Shown here: one piece after another, positions 1-64,000 of the stretch
Layout: each line of letters opens with the position of its first letter
How positions within the stretch are numbered: position 1 is the stretch's first letter
DNA from: Octopus vulgaris
Taxonomy: Eukaryota
Reading direction: 5' to 3'
Length of the DNA stretch: 64,000 bases
NCBI GenBank assembly: GCA_951406725.2
Contig: OX597814.1
Location: 28,644,001 to 28,708,000, forward strand
Notes under the pieces: generated by a model
What the model saw: only the letters and a program-made list of their open reading frames with translations
The model's database searches: none
Told to the model about the DNA's origin: nothing
Translations under genes and position numbers: made by a program

Positions 1-161
1 TTATTACGAATTGTACAGCCATGAAACGATCGTAGTGTTTTACTCTTTATCTTTTATTAAACTTTTAATACTTTTGATATATATTTAAAATAATATAAAT
101 GATTTAATTTTATGTATTGGCTTATGTTTTTCATTGTTTGATTTGCCTAATAGTGGTTTTA

Positions 162-220
<59 letters not shown>

Positions 221-438
221 TCAAGGTGGTGCTCCAGCATGGCTGTAGCCAAGTGAATCATATAAGTAAAAGAACAACAGAATAAAAGAACATATATATA
301 TATATACATACATATGTATACAATTATATATGCGTGTGTGTATACACATATACATGTGTGTGCATGTATGTATGTATGTGTGCGTGTGTATACATACATA
401 CATACATACATACATACATACATACATACATACATACA

Positions 439-472
<34 letters not shown>

Positions 473-480
473 CACACACA

Positions 481-1483
<1,003 letters not shown>

Positions 1484-2329
1484 ATGTTTTGCAAACAACT
1501 TGCACATGCAAGTGCTACCGAATATAAAATATAAACTATAAAAAATATAGAATCTTTAAAGAAATGTATAAAGGATATATAAATATATTAAGAATATAAA
1601 ATATATAAAAGTATAAAAACTACAAAAGTAAAGGGATATAAAAATATAGAAAATACAAAAACAATATTAAAAAGTAATATAAAAATAAATATATATAAAT
1701 TCATAAAAGTATGTATGAACAGAAAAAGATTATAACAAAATTTTTATTATAAATAAATAGTGAGAGATAAAAAAATAAATATACCAAAATTAATATAAAT
1801 AAAGCTAAAAGTGGGAAAAGGTTTGATGAATGTTTGTAAGTTATACAATAAAAACACATAAAATAAAACACATAAAATAAAACATATAAAAACAGATAAA
1901 ATAATAATGGCCCTTTGAGGATATATTTTGTACTTAGGGGAGGCGCGAAAATTTTAAAAATCACTTGTAGTAAAGATAAAAGCATATTTTGTATGAATCA
2001 GATATGAATGGAATTGATTTAGGAAATGTGTAGATACATATTGTAATAATCAATAAGGTATAAATTTTCTGGCTTATAACATTTTAAATTATAAATAATT
2101 ATTTCCTAGTTTAAGTCATGGAATAATCATTTCAACCTAGAAGTTATATAAGGTCAAGTCACGACAGAGTGTCATAAGTATGATATACTCAAGGAATTTA
2201 CTAAAGGATTTAGTTGGTTATATAAGTATTATTAAGGTTAAACAGCAATGTTAATGCCAATATGTTAAAAAGAATTTTTTAAAAGTATGGTATTTAAAGT
2301 GTCAAAATTGACGATAAGTTATAACGATT

Positions 2330-3290
2330 CAACAAATAATAATCTATAAAGGAGGAGTGTCATATTCAAAAGTGAACCCTAGGTTAAAGTTTTTGAAAAA
2401 TTTTCTAATTTCCCTCTGCATTCTTTCTATGACACCCTACTATTATTTGGTATAATAAATAATGCGTCATCCCTAAATAGACTACCTTGCAGTTCAGGAA
2501 TTTCTCTACTAAGACAATGTAGGAGGTATGCACCAACTAAATCCGTAACTTGATCCGAGCCGCTTGAACCCGTGGCAATATCAAAATTATTATGGGTGTC
2601 AATTCTTGTCCATAGTTTACCCTCAAATTCATTAATGGTTTTCCTAGCTAAGAGAATATCTATTTTATCTCTAGTTAAAAGAGAGAGGCCTTCAGCAAAA
2701 ATCAGGAACTTATTCAGGAGAATAGGAGAGATGCTAGAATAGTAACTCTTAATATCGAATTGAATGAAAGAGCGTTTAATTAAATCATCAATTGAGGTAA
2801 ACCAGTGTATTACTTCATCAGTGTTATTCCATAATTTAAGAGATAATCTAGGAATTAAAAGGGATAAAACAATATCAAGAATGGATTTACTAAGCCGACC
2901 GATATAAGATCTAATTGGACAAATAAGGCTAACAGAGAGATTTCCATGAAAGTTCTTTTTATAGTCCTTGAGGTTGATCCTAGGTTCGCTTGGCTTCATG
3001 GGTTCCTTTTGGTCCACTAAGTTTAGGTCCATCATAATTTTTTAACCTCCGAGTTAATCTCATACAGGTTGGCATCCGTAGGTATTTTTATTTTGTATTA
3101 AGGTCCTTGAGTATTAGCTTCCTATAAGTACTGTAGTCTAATCTATATAAATTCCCCGTCCTATCCGCAGGTACAAGTAAACCTGGTTTGCTTCTTAATG
3201 ATTTAATAAAGTCCTGTAGTTTCCTCGGGTAGGAGTTCCTTCTAATTAGGTTTCTTTAAACTTTACACTAGAGATTAGTTGAAATATATT
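2330..3290 (-). mobile_element. Penelope-like element reverse transcriptase remnant
   Basis: ORF 2427-3035 has PLE RT-like motifs (LICPIRSYIGRLSKSILD, LWNNTDEVIHWF, FIQFDIKSYYSSI, FDIATGS, LFRDDAL); upstream frame reads LLVPADRTGNLY; frameshifts and stops present. Confidence 0.85.
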
Positions 3291-3718
3291 ATTTATAATT
3301 TTATAATTTTTATAATTTTTTTCTATACATACATACCTTTATGATTTTTATGTATATATTATTTTTTAAATATTTAAAAATATTTTCTATATTTTTCTTA
3401 TATTTTATATTCTTTTATTTTTATAGTTTTTATACTTTTATATATCTTATATTTTTAATATTATTTTATATATTCTTTTATATATTCTTTTATATATCCT
3501 TTATATATTTCTTTAAAGATTATATATTTTTACAGTTTATATTTTATATACCTCATCGTATATTTTATGCTTATACCCTTATATTTTAGATACATTATTT
3601 TCCTTATTAACTTATGGACCTAATTCTATGTTTTTGTAGCTAATACATTCATTTATATATTTTTAAAATAATTTTTCCTCGCGTTCTTTTAATAATTTTA
3701 ATTACAACTTATTCGTCA

Positions 3719-3780
<62 letters not shown>

Positions 3781-4233
3781 CTAAATTTCTCTTAATGCTA
3801 TTACATTATAACTATGCTAAATAATAATAGTCCTCTTTTCTATTGTGGATCTGATTACCACCCCTATATTATTTTATTTAAGGCTCAACAGTTGGACTTA
3901 CTGAACTAACTGTATATCATATATTTTTGAAAATATTCATCACATTACACCGTGCGCGTTCTTTCATTTGAATGCCCTCGTGACATTCAAAAACGAACAT
4001 AAAGTATATTGATACAAGAATGTCTGTCTGTCTTGCTTGTGTAGTTCATATAAGGTAAGCTTATTTCAGTTATATTCGGTGCATTCACCGTGTGTATTTT
4101 AATAGTGAGAAATTTGTGGTTTTGGAGTGTTAGCTCTTATTTCTAGCAAGTGGTATTCAGATACCCGACTTAATTTATTTTTATATTTTACCTAAATAGG
4201 TGTAAACTTGCTGGCCACTTTATTATTATTATT

Positions 4234-4501
4234 CAGTAGTTTTATTTTTATTTTTATAGCGTGCTTTCACTTCACTACCGAGCGCAGCCCTGTGTGCCTT
4301 GGGTATGTGCTGTGATTTGTTGTGATGCTCTGATGGTTATTGTATGGAAAGTGAGAGACACGTTGTCATCTGCCGGTACTGATACATCAATTAGAAAGCA
4401 TTTTTTTTCTTCATGGTCTCTGACAACTATATCTGGTCTGTTGGCCTTAATTTCTCTATCTTGACAACTATATCTGGTCTGTTGGCCTTAATTTCTCTAT
4501 C
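4234..4501 (-). mobile_element. R4/Dong-clade non-LTR retrotransposon 3' fragment in an (ATT)n tract
   Basis: Reverse strand translates DREIKANRPDIVVRDHEEKKCFLIDVSVPADDNVSL (RLE PD..D motif); ATT repeats on both sides. Confidence 0.85.
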
Positions 4502-4548
<47 letters not shown>

Positions 4549-4587
4549 GTAATAATACATTATACCTTATTTAATGATATATATATA

Positions 4588-5850
4588 AGATGCAGTGAAT
4601 AAATTGTCGAAATTACTCAAAAATGAAAATAACACTGACATCTCATTTTAACATATATTTACCAAAATTAGATAAAAATATCTTGACGTACGAAAGAGTA
4701 ACTTTATTCAATAAAATCGCCATTGACTTCAACCACGGCCTTCAGACGACTTCGGAATCCTCTGCAACTCTTCTCGACAGTCTCCTTGTTTAAGTTGGTA
4801 AATGCTGCCCCAATTCTTACCTTCAGTTCACCTTTGGTGCTACAATGAGTTTTGTTGACCTCTCGCTCAACTGTGCCCCACACATGATAATCAAGGAGTT
4901 TGCAGTCTGGGGAAACATCACCCCTAACGTCCGGACATTAGTCCAGACGTTAGGGGTGATGTGGGCACAGAAATTGTCTGATAGCCATAACTAGATTCTC
5001 TTGCTGGTGAGGCATGGTGCAGAGTCCTGTTGCCAGACATAGAGTCTTCCAGCACCCACTCTCTTCACCCACAGTAACACTACCTCCTCCAGGCACTTGA
5101 TGTAGGCCTCCGTTTTAAGTGTAAGGTCATGTGAGAAGGTGAATAGATGCATAAGGTCGGCATCACTAGTGATCACTTCAAACACAAACATCATGGTGTT
5201 GGCTGGATGTTTGAGTTTTATCACCCTCGGTACATGCTTTGGGAACACGGTAATCCAAAAGTTGTTCTGTATGTTCACTATCTGATCTTGACAGAATTTT
5301 TTCGTGTCTGAGGAAAACCATAACATGTTCGGTTGAAGATGCTTCGTAGTGCAGTCTTTCTTCCCATCCTTAATATAAAAATTGGTTCTTTCTCATCTTG
5401 CATGAGGAATACCGAACGTCTTCGTGCACTACTTGATAAGAAACTCAGTCACTTCCATGTCCCTGGCGACGGGCCTGATTGACTTGTAGGGATCGTGGTC
5501 AATCATGGCCTGGATCTCACCAACAAATTCAGGATTTCTTTTCTTATCAGAACCGGAGTGAGTTTTCCGAGCTGCCGTACCTTCGCAATCACCATTAGAC
5601 TCATCCAACATTTTCCGAATCCTCTGCACTGTCCTTAGATTCACACTCAAGCACTGTTAGTAAAAATGTTCGTATTGGAGCATGTCGTTTCCAAATTTCC
5701 GGCAGAGTGAATTGCGTCGTGGTGCTGTTTTTCTTTCAGACAGTGCTCAACTGACCCAACTATACTGTGTAGCCGACAAAATCAAAATGAAACAATGCGC
5801 ATGCGCAAAATAAAAAATATAAAATGGCGACATTTTACCCATTGCACATT
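4588..5850 (-). mobile_element. DD37D (maT-type) transposon, near full length, decayed
   Basis: ORFs 5429-5650 (N-terminal HTH-like) and 4991-5326 (FSSDTKKF...YVWQQDSAP); imperfect TIRs. Confidence 0.9.
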
Positions 5851-5881
5851 ATGTGTGTGTGTGCATGCATATGCGTGTGTG

Positions 5882-5912
<31 letters not shown>

Positions 5913-6015
5913 TCCTGCGTACATTTAAGGAATTACGTAGAAACCTAGAATTTTGTCAAAACACTTAAAATATTTAAAATATGTTTCTTTAGTGTTTGCA
6001 TTATTCTACCAAAAA

Positions 6016-6210
6016 TTAATCCTTTTTCATCCACTTTGTTTTGAACTAATCATGCATTATCTTGTAACAATGAGAATTTGATGGTGTAGCTTTTAATTTT
6101 TAAAACGATATTGTAGGGTTGGTGTGAGAGACCTGATCTGGCCAGTTTGAACATAAAACAGGCAGAATACTTTTGGCCGGATATGACCGGTTTAAATGCT
6201 AAAGGGTTAA
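6016..6210. mobile_element. piggyBac-type MITE
   Basis: TTAA at both ends; termini TTAA-TCCTTT and AAAGGG-TTAA. Confidence 0.55.
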
Positions 6211-6473
6211 AATATTTTTCGAGATGTACTGATGCAGTTATCATGGAATAGATAGAATGTGTCAAAAATCCCTTTCATGCAAGTTGGTTAGGGCACATAA
6301 ATGTGAAAAGTCGGATATATTCAGTTGTAATTTGAAATGGAATATGTCTACTTGTGTACAAATAGATATTTTATCTACATGCATACAAACGCGTACGCAA
6401 AGTCATGCATATACATACACATACTTATATAAATAATTCATTGAATATCCGCACACACACGTGTCGACATATG

Positions 6474-6511
<38 letters not shown>

Positions 6512-7778
6512 CATATGTCGACATGTACATATATTTATATATATATGTATGTATATATATGATATGTATATACATGTATATACATATGAATAGACATACA
6601 AACATACATACGTGTATACGTATAAATGCATATAGGATGACACGAAAATTCGTGAAGCGTTCTATATTACATATACATATATATTTATACTTACATGCGC
6701 ACACACATATATACATGCTTTTACGCACGCACACACACACACGCACACAGATATATATACATGCTTTTACGCACGCACACACACATACACACACAAATAT
6801 ATTAATGCAGATGCAGTCCCTATAATAAAATATAATGACCTTAAGCAAAACCGGCCCCCACAAATTGCTTGTAATTTTCACTTTATAGTTAAATGTCATC
6901 AACAACCAACGCCTAATTTCACCAACTTTGCTTTGTTAAAGCTACTAGACCGATTTATGCGTGTACTTTAACGCATCCTTATTTCAAACGTTGTGCTTCA
7001 ACATTTTAAGTTCGAGCAGCCAACTAATCCAACGGTGAACGGAAATATAGGTACTGGAAAAAAAACAAAAAAACAGTTCCATATTTGGTAACAAAGTCAC
7101 CGGGAAAATGTAACATGGGCTTTATCAACTGCATTCCAACAACTGAAACGTAAAAAAAAGGTATAAAGTATTGCCTTAGTAACTATATACAATGGATAAA
7201 ATAATACAAAATTTAAGTCGCCTTTTAGCCGATAATACGTTGTTTTTACATAATCATTGCACAATTTATATATATTGGTGTTAAGTATATGAAAAAATAA
7301 TAGTTTTATTCGATGTCTTAATTATATGAACGAAACAAAAGCAAAATATCAAATTAGTCGTTTATTGAAGTTTTCCTGTGATATTTTTCTGTGATTTTTT
7401 CCAGTTATATTTTTCCTGTGAATTTTTCCTGGATTTAAATTAACAGCGCCAAAAATCAATTATCTCTCGTTGTCGTTACCAGTTTTTAATCATCGACAGC
7501 ATATTATTTTCTATTCACTTGACGGATCTGTCATTCATCTTGGCAAATTCAGCTATCATCAACTTTAATGAGTGGTTATATTAACGTTCAACCATGAATG
7601 CAACCTAGATTTGAGCTGCAGATAATTAATATTTCTTCTTTTTTATGAACGTGGAATAATTGGGTGGAGAAGGAAAATCACCGAGCTAAATAGTTTATAG
7701 AACCTATATTGTCCTTTATGATATCGGGTTCAATTTTGACTAAATTCTCTTAATTCATCCTCTTGACATCGAGAAAAT

Positions 7779-7787
<9 letters not shown>

Positions 7788-7857
<70 letters not shown>
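7788..7857. repeat. (AG)n microsatellite
   Basis: Direct reading. Confidence 0.97.
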
Positions 7858-7984
7858 ATGAGGAACTAAGTACCAGCCCTTCAGCTAATTGCTGATACAA
7901 TCCATTATACGCCACCTTCGTTGTTTTTTACATAGCATGGCGACGGACAAAATAAATATCTTGCGACATGTAGCTACGGCTCGA

Positions 7985-8070
7985 ATACCGTTTTAGTATC
8001 AAATCCCGCCAAGGTCAATTTGGCCTTTCGTTCTTCCCAAGTCAATAAAATAAAAGTACCAATCAAGTAC
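7985..8070 (+). mobile_element. Degenerate fragment of SINE family 3
   Basis: TCAAATCCCGCCAAGGTCAATTTGGCCTTTC...AAAGTACCA resembles 55920-55985. Confidence 0.5.
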
Positions 8071-8232
8071 CAGAGATTGATTAATGCTCCAATAAAACAT
8101 TCAAGACATGAAAGGAATTGTCACACATATAATTCGTTTAATTCTACAGACAAATTATTCACATTCATAGAGAAGGCAAATAGTTCGTTAAATTTTGTTT
8201 TTGGTTTATATTTGCCTTTGCTTCTTTGTAGT

Positions 8233-8395
8233 CAGGCGCAGGCATGGCTATGTGGTCAAAAACCTCGCTTTGCAACCACGTCGTTTCGGATCCAGTCCCA
8301 CCGAAAACCATTTCCGATAAGTGTCTTTTACAAAGGCACTGGGCTGACCAAAGCTTGTGAGTGAATTTGGTAGACGGAAACTGTGAAATCGCGTC
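8233..8395 (+). mobile_element. CORE-type tRNA SINE, 5' half, degenerate
   Basis: AGGCGCAGGCATGGCTATGTGG head; GTGAATTTGGTAGACGGAAACTG body. Confidence 0.75.
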
Positions 8396-8411
8396 ATATG
8401 TACATATAGAT

Positions 8412-8621
8412 ATATTCTTTTTTTTCTTTTACTTGTTTCAGTCATTTGACTGCAGCCATGCTGGAGCACCGCCTTTTGTCGAACAAATCGATCCCAGAAT
8501 ATATTCTTTATAAGCCTAGTACTTATGCTATCGGTCTCTTTTGCCGAACCACTAAGTTATGGAAACGTAAACACATCAACATCGGTTGCCACGCGATAGT
8601 TGAGGGACAAACGCAGACACA

Positions 8622-8666
<45 letters not shown>

Positions 8667-8828
8667 ACGCATACGACGGGTTTCTTTCAGTTTCCGTCTA
8701 CCAAATCCACTCACAAGGCTTTGGTCATCTCGAGGCAATAGTAGAACACACCTGCCGAAGATTCCACGCAGTGGGACTGAACCCGGAGCCATGTGGTTGG
8801 GAAGCAAGCTACTTACCACACAGCCACA
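8412..8828 (-). mobile_element. CORE-type tRNA SINE
   Basis: Matches the family consensus (TTACTTGTTTCAGTCATTTGACTGC...CTTACCACACAGCC) with an internal CA microsatellite. Confidence 0.9.
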
Positions 8829-8866
8829 ACTATATGTATATATATATATGTGTGTGCTTGTTTGTT

Positions 8867-8916
<50 letters not shown>

Positions 8917-9333
8917 CGTGCGTGTGTATGTTAATGTATAATTTGATGTGCCATGCACAAAATTCTCAGATCTTAAATCACTTTTGGTATATCTGCAGAT
9001 TAAAAAACAATTCGATTTATGTTGTGCTGACGATTCCAAAGAAGGACGAAATGGTGCTATACATGATTACTAATGACTGGAAATTTAAAGATTTTTTTTT
9101 AATGTGTTGAAAAAGAAAACGGTAAAGTTATATACACCGTGAACCTTCTTCACACCTTGACTTAAAATTCAAACTTCCAATCCCGTCTTAACTTAAGGGA
9201 TTGTCTGCCCCACGACCCACAGCACGTGTAAATGATATACACTTATTCTTGTACTGAGTTCTCTTTACCTGAGTTGTTCAGCTAAATTTTCTCTCTCTCT
9301 ATCATTGTCTGTCTGTCAGTCTTTATGTCTGTC

Positions 9334-9367
<34 letters not shown>

Positions 9368-9469
9368 ACACACACACAGACACACACAGCGTAAGAAGAT
9401 TGCTTCCCTACCGCATGGTTCAGTGGCTTAGTCTCACTGCGTGGTACTTACCACACAGCCACTTCTATA

Positions 9470-9780
9470 CATATATATATGAACCTTTAGATCCTTCTAG
9501 ATTCTTCTACATTCAGCCACTCTGACGTCACTCCTTATAAACAGACACTCATTATCGCCATGGACTCTTTGAGAGCAGTCAGCTAAAAGTTTTTTGTGCA
9601 TTTTGATGTCGACATAAGTTCCTTGCCTTTCCTGATGAGAAATCTGCATAATGTTCTCCTTATTCCTTCGGAATTAGGAATATGCAGCCTTCGAAACATG
9701 TCGAAAATAAAGGAAATTTGTTAACAAGTCGTTCAACTCCATTCTTTCATATACTTATAATTTTAAAATAAACATACAAA
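9470..9780 (+). mobile_element. Penelope-like terminal (pLTR) fragment carrying a hammerhead motif
   Basis: Adjacent to a TA run and contains the hammerhead at 9628-9706; PLE assignment is inferred from the motif type. Confidence 0.55.
9628..9706 (+). ncRNA. Type-I hammerhead ribozyme motif with canonical core
   Basis: TTTC-CTGATGA-G...CTGCATA..TATGCAG..C-GAAA-CATG-TC-GAAA: helix I TTTC/GAAA, extended helix II, palindromic helix III ACATGT, predicted GUC cleavage after 9702. Confidence 0.75.
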
Positions 9781-9919
9781 TTTCCGCACGAAAGCACGTA
9801 GTCTATGCCCTAGGGACGTAACTTCGACCGTGTTCTTTCTGATGTGAATTTGCTACCCAGGTATCGGTTATCTTTCGAATTATCCTTAATAAGATAATTC
9901 ATTCAACTACTCAAATATA

Positions 9920-10328
9920 TACTCTTTACTCTTTTACTTGTTTCAGTCATTTGACTGCGGCCATGCTGGAGCACCACCTTTTAGTCGAGCAAATCGACCC
10001 CGGGACTTATTCTTTGTAAGCCCAGTACTTATTCTATCGGCCTCTTTTGCCGAACCGCTAAGTTACGGGGATGTAAACACACCAGCATCGGTTGTCAAGC
10101 AATGCTAGGGGGACAAACACAGACACACAAACACACACATACATATATATATATATATACATATATACGACGGGCTTCTTTCAGTTTCCGTCTACCAAAT
10201 CCACTCACAAGGCATTGGTCGGCCCGGGGCTATAGCAGAAGACACTTGCTCAAGATGCCACGCAGTGGGACTGAACCCGGAACCATGTGGTTGGTTAGCA
10301 AGCTACTTACCACACAGCCACTCCTGCG

Positions 10329-10331
<3 letters not shown>
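9920..10331 (-). mobile_element. CORE-type tRNA SINE, full length
   Basis: rc begins AGGCGCAGGAGTGGCTGTGTGG (A box), GGTTCAGTCCC (B-box-like), CTTGAGCAAGTGTCTT (CORE-like); TACTC tail repeats. Confidence 0.93.
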
Positions 10332-10367
<36 letters not shown>

Positions 10368-10649
10368 ATTCTAGGATGGAATTTATAAATATTTAATACA
10401 CCGCTATGCGCGTTTCCACAAATCACATGATTTTAACAACATTTTAGCATCATCACGTAGTGGTATATTAAATATTTATAAATTCCATCATCCTAGAATT
10501 ATTGTTACTCTTATATTTATCCTACATTATATCGGTATAACCATGATGCAATCCTGAAAAACTGACTAGTCCGTATCATTAGACGATATGCGCCAAAATG
10601 AAATAGCAGCTTATTTGCATACACCCCTAATGTTATATAAACGAATTTA

Positions 10650-10696
<47 letters not shown>

Positions 10697-10698
<2 letters not shown>

Positions 10699-10802
10699 AA
10701 TTAAGGACTGAACACGAAAAAGTGGACAGTCAACATGCTAGATATAGACGTCTATATCTAGCATGTTGACTGTCCACTTTTTCGTGTTCAGTCCTTAATT
10801 GG
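10697..10802. repeat. Perfect palindrome with 53-bp arms and no spacer, embedded in (TA)n
   Basis: CCAATTAAGGAC...ATATAGAC|GTCTATAT...GTCCTTAATTGG, centre 10749/10750. Confidence 0.95.
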
Positions 10803-10885
10803 TATATATATATATTTAATCTTCGGATTTTTTTAATATGTTAGACCACTGGTTTTAATTGATAAATATTGATTTCTACCCTTAA

Positions 10886-10941
<56 letters not shown>

Positions 10942-11361
10942 TGTGTGTGTGTATGTGAGTTTGTGTGTGTGTGCGTGTGTGTGAAAATAGAAAAGGGTTC
11001 TTTTTAAAGTTACTCACTATTCAACAAAACTTTTTAGAAGTCAAAATGTCGCAATCCTTTGGGGAAGAAGTTTTCGTATAGTGTGTGCTTTCTTTGTTCA
11101 ACCTCTGAAACACACGTGTTCTGGGCTAATGTGTATTGAGGAGTTGATTTTAGCAATGGTGTTAATTATTTCCGGCTTAGTTTCGGATTTAGAATTTCAT
11201 AAAGTATTCTTTTGCCCTTCGCAGTTTATCGTTTATCGTCTTTTATTTTGTAAAAATGGAATATATGAGGTAGTCATTTTGAACTATTGGAAAACGTGAG
11301 AGAGAATGATATTGATTAAAAGGGGTCAGGTAGGGATATGCTTGTATATATTCATTCTTAC

Positions 11362-12257
11362 TCTAGGCACAAGGCCCGAAATTTTTGGGGAGGGGGGGCC
11401 AGTCGATTGGATCGCCCCAAGTACGCAACTCGTACATAATTTATCGACCCCGAAAGGATGAAAGGCAAAGTCGACCTCGGCGGAATTTGAACTCAGAACG
11501 TAAAGATAGACGAAATACCTATTTCTTTACTACCCACAAGGGGCTAAACACAGAGAGGACAAACGGATTAAGTCGATTATATCGACCCCAGTGCGTAACT
11601 GGTACTTATTTAATCGACCCCGAAAGGATGAAAGGCAAAGTCGACCTCGGTGGAATTTGAACTCAGAACGTAAAGATAGACGAAATACCTATTTCTTTAC
11701 TACCCACAAGGGGCTAAAACACAGAGAGGACAAACGGATTAAGTCGATTATATCAACCCCAGTGCGTAACTGGTACTTATTTAATCGACCCCCCGAAAGG
11801 ATGAAAGGCAAAGTCAACCTCGGTGGAATTTGAACTCAGAACGTAAAGATAGACGAAATACCTATTTCTTTACTACCCACAAGGGGCTAAAACACAGAGA
11901 GGACAAACGGATTAAGTCGATTATATCGACCCCAGTGCGTAACTGGTACTTATTAAATCGACCCCCCGAAAGGATGAAAGGCAAAGTCGACCTCGGCGGA
12001 ATTTGAACTCAGAACGTAAAGATAGACGAAATACCTATTTCTTTACTACCCACAAGGGGCTAAACACAGAGAGGACAAAACGGATTAAGTCGATTATATC
12101 GACCCCAGTGCGTAACTGGTACTTATTTAATCGACCCCCCCCGAAAGGATGAAAGGCATAGTCAACAATCGGCGGAATTTGAACTCAGAACGTAAAGACA
12201 GACGAAATGCCGCTACGTATTTTGCCCGGTGTGATAACGCTTCTCCCAGCTCGCCGC
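11362..12257 (-). mobile_element. SINE family 3 with five tandem units of about 170-175 bp
   Basis: GAAAGGATGAAAGGC recurs near 11451, 11621, 11795, 11968 and 12143; tRNA-like head at 12257; B box GAGTTCAAATTCC in each unit. Confidence 0.9.
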
Positions 12258-12670
12258 TTCATACTCGTACATATTCGTACATATAATCCGTCTGTCTATT
12301 TGTGTACTCTCGAAATAGAGGATAAAAGTTGTAGAAAGCGACGAACAAGAAGAACAGATGCATATGTTGCAGATTTTATTACAGCAATTTAAAATTAAAA
12401 GAAAAATAACGAAGAAAATAATATCAACAATACTATTTAATGAATTTTTAACTATATACAGATGGCGTCTTTTTTTTTTTGTTTTGTTTTGTTTTTTTCT
12501 TCAACTTTTCATCCTACTTTCGGATCTGATGAGACAAGATTTCCTATTTAGGATCTCCTTACACTTTGAAATATAAATGTGAGTACAGCTAACACCTGAC
12601 TACAGCAAAGAAGATCTTTTACTAACCTCTAAAAGGATTCAAATGTAGAAGGTAACTGGGTGTTATCAAC

Positions 12671-12726
<56 letters not shown>

Positions 12727-12728
12727 AT

Positions 12729-12798
12729 AGGACTAGAACTGTTTCATTCAGATGAAATCTTCCTGAAGATTTCATCTGAATGAAACAGTTCTAGTCCT
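12729..12798. repeat. Perfect hairpin with 34-bp arms and a 2-nt loop
   Basis: AGGACTAGAACTGTTTCATTCAGATGAAATCTTC-CT-GAAGATTTCATCTGAATGAAACAGTTCTAGTCCT. Confidence 0.95.
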
Positions 12799-12889
12799 GT
12801 AGAAGCTCCTTCTATAAAATAAATTACTTTACTCTGCTATGTATTGAGTACCTTATTTACTGTGGTTAACCCCGACTCAACCCGGGACT

Positions 12890-12946
<57 letters not shown>

Positions 12947-13026
12947 ACACTCACACACACACACACATATATATATACATGCGTCTTTCATTTGCCATAT
13001 ATATGTGTGTGTGTGTGTGTATGTAA

Positions 13027-13412
13027 ACTTGGCCACCGGCTCAAGAACACGAGGACAACCTCATCTGCGTTTCAAGAACGTCTGCAAGAGAGATATGAAG
13101 TCACTTGATCTGGATGTCCTGAGATGGGAAGAGGTCGCAAATGATCGCCCACGCTGGAGATAAATTCCGTGAAAAGGGATGAAGCAAGGAGAAGAAAAAT
13201 AGGAACTCGCCACCAAAGAAACTGCACTCGATGGAAGAAAAAACCAGTAACACCAGCAGAAAGCTCAGTCAAATGCAGTTGTTGTATACGTGACTGCCAC
13301 TCCCGTGTGGGCCTCTACAGCCACAAAAGACTCTGCAGCACCATCAGCAGCTGAAACCGTTTCTTCGGGTGCAGATCTATGATCTCTCGAGACCGACGGA
13401 TGCCTACTACTA
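13027..13412 (+). mobile_element. RTE-clade LINE 3' end, 5'-truncated
   Basis: Translates RGQPHLRFKNVCKRDMK...DRPRWR and C-terminal CSCCIRDCHSRVGLYSHKRLC; ends GACCGACGGATGCCTACTACTA. Confidence 0.85.
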
Positions 13413-13468
13413 TATGTGTGCATGTGTGTGTGTACTTTTTGTTTATATATCAAGTTATATATGAAATC

Positions 13469-13854
13469 GAGGCGCAATGGTCCAGTGGTTAGGGTAGCGG
13501 ACTCGCGGTCGGACGATCGCGGTTTCGATTCCCAGACCGGGCATTGTGAGTGTTTATTGAGCGAAAACACCTAAAAGCTCCACGAGGCTCCGGCAGGGGG
13601 TGGTGCTGAACCCTGCTGTACTCTTTCACCACAACTTTCTCTCGCTCTTTCTTCCTGTTTTTCTTGTACCTGTATTTCAAAGGGCCAGCCTTGTCATACT
13701 CTGTGTCACACTGAATCTCCTCGAGAACTACGTTAAGGGTACACGTGTCTGTGGAGTGCTCAACCACTTGCACGTTAATATCACGAGCAAGCTGTTCCGT
13801 TGATCGTATCAGCTGGGACCCTCATCGTCGCAACCGACGGAGTGCTCCTACTAC
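13469..13854 (+). mobile_element. tRNA-Arg-like SINE (family 2), full length
   Basis: A box TGGTCCAGTGG, B box GGTTTCGATTCC, TCG in the anticodon-like loop; 13-bp TSD TATATATGAAATC (13456-13468 / 13855-13867). Confidence 0.93.
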
Positions 13855-14262
13855 TATATATGAAATCAAATTTAACTTTAAACTGAAGGATTATTCAATG
13901 CTTTTTAATAGAGTACATATCTATTAACTTTTACAAGACAGGAATAAGGAAATTTGGTGAAGGCAAGGCCGAATCTTCGAAGTTACTGACAACATTATTT
14001 TGTCAATTTATATATCAACCTTCCTCTGGCTTTTTACTTCTGTTCTCTCTCTCTCTCTCTCTCATGTTTTCTCACAGACCAGCGTACTGGTTTTTCAATA
14101 CATCTAACGATATGCAATGAGTCTAAAAGATTGCTTGGAGATATAAGCCACTTTATATATGTCCTTTGTAAATTGTGTATATTGAATGATATTAATCTCT
14201 TACTTGTTTTACTGATCATACTTATAACGGAACAGTAAACCAAACACACACACACACACACG

Positions 14263-14301
<39 letters not shown>

Positions 14302-15500
14302 GCACGCACACACAACACACACACACACACACAGAGACACACACACACACACACACATGATGTATATTTATATCGTTGCTATTATGCAAAAGCGTTAAAA
14401 GTCCAAAACATTGCTTTTTCAGAAAACGAAAAAAATAGTTTCACCATTCCATAGCAAAACCGTTGTACTACACTTTGACAATTTTTGGATATCTTGGCAT
14501 CTGCAGCAACTGGAGACACAATAGTTTGACCGATAGAACCAGCTATTGGAAGCAAAAAGAACTATTGAAAAAAAAAGCATTTGAAATAAAATGTCACAAA
14601 TAAAATTTATGACCGAAGCATTTTACGAGGTTACTACATAATAAAGATTCCAAAATTGATAAAATATTTTGTTCTGTTCTCAAAAAAACTTGGTTACTTA
14701 ATAGATTTATGAACACCCTCCTTTCTCATCTTCTGATTGCAAAACAAACAAAAATATAGCCAATATATATTTTTCTTTTACCTGTTGATAAAGATTCAAA
14801 ATCGTGAAGTGCGACAGAAGTGAATAGTTCATCTCTATATGTATATCTAAAATCCTTTATATCTCTGTCTGTTCCCAATGCATTCTCACACGGCTCAACG
14901 AAATCAAATCAAATCAAATTTTACATAGTAATACTATGATACCTCGCGAGTGGGAACATGTCATTTTGGGAGATTAAAACAATGCAACATTGGCTCTGGT
15001 TCTGTATTAAGTCACAAAACTCGAGTAAAAGTGAAACCTTCTACGGAATAATAGTTACAGTTTCACTTCTATATTATTTCACTTTTAATACTTTCGGGAG
15101 CTTGCAAAACGGTCGTGGAAAATTATAAGAAACTTGTGAGATCTCAAGAAGATGACAATGTTCTCAAACTTGTCCCAGTGGTCATGATCATTGCGTGGAA
15201 TCAATTAATTGGTTTTTCTGTAGACTCAGTGTATTATTGACACCGCCACAACATGAAAAAACTCTAACTTCTGGCATTTCCTAATTATGACTCAAAGGAT
15301 TCAATTAAAAATACCGCCATTATTCGTTGTTGATAGTAACCATCTCTCATTAAAGTAAATGAAAATATTTAAAACTAAATACAGACGCGCATAGTACATT
15401 CTGGTTTCAAAATTAGACTTCAAAACATCTTTAAAATCATCCATTATATTTATACGGTGAATGCCCACATCGAACTCAATGTATTGCATTGTTTAGTTAC

Positions 15501-15603
15501 TTCCCTTTACGGTGAGATTTCAAATCCCGCACAAACTCGACAGTATGTTTGTGGAAGTTGATAAAATAGATATGAGTAATCTTACTTAAATCCATAAATT
15601 CTC
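15501..15603 (-). CDS. Possible isolated internal exon (103 nt), product unknown
   Basis: CATAG|acceptor, open frame EFMDLSKITHIYFINFHKHTVEFVRDLKSHRKG, GTAACT donor; weak polypyrimidine tract; no recognised homology. Confidence 0.2.
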
Positions 15604-16102
15604 CTATGGATTAATTGTAGCCGACGTAGATCGTCCCCACTTTACTCGGGTTCCAGATTTTATCGATTAAACTGTTCTCTTCTCCTAAATTTATTGCATT
15701 GTGCCCATGTTAAAACCTATTCTCTATGATTTATACACTTATTTCTGACATTACTTGCATGTTTCTTGCATTGTATCAATCCATCTTTAAGTTATCTTCC
15801 AAACCAGAATTTTCTTTCATCTTCCCATTATTAATGTTTATCCTATTATACTTCTTTTCTATTGATTATATACATTTTATTGCATGCTGCTTGTTATTCT
15901 TCGTATATACACATAGATAAATATACGATTTTTTTTTTCGTATATTAACTACGTTATGTATACATGCATTTGATTATATCACATGTGTATATACGCGGCA
16001 CGCTTCTGGATCTTGTGGCAAGTTCGCAGTACAAAACATCAATAATCTACCTAAGGAGAAATAGAACACAATTGCATAAAACAGAGTACATATCTATATC
16101 TA

Positions 16103-16195
<93 letters not shown>

Positions 16196-16222
16196 GTATG
16201 TTTATCGCCATGTTGATTCGCT

Positions 16223-16445
16223 AGCCTCTGCACGCATATTTTTTTCTCTCCTTCTTTCTGTGTTTTTTTTCTCTGTGTATCTTTCTGTTGAAGAGCGTAG
16301 GCTCGAAACGTTAAAGACTTTTTTTATTTATATTTCCTGAGCGCCATACTAATACAATTGTTTGTTTGTATTCGACCTGCCTTCGTCTTTTGTTTATTTC
16401 CGTAAACCTGCCTTCGTCTTTTGTCTATTTTCATAAAGCTTCCCG

Positions 16446-16447
<2 letters not shown>
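16223..16447 (+). mobile_element. Hammerhead-bearing mini element (Penelope pLTR-like), ends in (TA)n
   Basis: Homologous to 23324-23517 (-) and 61910-62102 (+); contains the variant hammerhead at 16280-16317. Confidence 0.75.
16280..16317 (+). ncRNA. Minimal type-I hammerhead-like motif with variant core CUGUUGA
   Basis: TCTTT-CTGTTGA-A-GAGC(GTAG)GCTC-GAAA-CG-TT-AAAGA. Confidence 0.6.
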
Positions 16448-16488
<41 letters not shown>

Positions 16489-16677
16489 CACATACATATA
16501 TATTTACATATGCGCATTTTATTATTATTATTTCCGCCGAGGCCAATTTTACCTTTCATCCCTTCGGAGGGATGAAAATTAAGCACCAGTGAAACACTGA
16601 GGTGGATGTAATTATCTTGCCTCCTGCCCCCACCCCCCCCGCCCCCAATCTTGGACCTTGTTCCTAGAATGGAAAGG

Positions 16678-16749
<72 letters not shown>

Positions 16750-16752
<3 letters not shown>

Positions 16753-17305
16753 TTGTTTTATTTTTTATAGCGTGCTTTCACTTCACTACCGATTTTTCTT
16801 TGTCTATTTCTTTTGCGTTTAGTTTAGTCCAGTATTTACCATGAAGGGGCTTTTCTTGCCATCGTTTTATCATGGTTCGTTGCTGTTCTATTTTTAGTTT
16901 GGATTTCATTTGTTTTATAGCTTTTCTTCTTCTTCTTCTTCTTCTTCTTCTTCTTCTTCTTCTTCTTCTTCTTCTTCTTCTTCTTCTTCATATTTATTAG
17001 GTGGCATGATTTCTTGTTTGTATTTGTCAGCTTCCTTAAATACTGAGAACAGTTTTTTGTTTTGCTCGTGTTTTGCCGCTATTTGTGTCAGTTTTCCTTC
17101 ATTCTGAAGTAGATATTTTTGCAGTCCTATGGTGGTTATTTTATAGTAGGTTTCCAGCTGTATAAGGCCTCTAACACCTTCTATACGTTGTATATATAGT
17201 CTTTCTATGTCAGATTTTGGGTGATGCATCCTCGATCCTGTCATTATTTTTCTTGTTTTCCTATCTATTTTGGTCAGTTCATTTAGTGTCCAGTTAAGGA
17301 TATTG
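16750..17305 (-). mobile_element. R4/Dong-clade retrotransposon fragment with a large internal deletion
   Basis: ORF MHHPKSDIERLYIQRIEGVRGLIQ...; WQEKPLHGKY then jumps to the same 3' end as 4234; (GAA)n encodes poly-E; ATT tracts on both sides. Confidence 0.88.
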
Positions 17306-17520
17306 TATTATTATTATTATTATTATTATTATAATTATTATTATTATTATTATAATTATTATTATAATTATTATTATTATTATTATCATCATCATCATTA
17401 TTATTATTATCATTATTATTATTATTATTATTATTATCATCATTATTATTATTATTATCATTATTATCATTATTATTATTATTATTATTATCATCATTAT
17501 TATTATTATTATCATTATTA

Positions 17521-17569
<49 letters not shown>

Positions 17570-17571
17570 CA

Positions 17572-17605
<34 letters not shown>

Positions 17606-17622
17606 CATTATTATTATTATTA

Positions 17623-17656
<34 letters not shown>

Positions 17657-17690
17657 CATTATTATTATTATTATTATTATCATCATCATC

Positions 17691-17740
<50 letters not shown>

Positions 17741-17742
17741 TA

Positions 17743-17782
<40 letters not shown>
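17306..17782. repeat. (TAT/CAT)n trinucleotide tract, about 480 bp
   Basis: Direct reading. Confidence 0.97.
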
Positions 17783-17783
<1 letters not shown>

Positions 17784-18910
17784 AGTTCCTTTTATTATAA
17801 CTATTCCAGCTGCCTTTTTGCTGAGCATCCTCTGGAGGCCAAGAGTGTCTTTGGTCATTCTTATTGTTAACTTGTAGGCCACGAGACTGTAAATTTCTGA
17901 CTAGGCTTCAAGACTGAAGCTTGCTTGGAATCTTCATGCTTCAGTGCAGTTCGTAGGAGCACATCACTTGTATTAAGGTACGTTTCAAGGCCTATTATTG
18001 CTGATTTGAAGGATTGTTCGAGCTGTATCAGGCCTCTTCCACCTATTTTTCTTGAGAAATAAATCCTGTCTACATCTAATTTTGGATGGTGTATTTAGTA
18101 CCTTGTAAAGATTTTACGGATCTTTCCATTCATATTCTGCATGTCAGTAAGACTCCACTTGATACCGAGGCTATATGTGGTTACTGGCATTGCCAAAGAA
18201 TTGATCGCATTAATTCTATTAGCAGCATTTAATTCTGAGTTTAGGACTAATCTTGCCCTTCGGTAGCATTCCTTTCGGATTTTCTCTTTCACTTTAGAGT
18301 GCTGGATACCACCACCTTCATTGGTTCCCAGATATTTGTATACTTCGGATTGGTCTAGATTTCGAATAGCTGTGATTGTATCAAGTTCTATGTTTTCTGT
18401 CTTTATGAACTTCCCTGCTTTGAAAGTAGCCTTTGCATATTGATCAAGTCCGAATTACATACCTATATCCAAGTTGAATTCTTTGACAATATTCAGGAGC
18501 TCTTCTAATTCTTTGTCGCTTTTGGCAAACAATTTTAGATTCCCCCATATAGAGTAGATGATTAATTTTCTGGTCAAAGATCTTATACCCTCTCTTAGCA
18601 TTATTCAGTTACGTGGATAAAGGGAACAGAGCGAGGCAGAAAAGTAATGGTGTTAATGAGTCACCTTAAAAGACACCATAGGCGATATTGATGTCCGGTG
18701 AGATGGTATGTCCCTGTCTATGGTTTAAAATGAGGGTGGTTCTCCATGAATTCATGATTACTTTTAAAAGTTCGCAATTGTTGGAGCTATCTTGTAAATT
18801 TCCAGGGCCTTGATGATCCATGCGTAGGGGACACTGTCAAAAGCCTTCTTGTAATCTGTCCAAGCGGTGCTAAGGTTTCTGTGTTTGGATTTGCAATTTT
18901 CAATCTGTTG
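17783..18910 (-). mobile_element. R4/Dong-clade RT-domain remnant
   Basis: AWTDYKKAFDSVP, YKYLG and KEKIRKECYRRARLVLNSELNAANRINAINSLA motifs; frameshifted. Confidence 0.88.
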
Positions 18911-19224
18911 TACTTTCCTTCTCTTATTCTACGTAGAACTTCTGGAAGAGGCAAGCATCTTCAGAGAAACATACATATTCCATAACTACTATCTGTATTG
19001 CTTCACGAAATTAAAATATGGATTATAAATATATGAACGTACTCAGAAAAAAATGTCTTTTTTCTTTTGTTTAGCTGTAAATGTAAAAAGAAAGGATCCA
19101 TGTTTATTTGTCTACCAACTGAAACAATACAAAATATTCATTCAATATGATTTTTTAAAACACATTTATGGAATATTTTGCATTCCAGGACATTTTGGAA
19201 ACTTAATGAACTAGCAATAATAAT

Positions 19225-19295
<71 letters not shown>

Positions 19296-19299
19296 TACT

Positions 19300-20160
19300 A
19301 CAACAGATTACATTGTACTCATACTCCGTATGGAATTATATGGTCAGTTCCACTATGATACCAACAAATTAAAAAAACATGAAGCATCATGGAGGTGGCT
19401 CAACACGGGTGACCTAAAAAAGAATACCGAAAGCCTAATCATCACTGCCCAAGACCAGGCATTGTATACCAACTCAGCGGAAAAGAATATATACCACACA
19501 AGTGCATCGGACCTCTGCAGAATGTGTGGGAAGAGGGTCGAAAGCGTGACTTACATTGTTAGTGTTTGTGAAAGTCTTGCGCAGAAAGAGTTTAAGCGTA
19601 GACACGACAAAGTAGCCCAAAACCTCCAGTGGCTACTATGCCGTAAGTATGGCAATAAGGTTACGAGTACTTCGTATCAACATAGACCGGAGAAGGTAAT
19701 AGACGAAAAGGGGAAGGCAAAAATTCTCTGGGACTTTGATTTCCAGACAGACAAGGTGTTAGAGCACCGAAGGCTGGATATAGTAACCTTTGGGAGGGAC
19801 TAACAAGTGTGCCCAATAATTGACGTAGCAGTGCCAGGCGATCAACATATCAAGAAAGAAAGGGAAAAAGTTGATAAATATGGAAACCTGAGAATTGAGA
19901 TTGCTAAGACGACGTGGCAGATACGAGAGTCGAACATAAAGGTTATCCCTATTGTTAACGGAGCATTGGGTTCATTACCACCCAATCTGAAAAAAAAATC
20001 TGAAAACATTAGAGATACCCTACAATCTTGGTGTATTGCATATTGCGTAAAGTACTGTCTGTCTGAGGTCCTTGTTGCGACTTGACAAACAGTACAAACC
20101 CCCGGTAGACACAATACTTCAATCAACTGTATACTGTATACTTGTATACTGTGCAACATC
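19300..20160 (+). mobile_element. R4/Dong-clade 3' fragment (zinc knuckle and RLE), between (AAT)n tracts
   Basis: AQDQAL, CRMCGKRVESVTYIVSVC, RHDKVA, WDFDFQTD...RLDIV...IIDVAVP, KVDKY. Confidence 0.9.
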
Positions 20161-20231
<71 letters not shown>

Positions 20232-20235
20232 TAAG

Positions 20236-21680
20236 GTTATAGGAGAGTTCGTGCAGTCCTGAAATCTGAACTAAATGCACGTAACAAGGTGTTAGCTATA
20301 AATTCCTTAGCAGTTCCAGTTGTTACTTATAGCTACAATGTGTTGAACTGGAATATGAGTGAAGTAAAGAATATAGATAGGAAAATACGCAAGCTGCTGA
20401 GTTATAATAGGATGCACCAACCAAAGGCAGACGTAGATCGCCTTTACCTTCTCAGAGCCCAAGGAGGTCGAGGCCTGATCCAATTTGAACTAGCTTACAA
20501 AACAACCACAATTGGACTGGCCAAATATCTTGAAATAACGAATGACTGGATGCTAAAGCTCGTGGAAAATCACGAGAGACGAAAGAAGCTTCATTCTATC
20601 ATAAAGGAAAGCAAAAAATTTGCTATTGATCTCGTGCAGGATACCCAAACTGAACAACCCGAGGGAAGTACGGCAACTATTGTTGCAAAGAAGGTGAAAA
20701 TAATGGCAACGAAAAAAGCGCACGAGCAATTGGTTGATAGGTGGGAAGAGAAACCTCTGCACGGCAAATATGTGGCCCGTAGCAAACAAGCTGATGTTGA
20801 CCAGAAGCAAACCCATCAGTGGCTACGGAGCTCAGGGCTAAAAGCAGAGAGCGAAGGTTTCATCCTGGCTGCTCAAGATCAAAGCCTATTAACCCGGAAC
20901 TACCAGGCCAATGTGATGAAAAATGGAGCTGACCCAAAATGCCGATTCTGCAACGACATGATTGAAACAGTGGACCACCTAATCTCTGGATGTAAAGTCT
21001 TAGCACCAGTGGAGTATAAATTAAGACATGACAGAGTTGGCCAATATCTACACTGGCTAATAAGTCGGCATTACAATATCAAAACTGCCGACAATCGGTA
21101 TAATCACCACCCTGAAGCTGTAACTGAAGGAGAAAATGTAACGATTCTGTGGGACTTTCCAGTACATACAGACCGAACCATCAAAGCCAATAAACCGGAT
21201 ATTGTTGTGAAAGACCAAAACAATAAAGTTTGCTTATTGATCGACATGAGCATCCCCTGTGATCATAATATCTCGTCGAAAGAGTTTGACAAGCTCAGAA
21301 AATATAAAGACCTGCTCATTGAAATTGAGAAAATGTGGCATCTCAAGGCGGTTCCAATACCAGTGATCGTAGGAGCTCTATGAATGACCAAGAAGGGAAC
21401 CGAAAATTATATGAGAATGATGCCTGGCTTACCATCCCTGCAAGAAGTGCAAAAGATTGTCTTAACTGGTACATCACACGTATTGAGAAGAGCGTTGCCG
21501 ATGTGAGAACTATTACTACCCATGTATTTTAATTTAACTTAAAAATAAAAAAAAATGAACGAACTAGTGAGTTTAGTTTAATGGCCTACCAATGTATACT
21601 ATGAGTTTCTTTGCCCTAGGAGTCGGGAAGACACTCGGCAAGAAATGGAAGCAAATTTGAAAGAAGAAGAAAAAAAAGAT
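20236..21680 (+). mobile_element. R4/Dong-clade 3' half, relatively intact, between (AAT)n tracts
   Basis: 364-aa ORF 20289-21383 with CRFC..ETVDHLISGC knuckle and NKPDIV..LIDMSIP..KLRKY RLE; one nonsense codon at GAL*; 3' UTR then AAT repeats. Confidence 0.95.
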
Positions 21681-22567
21681 AATAATAACAATAATAATAA
21701 TAGTACAGATAAAATGGACTTTTTAAAATAAAATTTCGTTACTTATTGACAAGTTAATTAAAATTGATCACTTGTTCCTCAGCTTAATTACAACCCCATG
21801 ATGCTTCTACTGAAAACATACATATACACATATGATATTCCTGTTATTCTGGAAAACAACGAAGAATAAAGAATCAATTGCTGGCATAAAATATATTCAA
21901 TTCCATACGACCAAAGCTATATATCAGTGACAAATAATATGTAATTAATATTGTCTATTACGCTACCTGTTATATTTACCTCTTATTGTACACACACATA
22001 CACCACACACACGCACGCGTGTGCGAGCACTCATACACATCAATGTTTACTGTAAAATGTCCTTAGTTTAATTAAATCTGCCTACTTTGATTGAATGTTC
22101 TAGTTTAAATGGACCGACAAATTCTAAAGTCTATTGAAAATTGATTTACACAAAATATAATGAAACGAAACACTTGATAAATTATATAACAAGGTATTGG
22201 TTTGGGGGGAGCTATTGACTTTTCACGTTCCGTTTTTACTCCCTTAATTTTTGTTTCGGTATGATAAATATTGTTGATGATTTTAATGACATTTTGTTTC
22301 ATTATTTAAACTCTGTTTTTAAGTGTTTCTTTTATTTATAAAACTGCTGCTAGATTTAATAACTCAAATGCAGAACTTTTACTCGTCATTTAATTTTTTG
22401 GGGGGGGGGATGTCAATTTATCTGAATGGAATTCATACATGCCACACACATATCTCCGTCAAATTATATTGGTTTCTTTTACTTGTTTCAGTCATTTGAC
22501 AGCAGCCATGCTGGGGTACCCCCTTGACGGGTTTTAGTCGAACGAAACGACCCCAGGACTTTTTTTT

Positions 22568-23158
22568 AGGAAAGACTTCCACACGTCTCCCACACATTCT
22601 TTCTCCCAAATTTGTTTATTTTTGTAATTTTTTTTTTTGCTAAATATCCCCGTTTTCGGATACGGAGGTTCCGGAAAATTGCAAAAACGCGGCATTGTGA
22701 AATTCCCCACTTCCCCAACTTCCTCAATTTTGACTTTTTTCCCCAACACTAACCCTAAAACCCTAACCCTAATCCTAACCCTAACCCTAAAACCCTAACA
22801 GTAAGTACAGAAATGTTTTGAAATTTTTGTCCAAATCATGCTATCCGTATTTTATCGCATATTTAGAAAAAAAAAAAATTCTTAAAAAAAGATTTTACAA
22901 AATTTTTGGAATTTTTTTTTCAGAATCATAATTTCCGTATTTTTCTGCATATTTTGAAAAAAAAAATTGTGAAAAAAGTTTTAAATGATGGAAGTGGGGG
23001 TGGGTGATGGTAATTTAGAAATGTCGATTTTTGTCAATTTCTTTTTTTTGCAGATTCGTATTCCCCGTAGCCGAAAAGTGGGGTTTGTGTCGAAAAAAAA
23101 TTTTTTTAAGGGTAGTTTTCTTTTTGAAGGGGAGGGGGACGGGTGGAAGTCTTGCCCT
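22568..23158. mobile_element. Non-autonomous element with terminal/subterminal inverted repeats and internal (TAACCC)n; Helentron/HINE-like
   Basis: AGGAAAGACTTCCACACGTCTCCC vs rc end AGGGCAAGACTTCCACCCGTCCCC; inserted in a T run; telomere-like repeats at 22749-22799. Confidence 0.6.
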
Positions 23159-23282
23159 TTTTTAAAGCCTAGTACTTATTCTATCTGTCCCTTTTGCCGA
23201 ACCGTTAAGTTACGAGGGCGTAAACACAACACTGGTTGTCAAGCAGTGGTGGGGGACAATGACGGGCACAAAGGCATACATA

Positions 23283-23323
<41 letters not shown>

Positions 23324-23325
<2 letters not shown>

Positions 23326-23517
23326 CGGGAAGCTTTATGAAAATAAACAAAAGACGAAGGCAGGTGGAATACAAACAAACAATTGTATTAGTATGGCGCT
23401 CAGGAATATAAATAAAACAAGTCTTTTACGTTTCGAGCCTACGCTCTTCAACAGAAAGATACACAGAAAAGAAACACAGAAAGAAACAAGGAGAGAAAAA
23501 AAAATGCGTGCAGAGGC
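23324..23517 (-). mobile_element. Hammerhead-bearing mini element nested in a SINE
   Basis: Homologue of 16223-16447; motif at 23422-23459 reads TCTTT-CTGTTGA-A-GAGC(GTAG)GCTC-GAAA-CG-TA-AAAGA on the minus strand. Confidence 0.75.
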
Positions 23518-23820
23518 CGACGGGCTTCATTCAGTTTACGTCTACCAAATCCACTCATAAGGCTTTGGGCAACCTAGTAGAAGATATTTGCCTAAGGTGC
23601 CACACAGTGTGACTAAATCTGGAACCATGTGGTTGGGAAGCAAACTTCTAACCACACAGTCACACCCGCGCCTTCCCCTCCCTGATAGATGTAAAAAGGG
23701 TTCCTTTCAACAAAGTAACCTAAATTTAAACAAGATTCTCTGGGCTTTCGTTGGCGGACAAGGATATGCTGAAAGATAGCAGATATAATTTTATATAACA
23801 TACCCTTCACACACACGTAT

Positions 23821-24204
23821 GGGAAGCACTCCGTCGGTTACGACGACGAGGGTTCCGGTTGATCCGAATCAACGGAACAGCCTGCTCGTGAAATTAACGT
23901 GTAAGTGGCTGAGCACTCCACAGACACGTGTACCCTTAACGTAGTTCTCGGGGATATTCAGCGTGACACAGAGAGTGACAAGGCCGGCCCTTTGAAATAC
24001 AGGTACAACAGAAACAGGAAGTAAGAGTGAGAGAAAGTTGTGGTGAAAGAGTACAGCAGGGATCACCACCATCCCCTGCCGGAGCCTCGTGGAGCTTTTA
24101 GGTGTTTTCGCTCAATAAACACTCACAACGCCCGGTCTGGGAATCGAAACCGCGATCCTATGACCGCGAGTCCGCTGCCCTAACCACTGGGCCATTGCGC
24201 CTCC
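23821..24204 (-). mobile_element. tRNA-Arg-like SINE (family 2), full length, young
   Basis: Nearly identical to 58311-58695; flanking direct repeat CACACACACGTAT. Confidence 0.93.
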
Positions 24205-24433
24205 ACACACACACACGTATACACGTATACACACACACTTTGATGTGTTTCTCTGCGTTTGAATATATATGTCTTTGTACATTCTGGATAATCTACTGAG
24301 AGATGTGGCAGATATCAGCATAACAGATATGTTGGTGTGTGTGTTTCTACATGGAGATTAATATGTTAACATGTATATAATTCTGTTTGTGTGTATTTCT
24401 GTGTGTTACCGTGTGTAATGTAATCTGTTGTAG

Positions 24434-24509
<76 letters not shown>

Positions 24510-24646
24510 CATGTGAGTGAGGGAGTGTACGAGTTTGATGCGCTAAAGTATACGTATCTATACACGGTTCCAATATCTGTTATGATTGTATCCGTCAGCT
24601 TGGTTTCCTAAACAATTACAGAAATTATAATATATACACACATACG

Positions 24647-24724
<78 letters not shown>

Positions 24725-24755
24725 CTCCTTGAGCTAGAGAACTTGACAAATATAC

Positions 24756-24812
<57 letters not shown>

Positions 24813-25429
24813 CATATAAGTATATTTGTATATATATATATATACGTATATATGTATGCAAGCATGTATGTATGCACGCATTTATGTATACTCACACGTA
24901 CAAAACACCTACTTACGGTTAAATTCCTGAAATTCAAACAATATCTATTACATAAAATACATACACACACACACATACATACATATATATTTATCTTTTA
25001 CCATTTAGTGAAAGTGGGGCGGGCAACATTGAATTTTTACAAGGCCTCCGAGAATGGAAAGAGGAAGTTATCTTCAAACCAGAGAGACCTGGTACCAATG
25101 CTTCATCTAAGAAGCAAGTAGTAGAGTTAACCAGGAAGAGCGATTAAATCTACGATCCATAAATCGCTGAGACGAATCAAATACAGCATGGCATCTTATC
25201 CGACGTTCCAGCAATTTTGCAAATGATGGGTTGGTATTTTATTTCGTCGACTCCGAAAGGATGACTGACATTCTGAAGTTAGTGCTTAAAACTAACTTAT
25301 CTGCCAGTTCGCTAATTTCTCTCTCCAAGTCTGTCTAACTATCTATCTACCTCAGTGTGTGTGTGTGTGTGTGGAGGGAGATATACGGAGATGTGGTAGG
25401 TCTATGCATGTATTTATGTATATCTAGAT

Positions 25430-26310
25430 GCAAATATCTGGCCGCCATTCTGGATGAAGGAGGGATACAGGCTGCCCGACATCCACAGATCTCTATCGGT
25501 TGTTTACGGGATAACACTACTGACATGAGCAATGTGCACAGATGGATGAAGACGTGTAAAGAAAGGAGAATCATCAACTGCGACCACTGACACAAGTCGC
25601 CAGCTAGTGAACGAGTAGATTTGCACCGACAGACAAGTTGCAATCTGTTTGCTTGCTGCATAAAAGACTCTGGTCCCAATACGTGGCAAAAGATGGCGTA
25701 AAAATATCGGAAAGTGTGTGAAAAGTTAGCACCGCGATAGCTGACTCCCGATTCGAAAGAAAGAAGGGTAGAAGTCTGCTTTTATCTGATTGAAACGCTT
25801 GAAGTTAATGAAGACAAGATCCAGGAACGAAGTCTTCGTCCATGGAATGGCATTACACCTCATGTCCAACACTTGAGAAGTTCAAAAGTTACGATGATTG
25901 ATTTGGAGTATAATTCTCCCTGAATTTTTGAAATTTGTCTGAACCATGAACAGCGAGTGGTATATTAAAACACACAGAAGTTCTAGAGAAGTCATCAGAG
26001 GGAAATGGCCGAATACGTAACATGTCAATACAGAACCCTACACATTTTTGACAACAAATCAGAGAATCGGAAAATTGCGCCGGTAACTGGTCAGACATCT
26101 ACCGTACAGCTGGGACCTGGCGACTTCCGACTTCTACATATACGATCCAATGAAGGAGAATTTTGGGGACAACGGTTTGATGACACAGACAAGATGAAAG
26201 TAACTGTGAAGAAGTACCTACAAGAATGCACGGCGAGTTTTGAGAAATCGGTTAAACGAGGGCGAAAAAATATCGCTCATGCATATTGGGTAGTACTTTG
26301 AAGAGACGAA
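25430..26310 (+). mobile_element. Highly decayed mariner transposase remnant
   Basis: VYGDNT..MSNV.RW-like N-terminal segment and a C-terminal segment (GQRFDDTDKMKVTVKKYL...EKSVKR) resembling mariner. Confidence 0.55.
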
Positions 26311-26432
26311 ACGTTACTCTATGAACGTGTATGATTTAAGCAACATATGTCAGCTAATAACAAAATTATGCCTACTTTGGCATTACTTCCGTTATAATAC
26401 ACATGTATATATTATATATAAACATGAACTGT

Positions 26433-26504
<72 letters not shown>

Positions 26505-26530
26505 ATATATGTATGTATATATGCGGAGGT

Positions 26531-26782
26531 TACACACCACCATCGGTTGTCAAGCGATGGTGGAAGGACAAACACTGACATACACACAAATATATACATA
26601 TATATATGTACGAAGGGCTTCTTTCAGTTTCCGTCTACCAAATCCACTCATAAGGCTTTGGTCGGCCCAAGGCTATAGTACAGGACACTTGCCCAAGGTG
26701 CCACATAGTGGCACTGAACCCGGAACCATGTGGTTGTGTGGCTGGCAAGCAATCTTCTTACTACACAGCCACTCCTACACCT
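26531..26782 (-). mobile_element. CORE-type SINE, 5' part
   Basis: Matches the family consensus. Confidence 0.85.
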
Positions 26783-26855
26783 ATGGTGTGTATATATATA
26801 CACATACATGCATTCGTATATATATATATATATAGATATATATATATATATATAT

Positions 26856-27202
26856 ATCAAAAATAAGGGTGAAAAAATTGGATATTAATTTAATAATAAC
26901 ATCAATTCAACACCAAGTGGTTTAGCGCATAAAAACCAGGGATACAGTAAAAATTAATACACGAATATAAGAGAGTGTCCACTATGTGGTCGACTCTGGC
27001 GCTAAAAATAGATCCGCTATGGTCTCAACCACCAAGAATTGTTTCCAAGGAGAATTAGCACAACTATGAACGTAAACGAGCAGGATAAATGAAAAATAAC
27101 AAAAATTTTAGTGTATCCCTGGTTTTTATACACTAAACCACTTGGTGTTAAATTGATGTTATTATTAAATTAATATCCAATTTTTTCACCCTTATTTTTG
27201 AT
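26856..27202. repeat. Inverted repeat with about 100-bp arms and about 150-bp spacer, next to (TA)n
   Basis: ATCAAAAATAAGGGTG...GGGATACAGTAAAAATT vs its reverse complement at 27103-27202; few mismatches. Confidence 0.9.
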
Positions 27203-27315
27203 TTTAATTATACTGCAGTACATTTTGGCGCGCTACAACGAAGGCATTCGAATCATAACTGCGAATATAATAGACTGAACCACACGTGTGTTTGACGTTA
27301 TGTTAAAATCTGGGA

Positions 27316-27455
27316 TCACCACCTCCTGCCGGAGCCTCGTGGAGCTATTTAGGTGTTTTCGCTCAATAAACACACACAACGCCCGGTCTGGGAATCGAAA
27401 CCGCGATCCTACGACCGCGAGTCCGCTGCCCTAACCACTGGGTCATTGCGCTTCC
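27316..27455 (-). mobile_element. tRNA-Arg-like SINE (family 2), 5' part
   Basis: Matches 24065-24204. Confidence 0.88.
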
Positions 27456-27571
27456 ACATATATATATATATATATATATCTGCATGTATTCTTCTTTATT
27501 CTTTTACTTGTTTCAGTAATTTGACTGCTGCCATGCTGGGGCACCACCTTTAGTCGAAAAAATCGACCCCA

Positions 27572-28286
27572 GTTGAAGAATTGGCAATAAAGCTTAGTTC
27601 AAACCATACAACTGTTCATCATCATCTTCAACAACTTGGAAAGGTTCCTAAACTTGGAAAATGGGTGCCTCATGAATTGTTCAAAAGCAACCGCAAATCC
27701 TGAGTTGACATTTGCTCTTCTCTCCATTCTCGCGGACTCATTTCACCCTTTTTAGATAGACTTGTGACTGGTGACGAAAACTGGATCTTCTATCGAATTG
27801 TTAAATGTCGTAAACAGTGGCTAGGTAAAAGGGAAAAAAACTCAACCATAACCGAGAAGGGAACTTCTCTATCTGGTGGGATTGCAAAGGAGTAATTCAC
27901 TTTGAATTGTTACCACCTAATGCAACAATCAATGCTCAAGTCTACTGTCAGCAATTAGAGCGTTTGAACCAAGCTTTGAATACAAAAAGACACGCTTCAG
28001 TGAATCGAAAAGGAGTGATGTTTCATCAGGGCAATGCGCGACCCCACACATTACAGATGATCGAAGAGCTTTTTTGGGAAAAAATTCCTCATCCACCTTA
28101 TTCTCCCGACCTTGCTCCTTCAGACTATCATTTGTTTCGTAGTGTACAGAACCATTTGGGGGACATAACTTTTGCAAGCCAGGAGGAGGTCAAAACTGAC
28201 ATTTCAGAGTACTTCGCTTTGAAACCAAAAGTTTTACATTGATGGGTTAAAAAGCTTGTAAATAGAAGGAAGGAAGTCATAGATAA
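27572..28286 (+). mobile_element. Mariner (DD34D-type) transposase fragment
   Basis: WVPHEL, VTGDENW, HQGNARPH and HPPYSPDLAPSDYHLF motifs; frameshifted; no TIRs. Confidence 0.9.
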
Positions 28287-28450
28287 CCGATGTTGGCGTA
28301 TTTTCGTCCCCGAAACTTAGCAGTTCGGCAAAAGGAACCGATAGAATAAGTACTAGGCTTACAAAGAATAAGTCCAGAAATTGATTTGCTCGAGTAAAGG
28401 CGGTGCTCTAGCACGGCAGCAGTCAAATGGTTGAAACAAATAAAAGAATA
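28287..28450 (+). mobile_element. CORE-type SINE, 3' part
   Basis: GTTCGGCAAAAGGAACCGATAGAATAAGTACT...GAAACAAATAAAAGAATA. Confidence 0.8.
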
Positions 28451-28516
28451 CAGTTTTGCAGAGAAAATTTTAAGCCAACCCTTCATACTTAAGTCACTAA
28501 CTAATCCAAAATCTGC

Positions 28517-28573
<57 letters not shown>

Positions 28574-28759
28574 GGTATATTTTTATGTATGAGTGTGAGC
28601 AGAAGTGTTTGTTGATACAGGTGCCTGTGTATATGTGAGTATGTGAGAATGTGTGTCCGTCTTGGTATGTGTAATAGTAGGCCATAAAACAGAACAAACC
28701 GATGTTCTTACATAAGCAAACCACCACAAACAGTTATCTACGTGTGCAGACATTTGATG

Positions 28760-28933
28760 GAAATGCTGGTGGTGGTGGTGGTGGTGGTGGGGTTATTAGA
28801 GGTGCCGGGTGAGATAAACAGGTTAGTGCAAGCAAGCAATGGTAATAATAGTAGTTGTTGTAGTAGCGGTGGTGTTGTGGTGGTGGTGGTGGTGGTGGTG
28901 CTGCTGCTGCTTCTGCAACTACTACTACTACTC

Positions 28934-28992
<59 letters not shown>

Positions 28993-29050
28993 ACTACTAC
29001 TACTTCTACTCCTCCTCCTCCTCCTACTACTACTACTGCTGCTGCTGCTG

Positions 29051-29087
<37 letters not shown>

Positions 29088-29287
29088 CATCACCACCATC
29101 ACCACTACAACGACGAGTACTACGATCATCACCGCTCTACCACAACAATCACCACCTCAACCACCAACAACACTACTAACACCCGTACCACCACAACCAC
29201 CACTACCACAACTACTACTACTACTACCGCTTCTCCGACATATATTGTGCTCATATAGTTGTAGTAGTAGTAGTAGTATTAGTTATG

Positions 29288-29342
<55 letters not shown>

Positions 29343-29400
29343 GTGTTGTTGTAGTTGTTGTTGGAGCAGCAGCAGCAGCTGCAGCAGTTGTGCAGGTAAG
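28760..29400. repeat. Compound trinucleotide tracts (GGT, CTG, CTA, CCA, TAG)
   Basis: Direct reading. Confidence 0.9.
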
Positions 29401-29703
29401 TAGTTGAATCAGACAGAATGTAGGGTAGTGTGGGGTAGATGAGGTTGAAAAAGAAGGTGTGAAGGTTAAAGGGAGGGAAGAAGGGAAAAAGACAACAAAA
29501 AAAAAACAGTAAGGAAGTAAGGAGAAGAGCATGAGAGACAGATAGACAGAGAGCCAGTCCAGCCCCGCCAGCCCGTCGAAACCTCCTAACCAACTAGCCA
29601 GCCAGCCAACTATCCAACCAGCTATATATATATATATATATTGGTAGACATAGTTAAGATGAGAAACTATATTCAGGTGAACAGGTGTATTCCCCCACCT
29701 ACT

Positions 29704-30000
29704 GTATGTATGTATGTATGTATGTATGTGTGTGTGTGTGTATGTATTTATGTATGTATTTATGTATGTATGTATGTATGTATGTATGTATGTATGTATG
29801 TATGTATGTATGTATGTATGTATGTATGTATGTATGTATGTATGTATGTATGTATGTATGTATGTATGTACGTATGTATGTATGTACGCATGCATGTATG
29901 TATGTATGTACGTACGTATGCATGTATGTATGTATGTATGTATGTATGTATGTATGTATGTATGTACGTACGTATGTATGTATGTACGTATGTATGTATG

Positions 30001-30034
<34 letters not shown>

Positions 30035-30140
30035 TGTATGTACGTATGTATGTACGTATGTATGTATGTACGTATGTATGTATGTATGTATGTATGTATG
30101 TATGTACGTATGTACGTATGTATGTACGTATGCATGTATA
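29704..30140. repeat. (TATG)n tetranucleotide tract with TACG variants
   Basis: Direct reading. Confidence 0.97.
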
Positions 30141-30386
30141 CATGTATGTGTATATCTAGTTAAGTATGTATGTATCTATGTTTGTATGTATATATGTATG
30201 TATGTACTTATGTATCTGCATGTTTGTAGGTATGTATTTACGTATGTGCATGTATGTTGTATATTATGCCTGTGTGTCAGTTAAGATTTAATGAGCATGT
30301 ATATACATTTGTATATGAGCGTATATAAATGTGCTACATTTATATTTATATGTATACGTGTGCGTGAGAGTATATACTTGTATTCA

Positions 30387-30457
<71 letters not shown>

Positions 30458-30550
30458 AGACAGACAGACAGAGATATGAAGGTGGGTGCATAAATGCATG
30501 TGCGTCTGTATATGTGTGCGCGTATATCTATATATGTACCTACATGTGTG

Positions 30551-30596
<46 letters not shown>

Positions 30597-30603
30597 GATA
30601 TAG

Positions 30604-30644
<41 letters not shown>

Positions 30645-30651
30645 GTGTGTA

Positions 30652-30921
30652 GAGGCGCAATGGCCCAGTGGTTAGGGCAGCGGACTCGCGGTCGTAGGAT
30701 CGCGGTTTCGATTCCCAGATCGGGCGTTGTGTGTGTTTATTGAGCGAAAACACCTAAAAAGCTCCACGAGGTTCCGGCAGGGGGGTGGTGATCCTTGCTG
30801 TACTCTTTCACTACTCTTTCTCTCACTCTTTCTTCTGTTGACCTGGCGTCATTCGAAGGCTAAAACAATGCGAACGCATTGTGACCAGCGATGTGTAGCA
30901 ACATCTGGTCGGTCACGTGAT

Positions 30922-30929
<8 letters not shown>
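30652..30929 (+). mobile_element. Family-2 SINE head with an alternative 3' end
   Basis: Matches family 2 to about 30835, then an unrelated tail ending GGTCACGTGATCACGTGAT. Confidence 0.75.
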
Positions 30930-30958
<29 letters not shown>

Positions 30959-31152
30959 ATATACGTATATATGTATATTTATGTATGTATTTATATACGT
31001 AAGGATGTGTCTATGGCATAGGAATATATGTTCATCTACATATATATGTGCATATATATATATATATATGTTTATGAGTGTTTATATATATGCGTGTGTT
31101 TGTGCCTGTGCTTGCACTTGTGATAGTATGTACAAATGCGAATGCACATATG

Positions 31153-32424
31153 CAGAGGTGCGGTGAATAAATTAAATTATGCAAAAATGAAAATAACACT
31201 CTCTTTACTCTTTTACTTGTTTCAGTCATTTGACTGCGGCCATGCTGGAGCACCGCCTTTAGTCGAGCAAATCGACCCCCAGGACATATTCTTTGGAAGC
31301 CCAGTACTTATTCTATCGGTCTCTTTTGCCGAACCGCTAAGTGACGGGGACGTAAACACACCAGCATCGGTTGTCAAGCAATGCTAGGGGGACAAACACA
31401 GACACACAAACATATACACACACATACATATATATGACAAGCTTCTTTCAGTTTCCGTCTACCAAATCCACTCACAAGGCATTGGTCGGCCCGAGGCTAT
31501 AGCAGAAGACACTTGCCCAAGGTGCCACGCAGTGGGACTGAACCCGGAACCATGTGGTTGGTACGCAAGCTACTTACCACACAGCCACTCCTGACATCTT
31601 ATTTTAACAGATATAGTTACCAAAATTACATAAAAATATCTTGAAATACTAAAGAGTAAATTTATTCAATAAAATCGCCATTGGTTTCAACCACGGCCTC
31701 CAGACGACTTCGGAATCTCCTGGACGGTCTCCGTGTTTAAGTTGGTGAATGCTACAATAATCCTTGCCTTCAGTTCATCTTTGGTGTGTTACAAGGAGGT
31801 TTGTTGGTGTTTCGTTCAACTGTGTCCCACACCTAATAATCAAGGGCGTTGCAATCTGGGAACTTAGGTGATCAGATGTTAGGGGTGACGTGGTCACAGA
31901 AATTGTCTGAGAGCCATGACTAGGTTCTCCTGCTTGTGTGGCATGGTGCAGAGTCCTGTTGCCAGACATAGGGTCTTCCGGCAACCACCCTCTTCACCCA
32001 GGGCAGCACTATCTTCTCCAGGTACTTAATGTAGGCATCCGTGTTGAGGCCGTGTGAGGCCGTGTGGGAAGATGAATGGCGGCATAACGTCGCCATCACT
32101 AGTGATCACTACAAACACCATGATGTTGATCGGATGTTTGATTTTTATCACTCTCATTACATGTCCTCAGTTTGCACTATTCTCAGTTTGACACCCAAAC
32201 ACTCTGAAATGTTCATATCGGTGCTTCCGGCGCGAATGCGAAGCATTACAGCATCTCGTTTCTAAATTAAATTTCTTGTAGAGTAAATTACGTCGTGGTT
32301 TTTTTTTTTCACAGACGGTGTCCAACTGACCCTACTATACTGTGTAATCGACAAAATCAAAAATAAAAATGCGCATGTGCAAAATTGAAAATATAACAAG
32401 CGACAATTTACCCATCGCACCATG
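31153..32424 (-). mobile_element. DD37D (maT-type) transposon interrupted by a SINE
   Basis: Hand count from QQD to (A)LD gives 37 intervening codons; AATAACACT|GACATC is split by the SINE. Confidence 0.88.
31201..31593 (-). mobile_element. CORE-type SINE nested in the maT element
   Basis: Matches the family consensus. Confidence 0.92.
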
Positions 32425-32472
32425 TATATGTATGTATGTGTATGCATAGACATATAGATGTATTTCTATACA

Positions 32473-32512
<40 letters not shown>

Positions 32513-32632
32513 TAAATTAGAGATAAAACCACTATTAGGCAAATCATACAATGAAAAACTCAAGCCAATACATAAGATTAATTAATTTATATTATTTTAA
32601 ATACATATCAAAATTATTAAAAAAAGATAATT

Positions 32633-32686
<54 letters not shown>

Positions 32687-33318
32687 TGTATGTATGTATG
32701 TATGTATGTATGTATGTATATATGTGTACGCGAGAGTATTGTGTTGTATGTATGTATTGAGTGCGTGTATATGTGCATATGTCAGTGTGTGTGTGCGTGT
32801 GTGCATGTGTGTGTGAGTGTGAATGTGTGTACAATGGGTTAGATCTTATATTGAGAAGACAACAATAACAAAAGCAACTCCCAATCAGGTTATTTAGAAG
32901 TCACGTTCCACAAGTGGTTTTTTTCTTATTCTTCTTTTAGCTTTTGTCGGAGCTGAGATTTTTTTTTTTTTCCCCTGACCTTCTACGTCAGACCACCGCC
33001 GCCGCCACCACCAACACCACCGCTACCACCACGCAACTTCTAGTACCATAACCACCACCAGCACCAACACCACCACCACCACCACCAACACTGCCGCCGC
33101 CGCCGCCGCCATCGCCACCACCACCACCGTCGCCGCCACCGTCACCGTCGTCGTCGCTACCGCCGCCACTGACATTAGTATTACTCCTTTCGTTTACTAT
33201 GCTTTTCCTCTTTCACTTCCTTCTTCGCTCCTCTTGCTTCTATTTCATTGTCCTCTTTCTTCACCTTCCACGTTGTCCATAGATACAACATATATGTAGT
33301 ATATATGTATATAAGGCC

Positions 33319-33362
<44 letters not shown>

Positions 33363-33376
33363 TATATATATATGAG

Positions 33377-33409
<33 letters not shown>

Positions 33410-33471
33410 TTGTGTATATATATATATGAGTATATATATATATATATATATATACTCATATATGTATATAC

Positions 33472-33592
<121 letters not shown>

Positions 33593-33668
33593 CTTATATA
33601 TATAAGTATATATATATATATATATATGAATATATACGTGTGTGTATTGTATATATACATATGTATGT

Positions 33669-33718
<50 letters not shown>

Positions 33719-33824
33719 CACAATCCATGCATATATAAACCCACATATATACCACTATATATATATCATTCTTTCTTTCCTTTTTTTCTCTTTTTATCTT
33801 TTCTTAACCCCTCGCTTTTGCTTT

Positions 33825-33855
33825 GACAACTACTACTACTACCACCACCACCACC

Positions 33856-33902
<47 letters not shown>

Positions 33903-33909
33903 CACAACC

Positions 33910-33968
<59 letters not shown>

Positions 33969-33984
33969 CACCACCACCACCACC

Positions 33985-34039
<55 letters not shown>

Positions 34040-34040
34040 T
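33825..34040. repeat. (CTA)n/(CCA)n compound tract
   Basis: Direct reading. Confidence 0.95.
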
Positions 34041-34337
34041 TTTATCAACCCACATATTTTGTATCTTAATTTATTTTATTTCCACTACCACTATTCTGAA
34101 TTTTTCTTGTTGTTTCTTTTGTTGTTCTCTTCATCCCCCCTCCTCTTTCCCGACTACTTTTTTCTTTATTTCTTCTTCCCCTCTATGTGTGTACGTCTTA
34201 GTGTCTGGAGAGAGAGAGGGCCGCTTCCTTTGCTGGGACAGATGGTTTGATTCGAACCCGACCTTCTAATGGATAAAAAGAAACTGAGAAATGTTCACAA
34301 GCACAGGATAGCTATCTCACTCTGTAATGAGATAAAA

Positions 34338-34517
34338 CAGTGCTCCGCAACCGGTAAGCTGCGACACACTAGTGTGCCATAAAACAATGCTATGTGTGCC
34401 GCAGGTGTAACCTGAATATATATATACTTTCCCCTATACTTCAGTTATATTTGTAGTTCATGTGTGCCGCCGAATTTTGAAAAGTGTATCGCAAGAGAAA
34501 AAAGGTTTCGGGGCCCG
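34338..34517. mobile_element. Possible hAT-type MITE, degenerate
   Basis: CAGTGCTCCGCAACC left end; AAAAGGTTTCGG degenerate right end. Confidence 0.4.
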
Positions 34518-34653
34518 GGGCTAAAAGGAAGTTATTTCTCTAACGTCAGGCTTTTGGCATGTGGGAATGTGTCCAGTGGCTCAAGTTAAGGAGTTTAGGG
34601 CCCTGATTGGGACCAGACCTCAAGATGGATAAAAACTAAGAGCTCAAGTGCAA

Positions 34654-35064
34654 TACTCTTTACTCTTTTACTCTTTTACTTGTTTCAGTCATTTGACTGC
34701 GGCCATGCTGGAGCACCGCCTTTAATCGAGCAACTCGACCCCGGGATTTATTCTTTTGTAAGCCCAGTACTTATTCTATCGGTCTCTTTTGCCGAACAGC
34801 TAAGTAACGGGGACGTAAACACACCAGCATCGGTTGTCAAGCAATGCTAGGGGGACAAACACAGACACACAAATACACACATGCACATACATATATATAC
34901 ATATATACGACGGGCTTCTTTCAGTTTCCGTCTACAAAATCTACTCACAAGGCTTTGGTCGGCCCGAGGCTATAGTAGAAGACACTTGCCCAAGGTGCCA
35001 CGCAGTGGGACTGAACCCATTACCATGTGGTTGGTAGGCAAGCTACTTACCACACAGCCACTCC
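34654..35064 (-). mobile_element. CORE-type SINE
   Basis: Matches the family consensus. Confidence 0.92.
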
Positions 35065-35173
35065 GTGGACAATCTTACTCTAAAATGGACTGAAAGGAAG
35101 CTACGTCTGCAAGATCGAGCATTTGGCACCAAGAGTATTACTAGAGGCCAGTGGATTCGCATGTGTAATATTG

Positions 35174-35405
35174 CCAGGCGCCTAATGTTCTTTTTCACAT
35201 GCTCAATGTAGTCGATGGGAAGTCTGTCTAGGCTTCCTTAGTGGTTAGAGAAGGACATGAGTCACCATGGCCTGTCGTCGACGACATCCTGAACAGGACC
35301 TTCTGAACTAATAAAATAGAACGGCTAGTCTTCTTCTATCTTGTGGCTGTGCTGAAGATATTGCTTGAGAGAAGCTTATAGATTACGAAATTTCATTTTG
35401 AATAT
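35174..35405. repeat. Dispersed 230-bp repeat, copy 1 (copy 2 at 39200-39432)
   Basis: CCAGGCGCCTAATGTTC...CATTTTGAATAT is nearly identical in both places. Confidence 0.9.
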
Positions 35406-35408
35406 CTT

Positions 35409-35490
<82 letters not shown>

Positions 35491-35493
<3 letters not shown>

Positions 35494-35730
35494 TCTCTTT
35501 ACTCTTTACTCTTTTACATGTTTCAGTCATTTGATTGTGGCCATGCTGGAGCACCGCCTTTAGTCGAGCAAATCGACCCCGGGACTTATTCTTTGTAAGC
35601 CCAGTACTTATACTTATTCTATCGGTCTCTTTTGCCGAACCGCTAAGTGACGGGAACATAAACACACCGGCATCGGTTGTCAAGCAATGCTAGGGGGGAC
35701 AAACACAGACACACAAACATATACACACAC

Positions 35731-35773
<43 letters not shown>

Positions 35774-35929
35774 TACGACAGGCTTCTTTCAGTTTCCGTC
35801 TACCAAATCCACTCACAAGGCATTGGTCGACCCGAGGCTATAGCAGAAGACACTTGCTCAAGGTGCCACGCAGTGGGACTGAACCCGGAACCATGTGACT
35901 GGTTAGCAAGCTACTTACCACACAGCCAC
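35491..35929 (-). mobile_element. CORE-type SINE
   Basis: Matches the family consensus. Confidence 0.92.
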
Positions 35930-35953
35930 ATATATATATATATATATATATAT

Positions 35954-35984
<31 letters not shown>

Positions 35985-35986
<2 letters not shown>

Positions 35987-36187
35987 GTTAATCCAAACAT
36001 GAAAACACGAAGAGAAAACACAACAACGCAAGGACGTGGAACAAGTATAGTATTATTGGACGCTCAGGAAAGGAAAGAAAGAAGGAGGATTTAATGTTTC
36101 GAGCAGAGCTCTTCGGCAGAAATATAGAAGGAAAGATCCAAGGAAGGGAAGACGGAGGGAAAAAATCGCCAACGGTACACACGCGGA

Positions 36188-36188
<1 letters not shown>
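35985..36188 (-). mobile_element. Second subfamily of the hammerhead-bearing mini element (core CUGCCGA)
   Basis: rc 36123-36089: ATTT-CTGCCGA-A-GAGC(TCT)GCTC-GAAA-CA-TT-AAAT; shares downstream TTCCTGAGCG with 16336; flanked by TA/TG repeats. Confidence 0.65.
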
Positions 36189-36256
<68 letters not shown>

Positions 36257-36799
36257 TGATGCAAACGGCAAAAATAGAACTGAAAATATGAGTATATGAA
36301 TATTTTTATTAATAATTAGCGGAAGCAACAGAGTGACTCAACGCACGATTCTCTCGGAACTTGAGTCACTTTGTTGCTTCCGCTAAACATTATATATATA
36401 TATATATATAAGAAAAATAAAATGGAGAAATTGATATGCCGACACCAATTTATTGAAACAAATCCAATTTCGAACAATATCAAACTCATAAATCCTACAA
36501 TCGTTTCCATACCCAATTAATTCAAATTAGAAAAATTAAATTAAACATTCATATTGAATGTAGTTAACTGAACATTTCGTCAGGGCTAGAAATTGATAGA
36601 AAAAGGAACTACATCCAATGTGTTGATATATTATTGGTAAACTCAGCATTAAATTCCGATATGAACATAACTCGTGTACATGCAATTTTGCTTTAGTGTA
36701 CCTGTGCGCATGCGTATGTGAATGTGTTGAAAAACAAAGGAGCCATTATGTTGCCTAAACCATATTTTTGATACATTTAATTGTAATTAAAAACAGTTA

Positions 36800-37019
36800 T
36801 AGTAATCCTTCGATTATCGCGAATGTTACGTTCCAAAAACCTCTCGCGATAGGTGAAAATCCGCGAAGTAGAAACAGTACTTTGTATTTTTTTTTTATCA
36901 TTTTCATAATTTGCATATATTTATTTTATTATAAATGCAAAATAACACCACGGATGAATCGACGTAAGCTTAAATAATAACCCGCGATAGGTGAACCACA
37001 ATATGGCGGGGGATTACTT
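36800..37019. mobile_element. pogo/Tigger-type MITE
   Basis: TA-TAGTAATCCTTCGATTATCGCG and GGCGGGGGATTACT termini. Confidence 0.65.
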
Positions 37020-37258
37020 TGTTCCTAATTTTCGTTAATTACTTGTGAGAGTACGAAATGTCAGCAAAGCTTTTAATTACTTAAGAATTATATTGTAAGT
37101 CACTTAGTTAAAACCTCTTGTATTAATAATCAAATAGTAATTTTTATTTTCATGATTTAAAACATAAATCATAGTTATTTCATCTATGTACCACGTGACC
37201 ATGACGAAATTCAGTTTGTTTACATAACACGGTAGCCGTATATTACGTCAGCAAGACT

Positions 37259-37649
37259 TACTCTTTTACTTGTTTCAGTCATTTGACTGCGGCCATGCTG
37301 AAGCACCGCCTTTAGTCGAGCAAATCGACCCCGGGACTTATTCTTTGTAAGCCCAGTACTTATTATATCGGTCTCTTTTGCCGAACCGCTAAGTGACGGG
37401 GACTTAAACACACCAGCATCGGTTGTCAAGCAATGCTAGGGGCACAAACACAGACACACAAACATATACACACATACATATATATATACATATATACGAC
37501 AGGCTTCTTTCAGTTTCCGTCTACCAAATCCACTCACAAGGCATTGGTCGGCCCGAGGTTATAGCAGAAGACACTTGCCCAAGGTGCCACGCAGTGGGAC
37601 TGAACCCGGAACCATGTGGTTGGTAAGCAAGCTACTTACCACACAGCCA
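37259..37649 (-). mobile_element. CORE-type SINE
   Basis: Matches the family consensus. Confidence 0.92.
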
Positions 37650-38209
37650 AATATATAAATATATTTTTTACTTTTTATTATAATGTCCACTAAGAATTAT
37701 TTTTTAAGCTTCTTGGTAATAATTGTTAATATTAACAATTAATTCATTTAATATAATTTAAATCACAAACATATCTAATATTTAGTGCGTACTACGTGAC
37801 GATGACAGATCTAAGCTGTTTAGTATTTACCATATCTGTATACTACGTCATCAAGATTAGTGCACAATATATATTTTTTATTATAATAATAAGAAAAAAA
37901 ATACGTTTGCAATTGAGGAATACATAAACATTTATATAATCAAAATTTAAACCAATTATTTTAATTATAATTTCAATCTTCTACCTATTTATATATTTCT
38001 AGTGTCGTAATATATATCCGTAATTGGATACAACTCACCCAACAAAAACTCACTACTTGAATGGACCACAAACAAAACTTGACTTAAACAGGACTTAGAT
38101 AATCATATCAGGTGGTGCTATTAAGTTAGACATTGCCTGGACACAATCTTTGGTCGAAACATATCTAAGTTTATCTAGATAGTCAATTTATAAGATAGTT
38201 AATTTATAG

Positions 38210-38600
38210 TTTTAGTAACGTTTTCATTGCATTTAATGGTAATTCTTAAATAGATATTTACAAGCATGAACACAGGATAACCCACCCTCCTTTTTGGTGT
38301 TAAAAAGCCTACGTCTAGAAGTTAATATCTGAAACATCTCTTCTCTACAAAGATTACAAATTGTATCTGCAATTTTATAAGCATTGGCGTGACTTAATAT
38401 TTCCCACACTATGCTATAATTTTTATTCTTGTCCTTCAAGTCCCAAATAAATTTGCTACGACTGGTATAAGGCGACTTATTTCTATTATTAAATGCGTAT
38501 TGATGGTTAGCAATACGTTTTTTTAAATATGATTTTCCATTTCACCGATATAAAAATAATTTTTACCTTCGTATTTCACTTTACATCTATATACTAAATC
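38210..38600 (-). mobile_element. Penelope-like GIY-YIG endonuclease remnant
   Basis: DLVYRCKV...YFYIGE...KRIANH...KFIWDLKDKN...WEIL...CNLCREE...CVHACK. Confidence 0.85.
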
Positions 38601-39024
38601 TTTTTTGCATGCAATAATTTTTAAACAAACAGTTATTTCTTAATTTACAATAAATACTTTCATTTCTGTTCTTATTTCCATTTTCATTAATAGAATTACA
38701 TTCATTATTATCATTGTTGTTCATGCTTATAGTATTTAGGTTACAAATATGTGTTTGTGAGCGCGTGTGTGTGCATGTGTGTGTGGTAGATTAAGCCTTC
38801 TATTTCGCTCCTTAATTAAAGGCTTACATAAGCAGAGTACAGCAGAATAATTTTTCTAGAGTTAACGTGTTTTTCTGCTCTTTGTTGATCTCAACCTCAG
38901 ATGATATTTTTGATTTCGTTCAAGAGTTGAAGCGTTCCATGCATAGACTCTAGAAGAGTAAGACAGTTTTATCACTGTGCCTACACTGCCTTGTCTATCT
39001 TACATTTTACTCAAAGTAAATCTA

Positions 39025-39203
39025 TACTCTTTACTCTCTCTTTTTACTCTTTCTACTTGTTTCAGTCATTTGACTGCGGCCATGCTGGAGCACCGTCTTT
39101 AGTCGAGCAAATCGACCCCGGGACTTATTCTTTGTAAGCCCAGTACTTATTCTATCGGTCTCTTTTGCCGAACCGCTAAGTGACGGGGGCGTAAACACAC
39201 CAG
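39025..39203 (-). mobile_element. CORE-type SINE, 3' part
   Basis: Matches the consensus; joins the 230-bp repeat at a CCAG microhomology. Confidence 0.88.
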
Positions 39204-39441
39204 GCGCCTAATGTTCTTTTTCACATGCTCAATGTAGTCGATGGGAAGTCTGTCTAGGCTTCCTTAGTAGTTAGAGAAGGACATGAGTCACCATGGCCTG
39301 TCGTCGACGACATCCTGAACAGGACGTTCTGAGCTAATAAAATAGAACGGCTAGTCTTCTCCTATCTTGTGGCTGTGCTGAAGATATTGCTTGAGAGAAG
39401 CTTATAGATTATGAAATTTCATTTTGAATATTTTTCTATAT

Positions 39442-39853
39442 TCTATTCTTTTATTCTTTTACTTGTTTCAGTCATTTGACTGCGGCCATACTGGAGCACC
39501 GCCTTTAGTCGAGCAAATCGACCCCGGGACTTATTCTTTGTAAGCCCAGTACTTATTCCATCGGTCTCTTTTGCCGAACCGCTAGGTGACGGGGACGTAA
39601 ACACACCAGCATCAGTTGTCAAGCAATGCTAGGGGGACAAACACAGACACAAAAACACACACACATACATATATATATATATACATATATACGACAGGCT
39701 TCTTTCAGTTTCCGTCTACCAAATCCACTCACAAGGCATTGGTCGGCCCGGGGCTATAGCAGAAGACACTTGTCCAAGATGCCACGCAGTGGGACTGAAC
39801 CCGGAACCATGTGGTTGGTTAGCAAGCTACTTACCACACAGCCATTCCTACGG
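39442..39853 (-). mobile_element. CORE-type SINE
   Basis: Matches the family consensus. Confidence 0.92.
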
Positions 39854-41239
39854 GCTTGTTTTTTTTTTTTTTTTGTTCCGTACCATACAATGTTCTTTGG
39901 CCTTAGTAGCCAATAAAAGAATATTAGTTACTGCTAGATTAGTTGCCACAATTGGTAGATTGTGTTTGACGTAAAATAGATTTGTTGTTTTTATTTCAGC
40001 TGACCATTGTCCACATAACAATAAACGTGACCGTTACTGTTAGACACGCATTTCTTTACTTCGTTCATTCCTGATGGTGGGCGTTTGTGCTTGAAATATT
40101 AAAGCTTGCTAAATTTTTCCGTTTTCGCATTCTCAGAGGCCCTCCATCCTCATTACTTTGTTCTTTTACATCTTTATCAAAATGCCTCAAGCAAGCTAAA
40201 ACATTGTTATTGTTAGTGAAGGTCATGTCTACAGATATTCTATAGAAATTATAGCCTGCACTGAATATTGTTACGACGTTTGGTATCCGAGACGTCAGAT
40301 GCTGGCTATAATCTCTATAGAAAATCTGTAGAGATGACCTTAACAAGTGATTTAAGTGCACTGCTAATACAGGAGTACGCGGTATTGACTTATAAAAGCG
40401 TTTAATATCCTTTGTAGCATATTATAGTTGCATAACGAAATAGTGGGTGCCTACAAGTCATTGTTATTATTGGTCAACTCGAGATCAATCCTGATCAAGC
40501 ACACTTATGATTATAGAGGTTCCATTTATCACCCACCCGTCTTATTTAAATACAATGTAAGACTACGTTATCCAATGTGATTTCCCTTTTTTAAAAAAAA
40601 AATGTGCTTTGAGAGAGATTTGGTTGCTATTTCTAGTAGGTCGAGTAACAACGTAGAGGCTCCCTTGCTGGCTTTTATTATTATTGTTGTTATTTTAACG
40701 GTGGTGGTGGTGGTGGTGGTTCTATTTTTACTGCAGCATCCCGGCACATCTGATGTTACCTCATTTATCTAAAAGGGAACTTTTTTTTCTGTTGTTGCTG
40801 ATCCTATTACCGCTGTCATCATCGTTGTTATTGTTGTCACGATTGATGTTGCAAACGTCTCTTCTCTCCTGTATAAGCGTTGCTCTCCGGGAGGCTTTGA
40901 AGTTCAGTGCTGTGGTACTTGACGTCAACAAAACTCTTGTTAATTACACAGAACTTCTGAAACCTACATCAGTGAACTGTACCTGTTCTCTATAATGGTA
41001 TGTTATTTTAAGCCGAAGAAAGGAATGGTATCAGTAAAGTGCAGGGCCCTCTTCATACCGTGTTCTGGCAACACAGACATCACGATAAGGCAGAACCAAC
41101 TACTGGAATAGCTGTCATAATTGTTGTTGTTGTTGCTGTTGTTGATGCTGTTATTGAACGCTTCCTTGTATGTAAATATTGTTATTGTTGTTAGACCTAA
41201 GTTATCCCTTATCTAGAAACCTTATCATTTTTTATCGTT

Positions 41240-41368
41240 TTATCTTCTACATGTTTCAGTCATTGAACTATGGCCTTGCTGGAGCGCAGCCTTGAAGGGT
41301 TTTAGTCCAGAAAATACACACACGCGCGCGTTGAGCGCGCACGCACAATCACACACACACACAATCAC

Positions 41369-41415
<47 letters not shown>

Positions 41416-41575
41416 CACACACACACATATACATTACAGGCTTCAACACAATTTCCGCTATCAAATCTGCTTACCAGGCTTTGATCGACTCGAGGCTTGT
41501 CCAAGATGCTGCACAGTAGAACTGAACTCAAGACCACATGGTCGGGAAGCAATCTTCTTTACCACACAACTACAC
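41240..41575 (-). mobile_element. Degenerate CORE-type SINE
   Basis: Recognisable tail and head motifs around a CA repeat. Confidence 0.6.
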
Positions 41576-41598
41576 CTGGGTTATTTCATCCATCCCCG

Positions 41599-41942
<344 letters not shown>

Positions 41943-42084
41943 TACCAACTTCGTCATCATCGGTGTCGTCGTCGCTGTTCTTAGTTTTCGGGGCAAATGA
42001 AAAATAAAGGCTGCAGTTTCTCTGAAACAGGTATGTTAGAAGATTCCCGGTTATTTTTCTGATTACTCACAGAATGTTAGGATG

Positions 42085-42189
42085 TTTGACGAACCGCTAA
42101 GTTACGGGGACGTAAACACACCAGCATCGGTTGTCAAGCGATGTTGGGGCGACAAATGCAGATACACAAACATACACACACATACACAC

Positions 42190-42237
<48 letters not shown>

Positions 42238-42271
42238 GACGGGCTTCTTTCAGTTTCCGTCTACCAAATCG
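42085..42271 (-). mobile_element. CORE-type SINE, internal fragment
   Basis: GAACCGCTAAGTTACGGGGACG...CTACCAAATC. Confidence 0.85.
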
Positions 42272-42335
42272 ACCGTAATTTCATAGCTAAAAGGTCTTCA
42301 AATAATAACGGTAGATATCTCCATATTATACAGGG

Positions 42336-42424
<89 letters not shown>

Positions 42425-42570
42425 ACACACGTAATGTTGCTCTAAAACAGATTTAGGATATTCTCTCGTATGTTTCGTCTCAAAATATCGAATTGTTTGG
42501 TGAAAATAGAGAGCTAGCAGAGAGAATGAGGGATATATATGTATGTATATATACAGCTAGCTAGCTAGAT

Positions 42571-42626
<56 letters not shown>

Positions 42627-42693
42627 CCTTTTGGTGGGGTGGAGCAACTCTAGCAGGACCAATGGCCTGGGTTTGAAGTGATTAGTCTTTGAT

Positions 42694-43106
42694 AGGCGCA
42701 GGAGTGGCTGTGTGGTAAGTAACTTGCTAACCAACCACATGGTTCCGGGTTCAGTCCCACTGCGTGACATCTTGGGCAAGTGTCTTCTGCTATAGCCCCG
42801 GGCCGACCAATGCCTTGTGAGTGGATTTGGTAGACGGAAACTGAAAGAAGCCTGTCGTATATATGTATATATATATATGTATGTGTGTGTGTTTTTGTGT
42901 CTGTGTTTGTCCCCCTAGCATTGCTTGACAACCGATGCTGGTGTGTTTACTTCCCCGTCACTTAGCGGTTCGGCAAAAGAGACCGATAGAATAAGTAGTG
43001 GGCTTACAAAAAAAGAATAAGTCCCGGGGTCGAGTTGCTCGACTAAAGGCGGTGCTCCAGCATGGCCGCAGTCAAATGACTGAAACAAGTAAAAGAGTAA
43101 AAGAGT
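42694..43106 (+). mobile_element. CORE-type SINE, full length
   Basis: AGGCGCAGGAGTGGCTGTGTGG...AAAAGAGTAAAAGAGTA. Confidence 0.93.
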
Positions 43107-43346
43107 ATAGCATACAATATTGCAGATGGCGTAGATTCTCGTTGTCAACCTTAGTAGGTTAGGCGACGCTCAAGAGAGAGACAAATCTTCTCGCCTCCAG
43201 GATTTATTCTTTCCACTGATTCTTCATCACCACCACCACATACATGCTCCCCCTCTTATCAGCCTCATTCCATCAACACCAACACGAGCATCATGAACAA
43301 TATCCTCACTATCAACTTCACCATCAACCCACCAACAATAAATATA

Positions 43347-43553
43347 TACTCTCTTTTCCTTGTTTCAGTCATGTGATTGTGGGTCATGCTGGAGCATCAC
43401 CGCCTTTAGTCGAGCAAATCGATCCCAGGACTTATTCTTTGTAAGCCTAGTTCTTTTTAGACGAACCGCTAAGTTACGGGGACGTAAACACACCAGCATC
43501 GGTTGTCAAGCGATGTTAGGGCGACAAATACAGATACACAAACATACACACAT

Positions 43554-43615
<62 letters not shown>

Positions 43616-43778
43616 GACGGGCTTCTTTCAGTTTCCGTCTACCAAATCCTCTCACAAGGCTTTAGTCAGCCCGAGGCTATTGTAGAAGACACTTGCCCAA
43701 TGTGCCACGTAGTGGGACTGAACCCGGAGCCCTGTGGTTCGTAAGCAAGTTACTTACCACACAGCCACTCCTACGCCT
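43347..43778 (-). mobile_element. CORE-type SINE, full length
   Basis: Matches the family consensus. Confidence 0.9.
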
Positions 43779-43992
43779 ATATTATAGTATTATTGTTATT
43801 GTTTGTCTCAGTGTAAGCCCTAAATGAGTACTCAGTGTAAGCCCCTAAATGAGTAAGCCCTAAATGAGTACCATCACGCCTGGTTCCCAGGCAAGATTAA
43901 CTAATGCGAGAATGAGACTTTTGGTTTGCATTTCTAGGTCGAGAGGCTGCTTACAGACTTGTTTGTTGGCTCATAGAATGATGACAACGGCA

Positions 43993-44090
<98 letters not shown>

Positions 44091-44603
44091 GATGATGATG
44101 ATGAAAGGAAAGGAGAAGGAGGAAGAGGGCTGTCACTGTTCACACAATCAGACACAAGGTTAGCTTTGTGAATACTGAAGCTATTGACCTAAGGAATTGC
44201 AAAAAGGTCACGGCAACCGCTTCGCCCAGTAAGAACAAACACACCAAAACTGAAACTGCTAGCAAGCAGTCCATACATGTGTTGTTACTGCACCCACTTG
44301 CACTTCTTATGCAAATATATACAAAGGGTCACAAGCATACATTGAGTATGAAATTGGTGCCACAGACTGAACATCAAGCAGCTCGAGTTGTTGAGTTCGT
44401 TTTCCTTGTATTTTTATGAAGGTGTGGTTGTGCGCTCTGACATGTTTGATGCGTTGTGAAAGAGAAACAGGTTGATACAGGCAAGTCTTGAGATGGTATC
44501 GTATCTGCTTAAATGCATTTTAATGTATTTATTCATGTTCTTCGCATACCTGTAGCTCGAATCCGATTGGAAACAATTCTGAATTTGATTCAAGCAGAGC
44601 GTT

Positions 44604-44693
<90 letters not shown>

Positions 44694-44706
44694 AAATATA
44701 TAAATG

Positions 44707-44745
<39 letters not shown>

Positions 44746-44793
44746 GATATATGTATGTGTGTATGTGCTTACATACATACATACATACATACA

Positions 44794-45429
44794 CTAGCAG
44801 TATCGCCCGGCGTTGCTCGGGTTTGTAAGGGAAATAACTATATAAGCATTTTTAGAGAGTTATAGCCAAAAAATAGCAAAAAATGCATTAAAAATGGAAA
44901 AAATATGATGGTAAATTTTTTTTAAATCGTTGACTCATCGTAGACATTTTTAGAGAGTTACTTCCCTTATATAATAGCGAAAAAATGCATTAAAATGGAA
45001 AAAAAACGATGGTAAATTTTTTTTTAAATCGTAGACTCATGTAGACGCTTTCTTAGCCATTTCTGTTTTGGTGTCTTCAAGCCATGAAGTCGTTGTTCTA
45101 AAAGAACACTGGTCTCCTTGACAACGCATTACGACGTTGATTTCCTTACACTCCCTTCCCCACAGGTGCAGGTGTGAGCGTGGACTCCAACTCCGCCGCC
45201 ATCGACACACGAAAAATTATGCATTAAAATGGAATAAAAAATGATGTTAAATTATTTTTAAAATCGTAGACTCATCGTAGACGCGCGCTAATATTCAGAC
45301 GGGCTCGATATGAATCACGACTATAAGCTACCCGAATTTGGTTAAACTGTACCGCAAAATGTGGGAGTAGTTAGGAATCTAAATCGAAGGGGACAGACAC
45401 TCACACAACTACAGTTTTATATATATAGA
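44794..45429 (-). mobile_element. Non-autonomous Helitron, long variant
   Basis: rc reads A|TC...CCCGAGCAACGCCGGG hairpin...CTAG|T; no TSD. Confidence 0.85.
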
Positions 45430-45479
45430 TATACATAGCGCAGTAGTGGTGAGATATGACAGCAAAGAAAAGCATACAT

Positions 45480-45800
45480 TCACTCTCTGCATGCAATTAG
45501 ACTCGGAAAGTTCGTGAGGAACCCATTGACCCAATTTGCTGACTTTCCGATAGCACACAGGTGTCAATGAATGGTTGAATGACCAAATCCAAGCTTCTCT
45601 GCTACTTCCTCAACAGTTACGATGATATTTTGTTCCACCAGGGTTTTCAGGATGTCCTTGTCGAGTTCTACAGATCTTTCAGGATGAGGCTCGTCTTCTA
45701 GGCTGTAGTTTATGGCTCGGGATTTCTGGAACCACCATTGACACTGCCTTACGCTTATTGTCCAATCCCCATATACTGCATTAATATTTCTTGTACTTTG
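45480..45800 (-). mobile_element. Mariner transposase N-terminal fragment
   Basis: NINAVYGD...QWWFQK...LEDEP...VEEVAEKLGFGHSTIH, followed by WVPHEL. Confidence 0.85.
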
Positions 45801-46260
45801 CACACATTTATATTCTGTTATTCTTTTATATGTTTCAGCCTTGAGGTTGTGGCCATGCTGGATCATGTGTGTGTGTGTGTGTGTGTGTGTCTATCTGTCT
45901 GTCTGTCTGTATGTATATATATGTATATGTATGTGTGTGAACAATAATATTTTCAACAGATGTGTTGCAAATGTATCTGATTGTTCTCAAGCTTCAATAC
46001 TGTGTGTGTGTGTATGTGTGTGTGTGTATGTATGTATGTATATGTATGTATATATGTATATGTGTGTATGTATGTATGTGTGTATGTATGTATGTGTGTG
46101 TGTATGTGTGTGTGTATGTATGTATGTATGTATGTATGTATGTATGAGTGTATGTTTACTTTATTACTAATTACTCTCTTCCAAGAACATTTTCACTCAC
46201 TCTTAGCTCTTAGCTTCCCATACATTTTACTCATGTATCTATCATCGTCATAGACAGAAT

Positions 46261-46567
46261 ACTTTCACTTTAGTCTTCCTCAAATCACTGTCTATTTACT
46301 TTCATTTTATTCGTTGCCCACTGTGTGTGTGCGTTTGCGTGTGGTGTAAACCAGACTAAGAAAAGCATTTGACACACACACCAGAATGTTAGTTTTCTGT
46401 AAATTTTGCTTAATTGGAGTTTAAATTTTAAAAACTGGACCTGGCATGACATGATGCATTGTACTCTCAAAAATGCTAGGTAAATTGTAATTGAAGAAAT
46501 CCTATATTGTAGATTTGTATAACTCCCAAAGGGAGGCAGATAAAATCTGCCTTTTATAATAAGAGAT
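46261..46567 (-). repeat. 310-bp repeat (copy 2 at 48028-48338), possibly the 5' end of a second Helitron family
   Basis: Two similar copies; rc begins A|TCTCTTATTATAAAAG, resembling the TCTTTATATATAAAAG start of the other Helitrons. Confidence 0.55.
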
Positions 46568-46571
46568 ACAT

Positions 46572-46633
<62 letters not shown>

Positions 46634-46784
46634 GTGTGTGTATATATATACAAATTGAGATAGGGGTTGTAAATGCAACCCACCATGGGATACCATATAT
46701 CCAATATACTGCTAGTGAGGTACCCAACAAAGTTAATACATAAATGTTAAGAATTGCGATACAATTAATTCATTTATATATATA

Positions 46785-47167
46785 CTAGCAGTATCGCCCG
46801 GCGTTGCTCGGGTTGTAAGGGAAATAACTATATAAGCATTTTTAGAGAGTTATAGCCAAAAAATGCATTAAAAATTGAAAAAAAATTAAGGTAAATATTT
46901 TTTAAATCGTTGACACATCGTAGATATTTTTAGAGAGTTACTTCCCTTATATAAAAGCGAAAAAAATGCATTAAAATGGAAAAATATGATGGTAAATTTT
47001 TTTTAAATCGTAGACTCATCGTAGACGCACGCTAATACCCAGAAGGGCTCGATATGAATCACGACTATAAGATACCCGCTTTTGGTTAAACTGCACCGCA
47101 AAATGTGGGAGTAGTTAGGAATCGAAATCGTAGGAGACAGACACACAACTTCACTCTTATATAAAGA
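46785..47167 (-). mobile_element. Non-autonomous Helitron
   Basis: Same TC and CTAG termini, 3' hairpin, A|T target. Confidence 0.88.
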
Positions 47168-48575
47168 TGCTTTTTTTTTTCAGTCATAGAGTTAGATTTA
47201 TGAAGGTCTTCAGTAGAAAATCCTTCGAATTCTGACTCGCTGCTTGATATAATGAAATTCGTATCCATTTTTTGTCAGAATTACAAATTTTGAAAACACA
47301 ATAGGAACAAATTTCGGAAAAAAATCTCCCATAATTCACGGAATTAAAATTACACTTCGATTTTTGTACAAAACTGTAGTTGGAAGTGTTTACGAAGTAT
47401 AATACGTGTTTTCACGAACGTACTAAAGAGATTTGCTCTGATATTCTCATTTAAATATGAATAGGTAAATTCGGGCGGCTTGGTAACTATATATAAGTGT
47501 CGTCTGTTTATACATAAACACTGTTTCATACTGCAATTATGTATACATATATCTATATATAATATTATATAATAAAATATATACAGAGTAAAATAAAAAC
47601 CAATTTACCTTTTCTGTCCTCCGTGTGTCTTTGCAAATGTGTTGGAATGATAAGTGAGTTGTGTTTTTGCGCCTTTTTTACTAATAACAAACACACACGT
47701 GTTTGTATGTAGTTGTATGTGTATGTAGTTGTATGTAGTTGTATATGTATGTGTATGCGTGTGTGTGAGGAATGACACACACACACTCTCGCAAGCACAC
47801 ATGTACATCAATGCTTTCGGAGTGATATGTTAAAATATTGAGTTTTCTCGAATTTTGTCTTAATTGGGGGTGAAATTGAAAGAAATATATTATGGCATGA
47901 GCGAATGGAGTACTTTGAAAAATCTTAGGTAAATTCTAATTGAAGAAATTGTGTGAGGACTAAATGGTTATGTATTTATTTGTTTCTGTTTGCTGTGTTT
48001 TTTTATTTTTTGAGTAGTGGTTTAATTACTTTCAGTTTAGGCTTCCTCAAATCACTCTGTCGCTATTTACTTTCATTTTATTCGTTGCACACTGTGTGTG
48101 TGCGTTTGCGTGTGGTGTAAACCAGACTAAGAAAAGCATTTGACACACACACAAGAATGTGAGTTTTCTGTAAATTTTGCTTAATTGGAGTTTAAATTTT
48201 AAAAACTGGACCTGGCATGACGCAATGCATTGTACTCTTAAAAATGCAAGGTAAATTGTAATTAAAGAAATCCTATATTGTAGATTTGTATAACTCCCAA
48301 AGGGAGGCAGATAAAATCTGCCTTTTATAATAAGAGATATATATGTATAGATAGATATACGTGAGTCGTCTAAGGGACCATAAGTCAGGAAAAATGCACT
48401 CGTATATCTGTCGGTAGAGTGGGTATATATTATCCGAAATGTATAGTATTAAATATCAATCACGGCTGGTTTTACCATTGTATTCTTTACGCGAAACCGA
48501 TTACTAAAACTAGCCGTGATGAATATTATATACTATACATTTCGGATAATGTGTGTGTGTGTGTTTATGTACGCA

Positions 48576-49068
48576 CAGAGTGCAGTGTATATATTGTCGT
48601 CTGTATTACACAAAAATGAAAATAATACTGACATGCCATTTTAACAGATATATTTACCAAAATTACATTAAAATATCTTGAAATACGAAAGTGTAAATTT
48701 ATTCATTAAAATCGCCATTGGCTTCATCCACGGCCTCCGACGACTTCGGAATCTCCGGCAACTCTTCTGGACGGTCTCCGTGTTTAAGTTGGTGAATGCT
48801 TCCTTAATCCTTGCCGTCAGTTCATCTTTGGTGTTACAAGAAGTTTTGTTGGTGTCTCGCTCAACTGTGTTCCACACATAATAATCAAGGGGGTTGCAGT
48901 CTGGGGAGTTAGTTGGCCAGATGTTACGGATCACAGGATGTTGTCACAGAAATTGTCTGACATCCACGACTGGGCTCACCTGCTTGTGTGGCGTGATGCA
49001 GAGTCCTGTTGCCACACATAGGGTCTTCCAGCAGTCACCCTTTTTACCTAGGGCAGCACTACCTCCTC
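48576..49068 (-). mobile_element. DD37D (maT-type) transposon, 3' half
   Basis: ORF WPTNSPDCNPLDYYVW...; TIR CAGAGTGCAGTG. Confidence 0.88.
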
Positions 49069-49099
49069 TTAATGTTTACCTCTAGCTAAATGTTTACAG

Positions 49100-49341
49100 G
49101 TGCAGCCCCATTGCATGGCACCTTGGGCAAGTTCTTTCTAATATAACCTCGGTCCGACCAAATTCTTGTGAGTGGATTTGGCAAACGAAAACTGAAAGAA
49201 GTCGTCGTATATGTGTGCGTTTGTGAGTGTGTGTATGTGTGTGCCTGTCTGTCTGTCTTTTCCTCCAAACCCACGCTTGACAATTGGTGTTGGTGTGTTT
49301 ACGACTGCGTTAGCTAGCGGCTCGGCAAAAGAGATCGACAG

Positions 49342-49345
<4 letters not shown>
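49100..49345 (+). mobile_element. Degenerate CORE-type SINE
   Basis: GGCACCTTGGGCAAG...AAACTGAAAGAAG...CGGCAAAAGAG. Confidence 0.7.
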
Positions 49346-49372
<27 letters not shown>

Positions 49373-49579
49373 TCGTATTTCTATACACATGCGCCCGCGC
49401 ACACATACATACATACATACATACATACATACGAAGAAAAATACCTTGTTGTTGATGTTGAAATTCCGATGAAGGACCCTTGGATCTAGGTTAGAAACCG
49501 GGTCTTTATTGGTAAGAAATCTTGAAATAAAATTGAATAATGACGTACATACATATGATCGCGTATGTGCATGCGTGTG

Positions 49580-49651
<72 letters not shown>

Positions 49652-49896
49652 TACGCACGCACACGTAAACACCAACAAATGCTTATGATAGTCTCACACT
49701 GTTGCAATTCTTCACTAACATATTTACTATATTTCAAGGAAGTCAAAATTGGTGGAAAAAGAGAGGAGTCTTCAATAAACAAACAGGCAAATAATAAAAC
49801 AAGCAAATAGATAAATAAATAAAAGGCAGACAGGAAATGTAATTAGAAAGAAAGATATATTCGATATTAAGAAAAGAAAAGAAAAACAAATGAAAA

Positions 49897-53135
<3,239 letters not shown>

Positions 53136-53840
53136 TGCCAAAATGCTGGTGTTTTAGCTGTTTGTCATCAGAGACGTTGAAATATCTTCTGACGAGAATT
53201 AGGAAACGTCTAATATTCAATTCGAACATGTGTGTATTCCCTTATTTAATGAACGTGACTATGGCGGCTATTGAGTCAAAAACACGTGTCTATGACTCTC
53301 TTTATATCTCCGGACAATAAGCCTAACGTTTACCATAATGTTAGATCCAAATTTGGAGAAATCTTGATTCTTGAGAGGAGGAGAGAACGAGATAAAACAT
53401 TTAAACGTTTTATATGAAATAAGACAATATCAATTCACCAGCGCCAAATAAGCGGTACCAAAACGATTGTGCTAAAATGTCTCGTGTTCTATATTTTATA
53501 TTAAATGCAACCACAGTGTATTTTACGCTTCTAAAGTGCAGTCTCTCATCATTACTTATCCGATTAAGCAATATTTACTAATGCATTATACAAACCAGTC
53601 TCTAGTACACGTTGGTCAATTAGCTTATATCTCTAAAATGTGTCAGTTATGAATTAATGCATTTGTCTTACCTTTGATGTTTGGAGTTAGAGATGGAGCT
53701 CCTACGTACACGTTTGACTTATTCGAGATTCCGGTCAAATTTTCTGAATTAACTAACACGCTATCGTCTTCCAATGATCATGGCTATGCTTTTCAACATA
53801 AGTCAGCTGAATTGAACAAGCCTGGGGTTAAGTAATAACT

Positions 53841-54290
53841 CATCATCATTGTTCGACCGTGGTCGAGACAATGGAATTTACTATGTTACGCCAGACTTCA
53901 CGGTCCATCATAGCATTACGGAGGTCCTGTTGCTGGATGCCTGTATCCCTGGAGATTACATCAGGGTAGGAGAGTGTGCGCCCTCTGGTATTGCGAGTAG
54001 ATGGCTTCCAGAGGAGAAGAGTAGAAATTACTTCTTTTTCAGCTCTACAACAATGTCCAGCAAACTGGACTCTCCTACCTTTCACAAGAGATGACACAGG
54101 TGGTAATTTCCCATATATTTGCATTTTGGTTGGATGGCGCTTCCACGAGAGATTTTGAGCTCTCATAAGGAGGCGAGTGTAGGTTCCATCCAACCGCCTC
54201 TCAAGCTTCTTTGATAACGTCCAGGTTTCTGAGCCATATAGTAGAATTGGTTCGACTGTGGCTTTGAATATTTCAAGTTTGAAGTAACAA
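53841..54290 (-). mobile_element. RTE-clade LINE 3' end
   Basis: EPILLYGSETWTL...LDGTYTRLLMRA...RRVQFAGHCCR...AMMDREVWR; TGA-repeat tail. Confidence 0.88.
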
Positions 54291-54897
54291 CTACTTATCC
54301 CTACGAAGACGTGTCTTTAATAAAAACAAATTTTCAGTCAACTATCGTCAGCCATGTTCTGCTAAGTTTCAAAACATAATAAATTCACGGATTATAAACA
54401 AAGTCATTAATCCATTGTGCTTTAGATACGCTATAATGATTTGTAAACGATTACTATATAAACAAGTGAAACTCTAGATAACAGTTCGTACATGTTGTCT
54501 TGATTTATACATAGATAATATAACTATAGAGGCGTTAGCTCGGAAATGAAAGATTGGGTCAGAGGCGAAGCGTTAATAGAGTAAGCGCTGCAGTAATTAA
54601 GCTATAGCTTTTATTGGATGAAATGGCAAGTTAATTAAAAAGACAAGGATCGGAAGACAAGTAAATTAATGACACGATTTTATACGCTGCTACCTTATAA
54701 CCTCGAAACATTGGCGAAACAGTTATCAAGGGCATTAAATGGAATAAAAAAAAAAAATTGTTTTATTTTTGTTTTTGATTTTTTAAATACAATTACGATT
54801 CTCTTAAGCAGTTTGGAAATACGAGAAAAAATAAGACGATATTTTCTATTTGACGAAAGAGAAGTGAGGTAAATTTTGTACGGAAATGTTGTTTGTT

Positions 54898-55111
54898 TAC
54901 TCTTTTACTCTTTTACTTGTTTCAGTCATTTGACTGCGGCCATGCTGGAGCACCGCCTTTAGTCGAGCAACTCAACCCCGGGACTTATTCTTTTTGTAAG
55001 CTCAGTACTTATTCTATCGGTCTCTTTTTGCCGAACCGCTAAGTTACGGGGACGTAAACACACCAGCATCAGTTGTCAGGCAATGCTAGGGGAACAAACA
55101 CAGACATACAA

Positions 55112-55144
<33 letters not shown>

Positions 55145-55316
55145 CATATATACAACAGGCTTCTTTCAGTTTCCGTCTACCAAATCCACTCACAAGGCAT
55201 TGGTCGGCCCGGGGCTATAGCAGAAGACACTTGCCCAAGATGCCACGCAGTGGGATTGAACCCGGAACCATGTGGTTGGTTAGCAAGCTACTTACCACAC
55301 AGCCACTCCTGCGCCT
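54898..55316 (-). mobile_element. CORE-type SINE, full length
   Basis: Matches the family consensus. Confidence 0.93.
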
Positions 55317-55411
55317 CCTCTTTTTCTTTCTTTCTTTCTTTCGTTCTTTCTTTCTTTCTTTCGTTCTTTCTTTCTTTTTTCTTTCTTTCTTTCTTCCTTA
55401 AAGGTCTACTG

Positions 55412-55748
55412 CTGTGATTCCCAACCATTTTTTAAATCTATGGGCTCCTTTGATTACAATTGTATTCTGGTGGACCCTAATTGCCATTCGATGTTTAAAA
55501 TCTAGCTTTATAGATACTTCTTTCAGAATTGTTGCTTTTTCACGCTTGAGTTGGTTGGAACTATGTAAAAAGATCAGAGAAAAAAAATCTAGCAGTTTTT
55601 TGCTATAGATACATCTAAACCGAAATTTTATCCTGGAGACTTAATATAGAACTGTGGACCCAATTTACTATTTTGCGCGCGTGGACCCCCCCCCCCCATC
55701 TTATACGGAACCCCAGGAGTTATAAAAGACCCCCGTTGAGAACCACTG
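55412..55748. mobile_element. hAT/Charlie-type MITE
   Basis: CTGTGATTCCCAACC and GTTGAGAACCACTG inverted termini. Confidence 0.55.
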
Positions 55749-55849
55749 GTCATCCTTAACTGGTAACATTGATGTCATTAATGTTCCGATTGAACGCTTA
55801 TTCGCCAAAACCAGTGAGAAAGATATGGGCAGGCAGGTATTTCTAGAGG

Positions 55850-56076
55850 CGGCGAGCTGGCAGAACCGTTAGCGTGCCGGGCAAAATGCCTTGCGGTATT
55901 TCGTCTGCCGCTACGTTGTGAGTTCAAATTCCGCCGAGGTCGACTTTGCCTTTCATCCTTTCGGGGTCGATAAATTAAGTACCAGTTACGCATTGGGGTC
56001 GATGTAATTGACTTAATCCGTTTGTCTGTCCTTGTTTGTTCCCTCTATGTTTAGCCCTTGTGGGTAGTAAAGAAAT
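55850..56076 (+). mobile_element. SINE family 3 monomer
   Basis: tRNA-like head with B box GAGTTCAAATTCC; central GCCTTTCATCCTTTCGGGGTCGATAAA, which from memory resembles the Meta-type SINE domain; 15-bp flanking repeat AGGTATTTCTAGAGG (55835-55849 / 56077-56091). Confidence 0.88.
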
Positions 56077-58310
56077 AGGTATTTCTAGAGGGTCGAATGT
56101 CCTGAGAAGGAAGGACTTGGAATAATGATTAGTGCGGAGTACGAGGGAGAAGTGGACATAAGAAGGGTGACGGGAGGAGGAATGCTTACGTGGAGATGGT
56201 ACGAGTTCAACCAGCTCAGAGGAGCTGAGGTCATTATAGTAGCGGTTGAAAGTGAAAGAGACTATGTAAAAGTGATACTGATGTTGATGATGATGACGAT
56301 GGTGATGACGACGACAATGATGATAACGACGACGATGAGGATGACGACGGCGGTGGTGGTGGCGGAGGTGGTGGTGGTGATGGTGGTGAAGGCAGTGGTG
56401 GTCATGGGCTTTGTAATGATAATGATGTTGACGGTGTTGATGTATATAATGCGTATTTTTGATGGGGCAACAAAGTGAAGCGAGCAGAGGTAGCAGAATA
56501 AAGAATATCGACCCTAGGAGATTACTGGTTTATATTGTGTTATGCTACTTACTTCTGGACAGAGTACAGGGTCATAGGTTGGTTGTTTCGATTCCCGGAC
56601 CGGGTGATGTGTTGTGTTCTAAGCCAAACACTTCATTTCACGTCGCTCCAGTCATTTGGAGTTTCAAATTAGTTCCCGTAATAACTAGGAACTTAACCCT
56701 GCGACATACCGGCGTCCGATTTAGGGTTGGGGGTGTATTGAAATCTCAGTCCCTTATAAATGATGGTAAAAAGGGTTAATCTCCGGCTTTATAAGTCCCC
56801 GGGTTCATAACAGACCTACTTCTGGTTGGGAACCAGTAGCTACCTAGATGAAAAATACAGTTGCAGTACTTTGTGATGAGGATCAAGTAGAAGAAGAGCC
56901 ATCAAGATCGATGTAAAGGTTGCTGAGAAAAAGGAGATCGGTTGGGGTCGGTATGATGTTGCGTGAACAGGAAGGGGGTGTATGTTGTAAAACACCCCGA
57001 AACAGCTGGTGAGTCCAAGGTACAAACAACATTGGCGATGTGTCCAAACATTGCCTTGCATTTTGCAGATGTATATTGAACTTACTATATAAATGCTAAC
57101 ATACATACATACATACATACATACATAAACAAGCACGTACTCATGTGTTTATACACAAATATATGAATGTACATACGTACATACACCCGTACTTGCATCC
57201 TAAACAATTCGCGCACGCGTATACGCTCGACACTGACGCACGCGTATTCGCACGAACTCACACACACACACGTACACAATCATGCACATATACACACACA
57301 CACACACACACATACTTGTATCCTAAACACATTCGCGCGCGAGTAAACAGTAGGGCACTAACGCACGCGTATTTGCATACACGCACGCACACACATACAT
57401 AGACTCACTCACACATACACACACACTCATAGAACCAAATAACACACTCGCATCCATGCACTTATACATCAGGTTTACACACACACATGCATACGCACAC
57501 ATACACACACACACACACACATCGGCTTTTTCTGTCGAAGTCCCTTCCAGGCAGACACCAAGGAGCCACGAGGTTCCTTCCTTCATACAGTATTTGGTGT
57601 CGCTGAAATGCCGATCTCACTTCTAACAATAAATAGTATGTGATCCGCATTGACCAAATAAATTAGCAGCCCAATTTCTATTAATCATCTTGAACTTCCT
57701 ATATTCTTCCATTCGGTAATCTGAACCTGAACGAGCCAGGTCTCTGTAAGAAACTTTAAGTCACATGGAGCCGAATCAAATTGCTTTAAATAATAACAAC
57801 AACAAAAACATGTCTGTGTGTGTTAGTGATGTGTGTGTATATGTATGCATAAGTGTACATGTGCGTTCGTGTTTATCCCTCACGACTTGGCAATCGTCGT
57901 TGTTTTTTTGTTGTTTTTTTTGTTTTTGCTGTCACTTTAAATAGCAGTTCGACAAAAAGACACCGACAGAATAAGTACCAAACTTAAAATAGTACAGATA
58001 ATTCAGTAATCCGGTCTTAGCATGAAAGAGATCCGCTGTTTTGGGTACCTCAGAATTCCAACTGTATCCTTAAGTGTCCGAAATTGTCCAACGATGAGTG
58101 ACAACAAAAGTGGGGTGAAGGTTATAATAGAAGCAGATGAATGAATTAACTGCTATTGCTGGATGTGTGTGTGTGTGTGTGTGTGTAGTTGTGCTTGTGT
58201 GTGTGTGTGTGTAGTTGTGCTTGTGTGTGTGTGTGTGTGTATGACGACTAAACGAATGGACTTATTATTCTTGCATATCATTGCTCTAAATGTTCATCAA
58301 TTTTCTATTT

Positions 58311-58695
58311 GTGGAAGCACTCCGTCGGTTACGACGACGAGGGTTCCGGTTGATCCGATCAACGGAACAGCCTGCTCGTGAAATTAACGTGTAAGTGGCT
58401 GAGCACTCCACAGACACGTGTACCCTTAACGCAGTTCTCGGGGATATTCAGCGTGACACAGAGAGTGACAAGGCCGGCCCTTTGAAATACAGGTACAACA
58501 GAAACAGGAAGTAAGAGTGAGAGAAAGTTGTGGTGAAAGAGTACAGCAGGGATCACCACCATCCCCTGCCGGAGCCTCGTGGAGCTTTTAGGTGTTTTCG
58601 CTCAATAAACACTCACAACGCCCGGTCTGGGAATCGAAACCGCGATCCTACGACCGCGAATCCGCTGCCCTAACCACTGGGCCATTGCGCCTCCA
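58311..58695 (-). mobile_element. tRNA-Arg-like SINE (family 2), full length, young
   Basis: 13-bp TSD CAATTTTCTATTT (58298-58310 / 58696-58708). Confidence 0.94.
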
Positions 58696-58787
58696 CAATT
58701 TTCTATTTATTGAGCCTTTTGCTAAGCTTCATTACGTTAAATACATGTAGAATTTTATATTTGCGAGACATCTCTCTTTTTCCCTCT

Positions 58788-58861
<74 letters not shown>

Positions 58862-60094
58862 TACACACTCACATACACTCACAAATAACGTGTGAAAACG
58901 GAAATACCTCAGTAGCGCGGAATAAATCAACGAATTCGATTTAAAAGAAATAAAAAAGAATTTAGTATTGTTCTCTCATTTGCTCATCCAAACACGCGCG
59001 CGCGCGCACATGTGCTCGCTCTCACACGGATTGTCGAAATCTGTTGTCGCTGGGTTGTTTATTTGGAGTCGATTTCTCTGTGCTTGTCCTACCGATTGCC
59101 ATTGAATTCATGGGAAGTTTAGGTTTTTCGTCTCTTAGTAAGAATGGGACAGAACCAGGAAAATATCATTCCTCCTTATTACATTTTCACTCATATCATT
59201 TGCAACGGATATTGGCTTTGCATGCGATTTCCATTGAGTAACATGTCACTAACAAAGCACAACGAGGCAGAAATGTGCATCTAGCATTTTCATCACTGCT
59301 GGACGATTTACGTCTGCTACTGATATATATTAGGCTTTTTAAACAAAGCACGTCCTTAAGAAATATTATTTCTGGACGAATTACGCAGATGATTTGCCTT
59401 TCGGGATGTATCTGCATTGAGTATGATATACGGATGGCTATTTTAACCTAGTACTGTTTCTGTAGCATCTAACAGATTTTTACATTGTCTAATGCTGTTC
59501 TGTCATTATCATGAGTTATGGTGAAAATAATTTTACAAGGACAATACATATGCTATAAAACAAAATTAGATTGCGTAGGAACAAGTGTTATTCCAGTCAT
59601 GACCATCCTGTTTTTTACTTTTTATTTTTGTATTTCATGGATCACATTATCTAGTGTTTCTTTCGATAGGTTGAGACTTGAGGGAGATTTGGTTGTTATT
59701 TATACCAGATCAAGCGACAGTTTCTTCGTCGGTTAGTTTATAAGGATAATGATTCAGTCCCCCCACCACCAATTACTTAATAAATGTACTTACAATTTTT
59801 TTATATACCCAGGCAAATTCCTTATTTTTTTTAGGAGGGGTAGCCACAACAAGACACACGAGGCATTCCATTCATTTTCCAGCTCAAAGAGGCAAGCCTC
59901 GTTCTATGATGCTCGGATCAAGGCATAGAACGCAACCCCCATTATCAGCAGCAGGGCCCGACAGCATATGCTGGCTTATCCCCACCGCACCATGCTGGTT
60001 TCGTACCCCTTTGAGCAACATCAAATACACTCATCCGTCCACAAACACTCTCCGAGCTTTCTTATCCTTTATAAACTCTCCTACTTATAAAATA

Positions 60095-60490
60095 CTAGCA
60101 GTATCGGCCGGCGTTCCTCGGGTTTGTAAGGGAAATAACTATTTAAGCATTTTTAGAGAGTTATAGCCAAAAAATAGCAAAAAAATACATTAAAAATGGA
60201 AAAAAAATGATGGTAAATTTTTTTTTAAATTGTTGACTTATCGTAGACATTTTTAGAGAGTTACTTCCCTTATATAATAGCGAAAAATGCATTAAAATGG
60301 AAAAAATGATGGTAAATTTTTTTTTAAATCGTAGACTCATCGTAGACGCGCGCTAATACCCAGAAGGGCTCGATATGAATCGCGACTATAAGATACCCGG
60401 TTTTGGTTAAACTGCACCGCAAAATGTGGGAGTAGTTAGGAATCTAAATCGTAGGAGACAGACACACAACTTCACTTTTATATATAAAGA
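60095..60490 (-). mobile_element. Non-autonomous Helitron
   Basis: Same family and termini as 46785-47167. Confidence 0.88.
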
Positions 60491-61303
60491 TATTGTACCA
60501 AAAATTTAGAAACAGATAATTCGTTTCGTATTTTCGTCGATAAAATTCCTCAGATTCAAAACTCATTCTTGTAGAGATAAGAAACTTGGTTCCAATAAAC
60601 TTATTACTAAACTATCTTTAACGCTCCTATTTTGTTCTTAAAGCTAATTTGATCATTAGCAAAACTTTATGATTTTCGCAACGACTCTATAGAAAACGCA
60701 GATGTTCTCTGTTTGAAGAGTCCTTTACTTATTTAGAAAGCACAGTCACTATGGGTTAGGTTTCAAGTACAGCATAATCTGGTATACAAAAGTTCAAACT
60801 GATCACACACGAAAAGTGGATCATAATATTGATAGACAACAAAAGAAATCGTCGACCGCTCACATCACCGACTGTTATTATTCCTCTTTTCCCTTCATCA
60901 AACTCATTTGTCCACCTTAATCATAAAGCATTGCCAAGCAACAGCTATCAATAATCACCAGTCGCTGTTAATCCTTAATCGACACCTTCACCGCCCAACG
61001 ATACCTAGAGAACATTCTCGACCGACATACATCCGAAAGATGTAAACTAATGTTGGATGCGGTTTATACAATTGTAACATTTATTATTTCCGTGAATATA
61101 ACACGATCAGCCGATGTTTTCCTTGACATTTCAACTGACCGGAGTACTACGCATAATTACAAATCTCCCAGCAGCCAACCAATCGTAATATAACAGTTGT
61201 TTTGACGACTGGTGGGATGAAGAGTATTCGTTTATAATTTCAAGTTCTGCAGTTGTCGGCCGTCGATGCCCTGCAAACTGAAATCAACAATACTTTTTGT
61301 TGT

Positions 61304-61621
61304 TATATTTGCGATCTTTTAAATCGGGAGACAATGGAGTTGCGCATGAAGTAGTCTAGTCCGGCTTTTATATTTCATGTCCTGATACATTTCCTGCTGT
61401 GGCTGTGTGTCCAGGATAGGACTACACAGCCACAGCAGGAAATGTATCAGGACATGAAATATAAAAGCCGGACTAGACTACTTCATGCGCAACACAGCCA
61501 CAGCAGGAAATGTATCAGGACATGAAATATAAAAGCCGGACTAGACTACTTCATGCGCAACTCCATTGTCTCCCGAGACAGAAAGGAGACCAATAGCAAT
61601 ATATTTGCGATCTTTTAAATC
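61304..61621. other. Complex inverted and tandem duplication flanked by 22-bp direct repeats
   Basis: TATATTTGCGATCTTTTAAATC at 61304-61325 and 61600-61621; segment A 61324-61408, partial A' 61424-61493, full A' 61492-61576. Confidence 0.88.
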
Positions 61622-61754
61622 AATCGTAAGATATCTTTAAAAATTCTATACCTGGATACCGTTATTCTTTGTTTTCAATTTACTACTCATTAGAATAAAA
61701 AGCAATGAATGGATCGTAGAATTAGTAAATTGAAAGCTTTTATTAGAACTTGAA

Positions 61755-62105
61755 GGAGTGGCAGTTTGGTAATAAGTTTGCTTCCCAACCACATGGCTTC
61801 GGGTTCAGTTCTACTGCGTGGCACCATAAGCACGTGTCTTTTAATATAGCCTTGGGCCGACTAAATCCTTGTTAGTGGATTTGATAGACGGAAACCGAAA
61901 GAAACATTTAGCTCCTATACGCATTTTTTTCTCTCCTTGTTTCTCTCCTTGTTTTTTTTCCTGTGTATCTTTCTGTCGAAGAGCGTAGGCTAGAAACGTA
62001 AGACTTGTTCTATTTCTATTCCTGAGCGCCATACTAATACATTTGTTTGTTTGTACTCCACCTGCCTTCGCCCTTTGTTTATTTTCGTAAACCTTCCCGT
62101 TATAA

Positions 62106-62159
<54 letters not shown>

Positions 62160-62360
62160 ACGACGGGTTTGATTTTGTCCTCCACCACCCATGACGACCG
62201 GTGTTAGTGTGTTTACGTCTTCATAAATTAACGGTTCAGCAAAATACACCAATAAAATAAGTACAGTCCAAAAATGAAATAAGTACTGAGGTTGATTCAT
62301 TCAACTAAAAATTTTACAAGGCGGTGCCCCAGCATGGCCACAAGTAAAAGATAAAAAGGT
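61755..62360 (+). mobile_element. Degenerate CORE-type SINE containing the hammerhead mini element (61910-62102)
   Basis: SINE head 61755-61905; mini element with TCTTT-CTGTCGA-A-GAGC(GTAG)GCTA-GAAA-CG-TA-AGA; SINE 3' half after the TA run. Confidence 0.75.
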
Positions 62361-62469
62361 AAGGTAAAAAGGCATGCTGGCTGTAATCAAAATGTAACAA
62401 CGTTATGTACCATAAAATGATATTGTGATTCAGTGTGGAACTTCCGATATGTATATGTGTGTATGTATA

Positions 62470-62618
62470 TGGTTCCGGGTTCAGTCCCACTGCGTGGCAC
62501 CTTGGGCAAGTTGTCTTCTACTATAGCCTCGGGCCGACCAAAGCCTTGTGAGTGGATTTGGTCGATGGAAACTGAAAGAAGCAAGCCCGTCGTATATATA
62601 TATATACGTATGTGTATG

Positions 62619-62706
<88 letters not shown>

Positions 62707-62905
62707 TGTGTCTGTGTTTGTTCCCCCAACATCGCTTGACAACCGATGCTGGTGTGTCTACGTAACTTGGCGGTTCGGCAAAAGAGACCGATAGAATAAG
62801 TACTAAGGGTTAGAGTCCTGGGGTCGAGTTGCTCGACTAAAGGTGGTGCTCCAGCATGACCACAGTAAAATGATTGAAACAAATAAAAGAGAGTAAAAGA
62901 GTAGA
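62470..62905 (+). mobile_element. CORE-type SINE, 5'-truncated
   Basis: Matches the consensus from GGTTCCGGGTTCAGTCCC to the GAGTA tail. Confidence 0.9.
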
Positions 62906-63137
62906 GAAAGTGTATGTGTGGGTGTATGTGTGTGTATGTATGTATATATGTATAGCAAAATAGGGAGCTTGAAAAGTTTTTAGTATTATATTTTCGCCAT
63001 TACACATGTTTCATTTGCTAATAGGAATCACAAAGTTGTACATGTTGGATAAAGATTTCCTATTAGAGATCCTTCAGACAGAGAATCAAATAATAGAAGA
63101 GGACTCAGCTTGGATTTTACCCTACCGACATTATACC

Positions 63138-63202
<65 letters not shown>

Positions 63203-63405
63203 GACACACACACACACATATATATATTTTTTCCGATGGCTAGATAACTGAAAAGATGGCGGCGTGGACTTCCACCTCGGCATCCGAAACTCGAAGTTTT
63301 ATCATGGATACCGAATAATTATCACATATTACATTTACAGATAAATTCCTCTATTTACATAATATCGAGGTCTCTTCCTTTCTTTTGTTGTCTTACCATT
63401 TTTAT

Positions 63406-63465
<60 letters not shown>

Positions 63466-63571
63466 TGACATATTATGCCTAAAAGTTGATGAACCACTTA
63501 TTAATCCCCTCCATTTTCTTATTGCTCTCTCTCTCCCCCCCATCTCTCTCTCTCTATATATATATATATAT

Positions 63572-63660
<89 letters not shown>

Positions 63661-63813
63661 TATATATATATTGTGTGTGTGTGTATCTATGAACTTACTT
63701 GTTAATACAGATTTGGTGTGTGTTGCGTTCCATTACTTAATAAATGAAAAAAAAATATGGCAAATAAACGAACTACATAATGTATACTGAGTATACTGAA
63801 TGTAAAAACGTAC

Positions 63814-63936
63814 GGGAGACAAACTGAAGGTCCGTAATTCTTCATCAGTTATCGACCAATTGGTAATATTCAGTTTCGCACCTTTAACGATAAGACTGAG
63901 CGCTTCCCGATTGGCGATGCCCGCAGAAAGAGTTTT
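63814..63936 (-). CDS. Possible isolated internal exon (123 nt, phase 0-0), product unknown
   Basis: Pyrimidine-rich tract then GAAG|, 41 open codons KTLSAGIANREALSLIVKGAKLNITNWSITDEELRTFSLSP, |GTACGT donor; no recognised homology. Confidence 0.3.
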
Positions 63937-64000
63937 CTTCGGGAGAATTAGGGACGTGAGCAGACAAAACAAAACAAAATAAACATAAAGACTCTGAGTG

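What the first reader, a model, noticed from the sequence alone, without database searches (positions are those of the whole stretch)
16280..16317. Dispersed family of minimal hammerhead-like motifs with a consistently non-canonical core (position 6 = U or C)
Seen: four related copies (16280-16317 +, 23422-23459 -, 36089-36123 -, 61968-62003 +) all show helix I / CUG[U,C][U,C]GA / A / GAGC-loop-GCUC / GAAA / two-base helix III insert / U-H / helix I'. Two subfamilies differ in helix I (TCTTT/AAAGA vs ATTT/AAAT) and in the helix II loop yet keep the pairing, which argues for structure rather than chance. None has the canonical A6, so the variant looks native to the family and not the result of decay. 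Established: Penelope-like elements carry minimal type-I hammerheads whose palindromic helix III (here ACGU) can form in dimers, and natural core variants exist. Inference: an active or ancestrally active variant ribozyme defining a small TA-targeted retroelement family. The 61968 copy has a helix II mismatch, and the 36089 copy has ACAU (probable CpG decay).
Basis: partly seen in the sequence, partly recalled or inferred. Interest (0 to 1): 0.75.

Follow-up and report, generated by a model that had tools for sequence, protein, structure and literature searches.

The report
Penelope-type minimal hammerheads with mutated core
The four motifs are real copies of a very abundant short mobile element carrying the small "minimal hammerhead" RNA module typical of Penelope-like retrotransposons. 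In its largest lineage one supposedly essential catalytic base is changed, so the element evidently spreads without a textbook ribozyme.

Summary
Observation confirmed. Exactly four copies lie in the window, at the stated places and with the stated anatomy.

They belong to a dispersed family with at least 42,487 exact core matches in this 2.8-Gb genome, against 1 for a reversed-pattern control. The carrier is a 200-400 nt non-coding element. It has a fixed 3' end abutting (TA)n or other microsatellites, and many copies are cut short at the 5' end.

The module shows every accessory trait of Penelope-like-element (PLE) minimal hammerheads:
- a 4-5 bp open helix I
- an extra nucleotide between A9 and G10.1
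- a G10.1-C11.1 pair
- a palindromic ACGU helix III

The core is not uniformly non-canonical.
- 6,014 copies (14%) have CUGANGA.
- 21,773 (51%) have U6. This is the GUAG-loop lineage of three window copies.
- 9,955 (23%) have C4.

Outgroup lineages make A6 ancestral. The C6 of the 36089 copy is a private mutation.

Between lineages, variation falls where hammerheads tolerate it: N7, loop 2, H17, and one covarying helix I pair.

Most likely this is a PLE-derived module kept as a fold but catalytically crippled. Activity is untested, and no autonomous partner was found. The scan reached the same reading on another piece of this genome (s1-118390).

The parts
16204..16446 (+). Element copy 1 (U6/U7 sub-lineage). 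Its 5' end follows a (TATC)n tract. It carries a 31-nt tandem duplication near the 3' end (16375-16405 and 16406-16436).
   Evidence: Contigs from public runs start matching at about 16205-16208.
16277..16321 (+). Hammerhead-like module: helix I 16280-16284 with 16313-16317; core CUGUUGA 16285-16291; extra A 16292; helix II 16293-16296 with 16301-16304; GAAA 16305-16308; CG 16309-16310; U16.1 16311; H17 16312.
   Evidence: Covariance model hit at 67.6 bits; alignment A2.
16447..16483 (.). (TA)n tract abutting the 3' end of copy 1.
23325..23517 (-). Element copy 2 (U6/U7). It is 5'-truncated and sits in the internal TA-rich tract of a tRNA-derived SINE, followed by (TA)n at about 23287-23324.
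23418..23462 (-). Hammerhead-like module of copy 2 (CUGUUGA, GUAG loop, ACGU, A17).
   Evidence: Covariance model hit at 65.4 bits.
35985..36186 (-). Element copy 3, of the 3-nt-loop (UCU) lineage. (TA)n lies upstream and (CA)n downstream.
36084..36127 (-). Hammerhead-like module of copy 3: CUGCCGA (a private A6-to-C change in a CUGAC lineage), helix I AUUU/AAAU, ACAU from CpG decay.
   Evidence: Covariance model hit at 58.3 bits; lineage context (row G000:C1:28680050 is this copy).
61906..62100 (+). Element copy 4 (U6/C7). It is 5'-truncated and sits in the TA tract of another SINE copy, followed by (TA)n at about 62101-62151.
61965..62009 (+). Decayed hammerhead-like module of copy 4: CUGUCGA, C11.1 changed to A, and a deletion in the 3' helix I strand.
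   Evidence: Covariance model hit at 51.4 bits with non-pairs marked.

Best explanation
The four motifs are copies of a short (about 200-400 nt), non-coding retroposon family of at least 42,000 members. The family integrates into (TA)n and other microsatellites by a target-primed process that often truncates the 5' end. About 100-115 nt from its 3' end, each element carries a Penelope-type minimal hammerhead module (type I, dimer-type ACGU helix III). The family's ancestor had the canonical CUGANGA core. One master lineage (GUAG loop 2) fixed A6-to-U and then produced about half of all copies, including three of the window's four. Another lineage fixed U4-to-C. The fourth window copy carries a private A6-to-C change. 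After these core changes, the rest of the module stayed nearly invariant between lineages, while the flanks diverged. I infer that the module is retained as an RNA fold needed by the element, for example for recognition or packaging by a Penelope-like RT-endonuclease supplied in trans. I also infer that self-cleavage is weak or absent and is not required for spread. Shown: the family, its architecture, the core-state counts, the microsatellite flanks, and the lineage pattern. Inferred: dependence on a Penelope element, loss of catalysis, and a non-catalytic role.
For: Family size and specificity: 42,487 anchor hits against 1 control. A search with helix II left free gives 43,351 hits, almost all with GAGC/GCUC. 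Core states: CUGA-N 6,014, CUGU-N 21,773, CCGA-N 9,955. U6 goes with GUAG-type 4-nt loops; A6 goes with UCC, UCU and UUU loops. All four N7 states are abundant within the U6 lineage. [quoted passage not shown] Helix I pair 2.4-1.4 covaries: CG 14, GC 12, AU 2, GU 2. The rival UUUC/GAAA hairpin shows no covariation. Lineage consensus sequences are invariant at 11 of 20 non-anchor hammerhead positions against 35 of 164 flank positions (p = 0.002). Within the U6 sub-lineages the figures are 18 of 20 against 96 of 164 (p = 0.006). Public-run contigs laid on copy 1 pile up 10-30 fold on 16282-16314 and diverge on both sides. In 37 of 42 copies a microsatellite starts 70-240 nt after the motif, mostly 97-116 nt; 31 of these are (TA)n. 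About half have a microsatellite upstream too. (TA)n is a published target of Neptune and Naiad PLEs, and their hammerheads lie near the 3' end (PMC8557442). Hammerhead catalytic mutants do not affect insertion by a purified PLE in vitro (PMC11167929).
Against: No autonomous Penelope element carrying this tail was found. None of 30 GIY-YIG loci has it as its own 3' UTR; their three hits are independent insertions. Covariation rests on a single base pair. RNAalifold alone predicts only helix II. Helix II never varies, so it says nothing for or against pairing. Most copies were collected with a pattern that fixes 16 module positions. No cleavage assay or RNA-end data exist, because only contigs were available. 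Rfam hammerhead models do not score the motif. The lineage consensus sequences come from few copies, and the groups are partly mixed.
Confidence: 0.68

Rival explanations
1. One reading: the U6 core, and perhaps the C4 core, is a naturally active hammerhead variant. It would cleave as a dimer or with protein help, and the family depends on that cleavage.
For: U6 is fixed in a lineage of 21,773 copies that kept amplifying. After A6-to-U, all other core positions, helix II, ACGU and helix I stayed invariant between sub-lineages, while only N7, the one free core position, took all four bases. H17 is A, U or C at lineage level and G only sporadically. Rare natural core variants keep some activity (PMC3088659).
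Against: A6 changes are strongly deleterious; a natural A6C variant has kobs below 0.1 per min. PLE minimal hammerheads are barely active in vitro even with canonical cores. Copies are dispersed singles, so a partner for the 4-bp intermolecular helix III is rarely in cis; only about 2 same-strand pairs within 1 kb occur among 100 hits. In unbiased samples of 100 copies per lineage, at most 1 insertion starts at the cleavage site. No compensating change accompanies U6.
Confidence: 0.12
2. A neutral relic. The module is a dead passenger inherited from a Penelope ancestor, with no role in any lineage. Its apparent conservation reflects recent common ancestry and the way copies were collected.
For: 86% of anchor-bearing copies lack the canonical core. 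Naiad PLEs thrive without hammerheads, and the motifs may simply parasitise PLEs (PMC8557442). My sampling pattern fixes much of the module.
Against: Non-anchor module positions are conserved between lineages far more than flanks. A search blind to helix II still finds the same stem in all lineages. The depth profile of public contigs, which did not depend on my pattern, peaks on the module. One helix I pair shows compensatory change.
Confidence: 0.15
3. Not a hammerhead at all. It would be a plain stem-loop (UUUC/GAAA plus GAGC/GCUC) in the tail of a LINE-dependent SINE that resembles a hammerhead by chance.
For: The alternative hairpin pairs in 92% of cells. RNAalifold supports only helix II. 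Rfam finds no hammerhead. No Penelope partner was found.
Against: Thousands of family members carry the complete CUGANGA...GAAA...H core in the right register, together with four accessory traits specific to PLE minimal hammerheads. Covariation supports helix I, not the alternative stem.
Confidence: 0.05

Closest known systems
Minimal hammerheads of metazoan Penelope-like elements (min-HHR; Cervera and de la Pena 2014, PMC4209133; Lunse et al. 2017, not readable here)
   Same: Type I topology; a short 4-5 bp helix I; an unpaired nucleotide between A9 and G10.1; G10.1-C11.1; no loop 3 and a palindromic ACGU that can form helix III only between two copies. Also shared: massive dispersed occurrence as single motifs, occasional close pairs on opposite strands, and families with exceptional core changes.
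   Different: Helix II is only 4 bp, against 6-8 bp in the schistosome and Drosophila examples. The dominant lineages carry fixed U6 or C4 instead of the canonical core. No flanking Penelope ORF or pseudo-LTR was demonstrated here.
Non-LTR (metazoan) retrozymes, proposed to be non-autonomous PLE derivatives (bioRxiv 10.64898/2026.07.22.740005)
   Same: Short non-coding elements carrying type I hammerheads, related to Penelope pseudo-LTRs.
   Different: Retrozymes are tandem arrays that yield circular RNAs. This family is dispersed as single copies with a fixed 3' end, 5' truncation and microsatellite flanks, and no tandem units were seen.
Schistosome Sm-alpha / Sj-alpha SINE-like hammerhead elements
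   Same: An abundant short retroposon with an internal hammerhead.
   Different: Those elements have a Pol III promoter and an active canonical hammerhead. No A or B boxes were found here, and the core is mostly non-canonical.
Natural hammerhead core variants (Perreault et al. 2011, PMC3088659), for example A6C in phage Bcep176
   Same: A natural substitution at position 6 in an otherwise intact hammerhead.
   Different: That is a single locus with measured low activity. Here it is A6U, fixed in tens of thousands of retroposon copies and untested.

Membership tests
PLE minimal hammerhead (min-HHR) | Type I arrangement with an open, short (4-5 bp) helix I | tested here: met
   Pairs 2.1-2.4 with 1.1-1.4 form in 83-97% of 36 sequences. 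A fifth pair forms only in the window's sub-lineage.
PLE minimal hammerhead (min-HHR) | Canonical core C3 U4 G5 A6 N7 G8 A9 ... G12 A13 A14 | tested here: not met
   The window copies have U6 (three) or C6 (one). Genome-wide only 6,014 of 42,487 are canonical; 21,773 have U6 and 9,955 have C4. G12 A13 A14, C3, G5, G8 and A9 are intact.
PLE minimal hammerhead (min-HHR) | [quoted passage not shown] | tested here: met
   An A is present in all 36 aligned copies.
PLE minimal hammerhead (min-HHR) | G10.1-C11.1 closing pair of helix II | tested here: met
   GC in 35 of 36. The exception is the window's 61968 copy.
PLE minimal hammerhead (min-HHR) | Palindromic 15.2-16.2 with no loop 3 (helix III only in dimers) | tested here: met
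   ACGU is the consensus in every lineage; ACAU occurs in copies through CpG decay.
PLE minimal hammerhead (min-HHR) | Location in the pseudo-LTR or 3' region of an element encoding RT plus GIY-YIG | tested here: inconclusive
   The genome holds many GIY-YIG PLEs: 6,136 candidates, some with 781-aa open frames. None of the 30 sampled carries this tail. No more genomic DNA could be fetched.
PLE minimal hammerhead (min-HHR) | Self-cleavage as a dimer | not testable with these tools
   Needs in vitro transcription assays. Only assembled contigs of RNA runs were available.
Non-LTR retrozyme | Head-to-tail tandem units, each with a hammerhead | tested here: not met
   Copies are dispersed. Among the first 100 hits only two same-strand pairs lie within 1 kb. 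No unit-length direct repeats surround 42 copies.
tRNA-derived SINE | Internal Pol III A and B boxes in a tRNA-like head | tested here: not met
   No A or B box matches in the 750 nt spanning eight of the longer copies. The tRNA-like SINE next to copies 2 and 4 is the insertion target, not part of the element.

The most novel reading that the evidence does not exclude
The hammerhead fold has been kept, but for a job other than cutting. Master copies with a core that should be catalytically dead (U6 or C4) out-amplified their canonical relatives while preserving every other feature of the fold. The minimal hammerhead of Penelope-type elements would then act mainly as a structural recognition module for the retrotransposition machinery. 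This octopus-type genome would be a natural, genome-scale mutational experiment showing it.
Probability: 0.35. Interest if true: 0.6.

Novelty: new variant of a known kind. Interest (0 to 1): 0.45.

Why it matters
What hammerheads do in Penelope-like elements is an open question. They are nearly universal in canonical PLEs, barely active in vitro, absent from the very successful Naiads, and dispensable for insertion by one purified PLE in vitro.

This family adds evolutionary evidence from a living genome. Lineages whose core carries a change expected to cripple catalysis (A6U, U4C) make up about three quarters of more than 42,000 copies. Yet the fold around the change stays conserved between lineages. 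That separates "the fold is needed" from "cleavage is needed", and it gives concrete constructs to test: U6, C4, and their revertants.

For annotation, the result also shows that descriptor- or Rfam-based hammerhead searches miss tens of thousands of such modules in cephalopod-type genomes.

Tried and rejected
- **Rfam.** No hammerhead hit at gathering or permissive thresholds, on the window, on copy 1, or on 20 PLE loci. Only microsatellite-driven miRNA noise appeared.
- **Autonomous partner.** A Pfam GIY-YIG search of the genome gave 30 loci. Regex, BLAST and the covariance model found the module in three of them, always as an independent insertion in a (TA)n tract or on the opposite strand. 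The intact 781-aa PLE has a different 3' UTR with no hammerhead.
- **Wasted search.** One DNA search was run on the wrong strand of L015. After no more genomic DNA could be cut out.
- **tRNA head.** No A or B boxes, so this is not the tRNA-headed SINE noted elsewhere in the scan.
- **RNA evidence.** All runs are held as contigs, so transcript ends and cleavage cannot be read. One cDNA-type contig carries a template-switch oligo joined about 35-40 nt upstream of the core, not at the cleavage site.
- **"Fossil cleavage" test.** Unbiased samples of 100 copies were anchored downstream of the module. At most 1 (U6 lineage) and 0 (UCC lineage) insertions start at position 1.1. This gives no support for cleavage in either lineage, but it is weak evidence, because cleaved RNA might simply not be copied.
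- **Stabilised closed hairpin.** I tested whether U6 or C4 stabilises a closed hairpin. This holds only for the U6/U7 sub-lineage (-10.8 against -7.4 kcal/mol) and is negligible for the others, so it fails as a general explanation.
- **Dimer fold.** My target dimer structure was mis-specified and is not used.
- **PLE "tail".** Only copy 1 has a 31-nt 3' duplication, so this is not a family trait.

Full report
**1. The observation**

The four sites exist as described. An anchor made of A9, the extra A, helix II (GAGC, a 3-5 nt loop, GCU[C/A]) and GAAAC hits 16290-16309 (+), 23430-23449 (-), 36096-36114 (-) and 61978-61997 (+). It hits nowhere else, and none of 100 shuffles produced a match.

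A covariance model built later from 36 family members, run without filters, recovers the same four at 51-68 bits and no fifth copy.

Reading the sequence:
- The cores are CUGUUGA (twice), CUGUCGA and CUGCCGA.
- An extra A precedes helix II in all four.
- GAAA is followed by CG (CA in the 36089 copy), then U, then H17, then the 3' strand of helix I.
- The 61968 copy has C11.1 changed to A. It has also lost bases from its 3' helix I strand.

**2. What the motifs sit in**

Aligning the flanks shows that the motif is part of a longer repeat. The window copies span about 16204-16446, 23325-23517, 35985-36186 and 61906-62100.

In the whole assembly (2.8 Gb, 227 contigs) the anchor occurs 42,487 times on both strands equally, against 1 hit for the reversed control.

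Features of the carrier element:
- **3' end and flanks.** Copies share a constant 3' end about 100-115 nt after the module. In 37 of 42 copies a microsatellite follows, and 31 of these are (TA)n. About half of the copies also have a microsatellite just upstream.
- **5' end.** In the GUAG-loop lineages the 5' ends vary. The longest copies reach about 250 nt upstream of the module. The 3-nt-loop lineages start at a common point about 100 nt upstream.
- **Coding and promoter.** There is no ORF. No tRNA-type A or B boxes were found.
- **Insertion sites of copies 2 and 4.** They sit in the internal TA tract of two copies of a tRNA-derived SINE. I recognise this SINE from memory as the common octopus SINE; that is recollection, not a tested fact. 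The junctions differ, so these are independent insertions into a favoured target.

A fixed 3' end, 5' truncation and microsatellite targets point to a target-primed retroposon. A (TA)n preference and a hammerhead near the 3' end are published properties of Penelope-like elements of the Neptune and Naiad type (PMC8557442).

**3. Is it a hammerhead?**

Rfam does not score it. That is expected for minimal, loop-3-less forms.

The decisive point is that the same family contains thousands of copies with a complete canonical core in the same register: CUGA-N-GA, the extra A, the 4-bp helix II, GAAA, ACGU and H17 (6,014 copies).

The module also has the four accessory traits that Cervera and de la Pena report as emerging in PLE minimal hammerheads without being part of their search descriptor (PMC4209133):
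- a short 4-5 bp helix I
- a G10.1-C11.1 pair
- a palindromic 15.2-16.2

Covariation is thin but real. Pair 2.4-1.4 of helix I is C-G in 14 sequences, G-C in 12, A-U in 2 and G-U in 2, out of 36. The covariation score exceeds all 500 shuffles and all slid controls.

Limits on the structural evidence:
- Helix II never varies, whereas its loop does (GUAG, GUUG, AUAG, UCC, UCU, UUU, GCU and others).
- RNAalifold alone predicts only helix II.
- A competing stem (UUUC with GAAA) pairs well but shows no covariation. It is contradicted by the C, G and A variation at column 5 opposite an invariant C.

**4. The core states**

Among anchor-bearing copies:
- CUGA-N: 6,014 (14%)
- CUGU-N: 21,773 (51%)
- CCGA-N: 9,955 (23%)
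- The remaining 11% or so is mixed decay.

U6 is tied to the 4-nt GUAG-type loop and a C-G fourth helix I pair. A6 is tied to the 3-nt loops and a G-C or A-U fourth pair. Because every 3-nt-loop lineage has A6, parsimony makes A6 the ancestral state and U6 derived within the GUAG lineage.

A few hundred GUAG-loop copies have CUGAU. They could be a surviving sister lineage or back-mutations; I cannot tell which.

The 36089 copy belongs to the UCU-loop, AUUU/AAAU sub-lineage, whose other members read CUGAC. Its C6 is therefore a private change. The other three window copies belong to the sub-lineage with AUCUUU before the core, where U6 is the consensus.

Within the UCC lineage, CCGAC and CUGAC copies differ at linked flank positions. 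C4 is therefore a lineage trait too, not only the undecayed state of a CpG.

**5. Pattern of variation between lineages**

Lineage-level differences fall at these places:
- N7, where all four bases are each represented by thousands of U6 copies
- loop 2
- position 17, which is A, U or C as consensus, with G only sporadic
- the fourth and fifth helix I pairs

These are the positions a hammerhead leaves free. The exceptions are positions 4 and 6.

In consensus sequences of seven lineages, 11 of 20 module positions outside my search anchor are invariant, against 35 of 164 flank positions (p = 0.002). Among the four U6 sub-lineages the figures are 18 of 20 against 96 of 164 (p = 0.006).

An independent view comes from public sequencing runs. 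Their contigs, laid on 16150-16460 at 85% likeness, pile up 10-30 fold on 16282-16314 and run off into unlike sequence on both sides. The module is thus the part shared by otherwise diverged subfamilies.

Caveats: the lineage groups are small and partly mixed, and my copies were collected with an anchor inside the module. A search that left helix II free still found the same stem throughout.

**6. Does it cut?**

This cannot be decided here.

Points against cleavage:
- Position 6 changes are strongly deleterious. The one natural A6C example has kobs below 0.1 per min (PMC3088659).
- PLE minimal hammerheads with canonical cores already cleave poorly in vitro, and only as dimers.
- Copies are dispersed singles, so a partner for the intermolecular ACGU helix is rarely on the same transcript.
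- I looked for a fossil trace of cleavage, meaning insertions whose 5' end is position 1.1. Among 100 copies per lineage, sampled from a downstream anchor and so blind to the module, there was at most one in the U6 lineage and none in the UCC lineage.

Points in favour:
- The fold stayed conserved after A6U.

Published work on a purified Poseidon element found that hammerhead catalytic mutants do not affect insertion, and that no RNA-seq reads end at the cleavage site (PMC11167929). That fits a module kept for something other than cutting.

Copies of the largest U6 sub-lineage are more alike (about 84% pairwise) than UCC-lineage copies (about 71-76%). The core-mutant U6 lineage therefore looks like the more recent burst. 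This estimate is rough.

**7. Link to Penelope elements**

The genome is rich in GIY-YIG elements: 6,136 candidates, many with 781-aa open frames. But none of the 30 loci sampled has this module in its own 3' region. I could not fetch more DNA.

Dependence on a Penelope element therefore rests on the type of hammerhead and the (TA)n targeting. It is an inference.

**8. Relation to earlier notes of this scan**

A follow-up on another piece of the same genome (s1-118390) reached the same reading: short hammerhead-bearing retroposons in (TA)n, with an invariant catalytic base changed in the commonest lineages.

Other notes describe tRNA-headed SINEs with Penelope-type tails. The family studied here has no such head, so it is a different or headless relative.

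**9. Verdict**

This is a real and very abundant feature of a known kind (PLE-type minimal hammerheads in short non-autonomous retroposons), with an undescribed twist: core variants fixed at lineage level, A6U above all.

The claim of a family-wide native variant is only partly right. The claim of activity is untested and, on balance, unlikely.

Noticed in passing
window 9628-9706 (+): A different hammerhead-like motif with a canonical CUGAUGAG ... CGAAAC core and a long (about 55 nt) helix II insert. A near-identical stretch lies in the flank of locus L028, so it too is a repeat family.
   Followed up: partly
window about 23518-23660 (-) and about 61690-61905 (+), continuing beyond the insertions: Copies of a tRNA-derived SINE (A- and B-box head) whose internal TA-rich tract is the insertion site of element copies 2 and 4. 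Loci L008 and L011 show the same thing, so this SINE's TA tract is a recurrent target.
   Followed up: partly
window 16375-16405 and 16406-16436: A 31-nt tandem duplication of the 3' region of copy 1. It is not seen in 41 other copies. It may be slippage, or may relate to the 30-40 bp 'tail' of PLE insertions.
   Followed up: partly
L049:28-1794 and 1795-2450 (G000:C16:20837296-20840559); also L054 and many places listed: A Penelope-like element family with an uninterrupted 781-aa frame at many loci with identical GIY-YIG scores, so it looks recently active. Its 3' region holds about six spaced repeats containing TGATGACGTC and no hammerhead.
   Followed up: partly
window 16246-16265, run X6: Two contigs from one public run carry a template-switch oligo tail joined to the element about 35-40 nt upstream of the hammerhead core. 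The run is therefore cDNA, and some RNA 5' end or internal switch point lies there.
   Followed up: no
L047:150-270: A near-perfect palindrome of about 110 nt (MITE-like hairpin) next to a (TA)n tract. Its weak covariance-model hit was spurious.
   Followed up: no
G000:C1:70859647-70859790 (rows); L024/L025: Two kinds of close inverted pairs occur. One is a head-to-head pair whose arms overlap at the hammerhead core. The other is a tail-to-tail pair sharing one (TA)n tract. The first resembles the inverted 5'-truncated partner typical of PLE insertions.
   Followed up: partly
window 16120-16200: A long (TATC)n microsatellite directly upstream of copy 1. The window in general is dense in (TA)n, (CA)n and tetranucleotide tracts.
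   Followed up: no
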